A stretch of DNA of 64,000 bases. It comes from a virus (lineage: Duplodnaviria > Heunggongvirae > Uroviricota > Caudoviricetes). The stretch covers positions 20,476 to 84,475 of the IMG/VR virus record IMGVR_UViG_2684622670_000009. One strand, 5' to 3'. Positions 1 to 64,000 of the stretch are shown here, one piece after another. The notes below the pieces were generated by a model, which ran no database searches, was not told the origin of the DNA, and saw only the letters and a program-made list of their open reading frames with translations. A program made the position numbers and the translations under genes. Positions within the stretch are counted from its first letter, which is position 1; the number at the start of each line of letters is the position of its first letter.

Positions 1-1284
1 TCTTTGATGCTTCCTCTATAGTCGCAGCCCCCTTATCAAGCCGCATACGCCCTGATTTTACAGCTTCTGCCGCCTGAATATTCGCGAAAGCGCGCATATC
101 GAAATAAAGGCTTTTATCTTCGCGGCTGTGCATCTTTTTACCCCAGCGGATACGCTGGACGGTAATACCATAGCGTTCGTACATCAGATCAGCCGTCGAT
201 TTCCCCAAGCCATCGCCATCAATAGCTATGGTTATGTTCGGGAACCGTTCTGGGTTACATTCTGCGAAAATCTTGGCGGCTAACTGCGTTTCTGTAACGT
301 CTGTGTATTCCAGCATACGATAGTTGATTACACGGCGTTTATTTCGCTGGCCGGACACCATCATGATATTAATAACGGACTTATCTCGTCCTGTACCACC
401 AGCAACGTCAACACATGCAACCCAGCCCCATCCTTTGGCAATCTTGACCTTTCGCCGCGTCGCCCGCTCAACCTCATCACGACCAAGAAGAAAACCATCT
501 TGAGATTTGGGAAATTCCCCACGTACTTTGATCATGTACATGGGGTTATCACGACCGCCATACTCCGCAAGTTTTGCTCGTATAAATTTTGCATCTACAA
601 GCGGAGATTCTTCACTATTCAGTACTATCGCAGTAAACAATCCATCAGGATTTCCCGGGCGAATAGCTAGTCTGTGGTGTGAATCGTAGAAATAGCCTGA
701 AGGTCGCGTAGGCTGGGAAAGAAGCAGAATACGGTTATCCTTACCGGTCAGCGCACCTGTTATCACACTGAATGCTTTATCACTCACACCCGACGCTTCG
801 TCGATGATATACAAGAGATGATCGGCGTGTTCACCAGCCAACGCCTCCTCATTTCCGGGGCGACAGGACTTTATCAATATTGTCCAAACACCCTTGCCAG
901 TCACCTCAAAAAAAGACGTTTCTGTAAGAATGAAATACTTCGACAACCACGGGAATCTGCTAACAGCAGTAGCCCAATTGTTCTTTATGTATTTGAAAAT
1001 ACCATCAAGGACTTGCTGTCTTTTGTTAGCGACCAGAATGACGCGAGCGCCGGGGAAAAACATGATGAAGAGTATTGCAATGATACTCGTCATATCCGAT
1101 TTACCAGTACCATGGCCGGAGGTCACACTTGTCCAACTGCCGTCCTGCTGCGTGGACTCAATGATCTCATCCTGCTGCCAGGTTGGTGTCTTCCCAAACA
1201 ACACATCAGCGGCCGCAATCCAGTCATAACGATATAGCGCCACCAGCTCGCGCCAACGTGGGTCCGTTACGCAACTTCTGGCCA
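1..1284 (-). CDS. pacB: Terminase large subunit (PacB-like); C-terminal part lies beyond the window edge
   Basis: ATG at 1284 directly after pacA stop; translation [22 protein letters not shown]...; Walker A SGHGTGKS and Walker B-like LYIIDEASG read from the sequence. Confidence 0.85.
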
Positions 1285-2478
1285 TTAATCATCATCCCCG
1301 TACAGTTTGCGGGTAACTTCTTCGTCTTCCTCCTCGTCTTCGTCCAGATCCTGTTCAAGCCATGCTTCGTTTGATATGCCTTCCGCATCGACATCACCAT
1401 AACCACCTGTATCGACGATATCGGCAATTTCTTCTCTACGATGCTCAATCCACAATGCGGCATCAGCGCGGCGACTGGCGGCCCGTTCTCGCGCGATTTT
1501 ATCCAGATCTTCAAGTGATGGAGCGCCAGATGCTGTTTGGTTTTCCTCATCATCGGTATTGGTCTTAGGAGCACGCAGATCGGCTTTGATTTGCTCCAGC
1601 ATCAGGGGCGGCACTTTTCCTCCATGCGCCTCGATGAATTCAGCCGCTTCCAGCACTGACCAGTTATTTTCACGCTTTCGTTCGTATGCCAGCTTAACAA
1701 TGCCAGCTTGCCCCATAGATAAAGCGTGCTTTTCCGCCTCCCGGCTTTCTTTTCGATAGTTATTCCGGATGCTGTAAATGGTGTTGATCAGGCTGCTTAT
1801 CTGCGCGGAACAGCTGTTTAGCATGCTCGCGATACGGTATTCAGGCGGAGTACCTTCATCATCGTCTTTTTGCTGATCGCGCATTTCCTGCACCAGGCGA
1901 ATACACGTATCCCTGGCGTTCTCCAGCATAAGGAGATGAGAAAGAGACTTTTCCAGAAGGGTGGTCTCCAGAACATCAGCCCCGGACCGACGCAACATAG
2001 CGCGCGCAGCCTTCCGCGCTTCAACGTTATCTATCAGGTAATCGCCAGCTTCGAATTCAAAGCGCTCACCATCATCATCCAGGGTGTCGCGTTCCAGGCG
2101 ATCACGTAAGGTCCGGTGGGCGCGGGTGATCACGTCATGATCATCTGAACGATCTTTTATGCGCTTATTTTGGCGCTTCGCGTTCTCGACTGCGGCACTG
2201 ACAACAGCATTAACCCTTTGTTTTCTCACCATTTCAGCAGCAATATGATCACCTGTACGTTGATCATTAGCGTGATCAATGATCATGTTTTTTAGTGGCT
2301 TCCTGACAGGCTTATTTGGCTTACGGCTGTCCGCTGTTCCGGTGTCTTCTTTGAATGCACGGAGATAACGACGTGCGGTGTTTGGGTTGAGATTAAACTC
2401 GGCGGCATATTGTGCGATGGTGTAACCACCATCTCGCGCCAGGCGAGCAAAATTCTTCTTGTGATCGTCCCAGGTCAC
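1285..2478 (-). CDS. pacA: Terminase small subunit (PacA-like)
   Basis: 397-aa ORF, GTG start preceded by AAGGAAG; lies immediately upstream of pacB; encloses the GATC-hexamer cluster expected of a P1 pac site. Confidence 0.75.
2100..2285. promoter_or_regulatory. pac: pac packaging site: two clusters of Dam-site hexamers (TGATCA / GATCAC)
   Basis: Hexamers at 2100, 2128, 2139 (plus GATC at 2152) and at 2246, 2261, 2273, 2280, about 100 bp apart, inside pacA. Confidence 0.5.
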
Positions 2479-2563
2479 TTATGCTTCCTTTCGTAAAAAC
2501 TCTTTTTGACGCGAGGGTAACGAAAGTCACATGTCAAAAGGCCCGGAACGGGCAAGCAATCAA

Positions 2564-3016
2564 TCAGATACGTGCGGATGTGGCATTACCGTAATGACGG
2601 TGCTGACGGGCCACCTTATTGAAAAGTTGACGCGCCATTACCCAAGGCTGGTGCTCCCGGCGTTCCTTTTCGTCCTGCGTCATATAGAGTTCGTTCTGGA
2701 GTTTTTCATCAAACCGGCGCGGAGCGCGGCTACGGCGAAAGAATTCAGGATTCAGAGAGTGGATCTGAAATCTACGTGGGCGTGTACTGTCATCAATCAA
2801 AACAGACGAATACTTAGACACAGCGATAGCCTTTAAGCGCAGATAAACATCGCGCTTATCGACATCCAGATGCGGGTATTCCTTTTCAAGAATTGCTGCG
2901 AGTTCTTTCGCTGATAGAAGAGATTTAGTGCGGATCATGTAATCCGCAATCTCGTACGATGTTATTCGTGAGTGATTTATTTCCATGAAGTGGCGTCCCT
3001 GCCAGTTAAGTAACAT
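2564..3016 (-). CDS. lpa: Late promoter activator-like protein (assigned by position and size only)
   Basis: 150-aa ORF directly upstream of pacA; AGGTGA Shine-Dalgarno; C1-operator-like site just upstream. Confidence 0.4.
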   Translation of the reverse strand: MLLNWQGRHFMEINHSRITSYEIADYMIRTKSLLSAKELAAILEKEYPHLDVDKRDVYLRLKAIAVSKYSSVLIDDSTRPRRFQIHSLNPEFFRRSRAPRRFDEKLQNELYMTQDEKERREHQPWVMARQLFNKVARQHRHYGNATSARI

Positions 3017-3086
3017 CCTGTCACCTACTGATTAGCCCATGTCAACTAATCAACGTGGAATATAATACCCTCGATTAAAGAAATAG

Positions 3087-3103
3087 CAATACATTAGAGC
3101 AAT
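3087..3103 (-). promoter_or_regulatory. C1 repressor operator-like site (13/17 match to ATTGCTCTAATAAATTT)
   Basis: Reverse complement of caatacattagagcaat; sits in the promoter region upstream of the lpa-like gene. Confidence 0.3.
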
Positions 3104-3104
3104 T

Positions 3105-4148
3105 TTATCTAACGCTCGACGAGTGACTTGTGATAGCGCCGACTCCAAGCGCGTAATCAAAGAACAATCGTTGATGCATCGCCAGCCTACCGTGCGTCTT
3201 CTCCCAATTATCGCGGTCACGCTCAATATCACGCTGGCATGACTGGCACAGAGGAATTGCGTAAATGTCATGCGCGCATAATCGACTATGACGAACGATA
3301 TAAGGCGTAATGTGAGCGCCAGCTCCCGCCGCTCCACACCCACAGCATGGACGGGAAGCAACAAAGTCCATGTACTCAGGTAATTTTAGCGATTGCAGTT
3401 TTGGTATTTTGAAATGCGCCATGCCAGGGTCGGAGTCAACATCCACAGGGCATACTTTTGCACGCATCAGCGCGGCGCGTTCTTCCATCATCTGAACATA
3501 TGCTGTAGCGCGATCGTCATACGGGCGAATATCCGCCTCTTTCAGAGGTCCGCTATCCTGCGTTGCGGCTTTCATCTTATTTATTGATATACGGCAAACT
3601 TCTTCCGGCATCAGGTGCATCATGTTGCGCATGAAAGCCCACCAGCACAGTTCCTGAATACTTAAATCATGGCCATCTGAAAGCCCCATTTCCTGACGGG
3701 CGACATCCAGTATCCAGTTAACGCGATTATTATGCAGCGTTTCTTTCAGCTCATTAAAACCACGCATCCGGTAATGGTTATCGTGATGCCAGCACAACAA
3801 CACCGCGCTATTGTCTCGTTCTGCGTGGACAATATGGTTGTCACACCAGCTACGATCTGCGGCCTGGCATTGCCCCTCTTTCCTGCGCAACCACGCCAAC
3901 AGCGAGTCAATTCCACCAATACGGCGAAACAGTTCATCGCTGTTAAAAAACGGCTGCAACGCCTCATTTGTTGCCATGGTTTGCTCGGTAACAACGAGGC
4001 CGTCTTCCATGTGCTCGATTAACTCACGCGGCACCGGCTCCATAATAAATTTACGGCCAGCCTCCACCAGCTTTCTGACCTCCTGATCCACTTTGAACGT
4101 GGCGAGGCCAAGCTCTTTCTGTACAAAGGGAGTAATTACGGCTTTCAC
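3105..4148 (-). CDS. Hypothetical protein with Cys/His-rich C-terminus (pdcB-like position)
   Basis: 347-aa ORF with AAAGGTG Shine-Dalgarno; C-terminal CCGCG...H...C..C cluster suggests zinc binding; between doc and lpa. Confidence 0.5.
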
Positions 4149-4175
4149 ATCACACCTTTCATCACTGATTGGGCT

Positions 4176-4355
4176 TTATCTGCTGCCCGGCATTCTCTGT
4201 TTAAGCACAACCATTTCCTGACGGCATAACACAGCAATAGCTGTCCTGGCACCAATTTGCTTACCAACCAGGTATTGCTTTACCTCGCGGCGACTCACGC
4301 CATCAAGAAGCATCTTTAACGCTTCACGGGACAATTTGTTGTATTTACGTGCCAT
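4176..4355 (-). CDS. Small basic protein (pdcA-like position)
   Basis: 59 codons from internal ATG (MARKYNKLSR...) with GGAG Shine-Dalgarno, 4 nt after doc stop. Confidence 0.4.
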   Translation of the reverse strand: MARKYNKLSREALKMLLDGVSRREVKQYLVGKQIGARTAIAVLCRQEMVVLKQRMPGSR

Positions 4356-4359
4356 TAAT

Positions 4360-4740
4360 CTACTCCGCGGAACCATACAATCTACGTAACGTGTCGGCGA
4401 CAGAAGATACAGATATCTCTCCGGTCGCAGCCCCTACGGTAAGGTCTGCCAGTTCAGGTGAATCAAATACCTGCACCCCGTTACGGCGTAGAAATAGCAG
4501 CGCACTGTTTAGCGCGGTACGCTTATTGGCATCATTGAATATATGCCCTCTCGCTGTAGCCACCAGGTAGGTGGCGGAGACTTCGAAAAGGTCGGTGATC
4601 TCTTCGTAGGCAACTCTGGCCTGAACTCTCCCGATAATGGCCTCTGCCCTACCCGGATCTGACATTCCCGGCAGGCCGCCGTAGCGGTTTATATTCGCAT
4701 CATGAAGCGCAATAAGTTCTTCCGGTGATATATGCCTCAT
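4360..4740 (-). CDS. doc: Doc toxin (death on curing; Fic/Doc family)
   Basis: 126-aa protein [25 protein letters not shown]... recognised as P1 Doc; start overlaps phd stop by 1 nt. Confidence 0.95.
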
Positions 4741-4961
4741 TATCGGTTAACCAGTTCCTTGTTGGTGGAGTCCAAGGTGTCAAACAGGGATGCAAATTCA
4801 GCATCCAGCGCCGCTTTTTTGTAGGCTTCGAAAGTAGCCTTGCTGACAATTACTGCTGGCTCACGGCCTCTGCGGGTGATTTCAACCTCTTCCCCGGCCT
4901 CAACATTGTTGAGCACTTCAGAAAGGTTGCCGCGCGCGGTACGGAAGTTAATGGATTGCAT
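4740..4961 (-). CDS. phd: Phd antitoxin (prevent host death)
   Basis: 73-aa protein [32 protein letters not shown]... recognised as P1 Phd; translationally coupled to doc. Confidence 0.95.
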
Positions 4962-4964
4962 AAA

Positions 4965-4995
4965 TACCTCGTGTACTCGTTATGTGTACACAATT
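4965..4995 (-). promoter_or_regulatory. phd-doc promoter/operator region with palindromes
   Basis: GTGTAC half-site at 4971 and perfect palindrome TGTGTACACA at 4984-4993 immediately upstream of phd; TTATAA -10-like hexamer nearby. Confidence 0.4.
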
Positions 4996-5137
4996 ATAAA
5001 CTTCACAGGCATAAAGCACCAGCACTTTGCGGCTTAACAAACCTCTAGGCAGGTCATTCGTAGCCTAATGTCCGAACTGCTAAAGCATCCAAGTTGCTGT
5101 AGAATCACCGCCAATTACATAAGCCTGAAATAAGTGG

Positions 5138-6700
5138 ATGAAAATGACAAGTATTCAACAACGTGCAGAGCTTCATCGTCAAATCTGGCAAATTGCTAAC
5201 GATGTCAGGGGTTCGGTCGATGGATGGGATTTTAAGCAATACGTTCTGGGCGCACTTTTCTACCGTTTTATCAGCGAAAATTTTTCCAGCTATATTGAAG
5301 CCGGGGATGACAGTATCTGTTATGCGAAACTGGATGACAGCGTAATTACTGATGACATTAAAGACGATGCTATCAAAACTAAAGGCTACTTCATCTACCC
5401 CAGTCAGCTTTTCTGCAACGTAGCGGCGAAAGCAAATACCAATGACAGACTGAATGCAGATTTAAACAGCATCTTCGTTGCTATCGAAAGTTCTGCTTAC
5501 GGTTATCCTTCAGAAGCTGACATCAAAGGTTTGTTTGCTGATTTCGATACCACCAGTAACCGCCTGGGTAACACCGTTAAAGATAAAAATGCCCGCCTGG
5601 CTGCGGTTCTGAAAGGGGTTGAAGGGTTAAAACTTGGTGACTTCAACGAACATCAGATTGACCTGTTCGGTGATGCCTATGAGTTCCTGATCTCTAACTA
5701 TGCGGCAAATGCCGGTAAGTCAGGCGGCGAGTTCTTTACACCGCAGCACGTCTCTAAGCTGATTGCACAACTGGCTATGCACGGGCAGACCCACGTTAAC
5801 AAAATCTACGACCCGGCAGCAGGCTCCGGTTCGCTGTTGTTGCAGGCTAAAAAACAGTTTGATGACCATATCATCGAAGAAGGTTTTTTTGGTCAGGAAA
5901 TCAACCATACGACCTATAACCTGGCGCGTATGAACATGTTTTTGCACAACATCAACTACGACAAGTTTGATATCAAGCTGGGCAATACGCTGACTGAACC
6001 GCACTTCAGAGATGAAAAACCGTTTGATGCCATCGTTTCTAACCCGCCGTATTCGGTGAAATGGATTGGCAGCGATGACCCGACGCTGATTAACGATGAA
6101 CGTTTTGCCCCGGCTGGCGTTCTGGCCCCCAAATCCAAAGCTGACTTTGCGTTTGTATTACATGCGCTGAACTATCTTTCTGCCAAAGGTCGTGCTGCGA
6201 TTGTTTGCTTCCCGGGTATTTTTTACCGTGGCGGTGCGGAGCAGAAAATCCGTCAGTATCTGGTCGACAATAACTATGTCGAAACCGTGATTTCACTGGC
6301 ACCGAATCTGTTCTTTGGCACCACCATTGCCGTCAATATTCTGGTGTTGTCTAAACATAAAACGGATACCAACGTTCAGTTTATTGACGCCAGCGAACTG
6401 TTCAAAAAAGAGACTAACAACAACATTCTGACCGATGCTCATATCGAACAGATTATGCAGGTATTTGCCAGCAAGGAAGATGTTGCTCATCTGGCGAAAT
6501 CTGTCGCGTTTGAGACCGTTGTCGCTAATGACTATAACCTGTCGGTGAGCAGCTATGTGGAAGCGAAAGATAACCGCGAAATTATCGATATTGCTGAGTT
6601 GAACGCAGAGCTGAAAACCACGGTCAGCAAAATCGACCAGTTGCGTAAAGATATTGATGCGATTGTGGCTGAAATTGAAGGCTACGAGGTGCAGAAATGA
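5138..6700 (+). CDS. hsdM: Type I restriction-modification methyltransferase subunit HsdM
   Basis: 520-aa protein with N6-adenine methyltransferase motif NPPY ([10 protein letters not shown]) and AdoMet-binding [10 protein letters not shown]; stop overlaps hsdS start (ATGA). Confidence 0.95.
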
Positions 6701-7977
6701 GCGAGATGAGTTATCTGGAAAAATTGCTGGATGGGGTTGAGGTTGAATGGAAAACACTAGGGAAAGTGCTTAAACGAACTAAAGGCACAAAAATAACCGC
6801 TGGGCAGATGAAAGCTCTTCACAAAGATAATGCGCCGCTTAAAATTTTTGCAGGAGGAAAAACAGTAGCCTTTGTTGACTTTAAAGATATACCAGAGAAC
6901 GATATTAATAGAGAGCCATCGATTATTGTTAAATCCAGAGGTATTATCGAATTCGAGTATTACGATAAACCATTCTCTCACAAAAATGAGATGTGGTCAT
7001 ATCACTCAAATAATGATGCGATAAGCATAAAGTATATTTATTACTTCCTAAAAATAAATGAAGGATATTTCCAGAAAATTGGGGGTAAAATGCAAATGCC
7101 ACAAATTGCAACTCCTGATACAGATAAGTTTGAAGTTCCAATCCCTTGCCCGGACAATCCGGAAAAATCCCTTGCCATCCAGTCCGAAATTGTTCGGATT
7201 CTGGATAAATTTACTGAGCTTACAGCAGAGCTTACAGCAGAGCTTACAGCAGAGCTTAGCATGCGTAAAAAACAATACAACTACTATCGCGACCAGTTGT
7301 TAAGTTTTGATGAGGAGCAGGAAAAACCTATTTATCTGGAAAAATTGCTGGATGGGGTTGAGGTTGAGTGGAGAACTTTAGGAGAAATAGCAGTAATTTA
7401 TGATGGAACTCACAAGACTCCCAAATATACGGCTTCCGGAGTTCCTTTCGTTAGCGTGCAGAATATCAAAAATCTATACGGGACAAATAAATATATTTCA
7501 CCTGAGGATTTCAAAACATACAAGAACAAACCGCGCAAGCATGATTTGTTTATGACGAGGATTGGCGATGTCGGTACTTGTGCTATTGTGGAGGATGATA
7601 GACCATTAGCATACTACGTAACACTTGCATTAATACGAATAAATCAACAAATTGCTGTACCAGGATTCATTCGTTATTTAATCGAAAGCAGATTTGGTAA
7701 GGCCGAATTGTATAAAAGAACGCTTATACACGCAGTACCAATGAAGATTAATTTAGGCGAAATTGGTAAAGTTGCTGTACCAATCCCCTGCCCGGATAAT
7801 CCAGAAAAATCCCTTGCCATCCAGTCTGAAATCGTTCGGATTCTGGATAAATTCGACACACTGACCAACTCCATCACTGAAGGTCTCCCGCGTGAAATCG
7901 AGTTGCGCCAGAAACAATACGAATACTACCGTGATTTACTGTTCAGTTTCCCGAAACCTGAAACTGTCAGTAATTAA
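6697..7977 (+). CDS. hsdS: Type I restriction-modification specificity subunit HsdS
   Basis: 426 aa with two target-recognition halves, each followed by the conserved [25 protein letters not shown] block; central TAEL repeat. Confidence 0.9.
7216..7259 (+). repeat. 12-bp tandem repeat (gagcttacagca x3 plus partial) encoding TAEL repeats in the hsdS central region
   Basis: Three perfect copies at 7216, 7228, 7240 then gagcttag; translates to [15 protein letters not shown]. Confidence 0.85.
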
Positions 7978-8098
7978 TTGACCATTGCTACCGATCGGGC
8001 CACCTTAACACCCGGTCAGTATATAGACTATTTTTTACGCGCCGGAAGTCACTCTTAACGCCCTTCCGGCTCTTGCCAGGCGGCACAAAGGATGCGCT

Positions 8099-11000
8099 AT
8101 GACTCATCAAACACACACCATTGCTGAATCCAATAACTTTATCGTCCTTGATAAGTACATCAAAGCTGAGCAAACAAGCGACAGCTACCAGAGCGAATCG
8201 GACCTGGAACGTGAACTGATTCAGGACCTGCGGAATCAGGGTTATGAATTTATTTCCGTAAAATCACAGTCGGCAATGCTGTCCAATGTTCGGGAACAGC
8301 TTCAGAGCCTCAATGGTGTGATGTTTAATGACAGCGAGTGGCGGCGCTTCACGGAGCAGTATCTGGACAACCCGAGTGATGGTATTCTGGATAAAACCCG
8401 TAAAATCCATATCGACTATATTTGCGACTTTATTTTTGATGACGAGCGACTTGAGAACATCTATTTGATAGATAAAAAGAATCTCATGCGCAATAAGGTG
8501 CAGATTATCCAGCAGTTTGAACAGACGGGTTCTCACGCTAACCGTTATGACGTCACGATCCTGGTTAATGGCTTACCACTGGTGCAAATCGAACTGAAAA
8601 AACGCGGCGTGGCGATTCGTGAGGCTTTCAACCAGATACATCGTTACAGTAAAGAGAGTTTTAACAGCGAAAATTCCCTGTTTAAGTATCTGCAGCTGTT
8701 CGTCATTTCCAACGGCACTGATACCCGTTATTTTGCCAACACAACAAAGCGCGATAAAAACAGTTTTGACTTCACCATGAACTGGGCTAAATCAGACAAT
8801 ACACTGATTAAAGACCTCAAAGACTTTACCGCTACCTTTTTCCAGAAACATACTCTGCTTAATGTTCTGGTGAACTACAGCGTTTTTGACAGCAGTCAGA
8901 CGCTACTGGTAATGCGACCGTACCAGATTGCTGCCACCGAGCGCATTCTGTGGAAAATTAAGAGCTCCTTTACAGCGAAGAACTGGTCAAAACCGGAAAG
9001 CGGTGGGTATATCTGGCACACCACGGGTTCCGGTAAAACCCTGACCAGCTTTAAAGCCGCGCGTCTGGCAACAGAACTGGACTTTATTGATAAAGTTTTC
9101 TTTGTGGTCGACAGGAAAGACCTCGATTACCAGACCATGAAGGAATATCAGCGTTTTTCGCCAGACAGCGTCAACGGCTCGGAAAATACCGCAGGCCTTA
9201 AACGAAATCTGGATAAGGACGATAACAAAATTATCGTCACTACTATTCAGAAACTCAATAACCTGATGAAAGCAGAAAGCGACCTGCCTGTATATAATCA
9301 GCAAGTGGTGTTTATATTTGATGAATGCCACCGCAGCCAGTTTGGAGAAGCTCAGAAAAACCTGAAGAAGAAATTCAAACGCTATTATCAGTTTGGTTTT
9401 ACCGGCACCCCTATTTTCCCGGAAAACGCCTTAGGCTCAGAAACAACCGCCAGCGTATTTGGTCGTGAATTGCATTCGTATGTAATTACCGATGCGATTC
9501 GTGACGAAAAAGTGCTCAAATTCAAGGTGGACTACAACGATGTGCGGCCACAGTTTAAGTCTTTAGAGACAGAAACTGACGAGAAAAAACTGAGTGCGGC
9601 TGAAAATCAGCAGGCGTTTCTTCATCCCATGCGTATTCAGGAAATCACGCAATATATTCTGAATAATTTCCGCCAGAAAACCCATCGTACCTTCCCTGGC
9701 TCAAAAGGTTTTAATGCTATGTTGGCAGTGAGCAGCGTGGATGCCGCGAAAGCCTATTATGCGACGTTTAAACGGTTACAAGAAGAAGCCGCTAATAAAT
9801 CGGCTACCTATAAACCGCTGCGTATTGCGACAATCTTCTCCTTTGCCGCCAATGAAGAACAAAATGCCATTGGTGAAATTTCCGATGAAACTTTTGATAC
9901 CAGCGCAATGGACAGCAGTGCTAAAGAGTTTCTGGACGCTGCAATTCGTGAATATAACAGCCATTTTAAAACTAACTTTAGCACCGACAGTAACGGTTTT
10001 CAGAACTACTATCGTGATTTAGCCCAGCGGGTTAAAAATCAGGATATCGATCTGCTAATTGTCGTGGGGATGTTTTTAACCGGCTTCGATGCTCCAACAT
10101 TGAACACGCTATTCGTCGATAAAAACTTGCGTTTTCACGGCCTGATGCAGGCATTTTCCCGCACCAACCGTATTTATGATGCAACTAAAACCTTCGGTAA
10201 TATCGTCACTTTTCGGGATCTGGAACGCTCAACTATTGATGCCATAACGCTGTTTGGTGACAAAAACACCAAAAATGTGGTGTTAGAAAAGAGTTATACA
10301 GAGTATATGGAAGGCTTTACTGATGCTGCTACTGGTGAAGCTAAACGCGGCTTCATGACAGTAGTTTCAGAACTGGAACAACGGTTCCCTGACCCTACCA
10401 GTATTGAAAGTGAAAAAGAGAAGAAAGACTTCGTTAAACTGTTTGGCGAATACCTGCGTGCCGAGAACATCCTGCAAAACTATGATGAATTTGCCACGCT
10501 AAAAGCCCTGCAACAAATCGATCTTAGCGATCCTGTTGCGGTAGAAAAATTCAAAGCAGAACATTATGTGGATGATGAAAAGTTCGCTGAATTGCAAACA
10601 ATTCGTCTCCCTGCTGATCGCAAGATTCAGGATTATCGTTCTGCCTATAACGATATTCGCGACTGGCAGCGCCGTGAGAAAGAAGCTGAGAAAAAAGAGA
10701 AATCAACCACTGACTGGGATGACGTAGTTTTTGAGGTCGATTTGCTGAAGTCTCAGGAAATAAACCTGGATTATATCCTTGGACTGATTTTCGAACACAA
10801 CAGACAAAATAAAGGCAAGGGCGAAATGATCGAAGAGGTCAAACGCTTAATTCGTTCAAGCCTAGGGAACCGTGCTAAAGAGGGCCTGGTGGTCGATTTT
10901 ATTCAGCAAACGAACCTGGATGATTTACCGGACAAAGCCAGCATCATTGACGCATTCTTTACGTTTGCTCAACGCGAACAGCAACGTGAAGCAGAAGCAT

Positions 11001-11215
11001 TGATAAAAGAAGAAAATCTCAATGAAGAGGCAGCAAAACGCTATATTCGCACGTCTTTAAAACGCGAATATGCCACCGAAAATGGCACAGAATTAAACGA
11101 AACATTACCAAAACTTAGTCCGTTAAATCCGCAATATAAAACGAAAAAACAGGCAGTTTTCCAGAAAATCGTCTCGTTTATTGAGAAGTTTAAAGGCGTA
11201 GGCGGAAAAATATAG
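8099..11215 (+). CDS. hsdR: Type I restriction endonuclease subunit HsdR
   Basis: 1038-aa protein with helicase motifs TGSGKT and DECH ([10 protein letters not shown]); AAGGA Shine-Dalgarno. Confidence 0.95.
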
Positions 11216-11294
11216 CCCAATTCGTGTTTTTCTTGCGGGTTCTTAATTAAACCCGCAAGAGACCGTGGGGTTCCAAATGGCTAATATACTCCCC

Positions 11295-11381
11295 TTACCC
11301 ATGCGCGACAATGCTGCCAAAAGTGATAGAAAACAGCCAGAAATAGATCGCGGCCATAATGATTTTGAATGCCGTGTTCAT
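11295..11381 (-). CDS. Small hydrophobic peptide (28 aa)
   Basis: MNTAFKIIMAAIYFWLFSITFGSIVAHG with AGGAG Shine-Dalgarno 7 nt upstream; below the ORF-track size cut-off, found by eye. Confidence 0.3.
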   Translation of the reverse strand: MNTAFKIIMAAIYFWLFSITFGSIVAHG

Positions 11382-11465
11382 ATCTTCAGCTCCTGTGATT
11401 GATTGGATACATGCCGCGCCCCTTGCGGCATGTTTTTATTTTTACCTTCTCTGCTTTAAATATCA

Positions 11466-11482
11466 AGATTTATTAGAGCAAT
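11466..11482 (-). promoter_or_regulatory. C1 operator-like site (16/17)
   Basis: Reverse complement of agatttattagagcaat gives ATTGCTCTAATAAATCT. Confidence 0.45.
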
Positions 11483-11988
11483 TATTGCTGATAGAGAAGC
11501 GCATTTTCATACTCCCTGACCATTAACGTAAGTACGCCGTGACTCCTGAAAACACGCGCCACTTCAATCTTATCTTCCAGCGCGAACGCAATTTTACTTA
11601 GACCAATTTTCTTCAGGAGATCAATCTTTGCTGGACCGTCATTTCTGTCATCGGTGGCAGGACGCATAGATAGCAAAGGCTCAGCCCCATTTGTTACGTG
11701 CTTACGCAACCAGGCTCGTGTTTTATCCCTGGCTATCTCACAGCGCCCGGTTACAAACCAGAGGGTGTAAATGCCGGACAACTGGCGCACCATATCAATA
11801 ACTGGAGTGATGGGGGCATCAGTGTCACAGGCAAGGTTAAACTCGTTCCAGTGCTCTGTTAATGCACCTTTACCTGGTGGTGGAAGTAAATGCAGTCTGT
11901 CTTCAGTTGCCTCTGATATTGTTCCATCAATATCGACTATGACGATATACGGACGTTCCTGGTGTGCGTGTTTATTGAAAATACTCAA
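11482..11988 (-). CDS. HAD-superfamily phosphatase-like protein
   Basis: 168 aa, TTG start after GGAGG; HAD motif I DxDGT (IVIVDIDGTISEA). Confidence 0.55.
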   Translation of the reverse strand: MSIFNKHAHQERPYIVIVDIDGTISEATEDRLHLLPPPGKGALTEHWNEFNLACDTDAPITPVIDMVRQLSGIYTLWFVTGRCEIARDKTRAWLRKHVTNGAEPLLSMRPATDDRNDGPAKIDLLKKIGLSKIAFALEDKIEVARVFRSHGVLTLMVREYENALLYQQ

Positions 11989-12007
11989 ATGCCCTCCTCA
12001 TTGGACG

Positions 12008-12040
12008 AAAAAAATGCTGGTGGGCGCACTCCACCAGCAT
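12008..12040 (-). terminator. Rho-independent terminator (minus strand)
   Basis: Perfect stem ATGCTGGTGG / CCACCAGCAT followed by a U7 tract on the minus-strand transcript. Confidence 0.6.
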
Positions 12041-12060
12041 TAAAAGTGACACTGTAACTA

Positions 12061-25111: not shown

Positions 25112-25545
25112 TACAGATAATCTTCCACACGAAGACCTAAACGACGGCCTACTTCTTCCAGTACTTTGTGTTCTGCTGGCTCGATTTCACCGTCCGCTTC
25201 TGCAATCGTCAGCATGTTAACGAATACTTCTTCCGCTTCTTTTGGGTCGTTTTTGATATCTTCAATTTCGCGAAGGATATTCATGCGACCAACACGGAAG
25301 CCAGCTTCCAGTTGCTCGGTAAAGCGGGTAATTGTTGCGGTAATTTCGTTACCAAAATGACTAAGACGCGGATTAGAGCGGATAAGCTGATCAAGTTTCG
25401 CTGTTTCTTCTTTTTTGATTTCACCATCAGCGGCAGACACCAACAAACAGCCACCGATAATGGCCTCCATCAGATCGCGATTCTCAACTTTTTTCAGCTC
25501 TACTTTTGCAGAAGCGACTTTCTTGCCGAACAATTTACCGAACAT
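25111..25545 (-). CDS. tciA: TerB-like tellurite-resistance family protein (tciA-like)
   Basis: 144 aa with duplicated ADGEI...EE motifs characteristic of TerB. Confidence 0.7.
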   Translation of the reverse strand: MFGKLFGKKVASAKVELKKVENRDLMEAIIGGCLLVSAADGEIKKEETAKLDQLIRSNPRLSHFGNEITATITRFTEQLEAGFRVGRMNILREIEDIKNDPKEAEEVFVNMLTIAEADGEIEPAEHKVLEEVGRRLGLRVEDYL

Positions 25546-25807
25546 TGGTTATCCCTCAATAAAAGTGACATATTTATTAGATTGCGGTGCCGGGTGCCTC
25601 CCGGTGACGTTAACCAGTTAACAATTAACGCCGGAATGTTTAATCATCAAGGAGGATTGTTTTAACTGTTCCGCGTGCGCTTAGCCGAATTCACCGCAAT
25701 GGTAAGAGCACTTGGCTGGCTGGGCGGCGATGACGCCTGTACGCATTTGGTGATCCGGTTCTGCTTCCGGCATTCGCTTAATTAGCCAAATACTCTTAAC
25801 GTTGCGC

Positions 25808-25894
25808 TGGTGGAGAGTAATGGAATCGAACCATCATCGCTTGCGCAATGGGACGGTTTTCAAGACCGCTTGAGCGCCATACTCCCTACTCTCC
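25808..25894 (-). tRNA. Class II tRNA-Ser-like gene (anticodon UGA), non-canonical D-arm
   Basis: 87 nt; perfect 7-bp acceptor GGAGAGT/ACTCTCC, anticodon loop CTTGAAA, long variable arm, T-arm GATGG-TTCGATT-CCATT, encoded CCA; positions 8 and 14 atypical. Confidence 0.5.
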
Positions 25895-26047
25895 AATGAT
25901 TGTGGTGGTCGGTGCTGATCTCCGACTGCGCCTCTTTTTTTCATAGCCCATAAGGCCGGTCAGTGCGCTTGATGACTGAGGCATCGATATTTACTACGCC
26001 GCCTCGTTGCCATAGGGCGGACTTGCGCGCCAGCAACGCGCATTCAC

Positions 26048-26134
26048 CACAACGGAAAGAGCATTCACGTCTCGCATCGCGGGAAAAAGCCCACGGTAGA
26101 GAGTCGAACTCTACAAATGCTCTTACCTGTTGTG
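26048..26134 (-). repeat. tRNA-like structured repeat R1 (T-arm-like hairpin flanked by about 19-bp inverted repeats)
   Basis: cacaacggaaagagcatt ... aatgctcttacctgttgtg; internal TAGAG-TTCGACT-CTCTA hairpin; followed by shared motif ggtgctgatctccg. Confidence 0.35.
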
Positions 26135-26262
26135 TTGTGATGACCGGTGCTGATCTCCGGCTTGCGGTTATTTCAGACTCTCACGGGCGTTTAATTGCCC
26201 CGCCGGACAGCTCTTTTCCGCAATAGCTGCAATGTCTTTCGCGCATCAGCCTGCGCATTCAT

Positions 26263-26349
26263 CACAACGGTAAGGGTACTTCGGAGGGATTCGAACCCTC
26301 TGCCAAGCTCGGCGATCTCCGACGTCGCAAAATACCCTTACCTGTTGTG
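26263..26349 (-). repeat. tRNA-like structured repeat R2 (paralog of R1)
   Basis: cacaacggtaagggta ... tacccttacctgttgtg; internal GAGGG-TTCGAAT-CCCTC hairpin; abuts the interrupted tRNA. Confidence 0.35.
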
Positions 26350-26350
26350 C

Positions 26351-26483
26351 TGGTGCCGGTTAACGGATTCGAACCGCTGACCTCTGGCCTAACATCGAAT
26401 CGTTGTCATTTGACCAGCAAGGCTGTCTACCGAAGTAGAAACGATGCTTTGGCTCTCGTGCTCTCCCACTGAGCTAAACCGGC
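26351..26483 (-). tRNA. Interrupted tRNA-Thr-like gene (about 59-nt insertion between D-arm and variable loop; intron or pseudogene)
   Basis: 5' part GCCGGTTTAGCTCAGTGGGAGAGCA and 3' part AGGTCAGCGGTTCGAATCCGTTAACCGGCACCA form acceptor, D- and T-arms, but 76 nt lie where a 17-nt anticodon arm belongs. Confidence 0.4.
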
Positions 26484-26485
26484 AT

Positions 26486-26561
26486 TGGCGATGGTGGGTG
26501 GATTCGAACCACCGACCAGTTAGTTAACAGCCAACTGCTCTAACCGCTGAGCTACACCATC
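26486..26561 (-). tRNA. trnA: tRNA-Asn (anticodon GUU)
   Basis: 76-nt cloverleaf GATGGTGTAGCTCAGCGGTTAGAGCAGTTGGCTGTTAACTAAC...GGTGGTTCGAATCCACC CACCATC G CCA. Confidence 0.85.
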
Positions 26562-27231
26562 ACTTGCCGGGTACGTCTCCGGCGAGGGCTTCCACCTCCG
26601 TATGCTTTTCGGCGCACCGCGCCCTGGCTGCAATTCGGTAACAGGGGATGCATAACCCTGGCTTCCAGCGTGATTAGCGCTTTCAGCATGACGGGATATA
26701 CCCGTAAATTCGTGGAACTGTACCCAAAGTGCTGTTAAGCACCGCTGTTACGCTGAAAAGAAGACGCAACAGGAAAGGACGCTGACCAACAGATGGCCCC
26801 TTCTCGTTCATCTGGTTAATCACACCAGCGCCCTTACCTGTTGTGCCTCCCCGTTCCCTAATACACAGACGGGGACACTCTGCGGTCGATTTTTTGACGG
26901 GGGACGACTCATACCCCGTGGCGTCTGGCTTCTTAGGCCGCAGCCATCATCAGATCATCGTTTGCATTTACTTTAATGGTCAGTTTCTAAACCGCCGCAA
27001 AGTCGCTAACCATGACGAAAACCCTGAAAAAACGCCCACCCGAAGATGGGCAAACAGGATGTAAGCTCGTTACGCATTTCGGTATTGCCACTTAGGCGTA
27101 TGGTCAACCTGGCAACTCGGCGTCATGAGGGGGAAGGAGTCACTACCCCGCCATACTTGCCGCCGCGCCTGTCGCGGCTAACAGCTAAATCGCTCTATAA
27201 ATCACGATTCATTGAAACCATATTACACTAA

Positions 27232-27248
27232 TAAATTTATTAGAGCAA
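27232..27248 (-). promoter_or_regulatory. C1 operator (17/17 match)
   Basis: Reverse complement of aaatttattagagcaat equals ATTGCTCTAATAAATTT; overlaps dmt stop, within palindromic ctaataaatttattag. Confidence 0.55.
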
Positions 27249-30200
27249 TATAGCAATAACGTCATGAGCTACACCACGAGTGTTCCCCTTACAAGACACA
27301 GAACGTCTGGCAAAAAGAGGTTCCACTCTGAAGCCACTGTCTTGGTAAAGCTCCCTGATGTTTGGCGCACCACTATTAGTAATGAGGATCTTTGCACCTC
27401 GGCGATGAGCATCCATTAGCAGAGATACCAGGCGTTTTTGCTCTTCAAACTTAAAGTCATGACCGGAATAGTTTGTGAACCCCTCTGTATTGGGGAGCGG
27501 TTCATACGGAGGATCGCAAAAGATGACATCTCCTTCTCCGGCAGCTTCAATCACCGCTGAAAAATCACCACATACAAACTCAGAACGCCCTTCAGCACCG
27601 AGGAAGGCTTCCATCTCCTGTAATGGGAAATACGGAGTTTTATACTTCCCATAACCAACATTAAACTCACCGGCCTGGTTGTAACGCGTCAATCCGTTAA
27701 AACAATGTCGGTTCAGGAACAAAAACGCTGCTGCACGATGTAAATCATCATAGGCTTGTTTGTTAAACGCATTCCGTACTGCCAGGTATCCTTCCTGTGT
27801 GTTGTAGTCCTGGAAAAACCGATGCGCCAGAGTGATAAGTGAATGTCCCTCACGTTGCAGAGTCCTGTAAAAGTTAATCAGGTCAGCATTCACATCATTT
27901 AGCAGATTTTCTTGATATCCGGCATTTATGAAGACAGCTCCGCCACCAACGAAAGGCTCGATCAGGCGCTTTCCGTCAGGTAAATGCCTAAAGATTTGTT
28001 CAAGAACACCAAATTTTCCGCCGACCCATTTAAATATGGGACGGTCAAATTCTGCCGTTAGCTTAACTCTCCGTTCTGTTGCTTCATGATTTTTTGCCTG
28101 CTGATATGCAGCCTTAATAATCCGCTCACCAATCCATCGCATTACTGGTATCGCCATGCTATTGCCGATCGCTTTGTAACGCGGTCCGTCAGCTGCAAGC
28201 ATCGCGGCCTCTTCTTCGCTTAAATCTGGATAGTGATTGCGAAGGTATGCCAGTTCATCTGAAGTAACTTTTTTACGCTTTTCCGTCGGGATCAACGTAT
28301 GCCCATCAGGAAAACCTTGCAGTCTTTCACATTCGACAGGGGTAAGACGGCGGACAGCTACTGCTGCGTTTCCTACGTCATAGCAAACGGCTGTTGTATT
28401 TTTGGCCATTAAAGATGGTGAAGTATTCTTAGTTGCAGCATGTTGTGTACCGCTCATACGCTCAGGAAAAGCCAATGTAACAAGATGCTCATGGCTTTCT
28501 TGCTCACGTGCCCGCAATGTACCATGCCCTTCTGACCAAAAACCTGCTCCTGTGCTGCTAAAAACTGCAAGGTCAGTGGCATCTTTAAAGTCTCTCGCCT
28601 TTACTGTCGATGCGGTTTCATCGCCAATATATTCCCCAAATGCCGCCATCCTGAAAGCGTTTACGGCTTTCGTCGATTTCATACCGGGGGTAATGTCAGC
28701 GTGTAGGCATGGATTTAGGCTTTCGCCACTGATTGCAGCGCCATTTGCAATAATGGCGGAAGCGATTTCCTTCTTTTTTCGGCTCGGCGCAATATTCCGG
28801 CGCACGCCTTCGAACTCAAAAAGTACCGTTGCGGGATCGAGGTCTGTTCGAGCACTTGCGACAACAAACACGCGTCGGCGTCGTTGTGCCACTCCGAAGT
28901 ATTGGGCATCAAGGATTCTCCAGGCCACCTTTCGCTGCGGTCCATAAATACAACCACACTGCGGCCACTTTGGAGCATGGCAACCGGTTTTGCCATCCCA
29001 CCGCCAGAACGCGTTACTTTTTCCTGATTCAGGTCGATCACCTGGTTCAAATGGCGCATCTTCTCCAGCCAATCCGGCAAGGAAACATCCGAAGGCGTTA
29101 TCTGCCGATGACAAGACTCCTGGGACATTTTCCCAGACGATAACGGCTGGTTTGAGAAATGACTCAGCCCGTTTGTCGTCAATTGCATTTGCAAGCTCCA
29201 CATACTTTAAAGTTAGCGCGCCACGCTCATCATCAAGCCCACCACGTAATCCCGCGATACTGAATGCCTGACAGTTATGGACCACCGCACCATTGAGGAT
29301 ATAGGAATGATCACCTTCGACTTCTATGTTGTATACAGTATCTAGGCCTACCGATTTAAACTCTTTGACTGTTCGTAAAAGCATTCCATGAGCCAATCTT
29401 GATTTACGTGACAATTTCTGCGGGCAGATTGTTACCTGATAATAATTCCGTTGATTTACCACGCGATCCTCGATCACTTTTTTGGGCTCAACTTCAATAA
29501 AGCTGACCGAAGAAACATAACCACAAGTCTGTGACACCCCCGCAACGCCCCAAGCAAGCGCAGGACTAACACTATTAATTCTAAATCCCGCTTTACCACT
29601 TGGTGTCCCATCAGTATCAAGATAGCCTTGTAAAAACACATGACGCAATGGATGCGACATCACCCATGCAGGGATACGCTTAGCATGGCTTAACTCGCCA
29701 AAATGTTCATTAAGCCAATTGGCATAACACGTATCATTCAAGGTTACTTTGATGCTCCCTCGGATTTCTCTTGCCACGGAAAATATGTTTTCTGGTATGC
29801 GACAATGAAACTTTCTCAATTTCTGGCAATTTATGCCAAAAACAACCGCCTTCTTAGATTTACCTCTCCATCTCCTAATATATCCATCGCCAACATAAGC
29901 GCCCGCAAGATACATAGCCTGTTCTTCAGACAAGAACCGAGAACAAATATCTGGAGATGCAATATTGAAATTAGTTAGAGCGCACCATTGATATCCTGGC
30001 ATATCACATGCTGCTCGCCATTCCGGTTCAGACAACAACTCTCTCTTAAAATATGTGCCATTTTTCCGGGTGTTTTGGGCTTTCCACCGAACAGCCAGGA
30101 AGGGATGGTCATTGGTTGTTCTTATACCTAAAGGCTGCCCAACGGCATTAAGTAACCCCGTATTAGCTATTTTTGAACCAACTCTTTTTACTTGTTGTAA

Positions 30201-30527
30201 CCGCCCGAGATGACTGACTACGTAATCGCCAGGGCAAACATCTTCTATTGGTTTATAACCATTTTTACAAAGAACCATATGCCCCGCGGTAAAACATGGT
30301 GTTCCCCCGACGAGCACGTCAGGGGATTCGATTTCCCCAGCCAGGACTTTTTTGGCAAGTTTAGTCATGTCGCCAAGGTTGGCGACATGGGGCCAGCGGT
30401 GCGCAAGAACGGCCGATGGAAAAGACTCGATTTCAGCAAACCACGCCGGACGCATACCCAACGGTTCCCAGGCAATACTCGCGGCTTCAATTCCACTGCA
30501 AACAGATCCATAGCACAGCTCTTTCAC
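27240..30527 (-). CDS. dmt: Bifunctional DNA methyltransferase (C5-cytosine domain plus Dam-like N6-adenine domain) interrupted by an intein
   Basis: 1095 aa; C5-methyltransferase motifs (ENV in [25 protein letters not shown]) and Dam-like FKWVGGK, DPPY; motif IV GGTP|CQAFS split by a 341-aa insert. Confidence 0.85.
29274..30296 (-). mobile_element. Intein with LAGLIDADG homing-endonuclease domain (residues 78-418 of Dmt)
   Basis: Starts [16 protein letters not shown] (block A), TTNDHPF (block B), [12 protein letters not shown] and [11 protein letters not shown] (LAGLIDADG x2), ends [21 protein letters not shown] followed by the catalytic Cys. Confidence 0.8.
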
Positions 30528-31432
30528 TGCTTAGCCTCTCCACCAAGGGCATTTACCAGAGCATCAACCAGGCACGAAATTTCACTGGTCAACAGGAAGA
30601 AATCTGCGTCCAGTCGCTGCGCAACATCTTCACTATCAATATCAGAGTTCTGCTCAAGCAATTCATCCGCAAATTTGACGCTGGTAAGGCTGAAGTTATG
30701 GTCCAGTGTAAATTTAATGCGGTTCTGCCAGTCGAGTGCCAACTTAGTGACGAGCTTGCCAGCTTCCAGGTGTGTGGAAATTTCATCGCTTCCCAAATCC
30801 TGCTTTTTCACTCGGGCAATACCGCCATCCTCAAGCACTGCCTTAAGTTCTGCCGCATCCCCCATTTGAAATCCCTGTGGAGCACTACCATCACGTACCC
30901 AGTCGGTCAGCGTTAATTCAATGGGATTTTCAACACTTAGGGGAACAACAGGAAGAGAACCCAGAGACTTACGCATAAGTGCGAGCATATCCTCTGCCTG
31001 CCGCGCGCAGGCATTGATATAGATACGTTTAGTTGAACGATCGTAGATCGCCTGGATAACAGAAAACTTTGAAAAAGCCCGTGGCAGAAGAGAATGCAGA
31101 ACTTCGTCTTTCAGGGAATCCTTTTCTGTTTTCTTCAGTTTACGCGCTTGTTCTTGCTCAAGTTTTTCAATTTTTTCTTGAATAGCTCGCTGGATAACCG
31201 GCAGGGGAAGAATTTTTGTTTCGCGCTTTGCTTCAACAAGGATAAAACCATTTCCATGCATAGCGATAACTTCGGAATTATCACCAAATGGCGATACAAA
31301 ACCGAACTTGGCCATATCCTGACTACCGCATGGCGTGAAAAGGATCATTTTCTTTTTATCTTCTAAGTCGGTCAGATCCGCCTCACGAGAAAGTTTATAA
31401 ATAGTAATGTTTTTCCAGTGCTTAAACATGTT
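30524..31432 (-). CDS. hrdC: Recombination-associated protein RdgC homolog
   Basis: About 303 aa from internal ATG ([13 protein letters not shown]...); long stretches match E. coli RdgC from memory ([32 protein letters not shown]). Confidence 0.85.
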
Positions 31433-31706
31433 GTAACCCTTGAATATCAACCACAGAAAGCTCGTCTTTGTAGAAAAAGGCCAAGTTGTGGCCCCCCCTC
31501 GTTTGAGCGTATGAGCTGGGACCAATTTCGTTCTTCCAGACAAATGGCTTCAAATCCGTACGGCGAAGCATAAAAACGCGATTTGTTCCGCTCTGATTCC
31601 CAATGAGGCAAAAGCCTTCTTTCACCTTGATAGCCTGCAAGTTGTCGAGTTCACCGCTGGTTACACGGCTATCGAACTCCTTGCGGCTTATTAGCTCCAT
31701 CTGCAT
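31422..31706 (-). CDS. Hypothetical protein upstream of hrdC (uhr-like position)
   Basis: About 94 aa from internal ATG with GGAG Shine-Dalgarno; C1-operator-like site about 75 bp upstream. Confidence 0.4.
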
Positions 31707-31777
31707 CTGACGACTCCAAACAAATGCCCATTGAAGGGCGATGGCTGAATGGTACCGAAAACACGACATAAAAAAAA

Positions 31778-31795
31778 CAATATTTATTAGTGCAA
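31778..31795 (-). promoter_or_regulatory. C1 operator-like site (15/17)
   Basis: Reverse complement of aatatttattagtgcaat; upstream of the uhr-hrdC-dmt gene string. Confidence 0.4.
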
Positions 31796-31877
31796 TTTTA
31801 TAGTAAGTAAACGCCATACAGACCACAAATAACCTAAGTTAAAATAACGAAAATCAGAGCAAATCATTGGTGATGAC

Positions 31878-32162
31878 GTGGCAAGTATTGCAACAAAAGA
31901 CAGCATTTGTTCGGGGCACGGAGGATTCCCATCCAGGCCTCCTGTAGAGAGTGAACCACTACTTAAAGTCAACGGAGTCGAAGTGTTAGTTGATGGTAAG
32001 CAATATGCACAGCATACCGATGGAAACAGTACGCACGGTGGGCAAGCTATATCAACCAGGGCATGGTTTACCGTCAATGGTAAAGGGGTCGTATGCGTTG
32101 GTGACCCTGTTTCATGCGGTTCTACCGTAGCGTCAGGAGACGGCCTAGTTCAGGTAAGTTAG
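31878..32162 (+). CDS. Small Gly-rich protein, possibly PAAR-like
   Basis: 94 aa, GTG start; SICSGHGG and CVGDPVSCG motifs loosely resemble PAAR repeats. Confidence 0.3.
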   Translation: MASIATKDSICSGHGGFPSRPPVESEPLLKVNGVEVLVDGKQYAQHTDGNSTHGGQAISTRAWFTVNGKGVVCVGDPVSCGSTVASGDGLVQVS

Positions 32163-32170
32163 GAGATATC

Positions 32171-32959
32171 ATGCTGGAAAAAGACTACCAGTTATCCGCA
32201 TATAAAAAATTGGCCGCAGCCGGTGGGATGAAAACACCTGGCGCCATAACATCGGCACGAAACAGTGCTAACACGGCAAAACAGCTTGCAGAAGAATTGA
32301 TCGGATTAATTTTGGATACAATTGTCTATCCCGACACTATTACCAGCTATGTTTCAACGATCAGAACAACCACAACCGGCTTAACGAACATTGGAGAACT
32401 GGCAACTAAGCACGCGGACCTGTTGGCTGGTTATGCAGATCTGTCAATGCTGCTTCAACTCAATATTGGTTGGGATGTTTACTGCCGTGCTAATGAGCGA
32501 GAAGTATCAGAACTGCCGATCTCTATTGCCATTGGTGATGTGACTATTACTAAATCGCTTGAGGACGCTGTAAACGCGCTTAATACATCAAGTTTAGTCA
32601 CTGCTATGGGGGAGATTAACCAGACCCTTAACACTGGCTCAGGAAGCTCGTCAGGCTCTGGTTCAGGCGGCGGCACTGCCACTCCCCCACCAGCACTAAC
32701 AGAAGAGCAAATTGAATCTCTGAAAGTAGCAACTGAACAGTTTGGGGTTGTTTTCAACCAGACAACAGCGCCCACAACTGCGTTACAACAGCAGTATGAA
32801 CGAGCGAATGAAAGCGCCAACGTAGCCATAACTGCTTATAACCATGCTATCGGTACCGCGCTTGCGGAAGCATCAGCAAATAAGGCCAGCACAGCCAGCG
32901 CAGTCGCCGCTTTGGTTCCTGATTCTGTTCTTGATGAATTAAACAAAGCGGCACGGTAA
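32171..32959 (+). CDS. Hypothetical protein with Gly/Ser-rich linker
   Basis: 262 aa from ATG with AGGAG Shine-Dalgarno; GSGSSSGSGSGGG linker. Confidence 0.5.
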   Translation: MLEKDYQLSAYKKLAAAGGMKTPGAITSARNSANTAKQLAEELIGLILDTIVYPDTITSYVSTIRTTTTGLTNIGELATKHADLLAGYADLSMLLQLNIGWDVYCRANEREVSELPISIAIGDVTITKSLEDAVNALNTSSLVTAMGEINQTLNTGSGSSSGSGSGGGTATPPPALTEEQIESLKVATEQFGVVFNQTTAPTTALQQQYERANESANVAITAYNHAIGTALAEASANKASTASAVAALVPDSVLDELNKAAR

Positions 32960-32998
32960 CAAAGGACTTCATTGATAATTTTTCTTCAGGAGGAAGAC

Positions 32999-33421
32999 AT
33001 GTCATTCTTTTCTACGTTAAAAACAGCTTTGTCTTTGAAGGAGAAACTTGCTGCTACTGGTGTTCTTGTTCTGATTTGCGCACTTGTTGGTGCTGGGTTT
33101 GCATGGGAACGTCATCAGCTAAAGCAAGCCATGGAGAAAATTGGCAGTCTTGATCAGGCTGTTAAGGAACGTGATAAGTCAATAATGGATCTTAACCAGA
33201 CCATTGCGACGATGAACAAAGCAGAGCAACATTTTCACAGCCAGGAAGTGAAAAATGAATCAGAACAAGCCAAGTATGCTGACAGGCAAATGGAACGAAA
33301 AGCTGAAGTTCAGAAACAACTTGTTGCGGCGGGTAATGTTCGCCAGCGCATTCCTGCTGACACTCAGCGGTTGCTCCGGGAGTCGATCAGCGAATTTAAC
33401 GCCGACGCCGACAAAGATTAA
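32999..33421 (+). CDS. Putative i-spanin (Rz-like): N-terminal transmembrane helix plus coiled coil
   Basis: MSFFSTLK... with TM segment LAATGVLVLICALVGAGFAW; AGGAGG Shine-Dalgarno. Confidence 0.45.
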   Translation: MSFFSTLKTALSLKEKLAATGVLVLICALVGAGFAWERHQLKQAMEKIGSLDQAVKERDKSIMDLNQTIATMNKAEQHFHSQEVKNESEQAKYADRQMERKAEVQKQLVAAGNVRQRIPADTQRLLRESISEFNADADKD

Positions 33422-33587
33422 TCACCCTGCCCCCAAAAGTGCGTTTATGTGCAGGATGCCAGAGTTTAGCAGTGAATATTTTGATGATCTGCCAGCCTAT
33501 ATCCTCGATACAGAAACGATGTTGATGGGGATTAACAGGAAGAATCGCAACGTTAATGATTACAACCGCGCTATCAGCGGTAACTAA
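33336..33587 (+). CDS. Putative o-spanin (Rz1-like lipoprotein) overlapping the i-spanin in the +1 frame
   Basis: MFASAFLLTLSGCSGS lipobox; Pro-rich mature region; overlaps the 3' end of the Rz-like gene. Confidence 0.4.
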   Translation: MFASAFLLTLSGCSGSRSANLTPTPTKINHPAPKSAFMCRMPEFSSEYFDDLPAYILDTETMLMGINRKNRNVNDYNRAISGN

Positions 33588-33598
33588 AAGGGATTTTT

Positions 33599-33991
33599 AT
33601 GTCTGATAAAGTAACAGTAAAGCAAACTATCAACAAAGCGACTTCAATCTACAAAATTGAGCACATCACAGTTGGCAAGCCAGGATCTGAACAATACCGT
33701 CATGCTTTCGAGCTTGCCGATCAGCTTGGTTTAAAACACCCGGATTGCATCGAGCATGTATTTCCGACCTATGCTGATGAGCAATGTACTCATGTTCTTA
33801 CCGAAGAGGATTTTTTCAGCACTGAAGAACGAGAAGGCGTTGATCGCTGCATTGGTGTGATTTGTTCTTCGGTAAGTGATGAGTTATTCCCTAATGTGCC
33901 TGAATATGGTGGTATTGGATACCAATTCCTGTACGAGGGCGATGAGCTTAAATGCTATGAACATGGTCTTCTCATCGAAAGCGTAGAATAA
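33599..33991 (+). CDS. Hypothetical protein
   Basis: 130-aa ORF followed by a terminator. Confidence 0.5.
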   Translation: MSDKVTVKQTINKATSIYKIEHITVGKPGSEQYRHAFELADQLGLKHPDCIEHVFPTYADEQCTHVLTEEDFFSTEEREGVDRCIGVICSSVSDELFPNVPEYGGIGYQFLYEGDELKCYEHGLLIESVE

Positions 33992-34005
33992 TACAGCTTC
34001 CTTCC

Positions 34006-34030
34006 AACCGGCTTTGTTGGCCGGTTTATT
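34006..34030 (+). terminator. Rho-independent terminator
   Basis: Stem AACCGGC/GCCGGTT followed by a T-rich tract. Confidence 0.5.
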
Positions 34031-34039
34031 CAACTTATC

Positions 34040-34253
34040 CACAGCATAGATCCAATAAACAGATCCAAAAGAGAACCCTAGAAGATCCAAATAAGATCCC
34101 GGATCGCTGCAGGCCGCGCCATGTCTGGCCTGAAACGTGATCAACATTGACTATATGCGATTTTATGTTGACTGTACACGATTTATTGTTGACTACACGC
34201 GATTTTATGTTGACTATACGCGATATAAACATTGACTGTACGCGATTTTAAAG
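34040..34253 (+). repeat. Plasmid origin oriR / incC: GATC-containing heptamer repeats followed by five roughly 21-bp-spaced iterons
   Basis: Five GATC sites (34045-34110), then five TTGACTRYRYGCGATWT iterons starting at 34147, 34168, 34189, 34210, 34233 directly upstream of repA. Confidence 0.6.
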
Positions 34254-34326
34254 CCTGAATATTCACAGCTGTTGATAACAGCCATCCAAATTGACGTCAG
34301 GCCGCGCCACACATGGAGAAACCACG

Positions 34327-35211
34327 ATGCCGGAAGAAAGTAAAGGCTTCCTTAGCGTTGAAGAAGTTGCAGGAAATACAGGAGAAATCCACAGCCTGAA
34401 ACCCAATAACAACAGCACTATACAACCCATCGCTTTGTTGCGCTTAGGTGTGTTTGTGCCAACCTTAAAATCTACCAATGTGGCACTACGTCGCGGATCG
34501 TCAGTTACTACAAACACAACGAACGCAACCGAAGAACTATCAAGCCTCAAAATTGTTGAGCAGGAAGGCTATGAGGGAATTGAAATTCATGGTCCACGCC
34601 TGGATATGGATACTGATTTTAAGGTGTGGGTGGGCATAACCTCCGCGTTGTTTGACTATGCACCTGATGATGACGGTATAATTACCCTGCCATTCTCCGA
34701 GTTTGCCGATCGATGCGGCTATCCACGTAAGCGCCTTTCAAAGGCGTTCCGTAAAAGTATTGATGACTCTCTGACACGCATTCAGCAGACAGTTGTCAAA
34801 TTCCGCTTCCCGGCGGCAAAAGGTCATCTCAATAACATTAACGTCAACTTGTTGGCATATAGCAGCCTGAATACCGAGCTTGATGTTATCGAGATCCAGC
34901 CGCAGAAACAGCTATCTGAACTTTACTATGTTGACTATAAGCGAATCCTGAAGCTGAAGATGCTGGATAAGCTCGGGCGCAAAGAGACGGCCAAGGTACT
35001 GTATACATTCTTTGAGGCTCTACCTGCCAACCCAGCACCTGTCAGCATTGAGCGCCTTAGAGCAAGGCTTAACCTCAAATCATCCGTTAGCGTGCAAAAT
35101 AGCGTTATCAGAAAAGCCATGAAAGATTTGGAAGCTATTGAATATCTTAAATTTTCAGAGATAAAAAACGGCAGGAAAATCGGCTTCCAGATCCATAAGC
35201 GCAATCCATAA
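34327..35211 (+). CDS. repA: Iteron-binding replication initiator (RepA-like)
   Basis: About 294 aa from internal ATG (MPEESKGF...); flanked by iteron arrays in P1-type oriR-repA-incA order. Confidence 0.6.
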   Translation: MPEESKGFLSVEEVAGNTGEIHSLKPNNNSTIQPIALLRLGVFVPTLKSTNVALRRGSSVTTNTTNATEELSSLKIVEQEGYEGIEIHGPRLDMDTDFKVWVGITSALFDYAPDDDGIITLPFSEFADRCGYPRKRLSKAFRKSIDDSLTRIQQTVVKFRFPAAKGHLNNINVNLLAYSSLNTELDVIEIQPQKQLSELYYVDYKRILKLKMLDKLGRKETAKVLYTFFEALPANPAPVSIERLRARLNLKSSVSVQNSVIRKAMKDLEAIEYLKFSEIKNGRKIGFQIHKRNP

Positions 35212-35480
35212 TATTGACTATATGCGATAGCGAGAAGTTGACTATAGGCGACATTCGTTGACGCTGGTGGATTTTTGCTGGCGTCAATATTCTGCAAGTC
35301 GCTATTGAGATGGCTTTTAGGGTCATTTCATCGCGTATAGTCAACGTTTCTCCCGACAATATCTTACATAGTCGATCTTTGGTGGAGTTAAATCGACTAC
35401 AGTCAACTTTTGACTGTGGTCATATCGCGCATAGTCAACTATTCACATTAACCTTCGCGCATAGTCAACATTTGCGCGGT
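35211..35480. repeat. incA-like iteron array (about 8-9 iterons in both orientations)
   Basis: Repeated TTGACTATAKGCGA / CGCRTATAGTCAAC units downstream of repA. Confidence 0.55.
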
Positions 35481-35503
35481 TCTCATCAAGCAGTGGTATT
35501 GAT

Positions 35504-36313
35504 ATGCAAGAAGAGAAACAACACTACCTCTACGTTCTGGTGCCGGAGAACGGAGATACTTTTAAAATCGGCATTTCATGTGGTCCATTGGCACGGTTTA
35601 AAGGGCTACAAGTGAGTCCCGATATTGCGCTTTCACGAATCTATCGTGGTACGCGTTTGGCAATGGTTAATCTTGAGCGGGCTTTACACGCAACCTTTTT
35701 CCCCTGGAATGCGCCGTGGGAGAAAAGCGCCGGTGGCGGGCATACTGAATGGTTTACACGAGAGTGTCTTGATAAGGTTTTGGCTCATATCGAATATCTA
35801 AATGATATGTGGGGAGGGATTCTCGAGCTCATTAAGTCGAATGATTTACTTCAGCGTCCAGTAGATGCTGCTCGCTCTTTCGAAAAAGAGCTGGATGTTA
35901 CTTCTATCGTGACTTTCAAAGATGACGCAGGAATGAGGGATGTGGCTTATGTCTCCATATCTGGCTATGAACCGGACGCGATCCGCGCTCAATGTGAATT
36001 GCTGAAAGCAATGTTTATGCTTCGGACTAAATATCCCTGGGAGACAGGGCGGGTGTGCTTCCCTATGGAAGAGTTAACCGCCACCATTGATTCCCAGCTT
36101 TACCACGATAATCCAGAGAAGTTTTTTAGCCTTTTAGCCGGTAATGGGCTTAACTGTGTGTCCGGGCTGGGGCGAAGTAGAATCCAACATGCCTCGCTCT
36201 TCGGTCCCTTTTTTTACGATCGACACGGGTACTTTGAGGCTGAACTTCCGGCGCTTACGCGTGCTATAGATACTATCGATTTCGAACGATTATTCGCTGC
36301 TCTTAGCAAATAA
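35504..36313 (+). CDS. T5orf172 (GIY-YIG-like) domain protein
   Basis: 269 aa; HYLYVLVPENGDTFKIGIS ... GGHTEWF pattern typical of T5orf172 domains; lies between incA and parA. Confidence 0.5.
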   Translation: MQEEKQHYLYVLVPENGDTFKIGISCGPLARFKGLQVSPDIALSRIYRGTRLAMVNLERALHATFFPWNAPWEKSAGGGHTEWFTRECLDKVLAHIEYLNDMWGGILELIKSNDLLQRPVDAARSFEKELDVTSIVTFKDDAGMRDVAYVSISGYEPDAIRAQCELLKAMFMLRTKYPWETGRVCFPMEELTATIDSQLYHDNPEKFFSLLAGNGLNCVSGLGRSRIQHASLFGPFFYDRHGYFEAELPALTRAIDTIDFERLFAALSK

Positions 36314-36320
36314 CACTGAT

Positions 36321-36341
36321 GCCCCTGAACGGGGCTTTTTT
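36321..36341 (+). terminator. Rho-independent terminator
   Basis: GCCCC-TGAAC-GGGGC followed by T6. Confidence 0.6.
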
Positions 36342-36481
36342 GTGCCCTCCTTGTAACTATCAATCGTACAAAATGAACGAAACATGCAGAGAATGTTATG
36401 TACAAGCATCTACGCATACATTATTATTTTATGCAGCATTTTTAATTAAATTCAAAAATACAGCATAAAGGATGACTTTCG

Positions 36482-37678
36482 ATGAGTGATTCCAGCCAGC
36501 TTCACAAGGTTGCTCAAAGAGCAAACAGAATGCTCAATGTTCTGACTGAACAAGTACAGTTGCAAAAGGATGAGCTACACGCGAACGAGTTTTACCAGGT
36601 CTATGCGAAAGCGGCACTGGCAAAATTGCCTCTACTGACTCGAGCGAACGTTGACTATGCCGTAAGTGAAATGGAAGAAAAGGGTTATGTTTTCGATAAA
36701 CGCCCTGCTGGCTCTTCAATGAAATATGCGATGTCAATTCAGAACATCATTGATATATATGAACATCGCGGAGTGCCAAAATACCGGGATCGCTACAGCG
36801 AAGCGTATGTTATTTTCATCTCCAATCTTAAAGGCGGTGTGTCAAAAACTGTATCGACGGTTTCTCTGGCGCATGCAATGCGTGCCCACCCTCATCTTCT
36901 GATGGAAGATTTAAGGATTCTGGTTATTGACCTTGATCCGCAATCTTCAGCAACGATGTTTTTAAGCCATAAACACTCTATTGGTATCGTAAACGCAACA
37001 TCTGCACAGGCTATGTTGCAGAATGTAAGCCGTGAAGAGCTGTTAGAGGAGTTTATTGTTCCTTCTGTTGTACCTGGGGTTGACGTTATGCCTGCGTCGA
37101 TTGACGATGCCTTTATTGCATCCGATTGGAGAGAGCTGTGCAATGAGCATCTACCGGGTCAGAACATCCATGCTGTCCTGAAAGAAAATGTGATTGATAA
37201 GCTGAAGAGCGATTATGACTTTATCCTCGTTGATAGTGGTCCTCACCTTGACGCCTTCCTGAAAAATGCTTTGGCCTCGGCCAATATACTGTTTACACCT
37301 CTGCCGCCAGCAACTGTCGATTTCCACTCATCGCTTAAATACGTTGCCCGCCTTCCTGAGTTGGTGAAACTCATTTCGGATGAAGGCTGCGAATGCCAGC
37401 TTGCGACTAACATTGGTTTTATGTCCAAGTTGAGTAACAAGGCAGACCATAAGTATTGCCATAGCCTGGCGAAAGAAGTGTTCGGTGGGGATATGCTCGA
37501 TGTCGTCCTACCTCGCCTTGATGGTTTCGAACGCTGCGGCGAGTCCTTTGACACTGTTATTTCTGCTAATCCGGCAACGTATGTTGGTAGTGCTGACGCA
37601 CTGAAGAACGCGCGCATCGCCGCTGAAGATTTTGCAAAAGCAGTTTTTGACCGTATTGAATTTATCAGATCTAACTAA
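36482..37678 (+). CDS. parA: Partition ATPase ParA
   Basis: 398 aa; deviant Walker A KGGVSKT; same length as P1 ParA from memory. Confidence 0.9.
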   Translation: MSDSSQLHKVAQRANRMLNVLTEQVQLQKDELHANEFYQVYAKAALAKLPLLTRANVDYAVSEMEEKGYVFDKRPAGSSMKYAMSIQNIIDIYEHRGVPKYRDRYSEAYVIFISNLKGGVSKTVSTVSLAHAMRAHPHLLMEDLRILVIDLDPQSSATMFLSHKHSIGIVNATSAQAMLQNVSREELLEEFIVPSVVPGVDVMPASIDDAFIASDWRELCNEHLPGQNIHAVLKENVIDKLKSDYDFILVDSGPHLDAFLKNALASANILFTPLPPATVDFHSSLKYVARLPELVKLISDEGCECQLATNIGFMSKLSNKADHKYCHSLAKEVFGGDMLDVVLPRLDGFERCGESFDTVISANPATYVGSADALKNARIAAEDFAKAVFDRIEFIRSN

Positions 37679-37694
37679 GGAGTAAGAAAACGCC

Positions 37695-38696
37695 ATGTCA
37701 AAGAAAAACAGACCAACAATTGGGCGAACCCTTAATCCTTCAGTATTAAGCGCATTTGATAGTTCCTCTGCCTCTGGTGATCGGGTTGAGCAGGTATTCA
37801 AGCTATCAACTGGTCGCCAGGCTACATTCATTGAGGAGGTAATCCCTCCAAACCGGGTAGAAGGCGATACCTTTGTTGATCAGCATAACAACGGACGTGA
37901 TCAGGCAGCTCTTACACCAAAATCATTAAAAAGCATCAGAAGCACCATTAAGCATCAGCAATTTTACCCAGCAATAGGTGTTAGACGGGCTACAGGAAAA
38001 ATTGAAATTTTGGATGGTTCCCGGCGTCGAGCTTCTGCCATCTTAGAGAACGTAGGGTTGCGGGTTTTAGTCACGGACCAGGAGATCAGCGTCCAGGAAG
38101 CGCAAAATTTAGCGAAAGACGTTCAGACAGCATTGCAGCACAGCATTCGAGAAATAGGTCTGCGTTTGATGCGAATGAAAAATGATGGGATGAGTCAGAA
38201 GGATATTGCAGCCAAAGAAGGGCTATCTCAGGCGAAGGTCACGCGCGCTCTCCAGGCAGCGAGTGCTCCGGAAGAATTAGTCGCCCTTTTCCCTGTGCAG
38301 TCGGAATTAACCTTTTCGGACTACAAAACGCTTTGTGCTGTTGGCGACGAAATGGGGAACAAGAATTTAGAGTTTGATCAGCTTATTCAAAACATATCCG
38401 CGGAAATAAACGACATCTTATCCATTGAAGAAATGGCCGAAGATGAAGTTAAAAATAAAATCCTGCGCTTGATAACAAAGGAAGCCTCACTACTCACGGA
38501 TAAAGGTTCTAAAGATAAGTCCGTAGTTACTGAATTATGGAGATTTGAGGACAAGGATCGCTTTGCAAGGAAGCGCGTGAAAGGCCGTGCATTTTCTTAT
38601 GAGTTTAATCGACTTTCAAAAGAGCTACAGGAAGAACTCGACAGGATGATTGGGCATATCCTTAGAAAGAGCCTCGATAAAAAGCCGAAGCCTTAA
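37695..38696 (+). CDS. parB: Partition protein ParB
   Basis: 333 aa immediately downstream of parA and upstream of parS motifs. Confidence 0.85.
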   Translation: MSKKNRPTIGRTLNPSVLSAFDSSSASGDRVEQVFKLSTGRQATFIEEVIPPNRVEGDTFVDQHNNGRDQAALTPKSLKSIRSTIKHQQFYPAIGVRRATGKIEILDGSRRRASAILENVGLRVLVTDQEISVQEAQNLAKDVQTALQHSIREIGLRLMRMKNDGMSQKDIAAKEGLSQAKVTRALQAASAPEELVALFPVQSELTFSDYKTLCAVGDEMGNKNLEFDQLIQNISAEINDILSIEEMAEDEVKNKILRLITKEASLLTDKGSKDKSVVTELWRFEDKDRFARKRVKGRAFSYEFNRLSKELQEELDRMIGHILRKSLDKKPKP

Positions 38697-38700
38697 ACTT

Positions 38701-38787
38701 TCGCCATTCAAATTTCACTATTAACCTACTGTTTTTAAATTAAATCCCTCTAAAATTTCAAGGTGAAATCGCCACGATTTCACCTTG
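38701..38787 (+). other. parS: Partition site parS (box A ATTTCAC and box B TCGCCA motifs)
   Basis: TCGCCATTCAAATTTCAC ... TCAAGGTGAAATCGCCACGATTTCACCTTGG palindrome. Confidence 0.65.
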
Positions 38788-38921
38788 GATTTTACCTTCC
38801 TCGCCTACTCCCGAAAAAAATAAAAAAATTGCTTGTCACGAGAAAGTCAACAAGTGACTTTCAATAAAATCTCTTCCGAAAAGGGATTCACACAAGTGCC
38901 TTGTGTTTAAGGAAGAGTAAA

Positions 38922-40628
38922 TTGAGTAACTTACGCGAATACCAGAATCGTATTGCAGATATCGCAAAACGCTCTAAAGCTGTGCTTGGCTGGGCAAGCA
39001 CTGCGCAGTTCGGTACTGATAACCAATTCATTAAAGATGATGCCGCGCGTGCCGCATCTATCCTTGAAGCTGCACGTAAAGACCCGATTTTTGCGGGTAT
39101 CTCTGATAATGCCACCGCTCAAATCGCTACAGCGTGGGCAAGTGCACTGGCTGACTACGCCGCAGCACATAAATCTATGCCGCGTCCGGAAATTCTGGCC
39201 TCCTGCCACCAGACGCTGGAAAACTGCCTGATTGAGTCCACCCGCAATAGCATGGATGCCACTAATAAAGCGATGCTGGAATCCGTCGCAGCAGAGATGA
39301 TGAGCGTTTCTGACGGTGTTATGCGTCTGCCTTTATTCCTCGCGATGATCCTGCCTGTTCAGTTGGGGGCAGCTACCGCTGATGCGTGTACCTTCATTCC
39401 GGTTACGCGTGACCAGTCCGATATCTACGAAGTCTTTAACGTGGCAGGTTCCTCTTTTGGTTCTTATGCTGCTGGTGATGTTCTGGACATGCAATCCGTC
39501 GGTGTGTACAGCCAGTTACGCCGCCGCTATGTGCTGGTGGCAAGCTCCGATGGCACCAGCAAAACCGCAACCTTCAAGATGGAAGACTTCGAAGGCCAGA
39601 ATGTACCAATCCGAAAAGGTCGCACTAACATCTACGTTAACCGTATTAAGTATGTTGTTGATAACGGTTCCGGCAGCCTACTTCACTCGTTTACTAATGC
39701 TGCTGGTGAGCAAATCACTGTTACCTGCTCTCTGAACTACAACATTGGTCAGATTGCCCTGTCGTTCTCCAAAGCGCCGGATAAAGGCACTGAGATCGCA
39801 ATTGAGACGGAAATCAATATTGAAGCCGCTCCTGAGCTGATCCCGCTGATCAACCACGAAATGAAGAAATACACCCTGTTCCCAAGCCAGTTCGTTATCG
39901 CGGCTGAGCACACGGTACAGGCGGCGTATGAAGCACAGCGTGAATTTGGTCTGGACCTGGGTTCCTTACAGTTCCGCACCCTGAAAGAATACCTGTCCCA
40001 TGAACAGGATATGTTGCGTCTCCGCATCATGATCTGGCGTACTCTTGCGACCGACACCTTTGACATCGCTCTGCCGGTTAACCAGTCCTTTGATGTATGG
40101 GCAACCATCATTCGTGGCAAATTCCAGACTGTATATCGCGACATTATTGAGCGCGTTAAATCTTCTGGTGCGATGGGGATGTTTGCTGGTGCTGATGCAG
40201 CATCTTTCTTCAAACAGTTGCCGAAGGATTTCTTCCAGCCAGCCGAAGACTATATCCAGACTCCGTATGTTCACTACATCGGTACCCTGTTCGGTAACGT
40301 GAAAGTGTACGAAGTACCTGCTGGTATTTGTAAGAACTTAACGACAGAGAACATTCAGCTCAGCTCGATGGATGTGCTGTGCTACGTCCGTGATGAAAAT
40401 CCGGGTAAAGCAGGCTTCGTGACTGGTGATGCTGTCCCGGCCATCCCGTTCCAGCATCCGACCACTCCGGCGCTGGTCAACCGTACCACGCTGTGGGGTT
40501 CGGCTATCAACGATATGCACCCACGCAACGGCGCTGATTACTTCACTCGTGTAACGCTGACAATGGCCAAAAAAGGCGGGCTTAACTTCATTAGCGGCGA
40601 CACGATTGATGCCGGTGACTCTGAGTAA
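38922..40628 (+). CDS. Putative major capsid protein (gene 23-like; assignment by size and position)
   Basis: About 568 aa, TTG start with AAGGAAGAG Shine-Dalgarno; no diagnostic motif recognised. Confidence 0.4.
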   Translation: MSNLREYQNRIADIAKRSKAVLGWASTAQFGTDNQFIKDDAARAASILEAARKDPIFAGISDNATAQIATAWASALADYAAAHKSMPRPEILASCHQTLENCLIESTRNSMDATNKAMLESVAAEMMSVSDGVMRLPLFLAMILPVQLGAATADACTFIPVTRDQSDIYEVFNVAGSSFGSYAAGDVLDMQSVGVYSQLRRRYVLVASSDGTSKTATFKMEDFEGQNVPIRKGRTNIYVNRIKYVVDNGSGSLLHSFTNAAGEQITVTCSLNYNIGQIALSFSKAPDKGTEIAIETEINIEAAPELIPLINHEMKKYTLFPSQFVIAAEHTVQAAYEAQREFGLDLGSLQFRTLKEYLSHEQDMLRLRIMIWRTLATDTFDIALPVNQSFDVWATIIRGKFQTVYRDIIERVKSSGAMGMFAGADAASFFKQLPKDFFQPAEDYIQTPYVHYIGTLFGNVKVYEVPAGICKNLTTENIQLSSMDVLCYVRDENPGKAGFVTGDAVPAIPFQHPTTPALVNRTTLWGSAINDMHPRNGADYFTRVTLTMAKKGGLNFISGDTIDAGDSE

Positions 40629-40688
40629 TCAGGGGAAGTTCTCCGTTTAACATAGCGCCCCCGTGCGGGGCGCATAACAGGGAAAGTT

Positions 40689-42268
40689 ATGTCTCAATAT
40701 TCAATTCAACAGTCATTAGGTAATGCATCCGGCGTCGCGGTTAGCCCGATCAATGCCGATGCGACGTTATCTACCGGTGTTGCATTAAATAGCAGCTTGT
40801 GGGCTGGTATTGGCGTATTTGCGCGTGGCAAGCCGTTTACTGTTCTTGCGGTTACTGAGTCCAATTACGAAGATGTTCTCGGCGAACCGCTGAAACCGTC
40901 TTCCGGCTCACAGTTCGAATCAATTCGTCATGTGTACGAAGCTATTCAGCAAACGTCTGGTTACGTTGTTCGTGCTGTTCCGGATGATGCGAAGTTCCCG
41001 ATTATCATGTTCGATGAATCAGGCGAACCGGCTTACAGCGCGTTGCCATACGGTTCTGAAATTGAACTTGATAGCGGCGAAGCCTTTGCGATCTACGTTG
41101 ATGACGGCGACCCATGCGTTTCACCTACGCGTGAGTTAACCATCGAAACGGCAGCTGCGGACAGCGCAGATAATGAACGCTTCCTCCTGAAACTGACCCA
41201 GACGACTTCGCTCGGTGTGGTTACGACCCTGGAGACACATATTGTATCTTTGGCGGAAGAAGCGAAAGATGACATGGGCCGATTGTGTTATCTGCCTACG
41301 GCTCTGGAAGCCCGTTCTAAATATCTGCGCGCGGTTGTTAATGAAGAGCTGATTTCGACCGCGAAAGTAACAAATAAAAAATCACTGGCGGTACCAACGG
41401 CGATCAGTCGAAAATCTCCACCGAAGCCTACCTGCGTGCGGTTAAGGTGCTGAACAATGCGCCGTACATGTACACCGCTGTTCTCGGCCTGGGTTGCTAT
41501 GACAATGCGGCGATCACCGCATTAGGTAATATCTGTTCTGATCGCCTGATTGATGGCTTCTTTGATGTCAAACCGACATTGACGTATACGGAAGCGCTCT
41601 CTGCTGTTGAAGATACCGGTTTACTTGGTACCGATTATGTAAGCTGTGCTTTCTATCACTACCCGTTCTCCTGCAAAGACAAATGGACCCAATCCCGTGT
41701 TGTCTTCGGTTTGTCTGGCACGGCGTATGCGGCAAAAGCCCGTGGCGTCAAGAAAAACTCTGATGTCGGCGGTTGGCATTATTCTCCTGCTGGAGAAGAA
41801 CGCGCCATCATTGCTCGTGCGTCAATTCAACCGCTGTATCCGGAGGATACCCCAGACGAAGAAGCAATGGTCAAGGGCCGTCTCAATAAAGTATCTGTTG
41901 GCACCTCTGGCCAGATGATCATCGACGATGCTTTAACTTGCTGCACGCAGGATAACTATCTGCACTTCCAGCACGTCCCATCCCTGATGAATGCAATCAG
42001 CCGTTTCTTTGTCCAGTTAGCACGCCAGATGAAGCATAGCCCTGATGGTATTACTGCCGCTGGTCTGACTAAAGGGATGACCAAACTTTTGGATCGCTTT
42101 GTCGCTGCCGGTGCTCTGGTGGCTCCTCGTGATCCGGATGCTGACGGTACAGAACCGTATGTGCTGAAAGTTACGCAGGCGGAATTCGATAAATGGGAAG
42201 TGGTCTGGGCCTGCTGCCCGACAGGTGTCGCCCGTCGTATCCAGGGCATACCGCTGCTTATTAAGTAA
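40689..42268 (+). pseudogene. Large virion protein (possibly tail sheath-like) split by a -1 frame break in an A6 run (or a programmed frameshift)
   Basis: ORFs 40689..41453 and 41447..42268; frame switches at aca aat aaa aaa (41370-41381); an A7 run would give about 526 aa in one frame. Confidence 0.5.
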
Positions 42269-42277
42269 GGGAATACA

Positions 42278-43093
42278 ATGAGCAAAAACTTTTTTCAATC
42301 CGGGGCATTTTTGGGGAATGGCCTGTCCCGTTTCGCTTTAAACGCTGATCCGGTACAGCTGATGGAATCTGCCCGTGCAAGTGCCCAACCGCCAACAGAT
42401 CCGGAGATTAATAATGACCAGGAACCGGCGGCACAGATTAACGAGAATGTTCAATCTGACCTGGCCCCTGATCAAATCCTGGAGGGGAAAGACGGTAAAG
42501 AATGGACTGTCGAACAGGCGCACCAGATGATTCTGGAAGCTGCAAATCGAAGTGCTATGCAGAATGCGTTGAGTAATGCGGCTGATGCCGTTTTCGCCTG
42601 GGCTGATAGCGGTGATCTGACTTTCGACTCTCTTGATGGTTTTGTTCAGGCTATCGCTGGCATCTCTGATGATGACGACTCCGAAGTTACAGAAGAACAG
42701 GATGATGCCTATAACGAAGCATGGACAAATGTTGCTGACTTCCTCGCAGCATGCGGTGTAGATGATGACCTGATCGAAGCACTGGCTGACGATGAAGACG
42801 ACGACGCAGCTGCTGATGTCGGTTCCGCTATTGCAGGTTTGGATAGCGATGACCGCGACGAACTGGAAGCTGCGTTTGTTGTTGCTGGCACTTCTGATGA
42901 AATGCTGACCGAAGCATTTAAGAAAGTTGTTCGTAACGGTGAGATCAAACTTATCCGTAAACGCCTGCGTAAAAAACGTCTGACAGCGGCTCAAAAATCG
43001 GCGCTGAAAAAAGCGCGTCGTAAAGCCCAGACCGGTGCGGCAAAACTGGCCCGCAAAAAGTCAATGAAACTGCGCCGTAAGCGCCTCGGCTAA
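42278..43093 (+). CDS. Acidic protein with basic C-terminal tail
   Basis: 271 aa; Asp/Glu-rich centre and KKARRKAQ...RKRLG tail; AAGGGA Shine-Dalgarno; terminator follows. Confidence 0.5.
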   Translation: MSKNFFQSGAFLGNGLSRFALNADPVQLMESARASAQPPTDPEINNDQEPAAQINENVQSDLAPDQILEGKDGKEWTVEQAHQMILEAANRSAMQNALSNAADAVFAWADSGDLTFDSLDGFVQAIAGISDDDDSEVTEEQDDAYNEAWTNVADFLAACGVDDDLIEALADDEDDDAAADVGSAIAGLDSDDRDELEAAFVVAGTSDEMLTEAFKKVVRNGEIKLIRKRLRKKRLTAAQKSALKKARRKAQTGAAKLARKKSMKLRRKRLG

Positions 43094-43097
43094 AGGA

Positions 43098-43126
43098 GGA
43101 GGCCGGAGAGCTCCGGCCTTTATCTT
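43098..43126 (+). terminator. Rho-independent terminator
   Basis: GGCCGGAG-AG-CTCCGGCC hairpin followed by TTTATCTT. Confidence 0.55.
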
Positions 43127-43128
43127 GA

Positions 43129-43710
43129 ATGGCACCTATACCTTTTGGAGTTCACGGCCAGGCTGATGGTGTATCACCATGCCTGAAAGTTACTCTGACT
43201 AACTCTAAGTATCAGGTTACTGGATATATCAGCCAGGGGGCGGCAATGAACATGGCCCAGAATTGGGAGGCTCCTTTTACTGGTATGTCCATGGGTTCTG
43301 TTGCTGGTGCCTTCAGTGGTTTTGCGCAGGTTGGTACTGAAACAACGTCGGTTGCCCGTTGGAACAGCTTAATGGTTTGGGAAGGGGGTACTCCGCCGAC
43401 GTTCACGCTGCCAGTAACTTTCATTGCTTTATTTGACCCGTTTACGGAGGTTTCAGGAGCTATCGCCGCGTTGTCAGCGATGATTAGCCCGGAACTTAAA
43501 GATGCCAGTATTGGTGGTCGTATCCCGGAGCGTGTGACGTTAAATATTGGTCGCCGGATCAACATCATTGATGTTGCTATCCAGGACCTAAGTTTCGATC
43601 TCGATGCGCCCAGGGACAGCAACGGGCATTTCCTGAAAAATACAGTCAACCTCCAGTTGACAGGTTCTTCGATATATAACAGCTCCGATATCATTCGGGC
43701 GTTCCAGTAA
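43129..43710 (+). CDS. Hypothetical virion protein
   Basis: 193-aa ORF; an internal ATG at 43246 has a better Shine-Dalgarno and may be the real start. Confidence 0.45.
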   Translation: MAPIPFGVHGQADGVSPCLKVTLTNSKYQVTGYISQGAAMNMAQNWEAPFTGMSMGSVAGAFSGFAQVGTETTSVARWNSLMVWEGGTPPTFTLPVTFIALFDPFTEVSGAIAALSAMISPELKDASIGGRIPERVTLNIGRRINIIDVAIQDLSFDLDAPRDSNGHFLKNTVNLQLTGSSIYNSSDIIRAFQ

Positions 43711-43721
43711 AAGGATTTTAT

Positions 43722-44231
43722 ATGGGACACAATAACACTAAGGGAAACCGTAAATTTATTAAGGGCCGCTATACTGCCAACGCGGCCAAAGGCGAACGAC
43801 TGGTATCGTCTGAATTCCAGCTCACTTTTGCAGGCCATGAAGATATCAGCGTACTGGTTCGCACATCGCAAATCCCTGAAATGACCCGAGAGGATGTGGA
43901 AGACTATGGTCCGAATGGTGTGAAGTTCAACCAGCACGGACCAATCCGTAACTCAGGGGAAATCCAGGTCCAGTGTGTGGAGACTATCGAAGGTGATATT
44001 CTTCAGTTCATTAAAGATCGCATTGCGGCGAAGGACTATGTTGATATCACTATGGCTGCAACTCCTGAATCCAAATCCTCCGGGGTTAAAGCTGTGACAA
44101 AAGCTGCTACAACAATTGAAATGTTGGACTGCAAAATCTACAGTGATGCAATTGACTTTAGTACCGAAGATGTGACTGCCGCTGTGCGCCCGTCACTTCG
44201 TATCGTCTACAACTGGATTGATTGGGATTAA
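43722..44231 (+). CDS. Putative tail tube-like protein (by size and context)
   Basis: 169 aa, AAAGGA Shine-Dalgarno, followed by a strong terminator. Confidence 0.4.
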   Translation: MGHNNTKGNRKFIKGRYTANAAKGERLVSSEFQLTFAGHEDISVLVRTSQIPEMTREDVEDYGPNGVKFNQHGPIRNSGEIQVQCVETIEGDILQFIKDRIAAKDYVDITMAATPESKSSGVKAVTKAATTIEMLDCKIYSDAIDFSTEDVTAAVRPSLRIVYNWIDWD

Positions 44232-44250
44232 GAGTCATCCCTTGTATTTT

Positions 44251-44278
44251 AAAGCTCCTTCGGGAGCTTTTTTTATAA
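44251..44278 (+). terminator. Rho-independent terminator
   Basis: AAGCTCC-TTCG-GGAGCTT followed by T7. Confidence 0.7.
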
Positions 44279-44402
44279 CTATTTTATATAAAAATGCATC
44301 GATAACATTGTCTGGAGTTTTATGTTAGATTATTAATGTTCTAATAAACTACAATTATTGAGGTAGATGTTTGTGCCTGTACTGTTAAAGGGGGACTCTA
44401 AA

Positions 44403-44999
44403 ATGGCTGTGATTCCAATGTCGTACTCCCCGGGCACTGTCGCTCGTCGATTTTCGATCCTGGACGGTGTAATCATCCAGGGTGTGCTTTACCAGATTAT
44501 ATGGGATTCCAAAACCCCATTTGCAGCCGTAATAGAAGCAGCGCCTTCTGTTATCGATGGTGATATGCGCCATAAGGTTGTCGCTACTCTTGAACTTCAA
44601 CGTCGCCCGCAGCTTGAAGGCGTACTGGTAAGGAAGTTCTGGGAGGATAGCGATGTTGCCCAGATTGAAGGTATCGTGGTTGATGGAACCGTCCGGGATG
44701 TCGGTTTAGCCACTTTTGTTTATGAAACCGTAGCTTCAAAAGCCGGAGTTGTTTTGCTAAGTGACAATGAGCAATACGAAGGCGGAAAGGCTCTTTGGCA
44801 GCACATCGCTCGTCGTTCTTCCGAACTAAAAGTTTTTATCCTGGACACCGATACTGCTCAGTATTACCCATTTGATGGCGAACGTGTTTGCTATGACGGG
44901 AAAAGTATTCCTGAATCCGAGATATGGAGTGAACATCCGGATCGAAGTAAGCATGGGGTTGTTCTTGTCGCAGAATCCATAACTGGAAAGGCGGCATAG
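44403..44999 (+). CDS. Hypothetical protein
   Basis: About 198 aa from ATG with AAGGGGGA Shine-Dalgarno. Confidence 0.5.
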   Translation: MAVIPMSYSPGTVARRFSILDGVIIQGVLYQIIWDSKTPFAAVIEAAPSVIDGDMRHKVVATLELQRRPQLEGVLVRKFWEDSDVAQIEGIVVDGTVRDVGLATFVYETVASKAGVVLLSDNEQYEGGKALWQHIARRSSELKVFILDTDTAQYYPFDGERVCYDGKSIPESEIWSEHPDRSKHGVVLVAESITGKAA

Positions 45000-45178
45000 C
45001 AGTAAAAAATTCCTTGCTCCTTGACAGAGGAGAGGATTAATCTAAGTACGCTAAGCATAGGTATGGCCCCGGTTAATGTTAAGCGTTGTGCGGGACGCAT
45101 AATGTTTACTGGGGCTTTCTTTTATCTATTTTGGGATAATCCTGAATTCCGTAGTATTTGGCATCGGCTGCGGCTACA

Positions 45179-45430
45179 TCAGCGTTTGACTCTATTTCTA
45201 TAGAAATCACCTGGAAGGGTGAATATCCACATCAGAAGAAACGTTGCAGCAAACATGATCCCTAATGGCCAGAATATGCCAAAAAAAATCATTATCCAAA
45301 AACGATCCCACCAGGCCATTTCTGCATTAGCTCGCAAAATATATCGACTTAATGCGTATATCAGCCCACCGATTAGTATATAGATGAGAATAGATACCAG
45401 GATAGTCATAGCGTTAGTCTCAATGGGCAT
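45179..45430 (-). CDS. Small membrane protein (two predicted TM helices)
   Basis: 83 aa, strongly hydrophobic (ILVSILIYILIGGLIYAL; IMIFFGIFWPLGIMFAATFLLMWIF). Confidence 0.5.
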   Translation of the reverse strand: MPIETNAMTILVSILIYILIGGLIYALSRYILRANAEMAWWDRFWIMIFFGIFWPLGIMFAATFLLMWIFTLPGDFYRNRVKR

Positions 45431-45489
45431 AACGAATATCGCCAGAGCAATGTATAAATCCCTCTGCGCCGGGCAGAGGGACTAAATAG

Positions 45490-46005
45490 TTAAAATCGGT
45501 AACCGACACCAAGCATCCAAATGCTATTGCTTAGATCACCTGGTTTAGAACGTTCATACGAGAGATCAACTGCAAACTGCGGAGCTGGGTTAAATTGAAG
45601 CCCAAGTCCATAAGCAAAATCGGTTCCAAAGCCAGCATATGACTGTCCATTCAGTTTTGCTGTTGCATCCGCATGGCTTAAACCCACCAAGCCGTATGCA
45701 CTCATTAATTCATTGAATCTGTATGACGGACCAAAAGTAAATGAGGCATACTCAACCTTGGCTTTGGCGGCATTCCATAGGTTTGTGTTTGACTTTTCGT
45801 AAGTGACCGAAGCTAATCCACCCCACGTAGAATCCATTTCGTAGCGATATTTAATATTCACGCCTTTTGGATCTTTTATATCTCCGCCTTTAACCGTTGC
45901 GCTTCCTTGGGCAAAGTCTAAGGAGAGTGTGTGCTGATATGCGGAGGCAGTCCCAGCAACCCCCAAGGCACATGCCAGAAGGGCCGTTAAAACTACTTTT
46001 TTCAT
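45490..46005 (-). CDS. Outer-membrane beta-barrel protein of the Ail/Lom/OmpX family
   Basis: 171 aa; signal peptide MKKVVLTALLACALGVAGTASA; alternating amphipathic strands; C-terminal GYRF. Confidence 0.8.
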   Translation of the reverse strand: MKKVVLTALLACALGVAGTASAYQHTLSLDFAQGSATVKGGDIKDPKGVNIKYRYEMDSTWGGLASVTYEKSNTNLWNAAKAKVEYASFTFGPSYRFNELMSAYGLVGLSHADATAKLNGQSYAGFGTDFAYGLGLQFNPAPQFAVDLSYERSKPGDLSNSIWMLGVGYRF

Positions 46006-46100
46006 GGAAAAAGTTACCTATAAAAACGTTAAAAATAATACTGGTGACAAAATAGTGTGTATTGAGCGTTAAATACACGTAAAGATTCTATCATTCGCGA

Positions 46101-46943
46101 TCATCCGCGAAAACCAGTTGGAATATAAAATTCCTTTTCTTTTCTTGTAGATAGGACCATATCCAGAGCTTCGTTTACCGTCATGCAATGCGGCAGATTA
46201 TCGAAGTTTGATATCCCGCCCATATCAGGAGAACGCTTGTTCTTCAGGTAAGCATATTTCCGCGCTGCCGCCTCTACTTTCTGCTTGAACTCATGTTTTT
46301 GAGAGCGTTTTTTGGATAACCGCAGATTGTCAGCCTTTGCTTTTGCCTCAGCGATCCATGAAGTCAATTTTTTGAGTCTGGTCGTTCCGGCACCGCCGGA
46401 AACTGATCTTTTTGTTTTTTTAATTTGTGACTTCTTATTCTTTATTGCCACGTCATCCTGACAGGGGGAGGGGCTATCATTTTGACATGGGGATGTGGAT
46501 AAAAAATCGAATAAAGCCAATGTCTTAGCGAGAACAGCTTTAACCTTGGTTGCGGCTGAAGAGATCTTCAATTTGCTTTCAATTAGCGCATTTTTGGCTT
46601 GTTGAGCAAAGGCTAAAAAGGATGGTGTAAACCGGTACAGGTTAGCGCGGCGTTCACGGTGATCGCCGATAACAATCTCTACCGACAGGATTCCTTTGTT
46701 TACAGCTTCACGGAATGCGCGAACGACGGTTGATTGGCTATAACCAGTTTCTGCCGCGATCATGCGGTGAGGCTTGTGAATGAAGTATTCACTGGTTGTT
46801 GCCGCGAGATTTGCACATTGCGACAGGATATGCCCGGCGCTACGGGATAGACCGGAGTGTGTTACAAAGCAGGCCAATTCATAGCCAGAAAAAGTAAAAT
46901 CGCTCATCGTTATACAGCTCAGGAAAGTGACTTTAGCCAGCAT
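46101..46943 (-). CDS. repL: Lytic replication protein RepL-like (by position downstream of kilA)
   Basis: 280-aa ORF immediately downstream of kilA in the same operon, as in P1. Confidence 0.5.
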   Translation of the reverse strand: MLAKVTFLSCITMSDFTFSGYELACFVTHSGLSRSAGHILSQCANLAATTSEYFIHKPHRMIAAETGYSQSTVVRAFREAVNKGILSVEIVIGDHRERRANLYRFTPSFLAFAQQAKNALIESKLKISSAATKVKAVLAKTLALFDFLSTSPCQNDSPSPCQDDVAIKNKKSQIKKTKRSVSGGAGTTRLKKLTSWIAEAKAKADNLRLSKKRSQKHEFKQKVEAAARKYAYLKNKRSPDMGGISNFDNLPHCMTVNEALDMVLSTRKEKEFYIPTGFRG

Positions 46944-46972
46944 TACAATGCTGGTGGTTCTTACTACGTCTG

Positions 46973-47773
46973 TTAGCGCGTTGCCGCGACAGGTACCAGC
47001 ACACCAGCATCAAGCAATCGCTTCATCAGCCACTGCTGACCTTTGCCGGTTATACGAGTCGTGAAAGAAATCCTGCTTCCATTGCTTGTATCGATCACGG
47101 TTTCTTTGAGAGTGAAATACCCACGGGATATGTATTCTTGTTTGGGAACGTTCCTGCGTTCACCAGTTGCGATCAGAATTCCGTTATCACGCAACCAGGT
47201 GAAGAGATAGTTTTGGCCCAGGCCGAGAACTTTGGCATAGTTGCCGATTAGAACCCCGCTGGCGGTAGCAACGCGTTCGGCGAATTCGACTTTAGGAGCA
47301 TCCATAAGCATTTTTTGCTCCAGCCGTTGCTTTTGCTCTGCCAGGTCGGCAGCCAAACGGAGAGCTTCAGGGAGACTCTGCGGAATAGCAGGTTGTAATC
47401 TTCCGGCTCGATAGTCGATAAATGTCTGGTTTACCTTCAGCCGAAACGCGGGAGAAATCCAGCCTGCGTACTCCACAGCGAGCAATTCATGGGCAAAAGT
47501 GCCGCCGCCACGGCCCTCGAACGAAACTATGCAATTCTGCATCGTTTCTTTTTCAAGCTCTTCAATGAGCTGTTTGGCTGATTGCGTTCTTAGCCATTGA
47601 GCTGGCGCTTTATGGGCACCGAGTCCGCTCGCTCTGTGTAGAGCATTAAGGTTGTAACGGCCAGCGCGGTCGGTCGTAATTTCAACACCACAAATAACAG
47701 GCAGAGTGGTTGAAGGATCGACATTTTGATGAAGGTTTGATATATTCATATCCGCATTGAATGTTTGTTGCAT
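46973..47773 (-). CDS. kilA: KilA (KilA-N domain plus Ant-type C-terminal domain)
   Basis: 266 aa; C-terminal 130 aa closely parallel the C-terminus of the downstream Ant protein. Confidence 0.8.
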   Translation of the reverse strand: MQQTFNADMNISNLHQNVDPSTTLPVICGVEITTDRAGRYNLNALHRASGLGAHKAPAQWLRTQSAKQLIEELEKETMQNCIVSFEGRGGGTFAHELLAVEYAGWISPAFRLKVNQTFIDYRAGRLQPAIPQSLPEALRLAADLAEQKQRLEQKMLMDAPKVEFAERVATASGVLIGNYAKVLGLGQNYLFTWLRDNGILIATGERRNVPKQEYISRGYFTLKETVIDTSNGSRISFTTRITGKGQQWLMKRLLDAGVLVPVAATR

Positions 47774-47843
47774 TTTTTCTCCAAATTTGCATCAACCTTC
47801 AATCACCAGCTCGAAATGGTGATTCTTTGCACTTAGAAAACGA

Positions 47844-47860
47844 AATTTATTAGAGCAAAT
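47844..47860 (-). promoter_or_regulatory. C1 operator (16/17), Op53-like, upstream of kilA-repL
   Basis: Reverse complement of aaatttattagagcaaa. Confidence 0.55.
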
Positions 47861-47901
47861 TTTCTGACTCGATCCAGATCGGGTTGGTCGATCTGCTCAG
47901 A

Positions 47902-47931
47902 AACCTGCCAGTTCGCTGGCAGGTTTTTTTG
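47902..47931 (+). terminator. Rho-independent terminator hairpin
   Basis: AACCTGCCAG-ttcg-CTGGCAGGTT followed by T7. Confidence 0.6.
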
Positions 47932-48056
47932 TATAAGGCGTTTTTCAATGTGGATTTGTGGCTGGCTAAAACGAAAAAGGCCACAGGTTTTACCCTGTGG
48001 CCTGTTCGGGCGCAACGCGCTGCTGTTACACTGCGAACTAACGCCCTTCAATGTTG

Positions 48057-48173
48057 TTATGCAATGTGGAGAAGTGAGGCAATCACTGATGCCAACACAG
48101 AACTTGAAGCTCCGATGATGACAGGAACAATGATGTTGGTCACAATCCACTTGCAAGCTTTTTGAAGAGTCAT
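48057..48173 (-). CDS. Small hydrophobic peptide (38 aa)
   Basis: MTLQKACKWIVTNIIVPVIIGASSSVLASVIASLLHIA with GGAG Shine-Dalgarno; below the ORF-track size cut-off. Confidence 0.25.
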   Translation of the reverse strand: MTLQKACKWIVTNIIVPVIIGASSSVLASVIASLLHIA

Positions 48174-48411
48174 TACGAAGCTCCGCATACTTGCAACAGC
48201 AACTGCTTGCGGCTATCCTCTTGTTGTTCAGACATAAGGAATGCCCTCGCTGGTTGCCTCCATGCAACGTTGTAGCGAGGGTTTTTTCTGTCTGGAGGCT
48301 ACGCATCCAGGAGTTCATAACCCCCGCATAACGTTGCGCCTCCCCTGAAAAACAGGGTTGGGCATATCGTACACATGCCTGTAATTTATGGCAAATCCTG
48401 GTCTGAATACG

Positions 48412-49461
48412 TTAAGACAAGGACGCCACTGGTTTTAACAAACCAGCATCAAGTAGCTTGCGAGTTAACCACTGCTGGCCTTTACCCGTTAATTGGGGCG
48501 TCAGCCGTATCTGGTAGCCATTTTCATCATCCAGCCCCACTTCTTTCACCGTGAAATACCCGGCGTTGATGTACTGTTGGCGCGGTACGTTTTTGCGCGC
48601 ACCAAAAGCCATGAGAATGCCGTTCTGGCGCAACCATGAGAAAAGGGCGTTTTGCTTAAGTCCAACGACCTTTGCAAAGTTCCCGATCAGGATTCCATTG
48701 GCCACTGATACCCGGTCGGCAAAATCGACTTTAGGGGCTGCGGCCACCAGCTGTTGTTCCAACTGCATTTTCTGTTCTGCTAACTCGGCAGCCAGGCGTA
48801 GGGCTTCTGGTAATGTCTGGGGGATCGATGGGGTAGGGGAGTTTGCCTGCTGTAATTCTTCCAGTTTGTCGATCAGCGAACGGCGGACCGCTTTCGATTC
48901 GCGAGCAGCAACGCGCAGGGCTTGTTTGTATGTCATTACTATAACTACCTGATCCGCTCCACCTTTTTTCTTATCCATAGGGGTTACGAAGATTTCGTAA
49001 CCCTCCCCATCAAGCTCATCCTTAACTCTGGCAATGAAATCATTGTTGCGAACTGGTTTTTCGCTACATAATTTCCGTGCCTCATTGACCATCTTTAACA
49101 GTGTCAGGCTGTCGATTGTGTCTCCGGTGTTGGGGATAATATTCACGGCTGGTGCTGGCGTAGCTGACGTAACAGGTGCTGGTTTTTCAACATTCAAATT
49201 ATTACCGGTCATTCTATGTGCCTCCTTTCTCATTTCTGCTGCCACTGTTGCGTAACGTAGACGTCCTTGTTCAATCAAATAATCCCTGATCTCGGCTATC
49301 AGTAGCCTGTTGATCACAGCCTTATCTGTTCGGGTATAAAAACGCCTGGTTATCATGAAATAGTTAGCAATTGCGCTGGGGATCTCCCGTGTCGGCATAC
49401 AGGCAGTATGCAGGGCGATCGCTTCGGCTATGTCATTACGGGTGACGAGAGGTTTTTTCAT
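48412..49461 (-). CDS. ant: Antirepressor Ant
   Basis: 349 aa; C-terminal Ant domain shared with KilA; preceded by icd-like ORF and an Op51-like operator. Confidence 0.8.
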   Translation of the reverse strand: MKKPLVTRNDIAEAIALHTACMPTREIPSAIANYFMITRRFYTRTDKAVINRLLIAEIRDYLIEQGRLRYATVAAEMRKEAHRMTGNNLNVEKPAPVTSATPAPAVNIIPNTGDTIDSLTLLKMVNEARKLCSEKPVRNNDFIARVKDELDGEGYEIFVTPMDKKKGGADQVVIVMTYKQALRVAARESKAVRRSLIDKLEELQQANSPTPSIPQTLPEALRLAAELAEQKMQLEQQLVAAAPKVDFADRVSVANGILIGNFAKVVGLKQNALFSWLRQNGILMAFGARKNVPRQQYINAGYFTVKEVGLDDENGYQIRLTPQLTGKGQQWLTRKLLDAGLLKPVASLS

Positions 49462-49679
49462 AAACCCCCCTGAACGTCGGCAGAGAAGGGAAGGCTCCAG
49501 TAACTAAGTGAATTGCGCGAGTTAGTTGAAAAACGGGCAGTAAAAATGCAGGGGCCATCAGGCAATTGAGAGCGTGCTTCGTCTTCTGTTGCTGCGATAA
49601 CGAAGTGATAGTGGTGTTTTTTACAGGAATAGAAACGCCAGATGAATTCTGGGCGTGCGCAAGGATTGGCATTAACCAT
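49458..49679 (-). CDS. icd: Icd-like protein (interference with cell division)
   Basis: 73 codons from ATG (MVNANPCARPEF...) ending 4 nt into ant; size and position match P1 icd from memory. Confidence 0.5.
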   Translation of the reverse strand: MVNANPCARPEFIWRFYSCKKHHYHFVIAATEDEARSQLPDGPCIFTARFSTNSRNSLSYWSLPFSADVQGGL

Positions 49680-49889
49680 AGTTACGGCCTCATTCGTAGG
49701 TTTAACAACCTGCGCCCCGCTGCTAAACGGGTGGCAGGACGTGACGGGGTTAGCAGACTGGCACGAATGAAACCAGCAGGCCGAAGCCTCCCCATCACGC
49801 CCCACCATAATTCGGGCGTAACGTGGTTTTACGGACACAAAAATACCGCAATATCGGATATCTGCGGTTGTCCGCATTCGTATTCAGGC

Positions 49890-49960
49890 TGCTAAACCCG
49901 GTCGCAGAATTTGCTACGACGGCGGAACTATAAGCCTGAACGATTAAAAGGTCAATATGA
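49890..49960 (-). ncRNA. c4: Candidate c4-like antisense RNA (stem-loop between P51-like promoter and icd); boundaries approximate
   Basis: Stem TCAGGCT...AGCCTGA enclosing about 45 nt; location as expected for the immI c4 RNA; not verified. Confidence 0.3.
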
Positions 49961-49986
49961 TGCGAAAAGATAGCATTCGCGACTTA

Positions 49987-50003
49987 AAAATACAAATTTA
50001 TTA
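49987..50003 (-). promoter_or_regulatory. C1 operator (16/17), Op51-like, at the immI promoter
   Basis: Reverse complement of aaatttattagagcatt. Confidence 0.55.
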
Positions 50004-50039
50004 GAGCATTAATTGTATGATAAATACACAAATGGATCT

Positions 50040-51440
50040 AATAACCTCTTTTTTTAAAGGCGAAAATATGTACCCTAAATGGGTTATCCGGTGCGCCTTA
50101 TATCCCCGTCCTTCAGGGCGGGGATATAAGGCGCGGTTTTCCACCTAACTGTTTTTGTTTAAAATAGTGGGATGAAACGACTACAAGCATTTAAATTCCA
50201 GTTAAGACCAGATGGTCAACAGGAGCGTCAAATGAGGCGCTTTGCCGGTGCTTGTCGTTTCGTTTTCAACCGTGCTCTGGCGCTTCAGAATGAGAATCAT
50301 GAGGCCGGTAAAAAATACATCCCTTACACGAAAATGGCTTCCTGGCTGGTTGAATGGAAAAATGCTACTGAAACGCAATGGCTTAAAGATTCGCCATCAC
50401 AGTCATTGCAGCAGTCACTGAAAGACCTTGAGCGGGCTTACAAAAACTTTTTCCAGAATCGGGCTGCTTTTCCCCGATTCAAAAAGCGGGGACAGAATGA
50501 TGCATTCCGCTACCCGCAGGGCGTTAAGCTCGATCAGGAAAACAGCCGTATTTTTCTGCCGAAACTTGGCTGGATGCGCTACCGGAATAGCCGTCAGGTC
50601 ACGGGTGTTGTGAAAAATGTCACTGTCAGCCAGTCCTGCGGTAAGTGGTACATCAGTATTCAGACAGAAAGAGAGGTATCCGCTCCTGTTCACCCTTCTG
50701 CATCAATGGTCGGACTGGATGCTGGTGTGGCTAAACTCGCCACGCTGTCAGATGGCACAGTCTTTGAACCTGTAAATAGTTTTCAGAAAAACCAGAAGAA
50801 GCTGGCGAGACTTCAGCGACAGTTAAGCCGCAAGGTCAAATTCAGCAACAACTGGCAGAAGCAGAAACGCAAAATACAGCGACTGCATTTTCGTATCGCA
50901 AATATCCGCAGAGACTACCTTCATAAAGTCACAACGATCATCAGCAAAAACCACGCAATGATTGTCATTGAGGATTTGAAGGTTAAAAACATGGCAAAGT
51001 CAGCAGCGGGTACGGTCAGCCAGCCGGGGCGCAATGTCTGGACAAAATCAGGTTTAAACCGTTCGATACTGGATCAGGGCTGGTATGAAATGCGCCGCCA
51101 GCTTGAGTATAAGCAGCTCTGGCATGGCGGTCAGGTACTGGCAGTGCCGCCAGCGTACACAAGCCAGCGTTGCGCGTGCTGTGGTCATACCGCGAAAGAA
51201 AATCGCCTGTCACAAAGTAAATTCAGATGCCAGGTATGTGGATATACAGCGAACGCCGATGTAAATGGCGCTCGTAACATTTTAGCGGCGGGGCACGCCG
51301 TTCTTGCCTGTGGAGGGATGGTGCAGTCAGGCCGCCCGTTGAAGCAGGAACCAACCGAAATGATTCAGGCGATAGCCTGAACGTAGCAGGAATCCACGCC
51401 CGTCAGGGTGCGGAGGATGTCAAAAGGCAGGTGAGGTTAT
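50040..51440 (+). mobile_element. IS200/IS605-family element carrying only tnpB (no tnpA)
   Basis: Perfect 16-bp inverted repeat GCGCCTTATATCCCCG/CGGGGATATAAGGCGC at 50093-50134 upstream of tnpB; boundaries approximate. Confidence 0.5.
50172..51380 (+). CDS. tnpB: TnpB (IS605 OrfB-type RuvC-like nuclease; InsQ-like)
   Basis: 402 aa; C-terminal zinc finger CACCGH...CQVCG; near-identity to E. coli IS609 InsQ from memory. Confidence 0.9.
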
Positions 51441-51441
51441 A

Positions 51442-51933
51442 ATGAGAAAACTATTACTACCGTTATTATTTATGGCTGGGACTGTTAATGCAGCATCAAG
51501 TGTAAAGGAGATTTGTACCGATTATACGAAATACCTTGGGCACGTTTACGGCTTTGCTGTCAGTCAAGACGAATCCATGCGCAAGAAGTTACTGTCAGAT
51601 ATGAAACGCCTTAAACTTTCTGAAGCGATGGTGCAGCAAGAACTGTATAAAGTCGCAACCAACGAAAATGCTAAATATCAATATTCTCGCCTATTAAACC
51701 CCGATGCAAACGAGATTAATCGAAACTCTTTCGATTATATGGTAAAGGCATGCGAAACCGCTCCTGATTTTGCTATTCCTAGCTGGGGCGTGCTGGTGGC
51801 GAGCAATGCCGTTAATAAAGAAGATATTGGAAGAAATGGCATTGACTCAATCAGAAATGCCCCTGGAATGCGCCATCAAAACGTTCAGGGTACGCTTGAA
51901 GAGCGGGCCAGGGGACCGGGTGTAGCTCCATAA
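51442..51933 (+). CDS. Secreted protein with signal peptide; C-terminal motif shared with Sit
   Basis: Signal MRKLLLPLLFMAGTVNAASS; C-terminal RNAPGMRHQNVQGTLEERARGPG parallels Sit segments RNAPGMRKSN and GMRREVVQGTLEERARGKG. Confidence 0.6.
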   Translation: MRKLLLPLLFMAGTVNAASSVKEICTDYTKYLGHVYGFAVSQDESMRKKLLSDMKRLKLSEAMVQQELYKVATNENAKYQYSRLLNPDANEINRNSFDYMVKACETAPDFAIPSWGVLVASNAVNKEDIGRNGIDSIRNAPGMRHQNVQGTLEERARGPGVAP

Positions 51934-52021
51934 TTTAATGAATAATATTAAATTCTCTGGGCATAGTGGATCTAACAATATGGATTATGCCTATAATATC
52001 TAAAATAAAAAGGATAAAAAT

Positions 52022-52528
52022 ATGAAATTATATAAGTCATTGTATATCTTTTTATTAATGTCCTCTTTTCTGCCATTATCAGCAATGGCAGGTTCTATCG
52101 TTTGGACGGTAGGAGGTGAGCAAGGGTGGAGAGAAATCTCTGCAACCAATGACGATGGTTACACAATTAACTTTTCTTGTGATGCTGGAGCAAGGGAAGG
52201 TTCCGAAGATCATATCGCTGGAAGAAATTTGTATGTAAGCGGAGGAAAAGAGAATGTCGATTTTTCTACACGCGACACAATCTCACGTAAAGCAGATGTA
52301 ATTACTTTAATTGTTGGTCAGGATAGTTTTAATATTGGCACGCAAAACACTGCTCCAAATCGTAGGGAATGGTATTCTTTTTGGAAGTCAGCGTCAGCCA
52401 CAAAAGAAAAAAACATGGATGTATATATCGGATCGCATCGAATTACATCATTCTCTCTTGATGGAATTTCAAGTATTTACAAGGAAGCTAAAAATGATGG
52501 ATGTTTAAAGCAAGATGACGGTGAATAA
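52022..52528 (+). CDS. Secreted protein with signal peptide (AT-rich island)
   Basis: 168 aa; signal MKLYKSLYIFLLMSSFLPLSAMAGS. Confidence 0.6.
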   Translation: MKLYKSLYIFLLMSSFLPLSAMAGSIVWTVGGEQGWREISATNDDGYTINFSCDAGAREGSEDHIAGRNLYVSGGKENVDFSTRDTISRKADVITLIVGQDSFNIGTQNTAPNRREWYSFWKSASATKEKNMDVYIGSHRITSFSLDGISSIYKEAKNDGCLKQDDGE

Positions 52529-53699
52529 AGTGAAGGATATTAAAAAACTTGCACTTGGCTCAGTAAGCGATCTCTATAATAGAGATTCAAATATTACTTG
52601 GCGTGATAACTTAAGTAAAATCAAAATGCCAGGATATACATCGGCAAGTGATTTATTAAAATCAGAATATGCTTCTAATAATTTGGTTAGACAGTTGGCA
52701 CAACTGCAAAAAAACGCAATCATTCCATCGTATAAAGAACATATGGCAATCTTGCACAGACAGTTAAGAATATCGCGCCATGCTCAAGAACAACTTGCAA
52801 AGTTGAGTACACAAGCCTTAATTAGTGATTCTATTCTAAAACAGTTTTCGCATAGACCGAATTTGGCAGAAATAGGCAACGAGTATCGTAAACATATTGA
52901 TATTTTACAGAAACAGGCTCTGGCTTTTTTCCCGCGTGATGCCAATAAATACATTCAAATGCTAAGGAAACAGGCAGAAATTGCTATGCCGTTACGAAAC
53001 CAGTTCGAGATGCTTAATAAGCAAGCTGGTTTAAATAACATGCAGGCGATGTTTAATGAATTAAGACAACATGTAAATTATAAGACAGATTTAAATAATG
53101 GAATAGCACTATTATTAAAACAATATACTCTGGCAAAAGGTTCTCCATTGCATCAAGTAATGGAGCAAGGTCTTTCATCTTTTGCACAGGCTTATGCTGA
53201 AGGTGCTACTGAAACATCACACACGAAAAGTAATGTTCAAAACAAAGGATTAAATAAATATAGCTCAAAGTTTGTTGATTCATTTAAAGAGCTTCCTTAT
53301 CCACTGCAATGGTTACTAATGGTTATATTTTCTCAGGTTGTGTTTGGTGCTTTTATTGATTACGGAAAAGAGAAAACCTTGCTGGGAATACACAAGGCAG
53401 AATCATATGTTATATCGCTGTTTGAGGATAAACCAATATCAAAACAACAAATAATTAAAGAAAACAAAGAAATTAGTTGGGATGATCTCAATGGTTTTCG
53501 TTTTATAACTGGTGAGAACGTAAGATTACACGTCAGTCCTTCTATAAATAGTGAGGTTATTGAATGCATTGGCAAAAATACTATAGTGGCTGTTTTAGAT
53601 AAAAAAGATCGCCAATGGCTTTTCGTGCAGGTTAAATCAGGGGACGAGTTTATTACTGGATGGATTACACGAACATACACAAAGCCTCTTAAGGCTTGA
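52515..53699 (+). CDS. Membrane protein with C-terminal SH3b-like domain (AT-rich island)
   Basis: 394 aa; TM segment LQWLLMVIFSQVVFGAFIDYG; C-terminal segment RFITGENVRLHV...WLFVQV...GWI resembles bacterial SH3 domains. Confidence 0.5.
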   Translation: MTVNKVKDIKKLALGSVSDLYNRDSNITWRDNLSKIKMPGYTSASDLLKSEYASNNLVRQLAQLQKNAIIPSYKEHMAILHRQLRISRHAQEQLAKLSTQALISDSILKQFSHRPNLAEIGNEYRKHIDILQKQALAFFPRDANKYIQMLRKQAEIAMPLRNQFEMLNKQAGLNNMQAMFNELRQHVNYKTDLNNGIALLLKQYTLAKGSPLHQVMEQGLSSFAQAYAEGATETSHTKSNVQNKGLNKYSSKFVDSFKELPYPLQWLLMVIFSQVVFGAFIDYGKEKTLLGIHKAESYVISLFEDKPISKQQIIKENKEISWDDLNGFRFITGENVRLHVSPSINSEVIECIGKNTIVAVLDKKDRQWLFVQVKSGDEFITGWITRTYTKPLKA

Positions 53700-53828
53700 A
53701 TTTTATCACCGTATCTTGGGGCTGGTTGTTGATGACGATGTGCTACTTGAAGTACTTGAGTTTTTTAACGCAGCATCTGAAATGTGCAGACTGACCGGTA
53801 ACAAATGACAACTCGTAGAATCGGTTAA

Positions 53829-54419
<591 letters not shown>

Positions 54420-54429
54420 GGTCGTTGAT

Positions 54430-55041
54430 ATGGGACTTAATGTTGCATCAGTAAAGTCTTATGTATCTTCGGCATTAACGACGACATTATTTGGCTCCGG
54501 CGTTGGTGAGCGGGAAGTTGGTAAGCTGACGTCAATCATCATGAACAAAATGTTGTTCGCGCAAGGATGGCAGTTCTCTGTCGAAGTTGATGGACTGGAG
54601 GGGGCAGACTTCTTTGCCAAAGACATTACCTACCACGATTACAGCATCGAATATGAAACGATTAAAATCGGCGGAGGGAATATCCTTCAGCCAACGGAGC
54701 GTTCTCCTGGGCAGATAACAATGATGGTCAGGGATACCGTTGATGGCCTCGTTTTGGACTGGTTTAAGACGGCAAAAAGTCGGGTGATCAATCCGGACGG
54801 TACCGGGAACATACCGTCTAAATATTTGCTCAATGTGCGTATTTATCGGTTGCTGTCTTCCGGTTTAACCAAACTGGAAAATGAGATGACGGTATTCCCG
54901 GTCACTACCGGCGATGTCACCTATGCGCGGGATCAGGTTACGGAATTTAAGTCATTCCCAATGACCTTCGCATTGCACAGCACGTTTAACCAATCCTCAA
55001 GTTCTTTGGCTTCCCTTCTGGGCTTTAGCTTTTCTCTTTGA
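54430..55041 (+). CDS. Hypothetical virion/tail protein
   Basis: 203-aa ORF in the string of plus-strand genes leading to sit. Confidence 0.45.
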   Translation: MGLNVASVKSYVSSALTTTLFGSGVGEREVGKLTSIIMNKMLFAQGWQFSVEVDGLEGADFFAKDITYHDYSIEYETIKIGGGNILQPTERSPGQITMMVRDTVDGLVLDWFKTAKSRVINPDGTGNIPSKYLLNVRIYRLLSSGLTKLENEMTVFPVTTGDVTYARDQVTEFKSFPMTFALHSTFNQSSSSLASLLGFSFSL

Positions 55042-55055
55042 ATTAAGGAGCAAGG

Positions 55056-55937
55056 ATGCTTTTACCTCTTTTCCCGCTACCATCGCGGCCAACTGAATTG
55101 ATCCAGTTCCGTCAGCCAAATATTGCTGATGCGATGCGTTTCAACTCGATAACGCCGGAGGAGCAAGAACAGCAGACAACGGCGTATTTAAAAGCCTTGC
55201 TGGCTGAACCCGCGAAACATGATCCCCTGACATGGACGGCGCAGGACCGGATTACCGCGTTATGGTGGATATTTACTGGCTCTCGTGAAACACCGGTCGA
55301 GACATTCACCTACACCTGTAAACATTGCGGTAAAGAGCATTATTACGATTGCGATATGAATGCTCTGGCTGAAGATATCCAGGTCCTGGAAGTGGAACCG
55401 TTCATTGACGATATTGAGGTGTCTGTAGAGGGAGTGCCTTATCAATGGCGTATCGTGCCGCTTGATGGCTGGGCAATGGAAATGCTGGAGATGCGCCGTG
55501 CAGCATTGCCATCTGAAGACGACGCGGAATTCAAAGAAGCGATCGTTGATTTGCGTTTTTGGGAATTCGCTTATCAGTGTGAGCTTTATAACGATGTTAG
55601 CGGTACTCGTGAAGATCAGGCTGAGCGTCGTTATGAAACGATTAAACGGATGGCCATTGATACTGAATTTATGAAGCTGGCGGCACACATCCGACTGGCT
55701 CATGAAAAGCTCGAACATGGTTTACCGTGCTACATCGATAAAGGTGAAATGCGTCTTCGTCTCCCGCCGCATAAATGCCCAAATCAGGATAAAAAGGAGT
55801 CCACAGAGGGTGCATATACCCGTCTGTGGGTGCCCTTTCGGGCTACCGACTTCATTCCACAGGTGGGGATTGAAAAGCTATCAGACCTTAGTGTCCAACC
55901 TGGTTTTGTATGGGGGTATACCGATTCAGGACGCTGA
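55056..55937 (+). CDS. Hypothetical protein with Cys-cluster, immediately upstream of sit
   Basis: 293 aa; CKHCGKEHYYDCD; AAGGAG Shine-Dalgarno. Confidence 0.5.
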   Translation: MLLPLFPLPSRPTELIQFRQPNIADAMRFNSITPEEQEQQTTAYLKALLAEPAKHDPLTWTAQDRITALWWIFTGSRETPVETFTYTCKHCGKEHYYDCDMNALAEDIQVLEVEPFIDDIEVSVEGVPYQWRIVPLDGWAMEMLEMRRAALPSEDDAEFKEAIVDLRFWEFAYQCELYNDVSGTREDQAERRYETIKRMAIDTEFMKLAAHIRLAHEKLEHGLPCYIDKGEMRLRLPPHKCPNQDKKESTEGAYTRLWVPFRATDFIPQVGIEKLSDLSVQPGFVWGYTDSGR

Positions 55938-56018
55938 AAGGCTTACTGAATCCTATGCGTTTTTCCTGTTGGAGAAACTGGAAGAAAAACTTAAACCGAA
56001 ACGGTAGGCGATAAGATC

Positions 56019-59000
56019 ATGGAAAGAAAAAACGCCAACATTGACGATGTTATAAGGACAGTTGAAACCGCCAGCGCAAAAGAGCTGGAAGAGCTTGCAG
56101 GTATCCGGGAAGCTGTTGAAGATTTGAAAGGGGGGCGCGTTGCAACTGTTGATCCTGTCTCTCGCAGTGTGTCGGCATTAAATCGCACAATCGAAAATTC
56201 CCGGCCTGACTTTGTGGCCAAAGCGCCATCCGTAGACCCTATTGTTGACGCAATGAAACGGCTTAATTTAGGGGACGTTTCTCGTGTAGTTCAGGAAGAT
56301 GTTGCTCAACAGGAACAGCAGGCCAAATCAACCACACCAAAGGGTAAAAAACGACGCAGGAAGGCTATACCAGAGGATGTAAAGGCACAACGGACCGAAG
56401 CAGCCGAACACGCTCGCGAAATGTTCGGTCAAAAAGGCGGTGCGCAAAAAAGCCAAAACCAACGCGATGCGCGTGGTCGTTTTATTGGAAAGTCAGGGAG
56501 TAAGTCCGCAGCGGAAGATGCCCGTGCTGAACGTGCTGAAAAGGCCAGGCGCAAAGAGGATGATGAGCGTCTAAATGCTGAATCAGGTTTATTAAAAAAA
56601 CTGTCAAAAGTAGCTGAAGGCATAGGTAACCCTTCAGAGACTCGTGCCGTCGATGCGTTAGGTTATGCCGTTGCTGGTCCATTGTGGGCAGCAGGGAAGG
56701 AGCTTGGCGGGATATCAAAAGAAGTTGGTGGATCGCTTAATGGTGCCAGAAAGTCTATTGCCGATGTGATTCGTGGCAATGACGATAACAGCCGTAGAAA
56801 AGGTTTTTTTAGGCGTAAATCGCAAAATAGTGCCGATGTCGTTCAGGTTAACACCCAAAAACGGACGGTTCAGGAACTTCAGGAGCAGACCAGCGAAATT
56901 AAAGAGGGCAATGACAAGATTCTCAGCGCCCTTGATCAAATAGCCAAAAACACCGGGAAAAAGAAGGGCGGCTTGCTGTCCAAACTATTTAGCCTGTTAG
57001 GGAAGGGGGCCGGTGGCGTCGCGTCGTTGTTAATGGGGCGTGGCATGCTGAAAAAAGCTGGAGCACTCGCTTTTGGCGCTCTGGGGGCAAAGAAACTTGT
57101 AGGAATGCTACGCGGTGGTGGCAAGAAAACTCTCACCCATGAAGGCGGAGATTTGGCTGCCCGGGCAGCAGGTAAACTTGGATTAAAGGTAGTTGGTAAA
57201 GGGGCGTTACGCGCAATTCCCCTAGTCGGCACAGTGGCTGGAGGTATTTATGATGCGGTAACCGGTTGGAATGATACAGAAGCGCAACGTCGAGCGTTTG
57301 GGCTTAAATCAGGACAAGATCCATCATTCCAGCAAAAAGCCGCTTATACGTTAGCCAATGTTCTTGATTTGGGAGGACTGGTATCTGGTATTAGCAATGT
57401 CATTGGTAGCGTTCTCAAATCACTTGGATTTGAGGATATCGGCAATATGTTGCAATCATTTTCGACGGAAAGTATTGCACAGGCCATTGATAGTGGAATT
57501 ACCAATTTAGAAACATATATTTCTAACCTTGGTGATACTATATCCACGACATTTAGTGATTATACCGCAAAGATTGGTGATGCTATTTCAGGATGGTTCA
57601 GTGACACAACAAAGAACTTGAACGAAAAATTAGACGCCATCAAAAACTTCTTTACTGTCGATAACCTGAAACAGGTTTTTAGTGATGCAATTGATAGTGC
57701 AATTGATTTCATTAAGAACCCAAGGAAACACATTAAAGAGGCTGGCAGTAATCTATGGAGTGCCGCAAAAGAGCTTTCAGGTGAGATTGCAGATGCTGCT
57801 GTTCAGAGCACTCCTGTGGCCTGGGTTGCATCAAAGCTAGTCAATAAAGCGGATGCGAAAGAGGTTACACCTGAATTAAAAATACCTGCTAAAGAACGTC
57901 AGGAGGGCAATGCTCCTAAGACTGAATATATCCCTAAAAAGGCTAATATTGTCACTCGTGTTGTAAATGCATCCCTGGATACGGCGAAAGATAGCAATAA
58001 AACAGTTAAAGAAACTGCCAATCAGATAATCAATGCAAATGCTGTAGAAACGGGCAATAGCGCGTTGCAGAAAATTGATAAAGCTATTGGTCAAAATAGC
58101 TCGTCATCATCCTCGCTTAATACCACTGGCACCAGGAATGACATTCAGAAAGCTGCGGATACCTACAATAATGGCAACTTGGATGTAAAAGTCGGAAGTC
58201 TTGGAGCTGAAGGTAAGGCAAATCTCGATAAGTTGGCTCCGTATTTTGCTGAACTAGAGAATAAATATGGCCTTCCTGAAGGTACTCTTTACGCGATCGC
58301 TGCAACTGAATCTGGTGGTGATCCTAACGCAAAATCTACGCTTACAAGATCACCAAATGGAAAGCTAAGTGGTGGCGCTCTCGGAATGTTCCAGTTTACG
58401 AGCGTTGCTCGTGAGGAAACTGGATTATCCCGGGAAGATTCTTTTAATCCGGAAAAATCGGCAGAAGCTGCGGCTCTTCTCATGAGCAAGTATCTGAAGC
58501 AAGCCAATGGAGACTTAAACGAGGCCATCACTGCATATAACGCTGGGTTTGGCACTATCAATAAGTGGAAAAAAGGCACAGGTGACTTATCGAAAGAAAA
58601 CCGTGAGTACGCGATCAAGGTCAATACTCATCGTGCTCGCTATTTAGGTGGTGAAATCTATACACCTGGAGCAGGAGCACAGGGTGGGGCGCAATATGGA
58701 GTGAGGGGACCACTGCCTGATAACGCTGTTATCGATCAGTCTACTGGCCTAGCGTTTACCCCTGGTGATAGCCCGTTTGAGAAAGGCGGTCTGGTAGACA
58801 AAATCGGCAATGCTGTTGGCGTTAACGATCTGGTCAACAAATTCATGAATGGCCGGGGTATGCGTCGGGAAGTCGTTCAGGGAACGCTCGAAGAACGTGC
58901 ACGAGGGAAGGGGACCGCAACAGCAGCTGGCAATGTGTATGTTGATACTCCGATGCCAGTTGAAGAGGCGCGTCCGGTGGCCAGCAACTCAAGTTACTTT

Positions 59001-59423
59001 GACCAGCTCGGCGCACAAATGGGGATTGATGGGCTATTCGATAAACTCCGCAATGCGCCGGGGATGCGGAAAAGTAATGCGCCTGAACCAGCCACTACGT
59101 CCCAGGTGACGACTGCCGCCAACGATTTGCAGCAACCAACTGGTCGTATGCAGATAGATGGGCAGGTTATTAGTGACCTTGGCGGCTCCGGTGCCAAGCC
59201 GACAATGCAGTTGGCTGATAATACCGTTTCACTTGATGGTGAAACGAAGCGGCTGTTTGCGCAGATGACCTCATTGCTTGCCAGGATTGAAGAGCACACT
59301 AAAGACTCGGCGAAAGGCCAGGGAACTGTCGTAAAGGTCAGCACGCCTCAACCGGGCGTTATGCGCACGGTGCCACTGTCAATTGATGATCCGTTGATGA
59401 ATGACTACGCGAGAGTTGATTGA
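56019..59423 (+). CDS. sit: Tape-measure / injection transglycosylase Sit with lytic transglycosylase (SLT) domain
   Basis: 1134 aa; SLT motifs AIAATESGGDPNAKS ... GMFQF ... AYNAG; Gly/Lys-rich N-terminal half. Confidence 0.85.
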   Translation: MERKNANIDDVIRTVETASAKELEELAGIREAVEDLKGGRVATVDPVSRSVSALNRTIENSRPDFVAKAPSVDPIVDAMKRLNLGDVSRVVQEDVAQQEQQAKSTTPKGKKRRRKAIPEDVKAQRTEAAEHAREMFGQKGGAQKSQNQRDARGRFIGKSGSKSAAEDARAERAEKARRKEDDERLNAESGLLKKLSKVAEGIGNPSETRAVDALGYAVAGPLWAAGKELGGISKEVGGSLNGARKSIADVIRGNDDNSRRKGFFRRKSQNSADVVQVNTQKRTVQELQEQTSEIKEGNDKILSALDQIAKNTGKKKGGLLSKLFSLLGKGAGGVASLLMGRGMLKKAGALAFGALGAKKLVGMLRGGGKKTLTHEGGDLAARAAGKLGLKVVGKGALRAIPLVGTVAGGIYDAVTGWNDTEAQRRAFGLKSGQDPSFQQKAAYTLANVLDLGGLVSGISNVIGSVLKSLGFEDIGNMLQSFSTESIAQAIDSGITNLETYISNLGDTISTTFSDYTAKIGDAISGWFSDTTKNLNEKLDAIKNFFTVDNLKQVFSDAIDSAIDFIKNPRKHIKEAGSNLWSAAKELSGEIADAAVQSTPVAWVASKLVNKADAKEVTPELKIPAKERQEGNAPKTEYIPKKANIVTRVVNASLDTAKDSNKTVKETANQIINANAVETGNSALQKIDKAIGQNSSSSSSLNTTGTRNDIQKAADTYNNGNLDVKVGSLGAEGKANLDKLAPYFAELENKYGLPEGTLYAIAATESGGDPNAKSTLTRSPNGKLSGGALGMFQFTSVAREETGLSREDSFNPEKSAEAAALLMSKYLKQANGDLNEAITAYNAGFGTINKWKKGTGDLSKENREYAIKVNTHRARYLGGEIYTPGAGAQGGAQYGVRGPLPDNAVIDQSTGLAFTPGDSPFEKGGLVDKIGNAVGVNDLVNKFMNGRGMRREVVQGTLEERARGKGTATAAGNVYVDTPMPVEEARPVASNSSYFDQLGAQMGIDGLFDKLRNAPGMRKSNAPEPATTSQVTTAANDLQQPTGRMQIDGQVISDLGGSGAKPTMQLADNTVSLDGETKRLFAQMTSLLARIEEHTKDSAKGQGTVVKVSTPQPGVMRTVPLSIDDPLMNDYARVD

Positions 59424-59779
59424 TGGCCAACAATAACGAAATTGATCCTTTACTGACGCTGGAGTTATCCGGCGTAAAAACGTATGAGTCCCAGGAGGAG
59501 GCCTGGGGCGCTCGTTTATATGAGTGGCTAAACACTTATCAGGGTGAGGTATACGGCGATCCGTCATGGGGCAATGTTTTACCGCAGTTTAAACACGAAC
59601 CGACCAACTTGTCGCATGTTCAAATTGCGGTTGAGGCCATGCTTTTGCAAAAGTTGACGGTGGATTTACCCGACATACCTATTTCTGGCTTGTCAGTAGC
59701 CGAGGGAGATGCTTTTGATAAGTTGAAAATATCCATTCGTATCAGGGATATAACTATCACACAGGACGTGGTGCTATGA
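59420..59779 (+). CDS. Small baseplate-like protein (gp25/W-like by size and context)
   Basis: 119 aa; start overlaps sit stop (ATGA). Confidence 0.4.
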   Translation: MMANNNEIDPLLTLELSGVKTYESQEEAWGARLYEWLNTYQGEVYGDPSWGNVLPQFKHEPTNLSHVQIAVEAMLLQKLTVDLPDIPISGLSVAEGDAFDKLKISIRIRDITITQDVVL

Positions 59780-61209
59780 ATAAAACAACACCAACTAAAG
59801 ACAGTATTCGTGCAGAGTTTGAAGAGCTTGTCGAGAAAGATTCATTCTGGTCTAAGTTTGTCGGCTCTCAATTTGTCTCGATGCTGACATTGTTTATTAC
59901 CCAGATTGTCTACAGGTGCTTTCAGTATGCCGATGCGGCGCTGGCTGAAGGCTTTATATCGACCGCGACGCGGCGTTCCTCTATCCTGGCAGCGGCAGAA
60001 ACGAATAGTTACGTTGGTACCAAGCCAACACCATCATCGGGGATGATTGAGATCACCGCCACAAGTGAAGATGCCCCAGTGGTAATCCCCAAAAACATGC
60101 CTTTAATATCTGACGACCAGTACCCTTACATGACTATGGATGTATGCAGGTTGGTTGACGGCACCGGTACGGTAGAAGTGGCACAGTTGGAAATCCAGGA
60201 GGTGACATATACCGTTACGGCAGCCAAAGAATTTCTGGAAGTCGTGTTATCAAAGGCTCTCACTGCTGTCTGCTATAAGCTGGAAGTATTCGTGACGACC
60301 GATGGTAAGACCACGCAGTGGTCTTCCAGCACTATGTTCCGGTTAGCCGGTAGTAAAAGCCAGGTCTACGTTGAGTTTTATAAACCATCCGAGCAGTTGG
60401 GGGTTCGATTCGGCGATGGGCTAATTGGGCAAATACCGCCAGAAGGCTCGACAATTACGCTTAAGGTATGGTGCACCAACGGCGATATAACCCTGGTTGC
60501 TGGCCAAAACCTGACGCCTGTCGATTCTGCGGCTAATTTAGCTAATTTGATTTCAGTTAAGACAACGACACCTATAACCGCAGGTACCGATGCCGAAACA
60601 ACGGAGATCACACGTAACCGTGCACAATATTACCTTGCATATGATGATCAGGTCGTATGGGGCGGGGACTATACGTATTTTCTGGTGCGTAACATCCCGG
60701 GACTGTCCTGGGTAAAGGCATGGGGCGAGGGTCAGCAAGAAAAATTAGATGGTGCTTATAATGTTCAGAATATCAATAAGATATTTATTTCAGGATGGCA
60801 TCCGAATAAAAGTCAGTCAGAGCTTGAAGAAATGATCCTGGCCGCCTTTAAGAAGGTGCCGAATGAGTTGAACAAGAAATTCTCGTATAAAGAGGTCAGA
60901 AAACTACCCTTTAAGATCACCATCACCGGGCGGATATCGGCAAGCCTGACCATTGAGAACGTAACCGATGAGCTGAAGTCGGCACTGGAAACAAAATTTG
61001 GGCGCGACTCAACTTTCTTTGATCCGAACCGCGTCGGAAAGTACATCCTGATTAAGAAAAAAGATGTTTGGGCGTTTATCGAAACGCTAGGTTATTTCCG
61101 CGACTTTTATCTGGAATTTGTCGAGTGGAATGAGTCCAACGGCTTTTACGATTTCGTTTATCTGGATACAGAAAACTCCACCTTTAATATTTCGTATGAG
61201 GAGGAGTGA
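59776..61209 (+). CDS. Putative baseplate protein (J-like by size and context)
   Basis: 477 aa; translationally coupled to neighbours. Confidence 0.45.
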   Translation: MNKTTPTKDSIRAEFEELVEKDSFWSKFVGSQFVSMLTLFITQIVYRCFQYADAALAEGFISTATRRSSILAAAETNSYVGTKPTPSSGMIEITATSEDAPVVIPKNMPLISDDQYPYMTMDVCRLVDGTGTVEVAQLEIQEVTYTVTAAKEFLEVVLSKALTAVCYKLEVFVTTDGKTTQWSSSTMFRLAGSKSQVYVEFYKPSEQLGVRFGDGLIGQIPPEGSTITLKVWCTNGDITLVAGQNLTPVDSAANLANLISVKTTTPITAGTDAETTEITRNRAQYYLAYDDQVVWGGDYTYFLVRNIPGLSWVKAWGEGQQEKLDGAYNVQNINKIFISGWHPNKSQSELEEMILAAFKKVPNELNKKFSYKEVRKLPFKITITGRISASLTIENVTDELKSALETKFGRDSTFFDPNRVGKYILIKKKDVWAFIETLGYFRDFYLEFVEWNESNGFYDFVYLDTENSTFNISYEEE

Positions 61210-62045
61210 TGCAACGTTCCTGGTTTAATAACCGACTTACATCAGCTAAGCAAAAGTCATTGCTCTATAAATCATTGGCTGATTTGGTTCAGTCAATGAT
61301 AGACACCTTTGTTGACCCATGGTTGGAGCGAATTACCAACCGGAAGTCTATTTTCTCCATGAGCAAGGAGGATCTGGAGACCAGGACAAATGAACTTGGC
61401 CAGTTCTTTACTATCAGAACTTCGAACTCATCTTCCGTTCCGATGTTGTTACAACAGCGGCTTGATGAGATCCACTTTAAGGGAACTGAACGCCCTATAA
61501 ACCAGACAATTTACCGCGAATTTAACGGTATTTCTGTTTTATGGGATCCGATATATGCACCGGTGGACCTTGAGCGTCATCCCTACGGCACAGTTCTAAT
61601 ACCAGAAAGCACACTGGAGACTACCGGCGGCACATTCGGTGAGATGTTTCTGACTTCCAGAGGGATGATCAGTATTCCCATAAACGACCTGGCCCGGACA
61701 ATGGGAATTACTGGCACGATAGATCAGTCCGCAATTACAGAAGAAATTCTCAGAAAGTTTAATCAGTTCGTAAAGCCTCTACTGCCACTGCATATAGTGT
61801 TTGATGGGCTTACGCTCTATTTGTCGGTTGTTGTAAATGAACAGGCCGACATGATCACTTTGAACGAGATTTCTGATATCGAAAAAGCGTACTGCTGGTT
61901 TGAAACTTCGGATACAACTTCGCTTACTGGAGTTACGTCGATTAGCGCCCCGATCACCGCAACGCCGGGCGGCACTATTGTGAAAGCCACACCTACGTTT
62001 GATCGCACCCGTGCAGATGATTTGTTGCTGGATAGCGATGTCTGA
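61206..62045 (+). CDS. Putative baseplate/tail protein
   Basis: 279 aa; overlaps upstream stop. Confidence 0.45.
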   Translation: MMQRSWFNNRLTSAKQKSLLYKSLADLVQSMIDTFVDPWLERITNRKSIFSMSKEDLETRTNELGQFFTIRTSNSSSVPMLLQQRLDEIHFKGTERPINQTIYREFNGISVLWDPIYAPVDLERHPYGTVLIPESTLETTGGTFGEMFLTSRGMISIPINDLARTMGITGTIDQSAITEEILRKFNQFVKPLLPLHIVFDGLTLYLSVVVNEQADMITLNEISDIEKAYCWFETSDTTSLTGVTSISAPITATPGGTIVKATPTFDRTRADDLLLDSDV

Positions 62046-62123
62046 TAACAACCCCGTCCGCAGGGCGGGGTGACAAGTTACTTCTCTTACAATGAGGCTT
62101 CACAACATTGATTAGGGAAAATC

Positions 62124-62558
62124 ATGTCTGACGTCTCAACAAACCTCTATAAGAGTCAGTTGTTGGACTATTACTATCAGCGGCGCGCTGAATCGTCCAT
62201 TAACAAAGGCTCTCGATTTTTAATCAGCAAGGCCGTTTTCGGTACCAGTTCACTGGTTACTAAGAAAGGAGATGGCACTTATGAGATTGGAGAACTGCCA
62301 AAGGCTTTCGATCTGGCAGAACTGACCAGTCAATTTTGCACCATCAACCTCGTGCCAACCTACTCAGGTGGGATAATTACTGTCCGGATGGACCTTGATC
62401 AAAGCCAGTTGCAGGAAGGGAAAAACTACCCATTCAACACTCTGGTTGTTCTGGATAACGAGAACAAGCCAATCGCCATTATTTGTGTCCAGGAAGACTC
62501 GCTGTATGTGGGCAAAACATATACCGCAGTTATGGCCATAAACACGACTACAGCATAA
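62124..62558 (+). CDS. Tail-fibre-associated protein (R-like, by position upstream of S)
   Basis: 144-aa ORF immediately upstream of the tail-fibre gene. Confidence 0.45.
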   Translation: MSDVSTNLYKSQLLDYYYQRRAESSINKGSRFLISKAVFGTSSLVTKKGDGTYEIGELPKAFDLAELTSQFCTINLVPTYSGGIITVRMDLDQSQLQEGKNYPFNTLVVLDNENKPIAIICVQEDSLYVGKTYTAVMAINTTTA

Positions 62559-62569
62559 GGATATGCTTG

Positions 62570-64000
62570 ATGAATGACGTTACAGTTGTCACATCGGTTA
62601 CTTACCCATCACCCGAGTCGTTGGCTCTGGTGGCTGATGTGCAATACCACGAACCATATCTGTCAGCCGCGCTAAACCGAAAATTCAGGGGGATTGTTGA
62701 CCCGGGATTTTATGCCGGTTTCTTACCTAAGCCTGGCGGTGGGATGAACCTGTTAATCACCTCAGTGGATGGTGATAAAACTGCTGGCGCTGCGTCAGTG
62801 GATATTGGTGAATTCTACCAGGTAACTATTCAGCAACGTAAGGATATTTCTCTTGCACTTAGTGCAGGCAAGAAATATGCAATCGTTTTGAAGGGAAGAT
62901 ATATCCTTGGAGAAGATACCTATCAGGTTAATACCGCGTCACATATTCATGCGGCTGAATTTATTGCCAGAATCTATACCGATTCATATCAGTTGGGAGA
63001 TGGGGAGCTACTTGTTTGTACGGTAAATATCCCTGCTGGCGTATCTGCCATTACCCAGGAGATGATTGATACATCTGAGCGTATCAACCGCACGATCGGC
63101 ATTGAAATATCAGACTCTGTAACCAGCACCAGAAGTGATGTTGCGGCAAGTTCGCTGGCAGTTAAAAAAGCCTACGATCTGGCGAAAAGTAAGTATACGG
63201 CGCAGGATGCAAGCACAACGCAAAAGGGATTAGTTCAGCTCAGTAGCACAATTGACAGCGACAGCGAAACAATGGCGGCCACCCCTAAAGCCGTTAAGTC
63301 TGTAAAAGAACTGGCTGATACCAAAGCGCCAATAGAAAGCCCGAATCTGACAGGGAAACCAGGTGCCCCGACTGCGGCCCCAGGTACAAACAGTAATCAG
63401 ATCGCGAATACAGCATTTGTTCATGCAGCTATAAGCGCGCTTATCAACGGCGCCCCGGGAACACTGGATACGCTGAAAGAAATTGCTGCTGCTATCAACA
63501 ACGATCCGAAGTTCAGCACGACTATCAATAATGCGCTGAATCTTAAGGCTCCTTTAGCAAGCCCTGCATTCACCGGAATACCTACCGCGCCTACAGCACC
63601 GCAGGGTACAAATAATACACAGATAGCAACGACTGCTTATGTTAGGGCGGCTATTTCCGCATTGGTCGGTTCATCTCCTGAAGCTCTGGATACTCTGAAT
63701 GAGTTAGCTGCGGCGCTTGGCAATGACCCGAACTTTGCGACAACCATGACCAATGCACTGGCAGGGAAACAGCCTCTTGATGCAACCTTAACCGCGCTCG
63801 CTGCCCTTGCGACTGGTGCAAATAAACTGCCTTATTTCACCGGTAAGGATACGGTAGCGCAGACTGATTTAACGTCAGTCGGTCGCGATATTCTGGCTAA
63901 AACAAGCACACTGGCCGTTATCCAATACCTTGGTTTAAGAGAACTTGGCACAAGCGGTGAAAAGATCCCCCTGTTGAGCACGGCTAACACATGGAGTGCA
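62570..64000 (+). CDS. S: Tail fibre protein S (N-terminal part; continues beyond the window)
   Basis: Open frame from ATG 62570 to window end (477 codons); repeated TAFV/TAYV...AI.AL...P..LDTL.E(I/L)AAA motifs typical of P1/Mu-type tail fibres. Confidence 0.8.
   Translation, partial: MNDVTVVTSVTYPSPESLALVADVQYHEPYLSAALNRKFRGIVDPGFYAGFLPKPGGGMNLLITSVDGDKTAGAASVDIGEFYQVTIQQRKDISLALSAGKKYAIVLKGRYILGEDTYQVNTASHIHAAEFIARIYTDSYQLGDGELLVCTVNIPAGVSAITQEMIDTSERINRTIGIEISDSVTSTRSDVAASSLAVKKAYDLAKSKYTAQDASTTQKGLVQLSSTIDSDSETMAATPKAVKSVKELADTKAPIESPNLTGKPGAPTAAPGTNSNQIANTAFVHAAISALINGAPGTLDTLKEIAAAINNDPKFSTTINNALNLKAPLASPAFTGIPTAPTAPQGTNNTQIATTAYVRAAISALVGSSPEALDTLNELAAALGNDPNFATTMTNALAGKQPLDATLTALAALATGANKLPYFTGKDTVAQTDLTSVGRDILAKTSTLAVIQYLGLRELGTSGEKIPLLSTANTWSA

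What the first reader, a model, noticed from the sequence alone, without database searches (positions are those of the whole stretch)
25808..26561. tRNA cluster with an interrupted tRNA-Thr-like gene, a non-canonical tRNA-Ser(UGA)-like gene and two tRNA-like inverted-repeat elements
Next to a canonical tRNA-Asn(GUU), a gene with perfect acceptor, D- and T-arms has 76 nt where a 17-nt anticodon arm should be (26351-26483). Two 87-bp elements, R1 and R2, each have a T-arm-like hairpin flanked by about 19-bp inverted repeats (cacaacgg...cctgttgtg), and a third, internally deleted copy of the terminal motif lies at 26826-26845. Elements are separated by a shared motif ggtgctgatctccg. This could be tRNA introns or pseudogenes, tRNA-derived MITE-like repeats, or processing signals.
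Basis: seen in the sequence. Interest (0 to 1): 0.6.

Follow-up and report, generated by a model that had tools for sequence, protein, structure and literature searches.

The report
Phage array of scaffolded small RNAs
This stretch of a P1-like phage-plasmid is a packed, co-oriented array of tRNAs and structured small RNAs, including a conserved tRNA body that carries a 75-base folded module in place of its anticodon arm, so it cannot decode but looks functional.

Summary
All features lie on the minus strand, in the C1-controlled ban operon of a P1-like phage-plasmid.

- **Interrupted tRNA-Thr.** It is neither an intron-bearing tRNA nor a pseudogene. The P1 tRNA-Thr body carries a 75-nt module exactly where the 17-nt anticodon arm should be. 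The same module occurs in SSU5-like phage-plasmids and in an N4-like phage. There the tRNA stems show compensatory changes, and the module is about four times better conserved than the body. RefSeq labels it tRNA-OTHER.
- **R1 and R2.** They belong to a family of long hairpins with conserved stems (ACAAC.../...GUUGU) and interchangeable interiors. The structure is selected on the transcribed strand. The "third deleted copy" is a complete hairpin (R0), and a fourth (R3) follows tRNA-Ser.
- **Shared 14-mer.** It is the terminal hairpin of two units built like the neighbouring STnc100 prophage sRNA.
- **tRNA-Ser(UGA).** It is a covariation-supported class II tRNA, already annotated in phage D6.

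Best reading: a polycistronic array of tRNAs plus scaffolded non-coding RNAs, with the long stems acting as processing or insulating elements. Their functions are inferred, not shown.

Noticed just upstream: an unannotated, widespread phage RNA that is antisense to host tmRNA and carries its own tag-like reading frame.

The parts
26486..26561 (-). Canonical tRNA-Asn(GUU) with encoded CCA
   Evidence: ARAGORN; Rfam tRNA 71.7 bits; orthologue of P1 trnA
26351..26483 (-). tRNA-bodied non-decoding RNA: the P1 tRNA-Thr acceptor, D and T arms plus ACCA, with the anticodon arm replaced
   Evidence: Reading of the sequence and comparison with P1/P7/D6 trnT. Not called by ARAGORN or by Rfam at threshold. 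The orthologue in pSTM_Phi scores 46.7 bits on Rfam tRNA with the module treated as an insertion. RefSeq annotates the 133-nt orthologue as tRNA-OTHER. Compensatory pairs in the acceptor and T stems.
26384..26458 (-). 75-nt module. Predicted junction of a closing stem (GCAUCG/CGAUGU) and three small hairpins (UCUAC-UUCG-GUAGA, CAGC-NNN-GCUG, GUC-AAAU-GAC).
   Evidence: Folds. Its first 37 nt are invariant in P1-like, SSU5-like and N4-like copies. No Rfam family matches. Found in 11 plasmids and 1 phage record and in 6 of 5426 E. coli genomes.
26263..26349 (-). Hairpin R1: about 20-bp stem (CACAACAGGUAAGGGUA / UACCCUUACCGUUGUG) enclosing a small hairpin and a T-arm-like hairpin (GAGGGUUCGAAUCCCUC)
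   Evidence: Fold at -44 kcal/mol, z = -6.4. Present directly after trnT in P1 and D6; P7 has the same stem with a different interior. 20 pairs on the tRNA strand against 15 on the opposite strand.
26134..26268 (-). Unit U1, built like STnc100: closing helix GUUGUGAUGA / UCAUCACAAC, then GAAU plus a GC hairpin, a variable core, and the terminal hairpin CCGGAGAUCAGCACCGG
   Evidence: A covariance model built from STnc100-type units of other loci matches it end to end (22 bits, E = 6e-5). No Rfam STnc100 match.
26045..26139 (-). Hairpin R2: stem CAACAGGUAAGAGCAUU / AAUGCUCUUUCCGUUG enclosing a T-arm-like hairpin (GUAGAGUUCGACUCUCUAC) and a second hairpin
   Evidence: Fold at -41.1 kcal/mol, z = -4.8; same interior family in other loci
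25899..26053 (-). Unit U2: same ends as U1 (UUGUGGUG ... CACCACAA, GAAU plus GC hairpin, terminal hairpin GUCGGAGAUCAGCACCGAC) with a different, longer core
   Evidence: Closing-helix covariation across 27 distinct unit termini. Not detected by Rfam or by my own model.
26144..26160 (-).
   Evidence: same position and form as the CCGGGAGGCACCCGG hairpin of the STnc100 match
25908..25926 (-). Second copy of the shared motif: the terminal hairpin of U2
25808..25894 (-). Class II tRNA-Ser(UGA)-like gene with a short D loop, a 5-bp variable arm capped by GCAA, and an encoded ACCA
   Evidence: ARAGORN. Annotated in D6 as tRNA-Ser 'AA not called by tRNAscan-SE'. Cloverleaf 99.1% paired over 9 variants, with 4 pairs changed on both sides. 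Rfam gives only tRNA-Sec at 37.7 bits, below its threshold of 47.
25694..25807 (-). Hairpin R3 directly after the tRNA-Ser CCA: stem GCGCAACGUUAAGAGUAUUUGG / CCAAGUGCUCUUACCAUUGCGG with a 70-nt interior
   Evidence: (pair I2). The interior is about 82% identical in rV5-like phages, inside unrelated but still complementary stems.
25581..25700 (-). Unit U3: the core of the STnc100 prophage sRNA family, without the family's terminator
   Evidence: Rfam RF02076, 50.3 bits against a gathering score of 47, model positions 31-147; own model 98.7 bits
26765..26845 (-). The stem holds 6 G-U pairs on this strand.
   Evidence: It is the commonest member in P1-like loci (58 loci). It follows the two pseudoknots of the upstream RNA.
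26846..27024 (-). An unannotated RNA with a leader antisense to host tmRNA (26966-27024), a tag-like ORF ANDDLMMAAA* (26933-26965), and two pseudoknots (26883-26920, 26846-26884).
27220..27251 (-). Context: palindromic C1 operator and ban promoter that heads the operon
   Evidence: Inverted repeat I1; homologous to the annotated Oban/Pban of P1 and P7

Best explanation
The region is one co-oriented, probably polycistronic RNA island in the ban operon of a P1-like phage-plasmid. On the minus strand, 5' to 3', it reads: tRNA-Asn, a Thr-bodied tRNA-like RNA, R1, U1, R2, U2, tRNA-Ser(UGA), R3, U3 (STnc100), then terB/tciA.

Three kinds of scaffold present variable RNA modules.

(a) A tRNA body. 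The anticodon arm of the P1 tRNA-Thr is replaced by a conserved 75-nt junction module. I infer that RNase P and the 3' trimming and CCA machinery cut this RNA out as a stable small RNA. It cannot decode. The module would be the working part, binding a protein or RNA that is still unknown.

(b) Long ACAAC.../...GUUGU stems (R0-R3) that enclose interchangeable small structured RNAs.

(c) STnc100-type units (U1-U3).

The outer 6 bp of each R stem and the U closing helices use the same bases. I infer that the 17-23-bp R stems are cut by a double-strand-specific nuclease, with RNase III the obvious candidate. That cut would separate tRNAs, R interiors and U units. It would also leave each U unit with its own two ends paired.

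Shown: the anatomy, the conservation, the strand asymmetry and the covariation. Inferred: co-transcription, the processing enzymes and every function.
For: - **Operon context.** All elements lie on the strand of tRNA-Asn, terB, trnI and ban, downstream of the C1 operator.
- **Thr-like RNA: anatomy.** The body matches P1 trnT, and the arm is replaced at tRNA positions 27-43.
- **Thr-like RNA: distribution.** The module-bearing gene occurs in three phage backbones. In Gamaleyavirus relatives the same site holds a normal tRNA with a homologous body.
- **Thr-like RNA: selection.** There are 4 compensatory pairs in the acceptor and T stems. The module shows 6.7% differences against 25% for the body, p = 0.003.
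- **Thr-like RNA: detection by others.** The Rfam tRNA model accepts the pSTM_Phi copy at 46.7 bits, and RefSeq calls it tRNA-OTHER.
- **R hairpins.** Folding z-scores are -6.4 and -4.8. They fold better on the tRNA strand in 51 of 55 unique sequences (mean -6.1 kcal/mol) and in 14 of 16 interior families (p = 0.002). At least 9 unrelated interiors sit in one stem type. Conversely, the R3 interior is conserved in foreign stems.
- **U units.** There are 37 unique units in 8 or more core families with common ends. The closing helix is 91% paired, with UA/CG and GC/AU exchanges. U3 passes the Rfam STnc100 threshold. U1 is found end to end by a model built from other loci.
- **Whole array.** It folds with z = -5.4.
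- **tRNA-Ser.** The cloverleaf is 99% paired with 4 compensatory pairs.
Against: - No expression, processing or binding data were available.
- The structure inside the module has no covariation support, because the module hardly varies.
- All compensatory changes in the tRNA body come from one lineage, Jgk1. They could reflect recombination between two tRNA genes rather than stepwise selection.
- U2 is not found by either covariance model.
- The minimum-energy fold prefers complete R hairpins over the U closing helices. The paired-ends idea therefore needs cleavage first.
- A terminator-like hairpin (27033-27056) lies between the ban promoter and the island. Transcription from that promoter would need read-through or a second promoter.
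- No target was found for the module. Complementarity inside the 64-kb window is at chance level, and pairing with E. coli tmRNA is not significant (z = -2.0).
Confidence: 0.6

Rival explanations
1. The Thr-like gene is a tRNA-Thr with an intron. The insert is spliced out to give a normal decoding tRNA.
For: The insert lies in the anticodon region of an otherwise perfect tRNA. The Rfam tRNA model tolerates it as an insertion in pSTM_Phi.
Against: No anticodon stem or loop remains on either side: the whole 17-nt arm is replaced. At 75 nt it is far too short for a group I intron, and no intron or ribozyme family matches even at E <= 10. From general knowledge, enterobacteria have no protein-dependent tRNA splicing.
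Confidence: 0.03
2. The Thr-like gene is a dead tRNA, destroyed by insertion of a small mobile or recombined DNA segment that spreads between tRNA genes.
For: It is rare: 11 of 72,556 plasmids, 6 of 5426 E. coli genomes, and none of roughly 100 P1-like loci collected independently of the module. The same module sits in two different tRNA bodies, Thr-type and Gamaleyavirus Ile-type, as a mobile insert might.
Against: The replacement has the same precise structural boundaries in every copy. The acceptor and T stems stay fully paired in the mosaic Jgk1 copy. The module is nearly invariant across three unrelated phage groups. The D arm, T arm and CCA are intact in all copies.
Confidence: 0.1
3. 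R1 and R2 are MITE-like or tRNA-derived mobile DNA repeats, or attC-like recombination sites, acting at the DNA level.
For: They have terminal inverted repeats, interiors that are swapped between genomes while the ends stay the same, and T-arm-like sequence inside R1 and R2.
Against: The structure is asymmetric between strands. G-U pairs make the stems longer and more stable on the transcribed strand in 14 of 16 families. There are no copies outside the island in 64 kb. The orientation is always the same. CACAAC/GTTGTG departs from the attC RYYYAAC/GTTRRRY consensus at one symmetric position (direct reading).
Confidence: 0.08
4. The 3' arms of the R hairpins, together with the GC hairpin that follows, are nut-like or boxA-like signals. 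They would load Nus factors and protect about 2 kb of untranslated, highly structured RNA from Rho termination, so that terB, trnI and ban are expressed. This is compatible with the best explanation.
For: Many 3' arms read UGCUCUUAC or UGCUCUUUC. From my own knowledge, the lambda nutR boxA is CGCUCUUAC and the rrn boxA is UGCUCUUUAACAA. A 5-bp GC hairpin follows 13 nt later. The island is long and untranslated, and it precedes protein genes.
Against: Several family members lack the GCUCUU core: R1 has ACCCUUA, R0 has GUCCUUU, and others have GCCUCAA. The motif is base-paired within the stem. The resemblance is recalled from memory, not tested.
Confidence: 0.15

Closest known systems
P1 trnT, tRNA-Thr(UGU) of phages P1, P7 and D6
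   Same: Same position after tRNA-Asn. Near-identical acceptor stem, D arm, T arm and ACCA.
   Different: The 17-nt anticodon arm is replaced by a 75-nt module, so there is no anticodon and the RNA cannot decode.
Engineered tRNA scaffolds for recombinant RNA, in which the anticodon arm is swapped for a cargo RNA (my own knowledge)
   Same: Identical design principle: cargo placed at the anticodon arm of an intact tRNA body, which gives processing and stability.
   Different: This one is natural, phage-encoded and evolutionarily conserved. Whether it is stable was not tested.
YrlA / bacterial Y RNA-like tRNA mimics (Rfam RF02553)
   Same: A non-decoding RNA with tRNA-like D and T arms plus an effector domain.
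   Different: YrlA is circularly permuted, with a Ro-binding stem. Here the acceptor end is open and carries CCA. The Rfam YrlA match is sub-threshold and merely bridges two adjacent tRNAs (21-26 bits against 69).
STnc100 / PasD prophage sRNAs (Rfam RF02076; bioRxiv 10.64898/2026.05.13.724894)
   Same: U3 passes the family threshold. U1 and U2 share the closing helix, the GAAU plus GC hairpin, and the terminal CCGGAG..CACCGG hairpin. As in lambdoid prophages, a TerB gene is a neighbour.
   Different: No promoter or terminator of their own. They are arranged in tandem inside a tRNA operon. The cores of U1 and U2 are unrelated and do not match the Rfam model.
Processing stems of rRNA operons and the phage T4 tRNA cluster, with its small stable RNAs and RNase III step (my own knowledge)
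   Same: Long stems formed by flanking complementary sequences enclose stable RNAs within a polycistronic tRNA/rRNA transcript.
   Different: Here the stem sequence itself is conserved while the interior is interchangeable. Cleavage was not tested.
tmRNA (for the RNA just upstream of the finding)
   Same: A tag-like reading frame (ANDD...AA*) with no start codon, an A-rich linker with U at -5 and A at -4 before a GCA codon, and two H-type pseudoknots after the frame.
   Different: No tRNA-like domain. Sub-threshold on every tmRNA model. Its leader is antisense to the host tmRNA.

Membership tests
Canonical tRNA (Rfam RF00005): the Thr-like gene | 7-bp acceptor stem, discriminator base and CCA end | tested here: met
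   GCCGGUU/AACCGGC followed by A-CCA. Pairing is kept through changes on both sides in Jgk1.
Canonical tRNA (Rfam RF00005): the Thr-like gene | D arm and T arm with conserved loops (GG in the D loop, GUUCGAAUC in the T arm) | tested here: met
   GCUC-AGUGGGA-GAGC and AGCGG-UUCGAAU-CCGUU
Canonical tRNA (Rfam RF00005): the Thr-like gene | 5-bp anticodon stem with a 7-nt loop containing U33 and an anticodon | tested here: not met
   A 75-nt module occupies tRNA positions 27-43, and none of its hairpins has a 7-nt loop
Canonical tRNA (Rfam RF00005): the Thr-like gene | Detected by tRNA finders or a covariance model at threshold | tested here: inconclusive
   The window copy is not called by ARAGORN and gets only a 13.5-bit partial match on Rfam. 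The pSTM_Phi copy scores 46.7 bits against a threshold of 29. RefSeq labels it tRNA-OTHER.
Intron-containing tRNA (group I intron in the anticodon loop) | An intact anticodon stem-loop, interrupted, plus a group I catalytic core | tested here: not met
   No residual stem-loop. Only 75 nt long. No Intron_gpI or ribozyme match at E <= 10.
Class II tRNA-Ser: 25808-25894 | Cloverleaf with a long variable arm, UGA anticodon in a 7-nt loop, and a CCA end | tested here: met
   ARAGORN. 26 pairs are 99.1% paired across 9 variants, and 4 pairs changed on both sides.
Class II tRNA-Ser: 25808-25894 | Scores above threshold on the general tRNA model; standard D loop | tested here: not met
   No RF00005 match. 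The best match is tRNA-Sec at 37.7 bits, below its threshold of 47. The D loop has only 5-6 nt. The D6 annotators noted that tRNAscan-SE gives no isotype.
Class II tRNA-Ser: 25808-25894 | Charged by seryl-tRNA synthetase and used in decoding | not testable with these tools
   Needs aminoacylation assays
STnc100 sRNA (Rfam RF02076): U3, U1, U2 | Match to the family model at its gathering score | tested here: inconclusive
   U3 scores 50.3 against 47, on the core only (model positions 31-147). U1 and U2 give no match at E <= 10. U1 scores 22 bits, E = 6e-5, on a model built from STnc100-type units of other loci; U2 does not.
STnc100 sRNA (Rfam RF02076): U3, U1, U2 | Closing helix, 5' GC hairpin and 3' CCGG..CCGG hairpin | tested here: met
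   Present in U1, U2 and U3. The helix is 91% paired with covariation at two positions over 27 termini.
STnc100 sRNA (Rfam RF02076): U3, U1, U2 | Independent gene with its own Rho-independent terminator (model positions 148-206) | tested here: not met
   Model positions 148-206 are unmatched. No terminator-like site lies within 25575-26350.
MITE / mobile inverted-repeat element: R0-R3 | Dispersed copies at unrelated sites, in either orientation, with strand-neutral conservation | tested here: not met
   Copies occur only in the island. Orientation is uniform, and the tRNA strand folds better in 14 of 16 families.
MITE / mobile inverted-repeat element: R0-R3 | Target-site duplications | not tested
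   Not examined systematically
tmRNA: the upstream RNA at 26846-27024 | tRNA-like domain with an alanine-identity acceptor stem (G3-U70) and CCA | tested here: not met
   No tmRNA called by ARAGORN. No partner strand for the leader on the same strand. tmRNA models score 7-35 bits against thresholds of 47-84.
tmRNA: the upstream RNA at 26846-27024 | Tag reading frame without a start codon, followed by pseudoknots | tested here: met
   Tags of the form ANDD/ANEE...AA*, with synonymous Ala-codon changes. Both stems of the two pseudoknots covary between lineages (direct reading of the sequences printed).

The most novel reading that the evidence does not exclude
The tRNA cluster is the downstream part of a phage toolkit of non-decoding RNAs aimed at the host translation and ribosome-rescue machinery. 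Its first member docks on host tmRNA by roughly 40 bp of antisense pairing and offers its own tag reading frame at the natural distance from a helix. This would re-programme trans-translation rather than simply block it. The anticodon-less, tRNA-bodied RNA and the hairpin and STnc100-like cassettes would be further effectors of the same toolkit, made stable by natural tRNA and stem scaffolds.
Probability: 0.12. Interest if true: 0.9.

Novelty: new variant of a known kind. Interest (0 to 1): 0.66.

Why it matters
- **A textbook phage with unannotated RNA genes.** P1 is a classic phage, yet about 2 kb of its ban operon seems to hold a dense set of structured RNA genes that are unannotated or mis-annotated.
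- **A natural tRNA scaffold.** A conserved RNA that uses a tRNA body purely as a scaffold would be the natural counterpart of a widely used engineering trick. It would also be a new class of phage non-coding RNA.
- **A modular way to express small RNAs.** The hairpin and STnc100-type cassettes suggest that phages express and exchange small RNAs as modules.
- **Better annotation.** "tRNA-OTHER" entries, and ORFs such as P1 plp that run antisense to these RNAs, would be annotated correctly.
- **A testable link to ribosome rescue.** The adjacent tmRNA-antisense RNA with its own tag frame, present in about 290 phage records, would make phage manipulation of ribosome rescue directly testable.

Tried and rejected
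- **Known RNA families for the module.** Rfam searches at E <= 10 on 2.5 kb, 156 nt and 386 nt found nothing for the module, R1, R2, U1 or U2. The YrlA matches are artefacts of two adjacent tRNAs.
- **More distant module homologues.** Exact and gapped pattern scans of the viral, genome and metagenome collections found only the same four sequence types. The remaining hits were chance matches.
- **A peptide encoded in the module.** MTTIRC* loses both its start and stop codons in Jgk1 (reading).
- **An alternative nested tRNA using GCUGGUC as the acceptor strand.** It scores 13.5 bits and is not conserved in Jgk1.
- **A K-turn at the base of the module.** The strand orientation does not fit the consensus (reasoning only).
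- **Module pairing with the phage tag frame.** The pairing is 8 bp in P1-like and Jgk1 copies but only 6 bp in SSU5-like copies, with no compensation.
- **Module targets.** Complementarity within the window is at chance level, and pairing with E. coli tmRNA gives z = -2.0.
- **ORFs on the plus strand under the RNAs.** There are no Pfam hits. The only similarity is to the last 40 residues of P1 Plp, which are themselves antisense to R1 and trnT.
- **A tRNA-like domain or acceptor piece for the upstream tag RNA.** None was found.
- **Literature.** Searches on the P1 ban operon tRNAs, dicF-like, phage tmRNA and the tag peptides found no description. The P1 genome paper is not held in the library.
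Full report
**Where this is.** The window is a P1-like phage-plasmid. Rfam finds the P1 immunity RNA C4 and its targets. The region matches P7, D6 and P1 at 92-96% identity and Escherichia albertii plasmids at 99%. Everything in the finding lies on the minus strand. Comparison with the P1, P7 and D6 annotations places it in the ban operon. That operon runs: C1 operator and ban promoter (27220-27251), the "dicF-like" region, trnA (Asn), trnT (Thr), terB/tciA (25111-25545; Pfam TerB), trnI (24761-24836) and ban.

**Check of the observation.** ARAGORN calls tRNA-Asn(GUU) at 26486-26561 and tRNA-Ser(UGA) at 25808-25894. It does not call the 133-nt gene at 26351-26483. Read directly, that gene has the acceptor stem GCCGGUU/AACCGGC, a D arm, a T arm and ACCA, but no anticodon arm. 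Similarity to P1, P7 and D6 breaks at 26459..26385. Aligned on P1 trnT, 75 nt (26384-26458) stand where 17 nt should be. R1 (26263-26349) and R2 (26045-26139) fold into long hairpins, with z = -6.4 and -4.8 against shuffles. The 14-mer CGGAGATCAGCACC occurs exactly twice.

There are two corrections. The "deleted third copy" is the 5' arm of a complete hairpin, R0, at 26765-26845. A fourth hairpin, R3 (25694-25807), follows tRNA-Ser.

**The Thr-like gene.** The 75-nt module is not confined to P1-like elements.
- It is present in 11 plasmids: 3 P1-like plasmids of E. albertii and 8 SSU5-like phage-plasmids of E. coli and Salmonella.
- It is also in one phage, Jgk1, and in IMG/VR and metagenome contigs of the same types.
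- Jgk1 is an N4-like Gamaleyavirus. Its relatives ST4 and Bp4 carry a normal tRNA with a homologous body at that site.
- Of 110 loci holding the trnT 5' half, 99 carry an anticodon arm with a UGU anticodon and 11 carry the module. All 11 came from module-based searches.

The first 37 nt of the module are invariant. Overall, the window and Jgk1 differ at 5 of 75 module positions against 15 of 59 body positions (Fisher p = 0.003). Two acceptor pairs and two T-stem pairs stay paired through changes on both sides. The Rfam tRNA model accepts the pSTM_Phi copy with the module as an insertion (46.7 bits). RefSeq annotates the 133-nt gene as tRNA-OTHER.

Nothing suggests an intron. No anticodon stem-loop remains, no intron or ribozyme family matches, and the small ORF in the module is not conserved. 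I conclude that this is a functional, non-decoding RNA that uses a tRNA body as a scaffold. The predicted module fold is a junction of a closing stem and three small hairpins. It is unsupported by covariation, because the sequence barely varies. No target was found.

**R hairpins.** A scan of about 140 related loci found 55 unique hairpins of the form ACAAC(N)G..RAG ... CUY..C(N)GUUGU on the tRNA strand.
- 51 of the 55 fold better on that strand than on the complement, by 6.1 kcal/mol on average.
- By interior family the count is 14 of 16, binomial p = 0.002.
- G-U pairs explain the difference. R1 forms 20 pairs on the tRNA strand against 15 on the other, and R0 forms 23 against 17.
- One stem type (ACAACAGGTAAGRG...CYCTTACCGTTGT) carries at least 9 unrelated interiors, and "empty" 46-nt versions also exist.
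- Conversely, the R3 interior is about 82% identical next to the tRNA-Ser of rV5-like lytic phages, enclosed there by different but still complementary stems.

These are therefore RNA-level structures with a conserved frame and exchangeable content, not DNA repeats. They always sit directly after a tRNA CCA end or after a U unit.

**The shared motif and the U units.** Rfam finds the core of the STnc100 prophage sRNA at 25583-25698, at 50.3 bits against a gathering score of 47. The closing helices are GUUGUGAUGA/UCAUCACAAC in U1, UUGUGGUG/CACCACAA in U2 and UUGCGGUG/CACCGCAA in U3.

Across 27 distinct termini the helix is 91% paired, with UA/CG and GC/AU exchanges, and it exceeds all 500 shuffles and all slid controls. 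A covariance model built from STnc100-type units of other loci finds U1 end to end (22 bits, E = 6e-5) but not U2. Rfam finds neither. STnc100 and PasD are Hfq-associated prophage sRNAs that often lie near a TerB gene (bioRxiv 10.64898/2026.05.13.724894).

The outer 6 bp of each R stem use the same bases as the U closing helices. The minimum-energy fold of the array prefers the full R hairpins.

**Mechanism.** This part is inferred. One transcript carries tRNAs, the tRNA-bodied RNA, the R hairpins and the U units. tRNA-type ends would be made by RNase P and 3' trimming. The 17-23-bp R stems are suitable substrates for RNase III. Cutting them would free the R interiors and leave each U unit with a 5' ...GUUGUGRUG and a 3' CAYCACAAC... 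that pair with each other. A non-exclusive alternative is that the UGCUCUUAC-type 3' arms, together with the following hairpin, act as boxA/nut-like anti-termination signals for this long untranslated stretch.

**tRNA-Ser(UGA).** A manual cloverleaf is 99.1% paired over 9 variants, with 4 pairs changed on both sides. The D loop is unusually short, and the general Rfam tRNA model misses it. The D6 record already annotates it with a caveat, and D6-like plasmids are reported to carry it (PMC6799933).

**Noticed upstream.** Between the dicF-like terminator and R0 lies an unannotated RNA at 26846-27024.
- It has a tag-like frame, GCA AAC GAU GAU CUG AUG AUG GCU GCG GCC UAA (ANDDLMMAAA*), with no in-frame canonical start codon.
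- Two H-type pseudoknots follow, and their stems covary between lineages.
- Related sequences occur in 290 phage records from the following groups:
  - P1-like and SSU5-like phage-plasmids;
  - N4-like and T1-like phages;
  - Ackermannviridae;
  - Aeromonas and Vibrio phages.
- Their tags include ANDDVVLMAA**, ANEEMYLAVA* and ANDDLMLAAA**, with synonymous Ala-codon changes.
- No tRNA-like domain is present.
- Its 50-nt leader is the reverse complement, with small deletions, of E. coli tmRNA nt 56-107. That span covers the 3' half of PK1, the A-rich linker, the resume codon and codons 2-6.
- The predicted duplexes are -40 to -50 kcal/mol. They are matched by 0-3 of 300 shuffled leaders.
- The conserved blocks of the leader are the complementary ones. 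The spacing from the duplex to the phage GCA codon copies the natural spacing from PK1 to the resume codon.
- The other island elements show no such complementarity.

I found no description of this RNA in the searchable literature.

**Verdict.** The intron, pseudogene and MITE readings are not supported, and the processing-signal reading is plausible. Parts of the region are already annotated: tRNA-Asn, tRNA-Ser, tRNA-OTHER and STnc100. I found no description of the tRNA-scaffolded module RNA, the hairpin-cassette family, the STnc100-like tandem units or the organisation of the island in the papers I could search. All functions remain inferred.

Noticed in passing
window 26846-27024 (-): leader 26966-27024, tag-like ORF 26933-26965, pseudoknots 26883-26920 and 26846-26884. 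Also L001 (P1) about 2040-2216, L143, L144, L145, L146, L147, L141 and L007.: An unannotated RNA, widespread in phages (290 phage records), built like a tmRNA coding piece but lacking a tRNA-like domain. It has a tag frame (ANDDLMMAAA* and relatives) with no start codon, followed by two covarying pseudoknots. Its leader is antisense to E. coli tmRNA nt 56-107 (duplex -40 to -50 kcal/mol; 0-3 of 300 shuffles as good). It may block or re-programme trans-translation.
   Followed up: partly
window 25581-25700 (-): An Rfam STnc100 prophage sRNA core (50.3 bits) lies immediately upstream of the TerB gene, as in lambdoid prophages. It has no terminator of its own here. Its 5' strand overlaps the 3' arm of hairpin R3.
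   Followed up: partly
L001 (P1) 1252-1629 (+), and window 26195-26380 (+): The last 40 residues of the annotated P1 lipoprotein Plp are encoded antisense to R1 and to the T arm of trnT; the motif DSN(P/R) arises twice from T-arm antisense. In the window the rest of plp is absent, yet R1 is 97% conserved. The plp ORF may therefore be partly or wholly spurious.
   Followed up: partly
window 26144-26161 (-): The hairpin GCCGGAGAUCAGCACCGG nearly matches positions 30-47 of the E. coli RydB sRNA model (GCCGGAGAUAAGCGCCGG; 13.7 bits, E = 3). Related CCGG-loop-CCGG hairpins recur before tRNA-Asn (26566-26583), inside R1 and inside R3. This may be a common protein-binding hairpin.
   Followed up: no
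window 27033-27056 (-): An intrinsic-terminator-like hairpin (GCCCAUCUUCGGGUGGGC followed by U6) ends the 'dicF-like' region between the ban promoter and the RNA island. Expression of the island therefore needs read-through, anti-termination or another promoter. In T1-like and Vibrio phages the homologous RNA has its own TTGACA-17-TAGATT promoter.
   Followed up: no
L005 (pSTM_Phi) about 2310-2395, and L007 (Jgk1) about 1685-1790 and 2100-2190: Further tRNA-like elements (acceptor-like stem plus a GGUUCGAUUCC T arm, with no proper D or anticodon arms) that ARAGORN does not call. This suggests that more scaffolded or degenerate tRNA-like RNAs exist in these islands.
   Followed up: no
window 24761-24836 (-): ARAGORN calls this gene tRNA-Met(CAU). 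It is the orthologue of P1 trnI, annotated in P1 as tRNA-Ile2 with a CAT anticodon and similar to E. coli ileX.
   Followed up: no

What the first reader, a model, noticed from the sequence alone, without database searches (positions are those of the whole stretch)
29274..30296. LAGLIDADG intein at the catalytic Pro-Cys motif of the Dmt C5-methyltransferase domain
The 1095-aa ORF 27240..30527 has C5-methyltransferase motifs (ENV, QRRRR, motif X) and a Dam-like C-terminal domain (DPPY). Its motif IV GGTP-CQAFS is interrupted by a 341-aa element: it starts with Cys (CFTAGHMVL...), carries a TxxH block, two LAGLIDADG motifs and a terminal ...VVHN, and is followed by the catalytic Cys. Splicing would restore [12 protein letters not shown] and leave a roughly 754-aa enzyme. 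I do not recall an intein described in a phage DNA methyltransferase; that novelty is an impression, not a checked fact.
Basis: partly seen in the sequence, partly recalled or inferred. Interest (0 to 1): 0.8.

Follow-up and report, generated by a model that had tools for sequence, protein, structure and literature searches.

The report
Homing intein in P1-type dmt
The DNA methyltransferase gene of this P1-like phage-plasmid is interrupted, exactly at the codon of its catalytic cysteine, by a standard self-splicing protein element (an intein) that carries its own homing endonuclease; it is real and found in about a third of such genes in E. coli, but nobody has annotated it, and it is an ordinary member of a known kind.

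Summary
Observation confirmed exactly. ORF 27240..30527 (-) encodes a 1095-aa P1-type Dmt, with an N-terminal C5-cytosine methyltransferase domain and a C-terminal Dam domain. Residues 78-418 (window 29274..30296, 1023 bp) are an in-frame insertion between Pro and Cys of motif IV (GGTP|CQAFS).

Evidence that it is an intein:
- It passes the curated thresholds of Pfam Hint_2, Pfam LAGLIDADG_3 and NCBIfam intein_Cterm.
- A confident AlphaFold model (pLDDT 93) matches PI-SceI and other endonuclease-bearing inteins.
- Reference P1 dmt lacks exactly these 1023 bp.
- Removing it in silico gives a 754-aa protein, and the C5-methylase profile scores rise.

Distribution:
- The insertion is present in 152 of about 491 dmt genes in complete E. 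coli genomes, in 133 PLSDB plasmids, in phages RCS47 and Ro157c2YLVW, and in a laboratory P1vir stock.
- All 40 copies I examined are intact (pN/pS 0.23), with no change at eight key residues.
- Homologous inteins (24-54% identity) sit at the same P|C site of C5 methylases in many other viral contigs.

Best explanation: a class-1 intein that splices to restore Dmt and spreads by endonuclease-driven homing. Splicing and cleavage are inferred, not shown.

Inteins in phage DNA methylases, C-5 included, are already reported. I found no paper on this P1-family one. It is a new member of a known kind.

The parts
27240..30527 (-). dmt precursor ORF (1095 aa; GTG start overlapping the hrdC stop, GTGA)
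   Evidence: Pfam DNA_methylase + MethyltransfD12. 96% identical to dmt of phages RCS47 and Ro157c2YLVW.
30297..30527 (-). N-extein, residues 1-77 (motif I region through GGTP of motif IV); Pro(-1) codon CCA at 30297-30299
   Evidence: CCA in all 40 occupied alleles examined, CCT or CCC in all 80 empty sites.
29274..30296 (-). Intein, 341 aa (1023 bp), class-1 type with an embedded LAGLIDADG homing endonuclease domain
30279..30296 (-). Block A, CFTAGH; Cys1 (precursor Cys78) is the first splicing nucleophile
   Evidence: C1, F2, A4 and G5 are invariant among nine homologues of 29-52% identity.
30099..30119 (-). Block B, TTNDHPF (Thr61-x-x-His64)
   Evidence: T61 and H64 invariant
29880..29915 (-). 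First LAGLIDADG motif, [12 protein letters not shown] (acidic residue Asp137)
   Evidence: G132, D137 and G138 invariant
29661..29687 (-). Block [10 protein letters not shown] (Lys206)
   Evidence: K206 and W211 invariant; aligned to PI-PkoII KRIPEFV
29604..29639 (-). Second LAGLIDADG motif, [12 protein letters not shown] (acidic residue Asp229)
   Evidence: T228, D229 and G230 invariant in the ~50% identity group
29274..29339 (-). Blocks F and [23 protein letters not shown] (penultimate His340, terminal Asn341)
   Evidence: TIGR01443 above its cutoff; aligned to the C-terminus of the Spl DnaX mini-intein
29271..29273 (-). +1 Cys codon (TGT). It would be both the second splicing nucleophile and the catalytic Cys of C5-methyltransferase motif IV (PCQ).
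   Evidence: The catalytic role of the motif IV Cys is established knowledge of C5 methyltransferases.
27240..29273 (-). C-extein, residues 419-1095 plus stop (rest of the C5 domain with ENV, QRRRR and GNSMAIPV; Dam domain)
27252..28043 (-). Dam-type N6-adenine methyltransferase domain (precursor residues 829-1092, DPPY)
   Evidence: TIGR00571 252 bits, PF02086 193 bits
30524..31706 (-). Upstream genes of the same operon: hrdC (30524-31429) and uhr (31422-31706)
   Evidence: Same order, lengths and overlaps as in P1
31780..31796 (-). C1-repressor operator-like site upstream of uhr, at the place of P1 Odmt (Op68)
   Evidence: 2 mismatches to ATTGCTCTAATAAATTT; 12 such sites in the window against 0.39 expected; P1 annotation
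27222..27249 (.). Divalent C1 operator pair at the 3' end of dmt, at the place of P1 Oban (Op72ab)

Best explanation
The 1023-bp insert is a canonical class-1 intein with an embedded LAGLIDADG homing endonuclease. It lies between Pro77 and the catalytic Cys of motif IV in the C5-methyltransferase domain of a P1-type Dmt.

Shown here:
- It has the sequence blocks and the fold of endonuclease-bearing inteins.
- It is a clean presence/absence polymorphism in P1-like phage-plasmids.
- It belongs to a family of inteins that occupy the same P|C site in C5 methyltransferases of many phages.

Inferred, step by step:
1. dmt is made as a 1095-aa precursor from the C1-repressed uhr-hrdC-dmt operon, so mainly after derepression.
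2. Cys78 undergoes an N-S acyl shift.
3. The thioester is passed to Cys419.
4. Asn418 cyclises and releases the intein.
5. An S-N shift leaves a 754-aa Dmt with GGTPCQAFS restored. The C5 domain can therefore only become active after splicing. The C-terminal Dam domain may not need splicing.
6. The free 341-aa intein acts as a site-specific endonuclease on intein-less dmt alleles when two P1-like genomes share a cell.
7. Recombinational repair copies the intein and adjacent extein bases into the cut allele (homing).
For: Intein identity
- Pfam Hint_2, Pfam LAGLIDADG_3 and NCBIfam intein_Cterm all score above their curated thresholds.
- phmmer against PDB sequences finds the Spl DnaX mini-intein C-terminus and the PI-PkoII endonuclease domain.
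- The AlphaFold model from a 16-sequence alignment has pLDDT 93.3 and pTM 0.90. Its top 16 PDB matches are all endonuclease-bearing inteins: PI-SceI at 1.9e-18, then TliVMA, PhoVMA, PI-PfuI and PI-TkoII.

Clean insertion and restoration
- There is a single 1023-bp gap relative to P1 AF234172.
- After in-silico splicing, PF00145 rises from 105.7 to 126.2 bits, with one stretch covering profile positions 5-119. TIGR00675 rises from 99.4 bits, below its 100.65 cutoff, to 118.9.

Maintenance
- 40 of 40 examined copies are intact 341-aa ORFs. They form 21 DNA haplotypes with pN/pS 0.23.
- None has a change at C1, T61, H64, D137, K206, D229, H340 or N341.
- Most of these residues (C1, T61, H64, D137, K206, N341) are invariant in homologues of 29-52% identity; D229 and H340 are invariant within the ~50% identity group.

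Mobility
- In complete E. coli genomes, 152 carry the intein and 339 carry a contiguous empty site.
- The intein occurs in two dmt length forms (1095 and 1013 aa) and in two N-side sequence backgrounds.
- On the C side, the point where the flank switches to the P1-reference type lies at different distances from the intein.
- The base next to the intein (CCA against CCT/CCC) is linked to it in every allele examined.
- Intein copies are on average 99.1% identical, while the C-exteins are 94.7% identical.
- GC content is 42.8% in the intein against 48.9% in the exteins.

Same-site family
- In IMG/VR, relatives of 24-54% identity sit at GGTP|C, GSPP|C, YSFP|C, GGFP|C and HGSP|C of C5 methylases.
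- The same holds in Metarhizobium album.

Viability
- A laboratory P1vir stock carries the intein.
Against: - No experiment: neither splicing nor DNA cleavage has been shown for this intein.
- Block F has Asn where many class-1 inteins have Asp (VYNIEV against VYDIEV in Spl DnaX). This Asn is conserved through the whole family.
- The Hint_2 score is only just above its gathering score, and Pfam Intein_splicing is below its own.
- The flank haplotype seen with the intein (GGAACACC...) is also common among empty sites, 30 of 80. The flanks alone therefore do not prove co-conversion.
- dmt is mosaic, and some extein segments are as conserved as the intein. Ordinary homologous recombination between P1-like plasmids could therefore produce part of the pattern.
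- pN/pS of 0.23 is moderate, and most amino-acid changes fall in the endonuclease part, 14 of 18.
Confidence: 0.8

Rival explanations
1. The element is a splicing-competent intein, but its endonuclease is no longer active or is rarely used. The patchy distribution then comes from ordinary homologous recombination among the highly mosaic P1-like phage-plasmids, plus vertical descent, not from homing.
For: - dmt is visibly mosaic, with blocks of 83-100% identity between alleles.
- The intein-type flank haplotype is common among empty alleles, 30 of 80.
- Most amino-acid polymorphism lies in the endonuclease part, 14 of 18 changes.
- One homologue (P0009) has Asn in place of the second LAGLIDADG Asp, so endonuclease decay does occur in this family.
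Against: - Both LAGLIDADG acidic residues and Lys206 are unchanged in all 40 copies, and no copy has a stop or a deletion of the endonuclease domain.
- A useless 200-aa domain would be expected to decay or be lost, as in the 141-aa mini-intein P0023 at the same site.
- Occupancy is 31%, with copies of at least 98.5% identity (98.6-99.9% to the window's copy), across Escherichia coli, E. albertii, E. fergusonii, Salmonella and Shigella.
Confidence: 0.15
2. The element is a non-splicing relic. It stays in the protein and permanently inactivates the C5 domain, and Dmt then works only as a Dam methylase through its independent C-terminal domain.
For: - The Dam domain is separate and intact.
- The P1 annotation itself only says Dmt 'perhaps' methylates C5, so loss of C5 activity might be tolerated.
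- Asn replaces the common block-F Asp.
Against: - All four splicing nucleophile or assisting positions (Cys1, His340, Asn341, Cys+1) and block B Thr/His are retained in all 40 copies. Cys1, Thr61, His64, Asn341 and Cys+1 are also retained in relatives down to 24-30% identity. His340 is invariant in the ~50% identity group but replaced in a few relatives (P0009 and the Actinobacteria-type P0018, P0019, P0021). That is not expected without selection for splicing.
- The C5 extein motifs ([16 protein letters not shown]) are intact in intein-bearing alleles.
Confidence: 0.04
3. The element is not an intein at all. It would be an in-frame group I intron with a LAGLIDADG ORF, a bacterial intein-like (BIL) domain, or a chance insertion.
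For: - LAGLIDADG endonucleases are also encoded in group I introns.
- A weak structural match to a BIL domain exists (2lwy, E 5e-4).
Against: - The reading frame is continuous with both exteins.
- The element begins and ends with intein blocks A and G.
- The whole-length structural matches are inteins.
- Rfam finds no intron in the window.
- BIL domains do not carry endonuclease domains and are not found at catalytic sites of conserved enzymes (established knowledge).
Confidence: 0.01

Closest known systems
PI-SceI (yeast VMA1 intein) and the archaeal VMA, PI-PfuI and PI-TkoII inteins
   Same: Two-part architecture: a Hint splicing domain split by a LAGLIDADG endonuclease domain. Cys1, His-Asn and Cys+1 chemistry. 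Insertion at a catalytic or substrate-binding site of a conserved enzyme. These are the best structural matches to the model.
   Different: Only 11-17% sequence identity. The element here is shorter (341 aa against 454-537 aa). The host protein is a phage C5 DNA methyltransferase rather than an ATPase, polymerase or RNR. Block F has Asn instead of Asp.
Inteins of actinobacteriophage DNA methylases (Kelley et al. 2016, PMC5050341; Genes 2023, PMC9957025; bioRxiv 10.1101/2025.01.02.630785)
   Same: LAGLIDADG-bearing inteins in orphan phage DNA methyltransferases, with patchy distribution and signs of horizontal transfer. The 2025 survey lists C-5 methylases (IPR001525) among the intein hosts.
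   Different: Those are in phages of Actinobacteria, and the best-described cases are in N6/N4 methylases. This one is in the bifunctional C5+Dam Dmt of enterobacterial P1-like phage-plasmids. I did not compare its sequence with the actinophage C-5 inteins, which I did not have. Relatives with an Actinobacteria-type extein (ASPE|C...N|CTNHS; the one named record is from Pseudonocardia) are about 30% identical.
Same-site inteins in C5 methyltransferases of other viral contigs and bacteria (Mannheimia haemolytica, Metarhizobium album, IMG/VR contigs)
   Same: Homologous inteins of 24-54% identity, inserted between the Pro and the Cys of motif IV, with the same blocks.
   Different: Different host methylases, most of them without a Dam domain. 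Some have decayed: a truncated host gene in Mannheimia, and a 141-aa mini-intein without an endonuclease (P0023).
Intein-less P1 Dmt (AAQ14041, reference P1 c1-100 mod749::IS5)
   Same: Same gene, same operon, and the same 754-aa product after conceptual splicing. The exteins are 94-97% identical at the DNA level.
   Different: It lacks the 1023 bp. It has CCT instead of CCA at Pro(-1), and Trp instead of Gly in motif IV (VWGTPCQ).

Membership tests
Intein (class 1, Hint fold) | N-terminal splicing region with a Cys/Ser at position 1 (block A) and Thr-x-x-His (block B) | tested here: met
   CFTAGH at residues 1-6 and TNDH at 61-64. Pfam Hint_2 28.5-29.3 bits against a gathering score of 28.4. 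C1, T61 and H64 are invariant in homologues.
Intein (class 1, Hint fold) | C-terminal splicing region ending in His-Asn, followed by a Cys/Ser/Thr at +1 | tested here: met
   ...GAVVHN|C. NCBIfam TIGR01443 25.9-28.9 bits against a cutoff of 15.6. Aligned to the Spl DnaX mini-intein C-terminus.
Intein (class 1, Hint fold) | In-frame insertion in a conserved host protein that is absent from close homologues, and whose removal restores the host sequence | tested here: met
   A single 1023-bp gap relative to P1 dmt. 80 empty sites in IMG/VR and 339 in E. coli genomes. PF00145 and TIGR00675 scores rise after in-silico splicing.
Intein (class 1, Hint fold) | Hint (horseshoe beta) fold that brings the two junctions together | tested here: met
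   AlphaFold model with pLDDT 93.3. Foldseek finds PI-SceI, TliVMA, PhoVMA, PI-PfuI and PI-TkoII at E 1.9e-18 to 2e-9, and also mini-inteins. I could not measure the junction geometry itself.
Intein (class 1, Hint fold) | Autocatalytic protein splicing that yields ligated exteins and a free intein | not testable with these tools
   Needs expression followed by western blot or mass spectrometry.
LAGLIDADG homing endonuclease (intein-encoded, two-motif monomer) | Two LAGLIDADG motifs, each ending in an acidic residue followed by Gly | tested here: met
   LAGAYVGDG (Asp137) and LQGYLDTDG (Asp229). Pfam LAGLIDADG_3 33.2 bits against 22.5, in two stretches. Aligned to PI-PkoII.
LAGLIDADG homing endonuclease (intein-encoded, two-motif monomer) | Alpha-beta-beta-alpha-beta-beta-alpha fold, repeated twice | tested here: met
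   The model's central domain matches I-SceI, I-AniI and I-OnuI-type enzymes as well as the endonuclease domains of inteins.
LAGLIDADG homing endonuclease (intein-encoded, two-motif monomer) | Site-specific cleavage of the intein-less allele | not testable with these tools
   Needs a cleavage assay on the empty dmt site.
Homing genetic element | Presence/absence polymorphism at one precise site among close relatives, with near-identical copies in diverged backgrounds | tested here: met
   152 occupied against 339 empty in E. coli genomes. Intein 99.1% against C-extein 94.7% mean identity. Two dmt length forms and two N-side backgrounds.
Homing genetic element | Co-conversion of flanking markers that decays with distance from the insertion | tested here: inconclusive
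   The base at -1 is linked to the intein in every allele examined, and the C-side switch points vary. However, the intein-type flank is also common among empty alleles (30 of 80), and the gene is mosaic.
C5 cytosine DNA methyltransferase (PF00145 / TIGR00675), host protein | Motif I, motif IV (PCQ), motif VI (ENV), motif VIII (QRR) and motif X in order | tested here: met
   PF00145 at 126.2 bits and TIGR00675 at 118.9 bits (cutoff 100.65) for the spliced sequence. The unspliced protein falls just below the TIGR00675 cutoff.
Bacterial intein-like (BIL) domain | Hint domain without an endonuclease, in variable non-conserved proteins, not at a conserved catalytic site | tested here: not met
   It has an endonuclease domain and sits at the catalytic Cys. 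Only a weak partial structural match to 2lwy (E 5e-4).

The most novel reading that the evidence does not exclude
This is an actively homing intein now spreading through the P1 family of phage-plasmids in Enterobacteriaceae. It occupies about 31% of dmt genes and is present in a laboratory P1vir stock. Its splicing also acts as a post-translational gate on the C5-methyltransferase activity of Dmt: the +1 splicing nucleophile is the enzyme's catalytic Cys, and both junction residues are redox-sensitive cysteines. The Dam domain of the same polypeptide would work regardless. That would give a natural, genetically tractable system in E. coli and P1 for intein homing and for conditional splicing of a phage methyltransferase with a proposed anti-restriction role.
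Probability: 0.12. Interest if true: 0.6.

Novelty: new member of a known kind. Interest (0 to 1): 0.4.

Why it matters
P1 is one of the oldest model phages and the standard transduction tool, and E. coli K-12 is commonly used as an intein-free host (my own knowledge).

- A natural, apparently functional intein is present in about 3% of complete E. coli genomes and in at least one laboratory P1vir stock. It would be a convenient system to study homing, co-conversion and splicing in a well-understood host.
- It also has a practical side. The intein pushes the protein below NCBI's dcm model cutoff (99.4 against 100.65 bits). PGAP therefore names these proteins only 'Dam family' methyltransferases, and a one-base frameshift turns the gene into three pseudogene fragments in one record.
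- Annotating the intein would correct hundreds of records. It would also make clear that the C5 domain is interrupted at its active site until splicing occurs.

Beyond that, the element is conventional.

Tried and rejected
- Single-sequence AlphaFold prediction of the intein failed (pLDDT 32.8). I replaced it with a prediction from a 16-sequence alignment.
I repeated it with the closer set A3.
- A distant-mode blastn of the intein against plasmids found nothing beyond the 98.6-99.9% identical P1-type copies. DNA-level searching therefore gave no clue to the donor.
- Literature searches combining intein with bacteriophage P1, P1-like, Dmt, phage-plasmid, punavirus, RCS47, SJ46, cytosine-specific or C-5 cytosine found nothing on this element. 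Two searches were rejected because a term was too short.
- I rejected the group I intron reading: the frame is continuous, intein blocks are present, and Rfam finds no intron.
- I rejected the BIL-domain reading: an endonuclease domain is present and the insertion is at a catalytic site.
- I first read the shared flank haplotype of intein-bearing alleles as a co-conversion tract. The larger IMG/VR sample showed the same haplotype in 30 of 80 empty sites, so I downgraded that argument. Only the -1 base and the variable C-side switch points remain as support.
- I did not run the search of protein representatives, because family size was already clear enough.
Full report
**1. The observation**

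The minus-strand ORF 27240..30527 is real. It has 1095 codons and a GTG start that overlaps the stop of the upstream gene. Pfam finds a C-5 cytosine methylase domain (PF00145, E 4e-30, in three pieces) and a D12-class N6-adenine methylase domain (PF02086, E 8e-57).

- It starts with Cys at residue 78 (CFTAGHMVL).
- It contains TNDH and two LAGLIDADG-type motifs ([12 protein letters not shown] and [12 protein letters not shown]).
- It contains [15 protein letters not shown] and ends in GAVVHN at residue 418.
- It is followed by CQAFSIAG.

It is 341 aa, or 1023 bp, at window 29274..30296. The joined exteins make 754 aa.

**2. Is it an intein?**

Four independent kinds of evidence agree.

- Profiles. 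Hint_2 scores 28.5-29.3 bits (gathering score 28.4) and LAGLIDADG_3 33.2 bits (22.5). NCBIfam intein_Cterm TIGR01443 scores 25.9-28.9 bits (cutoff 15.6), and there are weaker hits to the intein parts of intein-containing RNR, GyrA, DnaB and RFC models. PHROGs matches an intein-containing anaerobic RNR.
- Solved structures by sequence. The C-terminal 44 residues align to the Spl DnaX mini-intein, and the middle aligns to the PI-PkoII endonuclease domain, including KRIP and the second LAGLIDADG motif.
- Fold. A single-sequence AlphaFold run failed. With a 16-sequence alignment the model reached pLDDT 93.3 and pTM 0.90. Its 16 best PDB matches are all endonuclease-bearing inteins: PI-SceI at 1.9e-18, then TliVMA, PhoVMA, PI-PfuI and PI-TkoII. 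Free-standing LAGLIDADG enzymes and mini-inteins follow.
- Comparison with intein-less alleles. Reference P1 dmt (AF234172, 754 aa) aligns with a single gap of exactly 1023 bp at this place.

Removing the segment in silico raises PF00145 from 105.7 to 126.2 bits, with one continuous stretch over profile positions 5-119. It raises NCBIfam dcm (TIGR00675) from 99.4 bits, just under its 100.65 cutoff, to 118.9.

**3. Context**

The window is a P1-like (Punavirus) phage-plasmid. Positions 20001-45000 match phage RCS47 over 95% of their length at 96.4% identity. The intein is 99.9% identical to copies in Escherichia albertii IncY plasmids.

As in P1, dmt is the last gene of uhr-hrdC-dmt. A C1-operator-like site lies upstream of uhr (31780-31796), and the divalent ban operator lies at the 3' end of dmt (27222-27249). 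By analogy with P1, the precursor would be made mainly after loss of C1 repression. This is inference.

**4. Distribution**

- Phage records: the same intein is in RCS47, vB_EcoM-Ro157c2YLVW and OP279344. OP279344 is the genome of a laboratory P1vir stock.
- PLSDB: 133 plasmids of Escherichia coli, E. albertii, E. fergusonii, Salmonella and Shigella, all 98.6-99.9% identical.
- Complete E. coli genomes: 152 of 5426 carry it. A spliced-junction query finds dmt in 493 genomes, and 339 of these have a contiguous, intein-less site. Occupancy is therefore about 31%.

No record annotates it as an intein. PGAP calls the protein a 'Dam family' methyltransferase. In one record with a one-base frameshift the gene is split into three pseudogene pieces, one of them named 'LAGLIDADG family homing endonuclease'.

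**5. State of the copies**

- Forty copies are all intact 341-aa ORFs: the window, 11 fetched records and 28 IMG/VR and GTDB loci.
- They form 21 DNA haplotypes and 16 protein variants, with pN/pS 0.23.
- None has a change at Cys1, Thr61, His64, Asp137, Lys206, Asp229, His340 or Asn341.
- Most amino-acid changes lie in the endonuclease part, 14 of 18.

**6. Signs of movement**

- The intein occurs in two length forms of dmt, 1095 and 1013 aa. These differ in a variable middle region.
- It occurs in two different N-side sequence backgrounds.
- Intein copies are on average 99.1% identical, while the C-exteins they sit in are 94.7% identical, with a minimum of 90%.
- The intein has lower GC than the exteins, 42.8% against 48.9%.
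- The base immediately before the intein is A (Pro codon CCA) in all 40 occupied alleles and T or C in all 80 empty sites.
- On the C side, most occupied alleles share one haplotype for about 130 bp. One switches to the P1-reference type within 23 bp of the intein, and another after about 105 bp.

These features fit homing with co-conversion tracts of variable length. I must qualify that. The 'intein-type' flank is also the second most common haplotype among empty sites (30 of 80). dmt is mosaic, and some extein blocks are as conserved as the intein. Ordinary recombination therefore cannot be excluded as a contributor.

**7. Wider family**

A search of 5.8 billion proteins with the intein alone found relatives of about 50% identity in other C5 methylases, for example in Mannheimia haemolytica. 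It found relatives of about 30% identity in Pseudonocardia, in further records with the same Actinobacteria-type extein motif, and in Parvibaculum.

In IMG/VR, besides the P1-type copies, 25 full-length loci carry relatives of 24-54% identity. In every one that is complete, the intein lies between the Pro and the Cys of motif IV of a C5 methylase: GGTP|C, GSPP|C, YSFP|C, GGFP|C or HGSP|C.

Among GTDB species representatives it was found in two Escherichia genomes, in Metarhizobium album (an 850-aa C5 methylase next to phage-like genes) and in a Deferribacteres MAG.

A 141-aa mini-intein without an endonuclease occupies the same site in one protein (P0023). The Mannheimia host gene is truncated right after the intein. 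The motif IV P|C position is therefore a recurrent intein site, and the window's element is one branch of that family.

**8. Mechanism**

What is shown is the anatomy, the fold, the polymorphism and the conservation. What is inferred is the standard class-1 pathway:
1. N-S acyl shift at Cys78.
2. Trans-thioesterification to Cys419.
3. Cyclisation of Asn418, assisted by His417.
4. S-N shift, giving a 754-aa Dmt with GGTPCQAFS restored, plus the free 341-aa endonuclease.

Cys419 is also the nucleophile that C5 methyltransferases use to attack C6 of the target cytosine (established knowledge). The C5 domain therefore cannot work before splicing. The separate Dam domain may work without it.

The free intein would then cut empty dmt sites in co-resident P1-like genomes, and repair would copy it in.

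One departure from many class-1 inteins is Asn instead of Asp in block F (VYNIEV). It is conserved across the family, so I read it as a family trait rather than a defect.

**9. Comparison with the literature**

Inteins in phage DNA methyltransferases are not new:
- Kelley et al. 2016 list 11 in mycobacteriophage N6/N4 methylases (PMC5050341).
- A 2023 paper analyses a LAGLIDADG intein in an actinophage methylase family (PMC9957025).
- A 2025 survey lists DNA methylases N-6/N-4 and C-5 (IPR001525) among previously reported intein hosts (bioRxiv 10.1101/2025.01.02.630785).

I found no paper that mentions an intein in P1, P1-like phage-plasmids or Dmt. The library does not cover most subscription journals, so this is absence of evidence only.

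**10. Verdict**

The finding is correct in observation and in interpretation. It is a well-formed, probably active, unannotated intein. It belongs to a known kind, sits in a known class of host protein, and has many same-site relatives. Its interest is moderate and rests on three points: a classic model phage family, high occupancy in E. coli phage-plasmids, and a direct annotation consequence. I rate novelty as 'new member of a known kind' and interest at 0.4.

Noticed in passing
L001 (AF234172) dmt codon 74; window 30306-30308 is the equivalent Gly codon: The reference P1 c1-100 mod749::IS5 Dmt has Trp in motif IV (VWGTPCQ). The window and every other allele I looked at have Gly (VGGTPCQ). 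This could be a strain-specific change next to the catalytic Cys of the C5 domain.
   Followed up: partly
window 27240-30527 and RefSeq records such as NZ_CP117591.1, NZ_CP012497.1 (L008): PGAP names intein-bearing Dmt only 'Dam family site-specific DNA-(adenine-N6)-methyltransferase'. With the intein in place, the dcm model TIGR00675 scores 99.4 bits, just under its 100.65 cutoff. In pCFSAN004178P_01 a 1-nt deletion in the G run before the intein splits the gene into three pseudogene features, one called 'LAGLIDADG family homing endonuclease'.
   Followed up: yes
window about 28355-28713 (ORF positions about 1815-2173): dmt exists in two length forms: 1095 aa as here and in RCS47, and 1013 aa in OP279344 and several plasmids. 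They differ by indels and about 60% identity in a middle segment between the C5 motifs. This may be a target-recognition region with a different specificity. Both forms carry the intein.
   Followed up: partly
window 24761-24836, 25808-25894, 26486-26561 (all minus strand): Downstream of dmt the window has tRNA-Met(cat), tRNA-Ser(tga) and tRNA-Asn(gtt). P1 and RCS47 have Asn+Thr at this place, and some plasmids have Asn+Tyr+Thr. The tRNA cassette is therefore variable among P1-like elements.
   Followed up: no
window 25583-25698 (-): Rfam match to the gammaproteobacterial sRNA STnc100 (50.3 bits, gathering score 47; partial, model positions 31-147 of 206). It lies between the tRNA genes, near where P1 is annotated with a dicF-like region.
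   Followed up: no
window 49727-49812 and 49881-49933 (-): C4 antisense RNA and its a1/b1 target sites (Rfam RF01695 at 71.9 bits, RF03163 at 56.2 bits). This is the P1-type immI immunity region.
   Followed up: no
whole window, e.g. 11466-11482, 27233-27249, 47843-47859, 49994-50010: Twelve matches (up to 3 mismatches) to the C1 repressor operator consensus ATTGCTCTAATAAATTT, against 0.39 expected by chance. This fits a P1-type dispersed C1 regulon.
   Followed up: no
P0011 / L054, L055 (Mannheimia haemolytica-type): A 47-48% identical intein with intact blocks sits in a C5-methylase gene that ends about 20 residues after the intein (VVHN|CQSDKGG...stop). The cluster is seen on 578 contigs. 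An apparently intact intein is therefore found in a decayed host gene.
   Followed up: no
P0023 (306-aa protein): A 141-aa mini-intein without an endonuclease domain lies at the same GGTP|C site of a C5 methylase. Its N-terminal splicing part is 56% identical to that of the window's intein. It is a likely endonuclease-loss derivative within the family.
   Followed up: no
L006 (NZ_CP060916.1 pEC18-3): An intein-less dmt is interrupted by an IS100 (IS21-family) insertion about 760 bp into the gene, so dmt can be lost without loss of the plasmid.
   Followed up: no

What the first reader, a model, noticed from the sequence alone, without database searches (positions are those of the whole stretch)
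35504..36313. T5orf172-domain gene between the incA iterons and parA
The replicon (oriR, repA, incA) and the partition module (parA, parB, parS) are otherwise contiguous, but a 269-aa gene with a T5orf172/GIY-YIG-like N-terminal pattern and its own terminator sits between them. T5orf172 domains occur in nuclease-like accessory and defence-associated proteins.
Basis: partly seen in the sequence, partly recalled or inferred. Interest (0 to 1): 0.45.

Follow-up and report, generated by a model that had tools for sequence, protein, structure and literature searches.

The report
Nuclease gene riding a plasmid-replicon cassette
A real 269-aa gene with a GIY-YIG-type (T5orf172) nuclease domain lies between the replication and partition genes of this P1-like phage-plasmid; it is a dispensable passenger of an alternative replicon cassette that P1 itself lacks, it is already annotated in hundreds of plasmids, and its function is untested.

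Summary
ORF 35504-36313 (+) encodes 269 aa. Its N-terminal domain passes Pfam's T5orf172 threshold, keeps every invariant residue of 136 relatives and models as a GIY-YIG fold. A terminator follows the gene.

The gene is not an insertion into P1's replicon. The window carries the p0111-type replicon cassette (34130-36379: iterons, repA', iterons, this gene) in place of P1's IncY cassette. The gene is linked to repA' in about 400 plasmids and occurs in 412 of 5426 complete E. coli genomes.

The whole family has four alleles (27-44% identical). All four lie between repA and parA of P1-like elements, next to three different RepA types. The cassette has been swapped repeatedly between near-identical backbones.

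The gene is dispensable. pN/pS is 0.33 against 0.02 for repA, and 10 of 68 loci are inactivated, including three independent nonsense mutations.

The C-terminal domain has no sequence relatives. Its moderate-confidence model gives only weak winged-helix matches, several to Rep initiators. No defence-system profile matches.

Best reading: a homing-type, site-specific nuclease acting in conflicts between P1-like elements. An Odn-like replicon-directed nuclease is the interesting rival. This is a new member of a known kind, of moderate interest.

The parts
34130..36379 (.). p0111-type replicon-specificity cassette that replaces P1's iterons, repA, incA and spacer (P1 locus L001:3507-4997)
   Evidence: blastn of the window against P1: homology (95.5%) ends at 34129 and resumes (98.2%) at 36380. 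The same boundaries are seen in an independent backbone pair, L003 versus L004.
34143..34245 (+). five direct iterons (core TTGACTRYR, spacing 21-22 bp) upstream of repA; the origin-side iteron array
34327..35211 (+). repA' (p0111-type Rep3-family initiator, 294 aa counted from ATG 34327; the mechanical ORF begins at TTG 34291)
   Evidence: Pfam Rep3_C and Rep3_N. 84% identical to L003 RepA and 41% to P1 RepA. The RCS47 repA annotation is 885 bp.
35210..35473 (.). six downstream iterons (two direct at 35210-35251, four inverted at 35331-35473); the incA-equivalent array, ending 31 nt before the nuclease ATG
35504..36313 (+). T5orf172-domain gene, 269 aa (the finding)
   Evidence: (PHROG 2876, full length)
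35504..35833 (+). N-terminal T5orf172 / GIY-YIG nuclease domain (aa 1-110), with residues Y10, K21, G23, R31, E58, H62, E82 (TEWF)
35891..36310 (+). lineage-specific C-terminal domain (aa about 130-269), putatively a winged-helix DNA-binding domain (helices 188-214 plus a beta hairpin 216-231)
36321..36345 (+). intrinsic terminator (5-bp GC stem, 5-nt loop, T6) ending the repA'-nuclease unit
36399..36427 (+). Ppar promoter, shared with P1 (backbone, outside the cassette)
   Evidence: promoter-like site in the window. It is collinear with the annotated P1 Ppar at L001:5017-5045.
36482..38696 (+). parA (36482-37678) and parB (37695-38696), P1-type partition operon (context)
   Evidence: Pfam. 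100% and 98% aa identity to P1 ParA and ParB.

Best explanation
The gene encodes a two-domain DNA endonuclease. The N-terminal domain is a catalytically intact T5orf172 (GIY-YIG superfamily) nuclease. The C-terminal domain is fast-evolving, specific to this lineage and probably binds DNA.

The gene is the non-essential, right-hand component of the p0111-type replicon-specificity cassette of P1-like phage-plasmids. It is most likely transcribed at a low level by read-through from the RepA-autoregulated repA promoter across the downstream iterons, ending at its own terminator.

The most likely mode of action is that of a free-standing, homing-type (selfish) site-specific nuclease. When two P1-like genomes meet in one cell, it cuts a site in the genome that lacks this cassette. 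Recombinational repair from the nuclease-carrying genome then copies the nuclease gene together with the linked iterons and repA'. Once the gene is fixed in a lineage it is free to decay.

Shown: the fold and motif, cassette membership, linkage to repA', repeated cassette exchange, dispensability and decay. Inferred: nuclease activity, DNA binding by the C-terminal domain, co-transcription with repA, and cleavage of rival alleles followed by gene conversion.
For: Nuclease identity:
- Pfam T5orf172 is above threshold in all four alleles.
- All invariant residues (K21, G23, R31, E58, E82) and near-invariant residues (Y10, S44, H62, G79, T81, F84) of 136 relatives are retained.
- The N-domain is modelled with confidence. 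It matches the GIY-YIG nuclease SLX1 and phage T5orf172 proteins, including CapR-homology and Hef-like homing endonucleases and ICP1 ORF88, which is Gp88/Odn.

Homing-type behaviour of the family:
- About half of the putative homing endonuclease genes of phage ICP1 carry a T5orf172 domain, and such genes sit next to essential genes and at boundaries of genetic exchange (PMC10448857).
- A close N-domain relative, P0012, lies among HNH endonuclease genes in a phage.

Locus behaviour:
- The gene lies in an intergenic position between two conserved modules.
- It is present or absent between backbones that are 98% identical.
- The cassette boundary falls 63-84 bp after the stop codon in two independent backbones.
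- In the 3.4-kb parA-to-gene-23 flank, the nearest neighbours of each of three IncY elements are p0111 elements (distance 0.0006-0.004). Replicon type therefore does not follow the backbone, which indicates repeated exchange.

Dispensability and decay, as in a homing-endonuclease life cycle:
- pN/pS is 0.33, against 0.02 for repA and about 0 for parA.
- Three independent nonsense alleles (W68*, S112*, Q228*), one internal disruption and one frameshift give 10 inactivated loci out of 68.
- P1 itself has no trace of the gene, yet a P1-type RepA (83% identical) in L004 is followed by an allele of it.

Speed of divergence: between the window and L003, RepA is 84% identical, the nuclease N-domain 64% and the C-domain 32%.
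Against: - The gene is never seen moving on its own. Every p0111 cassette has it, it occurs nowhere else, and no cassette with an empty site exists. Being at the boundary of the swap is partly trivial for any cassette-specific gene.
- Nucleotide diversity shows no dip centred on the gene.
- Four alleles only 27-44% identical are retained at one syntenic position next to three RepA types. That looks like long-term selection for a function tied to the replicon rather than pure selfishness.
- No target site is known, and no nuclease assay exists.
- The C-domain model has only moderate confidence and rests on four sequences.
Confidence: 0.45

Rival explanations
1. A replicon-directed nuclease like ICP1 Odn. 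The C-terminal domain is a Rep-like winged-helix module that recognises iterons or origin DNA of competing P1-like replicons. The T5orf172 domain cuts them, eliminating the rival plasmid prophage or superinfecting genome rather than converting it.
Confidence: 0.2
2. An anti-phage defence or exclusion gene carried as cargo. The nuclease degrades the DNA of unrelated infecting phages.
For: GIY-YIG/T5orf172 domains are nuclease modules. One N-domain relative, P0015, lies in a chromosomal island with Mrr_cat and WYL genes. Cargo genes of this kind are typically dispensable and fast-evolving, as this gene is.
Against: None of the 5027 PADLOC models matches. It is a single gene without a sensor or partner gene. 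The full-length family exists only at this locus in P1-like elements. It sits inside the replicon cassette.
Confidence: 0.12
3. A replication or partition accessory factor or regulator. The protein binds the downstream iterons or the Ppar region and tunes copy number, handcuffing or par expression, with or without cutting DNA.
For: It lies between the incA-like iterons and Ppar, in the same orientation as repA and parA. Its start codon is 31 nt from the last iteron. Synteny is conserved over large divergence.
Against: Three independent nonsense alleles circulate, including one (Q228*) in a 103,445-bp contig, L038, the same length as the phage SJ46 record. P1's IncY replicon works without any such gene. 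pN/pS is about 15 times that of repA. The catalytic residues are conserved. The C-domain diverges to 32% identity between cassettes with identical iterons.
Confidence: 0.08
4. A relic with no present function: a formerly mobile nuclease gene now drifting towards loss.
For: 10 of 68 loci are inactivated and purifying selection is relaxed. The gene is absent from P1.
Against: pN/pS of 0.33 is well below 1 in both domains. 85% of loci are intact. All catalytic residues are kept in alleles only 27% identical. The window's own copy is intact.
Confidence: 0.1

Closest known systems
T5orf172-family putative homing endonucleases of phages (ICP1 gp53, gp121, gp130 and others; T5-like and Vibrio phages), Barth et al. 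2023, PMC10448857
   Same: The same Pfam domain and motif set. The same plan of a nuclease domain at one end and a variable DNA-recognition region at the other. The same kind of location: an intergenic position beside essential genes, at the edge of a recombination tract. The same rapid turnover of the non-nuclease part.
   Different: The phage enzymes mostly use CapR, DUF723 or DUF4397 zinc-finger DNA-binding repeats and occur in many copies per genome. This protein has a unique C-terminal domain without a zinc-finger match. It is single-copy and is fixed at one locus inside a plasmid replicon cassette of a temperate phage-plasmid.
ICP1 Odn (Gp88), origin-directed nuclease, Barth et al. 2021, PMC8263062
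   Same: A T5orf172 nuclease domain (Foldseek hit to ICP1 ORF88 at E 1.5e-3) and an association with an iteron replicon. The replicon-specificity module (iterons plus the initiator's DNA-binding part) is swapped as a cassette in both systems.
   Different: In Odn the DNA-binding domain is N-terminal and 42% identical to the RepA_N domain of its target. Here the nuclease is N-terminal and the C-domain shows no sequence similarity to any RepA. Odn is carried by a lytic phage and acts against a satellite. This gene lies inside the replicon itself.
Free-standing GIY-YIG homing endonucleases of T4 (I-TevI, Seg proteins); from established knowledge
   Same: A GIY-YIG-type catalytic core linked to a separate DNA-binding domain. 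They are inherited by co-conversion of flanking markers and are optional between related genomes.
   Different: There is no detectable sequence match. These enzymes belong to a different subfamily, not T5orf172. Their DNA-binding modules are different. Homing has been demonstrated for them and not for this gene.
SLX1 structure-specific endonuclease (PDB 6seh, 7cq2, 7wme)
   Different: SLX1 is a eukaryotic repair enzyme with a RING/PHD domain and an SLX4 partner. The similarity is in fold only (11-17% identity).

Membership tests
T5orf172 domain (Pfam PF10544), GIY-YIG superfamily | Match to the family profile above the curated threshold | tested here: met
   26.2 bits against a cut-off of 20, E 1.1e-5, aa 8-85. 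All four alleles match, best E 3.2e-6.
T5orf172 domain (Pfam PF10544), GIY-YIG superfamily | Conserved motif and catalytic residues (Tyr in strand 1, K-x-G in strand 2, Arg in helix 1, Glu/His in helix 2, and the Glu of the TEWF motif) | tested here: met
   K21, G23, R31, E58 and E82 are invariant, and Y10, H62, T81 and F84 are at least 90% conserved, in the 136-sequence alignment A6. The window protein has all of them.
T5orf172 domain (Pfam PF10544), GIY-YIG superfamily | GIY-YIG alpha/beta fold | tested here: met
T5orf172 domain (Pfam PF10544), GIY-YIG superfamily | Endonuclease activity | not testable with these tools
   This needs purified protein and mutants at E82 and R31.
Free-standing homing endonuclease gene | Nuclease domain joined to a separate sequence-specific DNA-binding domain | tested here: inconclusive
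   The C-domain model has moderate confidence. Only weak winged-helix matches were found, and there is no sequence family.
Free-standing homing endonuclease gene | Presence or absence at one locus between otherwise homologous genomes | tested here: met
   P1 and IncY elements lack it while their flanks are 98% identical. Replicon type is intermixed across the flank phylogeny.
Free-standing homing endonuclease gene | The gene itself is the mobile unit: an empty-site allele differs only by the gene, or copies occur at other loci | tested here: not met
   The gene is always linked to repA'. No p0111 cassette lacks it and no copies occur in other contexts. The alternative allele differs by the whole 2.25-kb cassette.
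Free-standing homing endonuclease gene | Cleavage of the allele without the gene, followed by gene conversion | not testable with these tools
   This needs in vitro cleavage mapping and genetic crosses.
Free-standing homing endonuclease gene | Degenerate copies in populations where the gene is fixed | tested here: met
   W68*, S112* (5 loci), Q228* (2 loci), one internal disruption and one frameshift give 10 of 68 loci. pN/pS is 0.33.
Odn-like origin-directed nuclease | DNA-binding domain homologous to that of a replication initiator | tested here: inconclusive
   Sequence level, not met: hhalign probability 0.15% and z of 1.1 or less. Fold level: non-significant hits to RepE, pPS10 RepA WH1 and RctB.
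Odn-like origin-directed nuclease | Iteron-dependent cleavage of a rival origin | not testable with these tools
Known anti-phage defence systems (PADLOC-DB v2) | Match to a defence-protein profile, or a defence-type gene neighbourhood | tested here: not met
   0 of 5027 models match at E up to 1. The neighbours are repA and parA.

The most novel reading that the evidence does not exclude
The gene is a plasmid-borne counterpart of ICP1 Odn. It would be a T5orf172 nuclease guided by a diverged Rep-like winged-helix domain, carried by each replicon-specificity cassette of P1-like phage-plasmids to cut the iterons or origin of rival cassettes. That would be nuclease-based warfare between incompatibility types, and it would drive both the turnover of IncY, p0111 and other replicon types on otherwise identical backbones and the very fast divergence of the C-terminal domain.
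Probability: 0.13. Interest if true: 0.75.

Novelty: new member of a known kind. Interest (0 to 1): 0.35.

Why it matters
P1-like phage-plasmids are common carriers of resistance genes in Enterobacteriaceae, and they come in two replicon types, IncY and p0111, at about equal frequency (PMC9603915). This gene is the only protein-coding difference besides repA between the two cassettes, and 7.6% of complete E. coli genomes carry it. Its function has never been tested. [quoted passage not shown]

If it is an active site-specific nuclease acting on rival P1-like genomes, it would give a mechanism for the repeated replicon swapping seen here on near-identical backbones. It would also extend the idea of nucleases at boundaries of genetic exchange from lytic phages to plasmid replicons.

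If it does nothing measurable, it is an ordinary decaying selfish gene. The practical lesson would then be only that the p0111 cassette includes it.

Tried and rejected
- Defence-system membership: PADLOC gave no hit. NCBIfam gave no hit.
- More family members: the 5.8-billion-protein word search, exhaustive HMMER on 1.84 billion representatives, GTDB genomes, IMG/VR, metagenomes, and tblastn of PLSDB and phages. Only four full-length alleles exist, and all other hits cover the N-domain only.
- C-domain homology: an HMM of the C-domain against the 153 collected proteins found nothing outside the family. Pfam found nothing. PDB sequence searches found nothing. hhalign against a RepA profile gave probability 0.15%. 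Shuffled Smith-Waterman against five RepAs gave z of 1.1 or less.
- First AF2 run, with a two-sequence alignment, was unusable (mean pLDDT 49). The second run, with 136 sequences, gave a confident N-domain and only a moderate C-domain. The afdb50 fold library was unavailable.
- A sweep signature: sliding-window diversity over 40 loci is flat at about 0.01 from mid-repA through gene 23, with no minimum at the nuclease gene. This gives no support for recent co-conversion centred on the gene.
- A remnant of the gene in P1: tblastn of the four alleles against P1's incA-Ppar spacer found nothing. IncY plasmids with a P7-type par also lack the gene.
- A promoter of its own: the consensus scan found none in 35150-35503.
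- A structured RNA in 33500-37000: no Rfam match.
- I do not count "the nuclease sits at the swap boundary" as strong evidence, because any cassette-specific gene must lie inside the non-homologous block.

Full report
**1. The observation**

- Pfam's T5orf172 model (PF10544) matches aa 8-85 at 26.2 bits, above the curated cut-off of 20, with E 1.1e-5.
- PHROGs has a full-length family of unknown function (phrog_2876) and a weak match to an "endonuclease" family.
- A hairpin with a T-run follows the stop codon at 36321-36345.
- repA is flanked by iterons with the core TTGACTRYR. Five direct copies lie at 34143-34245. Two direct and four inverted copies lie at 35210-35473, and the last ends 31 nt before the ATG.
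- parA and parB follow at 36482 and 37695.

**2. What the surrounding DNA is**

The window is a P1-like phage-plasmid.
- Against P1 (NC_005856) it is 95.5% identical up to 34129, which lies inside oriR just before the iterons. It is 98.2% identical again from 36380, which is 19 bp before the -35 box of Ppar. Nothing significant lies between.
- P1 has no gene between incA and Ppar, only a spacer of about 170 bp.
- The 2.25-kb block 34130-36379 is therefore an alternative replicon cassette, not an insertion into P1's replicon. It contains iterons, repA' (41% identical to P1 RepA), iterons, the T5orf172 gene and the terminator.
- This is the p0111 replicon type. The literature contrasts it with P1's IncY type and finds the two at about equal frequency. 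[quoted passage not shown]
- The same arrangement occurs in RCS47, SJ46, phi456 and JL22, where the gene is annotated "GIY-YIG nuclease family protein" or "T5orf172 domain-containing protein".

**3. Distribution and linkage**

- In PLSDB, 401 records carry the gene at 95% identity or more.
- 404 records carry the cassette, 391 of them at 80% coverage or more. Of the six sub-80% records that were listed, most are cut at a record end and two hold only fragments.
- No p0111 cassette was found without the gene, and no copy of the gene was found elsewhere.
- About 375 records carry the IncY cassette without it.
- 412 of 5426 complete E. coli genomes have it. The median is one copy, with 414 places on plasmids and 7 on chromosomes.

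**4. The family is tiny and always at this locus**

Several searches found only four full-length alleles: the word-indexed search of 5.8 billion proteins, an exhaustive HMMER search of 1.84 billion representatives, and scans of GTDB genomes, IMG/VR and metagenomes.
- The alleles are the E. coli p0111 allele, P0004, P0009 (named by NCBI as from Salmonella enterica) and P0011 (faecal metagenome).
- All four lie between repA and parA of P1-like elements, in the same orientation.
- L003 and L004 share a backbone (ParA 100%, ParB 98%, major capsid 99% identical) but differ in cassette. L003 has a p0111-type RepA, 84% identical to the window's. L004 has a P1-type RepA, 83% identical to P1's. Their T5orf172 proteins are only 29% identical.
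- Their non-homologous block runs from the first iteron to 63-84 bp after the nuclease stop codon, the same limits as for the window against P1.
- L005 has a third RepA type and a P7-type par, and again carries the gene.
- The gene therefore travels with the rep side, not the par side.
- P1's own lineage lacks the gene, and no remnant is detectable.

**5. The protein**

N-terminal domain:
- An alignment of 136 relatives has K21, G23, R31, E58 and E82 invariant. Y10, S44, H62, G79, T81 and F84 are at least 90% conserved. The window protein keeps all of them.
- With that alignment AF2 gives pLDDT of about 95 for aa 1-110.
- Foldseek against viral models finds phage T5orf172 proteins, CapR-homology and Hef-like homing endonucleases and ICP1 ORF88, which is Odn.

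C-terminal domain (aa about 130-269):
- It aligns among the four alleles but has no sequence relatives elsewhere.
- Its model has moderate confidence (pLDDT 50-80). It contains a helix-helix-helix-hairpin unit at aa 188-231 that resembles a winged helix.
- After SLX1, the top Foldseek PDB hits are iteron-binding initiators (RctB, pPS10 RepA WH1, MSBI1.176 WH1, RepE54), but at E 0.35 or worse.
- There is no sequence similarity to any of five RepAs.
- I treat "DNA-binding winged helix" as likely and "Rep-like" as a lead only.

**6. Selection and decay**

- Across 43 IMG/VR loci, pN/pS is 0.33 for the gene (0.30 for the N-domain, 0.35 for the C-domain). It is 0.02 for repA, about 0 for parA and 0.15 for upfA.
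- Three independent nonsense mutations circulate: S112* in five loci, Q228* in a 103,445-bp contig (the length of the SJ46 record) and in one metagenome contig, and W68* in one locus. There is also one internal disruption and one frameshift. Together, 10 of 68 comparable loci are inactivated.
- The window's copy is intact.
- Between the window and L003, RepA is 84% identical, the nuclease N-domain 64% and the C-domain 32%, although the iterons are the same.
- The gene is therefore dispensable for replication, is under weak purifying selection, and diverges fastest in its presumed recognition domain.

**7. Cassette exchange**

- In the 3.4-kb right flank (parA to gene 23), the nearest neighbours of each of three IncY elements are p0111 elements, at distance 0.0006-0.004.
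- The mean distances are 0.020 within IncY and 0.015 between types.
- Replicon type is not partitioned by backbone, so cassettes have been exchanged repeatedly.
- Diversity does not dip at the nuclease gene, so this exchange cannot be tied to the gene by that test.

**8. Expression**

- No sigma-70-like promoter was found between repA and the gene, and no terminator lies between them.
- The Shine-Dalgarno sequence is weak, as read directly from the sequence.
- I infer low-level read-through from the repA promoter across the downstream iterons, ending at the terminator, which also insulates Ppar.

**9. Interpretation**

The best-supported reading (0.45) is a homing-type, site-specific T5orf172 endonuclease. 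It is an optional, selfish component of the replicon-specificity cassette and acts when P1-like genomes meet.
- For: the domain family and its known behaviour in phages (PMC10448857), the two-domain plan, the presence/absence polymorphism, the repeated cassette exchange and the decay pattern.
- Against: the gene has never been seen moving alone, and its long retention at one locus across three RepA types suggests a function tied to the replicon.

The main rival (0.2) is an Odn-like nuclease directed against rival replicons (PMC8263062). It is attractive because of the linkage and the weak Rep-like fold hits, but it fails the sequence-homology test.

The remaining readings are less likely:
- Defence (0.12) has no positive support.
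- A replication or partition regulator (0.08) is contradicted by the nonsense alleles and by P1 working without the gene.
- A functionless relic is given 0.1.

**10. Novelty**

The gene is already annotated in hundreds of records and has been noted in print as an unknown gene. It is a new member of a known kind: a T5orf172 nuclease with a new recognition domain.

What this analysis adds:
- It belongs to the cassette.
- It is strictly linked to repA'.
- The family consists of four alleles at one locus.
- It is decaying.
- The cassette has been swapped repeatedly.

Interest is moderate (0.35). It would be much higher if the Odn-like reading were shown.

Noticed in passing
window 35310-35615 (+); L003:8001-8123: ORFs that run through the inverted iterons translate the repeats into recurring peptides (AHSQ-/AYSQH-like). 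The public gene call for P0004 (311 aa) begins 41 codons too early for this reason. The true start aligns with M1 of the window protein.
   Followed up: partly
window 34291-35211: The mechanical repA ORF starts at TTG 34291 (306 aa). Homologues and the RCS47 annotation (885 bp) indicate ATG 34327 as the start, giving 294 aa.
   Followed up: partly
L047:4294-6058 (IMGVR_UViG_2645727563_000002): In this locus nt 295-523 of the nuclease gene are replaced by about 1.76 kb of other DNA, possibly an insertion sequence with a deletion. The inserted DNA was not identified.
   Followed up: no
window 35504-36313 (aa 41, 46, 109): The window's allele has three substitutions absent from all 42 full-length IMG/VR alleles: I41 where the others have F, I46 where they have V or G, and L109 where they have R. 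Its closest plasmid matches are from Escherichia albertii, at 99.3-99.5% identity.
   Followed up: no
L051 (NZ_MT158480.1, p17-AB00432): An IncY repA with a P7-type parAB (401 and 321 aa) sits between an IS91-family transposase and IS26. PLSDB types the plasmid as conjugative (MOBC, MPF_T). The P1-type rep-par module therefore appears to have been captured outside a phage-plasmid.
   Followed up: no
E. coli genome search: Seven of the 421 places holding the gene are on chromosomes rather than plasmids. These may be integrated P1-like elements or assembly joins.
   Followed up: no
window about 31500-33600 (upfC, upfB, ppfA, mlp) and the junction near 33579: Among p0111-type loci, diversity to the left of upfA is 4 to 10 times higher (pi 0.04-0.16) than across the rep-par-capsid region (about 0.01). 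At least one locus carries about 1 kb of extra DNA just before upfA. L052 has an extra Gp49-family gene in the same interval.
   Followed up: no
L001:4827-4997 (P1 NC_005856 about 61,316-61,486): P1's 171-bp spacer between incA and Ppar matches neither the window nor the L004 cassette. L004 has a P1-type RepA but carries a T5orf172 allele at this position. The origin of the spacer is unknown.
   Followed up: partly

What the first reader, a model, noticed from the sequence alone, without database searches (positions are those of the whole stretch)
51442..53699. AT-rich island of secreted/membrane proteins next to the TnpB element; one carries a motif duplicated in Sit
Three plus-strand genes in a visibly AT-rich block encode two signal-peptide proteins and a membrane protein with an SH3b-like domain. 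The first ends in RNAPGMRHQNVQGTLEERARGPG, which combines two separate Sit segments (RNAPGMRKSN around 59050 and GMRREVVQGTLEERARGKG around 58860). A periplasmic protein that mimics a motif of the injected tape-measure/transglycosylase would fit a superinfection-exclusion or decoy role, which is a hypothesis only.
Basis: partly seen in the sequence, partly recalled or inferred. Interest (0 to 1): 0.6.

Follow-up and report, generated by a model that had tools for sequence, protein, structure and literature searches.

The report
Variant P1 superimmunity (sim) gene cassette
This low-GC block is an alternative version of phage P1's sim (superinfection-exclusion) locus, and its first secreted protein carries a conserved copy of a short segment of the phage's own injected tape-measure protein Sit, so a decoy mechanism can be tested but is not shown.

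Summary
The window is a P1-like phage-plasmid. The three genes lie where P1 has simA-simB-simC, between the immI region (ant/icd/C4 RNA) and the late operon pmgC-tub-pmgB-sit. ORF1 (163 aa) is a long form of SimA; P1's 52-aa SimA is a truncated remnant of this family. ORF2 (168 aa) is a secreted YfjT-family protein. ORF1-like plus ORF2-like genes sit upstream of pmgC-sit in all eight distant Klebsiella/Salmonella P1-like elements examined. ORF3 (394 aa) has one membrane helix and a C-terminal SH3b-like domain, evolves fast and is an add-on. DNA specific to this cassette (51922-53776) has about 35% GC, the lowest in the window.

The ORF1 tail matches Sit 931-967 (E 6e-8) and keeps every residue that is invariant across distant Sit proteins. 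Most shared residues use different codons, so the match is old and selected, not a recent copy. Among 50,697 phage records the motif occurs only in P1-like Sit and SimA-long proteins.

Superinfection exclusion is the best-supported function, from position and envelope targeting. No SimC homologue is present, the decoy mechanism is inference, and an IS200/IS605 tnpB element separates the operon from its predicted promoter. This is a new variant of a known kind.

The parts
51442..51933 (+). ORF1: long form of SimA (163 aa), a secreted protein. Signal peptide residues 1-17, helical globular domain about 19-125, flexible C-terminal tail.
   Evidence: The first 36 residues equal P1 SimA residues 10-45. 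phrog_3933 E 1.9e-113. 29 homologues, several named 'simA domain protein'. AF2 gives pLDDT above 90 for about 20-125 and about 56-61 for the tail. dN/dS 0.03-0.11.
51856..51921 (+). Sit-like linear motif NAPGMRHQNVQGTLEERARGPG in the ORF1 tail (residues 139-160).
   Evidence: BLASTP E 6e-8 to Sit 931-967. phrog_2533 (the Sit family) matched at profile positions 935-963, E 4.8e-5. Every Sit-invariant residue is retained. 68% nt against 73% aa identity.
51922..53776 (.). DNA specific to this cassette type (type C). It is the low-GC block, replaced by other DNA in P1 and in type-B relatives.
   Evidence: blastn breakpoints against L002/L011 and against P1. GC about 35%, the lowest of the window.
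52022..52528 (+). ORF2: secreted YfjT-family protein (168 aa) with a signal peptide and two invariant Cys.
   Evidence: phrog_3429 E 4.6e-70. The 97%-identical P0030 carries a precomputed PF27224 (YfjT) hit. 30% identity, E 2e-24, to the partner gene of phage Ro157c2YLVW. Family alignment. dN/dS 0.12-0.27.
52515..53699 (+). ORF3: single-pass membrane protein (394 aa, or 389 aa from GTG 52530). Variable Q-rich helical N-terminal region, membrane helix, conserved C-terminal SH3b-like domain.
   Evidence: phrog_7086 E 1.4e-184. 48 homologues and alignment A4. dN/dS 0.37-0.45. The AF2 model is poor, pLDDT 43.7.
53304..53363 (+). ORF3 membrane helix (about residues 264-283).
   Evidence: The only Kyte-Doolittle 19-residue windows at or above 1.6. 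Helix 262-303 in the AF2 model.
53517..53678 (+). ORF3 SH3b-like domain (residues 335-388).
   Evidence: Pfam SH3_3 at 25.5 bits against a 27-bit cut-off. Precomputed PF08239 on homologues. Most invariant columns of A4 lie here.
50088..51423 (+). IS200/IS605-family element carrying tnpB only (tnpB 50172-51380). It is inserted 9 nt into P1's annotated simA, upstream of the start used here. It is a neighbour, not part of the cassette.
   Evidence: A precise interruption of P1 homology between L001 3000 and 3001. TnpB Pfam domains. Same-site copies in two other plasmids.
56019..59423 (+). sit: tape-measure and injection transglycosylase (1134 aa). SLT domain at residues 742-861.
   Evidence: P1 annotation by synteny. 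Pfam SLT E 6e-26.
58848..58913 (+). Sit motif copy 1, NGRGMRREVVQGTLEERARGKG (residues 944-965). The aligned block extends over 58809-58919.
   Evidence: Invariant across six distant Sit proteins.
59052..59081 (+). Sit motif copy 2 (partial), NAPGMRKSNA (residues 1012-1021). It lies in an insertion of about 50 aa found only in the E. coli P1 clade.

Best explanation
The block is an allelic cassette of the P1 sim (superimmunity) locus, one of the known low-GC, swap-prone accessory regions of P1-like phage-plasmids. It encodes three envelope-targeted, non-structural proteins that most likely act in the lysogen against incoming P1-like phage at the DNA-entry step.

Shown:
- The locus identity.
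- ORF1 is a full-length-type SimA, and P1 SimA is its truncated remnant.
- The ORF1-like plus YfjT-like pair is conserved upstream of pmgC-tub-pmgB-sit across Escherichia, Salmonella and Klebsiella P1-like elements.
- The flexible ORF1 tail carries a copy of the conserved Sit segment that lies about 80 residues after the SLT domain, and this copy is selectively maintained.
- All three genes are under purifying selection.

Inferred:
- The exported ORF1 presents the Sit-like peptide in the periplasm. There it competes with, or co-assembles with, the ejected Sit C-terminal region for an unknown envelope partner.
- ORF2 works together with ORF1.
- ORF3 is an independently mobile add-on. It is anchored in the inner membrane, with its SH3b domain probably facing the periplasm.
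For: Position. Homology to P1 stops at 50087 and resumes at 51424-51581 and from 53800. P1 has simA/B/C between those points.

Literature.
- simABC is one of eight variable, low-GC regions of P1-like phage-plasmids (PMC9603915).
- Sim is thought to prevent DNA injection by superinfecting phage (PMC8546580).
- The sim genes are non-essential by CRISPRi (PMC10695390).
- In near-identical D6-like prophages the divergent regions were the simB neighbourhood and sit (PMC6799933).

Envelope targeting. Two signal peptides, conserved Cys pairs and one membrane helix.

Conserved pair. All eight distant loci show the SimA-family gene followed by one or two YfjT-family genes and then pmgC...sit.

Motif.
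- E 6e-8.
- Sit invariants N..GMR...VQGTL..RA...G are all present in ORF1.
- Most identical residues use different codons.
- ORF1 matches its own genome's Sit in 7 of 9 other loci.
- The motif is absent from other phages.
- It lies in a low-pLDDT tail after a confident helical domain, as expected for an exposed linear motif.
- The Sit motif region is 96-100% conserved even where the adjacent SLT module is swapped and only 20-42% identical.

Selection. dN/dS is 0.03-0.11 for ORF1 and 0.12-0.27 for ORF2.

Precedent. T4 Imm excludes superinfection by binding the tape-measure protein (bioRxiv 10.64898/2026.03.06.709160).
Against: - The only experimentally defined Sim protein is SimC, which has no homologue here. 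P1 manages with a truncated SimA.
- PADLOC has no match for any of the three proteins.
- Klebsiella-type family members keep only NAPGMRQQ and lack the VQGTL..RA.G extension, so the full motif is not required for the family's function.
- Co-variation of the motif between ORF1 and its own Sit is only suggestive. The two-residue state matches in 4 of 8 lineages, which is not significant.
- In this window the IS separates the operon from the predicted PsimA promoter. The promoter scan found nothing above chance.
- No partner of the motif is known.
Confidence: 0.5

Rival explanations
1. These are envelope accessory genes with a role other than phage exclusion, for example host envelope physiology, stress tolerance or colonisation. 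The shared segment reflects a property both proteins need in the periplasm, such as docking to a chaperone, protease or peptidoglycan, without any competition between them.
For: No defence-system model matches. YfjT-family proteins also occur outside P1-like elements, including as repeats in very large proteins. More distant ORF3 relatives sit at other accessory positions of phage-plasmids. The motif lies in a linker between domains in full-length family members.
Against: The strict positional link of the ORF1/YfjT pair to the sit operon in all eight distant loci. The motif occurs only in P1-like Sit and SimA-long. The same locus in P1 confers exclusion.
Confidence: 0.25
2. ORF1 serves the phage's own cycle rather than exclusion. 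It could be a periplasmic modulator or inhibitor of the Sit transglycosylase, or of lysis, protecting the lysogen or timing wall damage. This would be analogous to periplasmic lysozyme or T6SS-amidase immunity proteins.
Confidence: 0.1
3. In this particular genome the cassette is silent or decaying. The IS insertion cut it off from its promoter, and ORF1 has lost the C-terminal module present in 215-aa relatives.
For: The IS lies between the predicted PsimA promoter and the ORF1 start. No promoter above chance was found downstream. ORF1 ends 3 residues after the motif, whereas type-B relatives continue for about 55 aa. Frameshifted variants exist in databases.
Against: All three ORFs are intact. 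The 163-aa form is the standard form of type-C cassettes (P0001 with 153 member sequences; L010 and L014-L017) and is under strong purifying selection. tnpB is on the same strand, so read-through is possible. A perfect TATAAT lies before ORF2 at 51992-51997 (read from the sequence).
Confidence: 0.1
4. The motif similarity is a functionless relic of an illegitimate recombination or gene conversion between sit and simA, which lie about 7 kb apart on the same strand.
For: The two genes are neighbours in the same orientation. E. coli-clade Sit has an extra partial copy of the motif inside a clade-specific insertion, so the segment has been duplicated at least once.
Against: Nucleotide identity is only 61-68% across the motif, and most identical residues use different codons. 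The resemblance persists in lineages whose ORF1 proteins have diverged to 52-65% identity. The residues retained are exactly the Sit-invariant ones.
Confidence: 0.05

Closest known systems
Phage P1 sim locus (simA-simB-simC; SimC is the Sim superimmunity/exclusion protein)
   Same: Identical genomic position between immI and LPsit/pmgC. The same 5' end (SimA signal peptide and the first residues of the mature protein). An operon of exported proteins. Low GC. Non-essential.
   Different: There is no SimB or SimC homologue. SimA is full-length-type here (163 aa against 52 aa). The partners are a YfjT-family protein and an SH3b membrane protein. Exclusion has been shown only for the P1 type.
Type-B sim cassette of phage vB_EcoM-Ro157c2YLVW and plasmid p1303_95 (215-aa SimA-long plus 158-aa YfjT-like protein)
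   Same: ORF1 is 97-98% identical up to residue 160. Same motif and same gene order.
   Different: In type B, ORF1 continues with a helical tail of about 55 aa. ORF2 is only 30% identical. There is no ORF3. The DNA diverges exactly at 51921/51922.
T4 Imm (superinfection exclusion by binding the tape-measure protein)
   Same: A phage-encoded envelope protein that targets the tape-measure protein of incoming phage of its own kind at genome entry (bioRxiv 10.64898/2026.03.06.709160).
   Different: Imm is a multi-helix inner-membrane protein that binds the tape-measure protein directly. ORF1 is soluble and periplasmic, and it resembles a tape-measure segment rather than being known to bind one. 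There is no sequence relationship.
HK97 gp15 moron exclusion protein (own knowledge; the paper appears in the reference list seen)
   Same: A prophage-expressed single-pass membrane protein that blocks DNA entry, with a genetic link to the tape-measure protein.
   Different: No homology was tested or found. gp15 is small and lacks an SH3b domain. It is comparable at most to ORF3 in topology.
E. coli K-12 YfjT (CP4-57 prophage; Pfam PF27224)
   Same: ORF2 belongs to this family: secreted, about 150-170 aa, two conserved Cys.
   Different: The family has no known function (one search found no functional study). The link with SimA-long and sit is specific to P1-like elements.

Membership tests
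P1 sim (superimmunity) locus | Position between immI (c4-icd-ant) and the late promoter LPsit/pmgC | tested here: met
   blastn to P1: homology up to 50087, at 51424-51581 and from 53800. C4 RNA at 49727-49812.
P1 sim (superimmunity) locus | Homologue of SimC, the protein shown to cause exclusion | tested here: not met
   tblastn of SimC and SimB against the window gave no hit at E<=0.05. Different PHROGs. hhalign of the ORF2 family against SimB and SimC aligns only the signal peptides.
P1 sim (superimmunity) locus | Homologue of SimA | tested here: met
   ORF1 residues 1-36 equal P1 SimA residues 10-45. DNA identity 93.7% over 51424-51581.
P1 sim (superimmunity) locus | Products exported by the Sec pathway | tested here: met
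   Signal peptides with AXA-type cleavage sites in ORF1 and ORF2, and conserved Cys pairs. This rests on sequence inspection; no dedicated predictor was available.
P1 sim (superimmunity) locus | Blocks superinfecting P1 after adsorption | not testable with these tools
   Needs plating-efficiency, adsorption and DNA-entry assays.
SimA-domain family (phrog_3933) | Full-length match to the family profile | tested here: met
   E 1.9e-113 over residues 1-162 of a 213-position profile. 29 homologues.
YfjT family (PF27224; phrog_3429) | Match to the family model | tested here: met
   phrog_3429 E 4.6e-70. Precomputed PF27224 on the 97%-identical P0030. The local Pfam copy gave no hit for ORF2, so the Pfam call rests on the precomputed hit.
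Bacterial SH3 domain (PF08239, SH3_3) | Score above the Pfam gathering threshold | tested here: inconclusive
   25.5 bits against a cut-off of 27 for this sequence. Homologues carry precomputed PF08239 hits. The AF2 model shows six beta-strands at 328-384, but with low confidence.
PTP-like phytase (PF14566) | Catalytic CX5R motif and a score above threshold | tested here: not met
   26.0 bits against a cut-off of 27, covering only profile positions 46-132. The two Cys (25, 104) are followed by TDYTKY and ETAPDF, so there is no CX5R.
Known anti-phage defence systems (PADLOC-DB v2) | Match to any model | tested here: not met
   No family at E<=0.01 for ORF1-3.
IS200/IS605 TnpB (the neighbouring element) | HTH_OrfB_IS605, OrfB_IS605 and Cas12f1-like TNB domains | tested here: met
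   E 6.9e-16, 2.1e-33 and 2.2e-24. No ORF of 40 aa or more other than tnpB lies within the 1,336-bp element on that strand, so no tnpA is evident.

The most novel reading that the evidence does not exclude
SimA-long is a periplasmic molecular mimic of the tape-measure protein. A prophage exports a decoy bearing the invariant post-SLT peptide of Sit (D.F.N..GMR...VQGTL..RA.G.G). The decoy saturates, or poisons, the envelope partner or self-assembly step that the ejected Sit needs to open the route for DNA. The YfjT-family protein would be its obligate partner. This would be an exclusion mechanism based on mimicry of an injected virion protein. It would also imply that classical P1, which has only a truncated SimA, replaced this ancestral system with SimB/SimC.
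Probability: 0.25. Interest if true: 0.75.

Novelty: new variant of a known kind. Interest (0 to 1): 0.5.

Why it matters
P1 is a classical model phage, and P1-like phage-plasmids are common in Enterobacteriaceae. Even so, how the sim locus excludes superinfecting phage is unknown, and SimA has been treated as a small accessory ORF.

These results change that picture in three ways:
- SimA becomes a remnant of a conserved secreted protein that is paired with a YfjT-family protein across the whole P1-like group.
- The results point to a specific Sit peptide of about 22-40 residues that is more conserved than the lytic domain beside it.
- They give a simple, falsifiable experiment: express ORF1 with and without its tail, then challenge with phage.

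If the mimicry idea is right, it would add a new type of entry-stage exclusion. It would also identify a functionally critical segment of a myovirus tape-measure protein and suggest a function for the uncharacterised YfjT family.

If it is wrong, the block is still a well-delimited example of cassette exchange at a known variable locus.

Tried and rejected
- ORF3 structure. The AF2 model was too poor (pLDDT 43.7) for a fold search.
- Sequence searches of solved structures. ORF1, ORF2, ORF3, Sit and the ORF2 family profile found nothing usable.
- PTP-like phytase hit on ORF1. Rejected: below threshold, partial, no CX5R.
- NCBIfam and PADLOC gave no hits.
- Remote homology of ORF2 to SimB or SimC. 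Rejected; only the signal peptides align.
- Recent gene conversion between sit and ORF1. Rejected on codon divergence.
- Mimicry of other virion proteins by ORF1 tails in other lineages. tblastn of each ORF1 against its own 20-kb locus hit only Sit.
- Co-variation of the N-xx-GMR dipeptide between ORF1 and its own Sit. It matches in 4 of 8 lineages, which is not significant and is confounded by phylogeny.
- Promoter and terminator scan. Nothing above the shuffled expectation.
- Literature. No paper in the held library discusses SimA function, a SimA-Sit resemblance or YfjT function. Lobocka et al. 2004 (PMC523184) was not held.
Full report
WHAT THE WINDOW IS. The 3' part of the window has the gene order of phage P1. 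It reads ant1 (48412-49461, minus strand), icd, C4 antisense RNA (49727-49812, minus strand; Rfam 71.9 bits), then the region in question, then pmgC (53853), tub, pmgB, sit (56019-59423), pmgA, bplA, gene 16 and R. Megablast of 51381-53852 against phage records matched P1 only at its two ends. The features under those matches are simA/simB/simC. blastn places P1 homology at 48425-50087, 51424-51581 and from 53800 onward. The finding therefore lies exactly at the P1 sim (superimmunity) locus, bounded on the right by the late promoter LPsit.

CHECK OF THE OBSERVATION. The three ORFs are as described. GC is 43.7% for ORF1, 22.7% for the spacer, 37.7% for ORF2 and 34.8% for ORF3, against 46.8% for the window. 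The 1.9-kb stretch 51926-53799 (35.4%) is lower than every other same-sized stretch of the window, about 4 sd below the mean. ORF1 and ORF2 begin with typical Sec signal peptides (…GTVNA|ASS and …LSAMA|GS) without a lipobox, and each family has two conserved cysteines. ORF3 has a single hydrophobic helix at about residues 263-283 and a C-terminal SH3_3 match just under the Pfam threshold. The motif is real. ORF1 122-162 aligns with Sit 931-967 at E 6e-8. ORF1 129-148 aligns with Sit 1001-1021 at E 0.002. tblastn of the three proteins against all six frames of the window finds nothing else. The PHROG profile of the Sit family also detects the ORF1 tail.

THREE ALLELIC CASSETTES. Comparison with annotated relatives shows three versions of the locus between the same flanks.
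- Type A (P1): a 52-aa SimA, then SimB and SimC.
- Type B (phage vB_EcoM-Ro157c2YLVW, plasmid p1303_95): a 215-aa SimA-long plus a 158-aa secreted protein.
- Type C (this window, pLR-21-1_3 and about 35 PLSDB plasmids at about 91% identity): a 163-aa SimA-long, a 168-aa secreted protein only 30% identical to the type-B one, and the SH3b membrane protein.

ORF1 residues 1-36 are identical to P1 SimA residues 10-45, so P1's SimA is a truncated remnant of this longer family. Types B and C share DNA up to 51921 and again from 53777. The swapped, low-GC DNA is thus 51922-53776, and the break falls three codons after the Sit-like motif. Of 267 PLSDB plasmids with a match to ORF1, 126 have a near full-length gene and the rest have only the first 48 codons, as in P1. 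A published survey lists simABC among eight variable, low-GC regions of P1-like phage-plasmids (PMC9603915). The AT-rich island is therefore an instance of a known variable region.

THE TNPB ELEMENT IS A SEPARATE EVENT. A 1,336-bp IS200/IS605-type element (50088-51423, tnpB only, hairpin at the left end) interrupts P1 homology between two adjacent P1 bases. The insertion point is 9 nt into P1's annotated simA and upstream of the ATG used here, which has a good AGGTGAGG ribosome-binding site. Other type-C carriers lack the element. Two plasmids with P1-type simB/simC carry it at the same site. It separates the operon from the predicted PsimA promoter, so expression in this genome is uncertain. 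The promoter scan was uninformative.

THE ORF1/ORF2 PAIR IS PROBABLY ANCESTRAL. ORF1 has 29 database homologues, all from Enterobacteriaceae and mostly on contigs of about 90 kb. For eight of the most divergent ones (52-80% identity; Klebsiella, Salmonella, K. aerogenes) I fetched the contigs. In every case the SimA-family gene is followed by one or two YfjT-family (PF27224) genes and then by pmgC-tub-pmgB-sit homologues. ORF2 belongs to that family. It is small, with 19 representatives in 1.8 billion proteins. No functional study of YfjT was found among the papers that mention it. ORF3 relatives in Citrobacter, Salmonella and Yersinia sit at other accessory positions of phage-plasmids, so ORF3 is a mobile add-on.

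SELECTION. Against five other type-C plasmids, dN/dS is 0.03-0.11 for ORF1, 0.12-0.27 for ORF2 and 0.37-0.45 for ORF3. The controls give 0.09-0.19 (pmgC) and 0-0.15 (tub). All three are real, maintained genes. ORF3 evolves fast, mainly in its repeat-rich N-terminal part and its membrane segment, while the SH3b domain is nearly invariant.

ANATOMY OF ORF1 AND THE MOTIF. AlphaFold2 (18-sequence alignment) predicts a confident all-helical domain, with pLDDT above 90 for residues about 20-125. It is followed by a low-confidence tail (about 56-61) that holds the motif. The domain has no recognisable structural relatives. The universal element of the tail across the family is N(A/S)(P/R)GMR(H/Q)Q. 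Escherichia, several Salmonella and K. aerogenes members continue with xV(Q/E)G(T/S)L..RA.G.G, sometimes up to …MGNL. Klebsiella-type members go straight into a two-Cys C-terminal module.

In Sit, the corresponding segment lies about 80 residues after the SLT domain (742-861). It is nearly invariant across six Sit proteins that are 62-97% identical over the aligned C-terminal region, with N, GMR, VQGTL, RA and G all invariant. ORF1 keeps every one of those residues. At the DNA level the 22-codon core is 61-68% identical, and most identical residues use different codons. The resemblance is therefore old and maintained at the protein level. ORF1 matches the Sit of its own genome significantly in 7 of 9 other loci. 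A 49-aa motif peptide searched by tblastn against 50,697 phage records (E<=1) hit only P1-like Sit and SimA-long genes. Between the window and pLR-21-1_3 the Sit SLT module is only 20-42% identical, while the motif block is 100% identical.

MECHANISM. The following is established. A conserved, exported two-protein module sits next to the sit operon at the locus that confers exclusion in P1. One of its proteins displays, on a flexible tail, a selected copy of an invariant peptide of the injected tape-measure/transglycosylase.

The following is inferred. In the periplasm of a lysogen this tail meets the same partner as the ejected Sit C-terminal region, or meets Sit itself, and interferes with channel formation or DNA entry. 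This fits the description of Sim as blocking injection. It also fits the T4 precedent, where Imm binds the tape-measure protein, and a report that the simB neighbourhood and sit were the divergent regions between near-identical D6-like prophages.

Against this reading:
- No SimC homologue is present.
- No defence model matches.
- Klebsiella-type members lack most of the motif.
- Co-variation between ORF1 and its own Sit is not significant.
- No partner is known.

I put exclusion as the function at about 0.5 and the decoy step at about 0.25. The rivals are a different envelope function, modulation of the Sit muralytic activity, local silencing by the IS, and a recombination relic. They are listed with their evidence; the relic idea is disfavoured by the codon data.

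COMPARISON AND NOVELTY. The block is a member of the sim locus by position and by its SimA homology. It is not a member of the SimC-based system. Its genes are already in databases as 'simA domain protein', 'hypothetical protein' and 'SH3 domain-containing protein'. I found no paper in the held library that notes any of the following: that P1 SimA is a truncated form, that SimA-long and YfjT form a conserved pair, or that SimA-long resembles Sit. I rate it a new variant of a known kind. It is of moderate interest, mainly because it makes the long-unexplained sim mechanism directly testable.

Noticed in passing
window 58060-58715 (Sit residues about 696-893): The Sit SLT module is an exchanged allele. 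It is only 20-42% identical to the Sit of the closest type-C plasmid (pLR-21-1_3), while the flanks are 88-100% identical. Both alleles still score as Pfam SLT.
   Followed up: partly
window 50088-51423; L012 and L013: The same tnpB-only IS200/IS605 element sits at the identical base position in a Salmonella Agona plasmid and an E. albertii plasmid that carry P1-type simB/simC. This points to an insertion hot spot, or to an old insertion followed by cassette exchange. Further copies lie near the head-processing/antiholin genes of E. albertii plasmids.
   Followed up: partly
window 51307-51350 (+): A weak RAGATH-18 RNA match (28.1 bits, E 0.03, below the gathering score) at the 3' end of tnpB. 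It may be the element's guide (omega) RNA scaffold.
   Followed up: no
window 49727-49933 (-): C4 antisense RNA (71.9 bits) and its a1/b1 target element (56.2 bits) are intact. A sub-threshold isrK match overlaps them at 49839-49920.
   Followed up: no
window 58974-59120 (Sit residues about 986-1034): E. coli-clade Sit proteins carry an insertion of about 50 aa that is absent from Klebsiella/Salmonella relatives. It contains a partial second copy of the motif, GIDGLFDKLRNAPGMRKSN. This copy resembles the ORF1 version (GIDSIRNAPGMRHQN) more than Sit copy 1 does.
   Followed up: partly
window 51770-51925 (+1 frame of the ORF1 tail); P0007, P0008, P0016: Some database relatives of ORF1 are frameshifted just before the motif. 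They read the alternative frame (…ECAIKTFRVRLK…) and so lose the Sit-like segment. These may be natural pseudogenes or assembly errors.
   Followed up: no
window 51934-52021: The spacer between ORF1 and ORF2 has 22.7% GC and holds a perfect TATAAT at 51992-51997. ORF2 and ORF3 may therefore have their own promoter. The consensus scan did not call it.
   Followed up: no
L021 10747-11774; L020 10768-11650: Some Salmonella P1-like elements carry two tandem YfjT-family genes, or an extra 117-aa gene, between the SimA-family gene and pmgC. The locus therefore diversifies by duplication as well as by replacement.
   Followed up: no
P0090 (3281 aa) and P0100 (2205 aa): Segments similar to the ORF2 (YfjT) family occur as several matched stretches inside very large proteins from other organisms. 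The fold may also serve as a repeat module in giant surface proteins.
   Followed up: no
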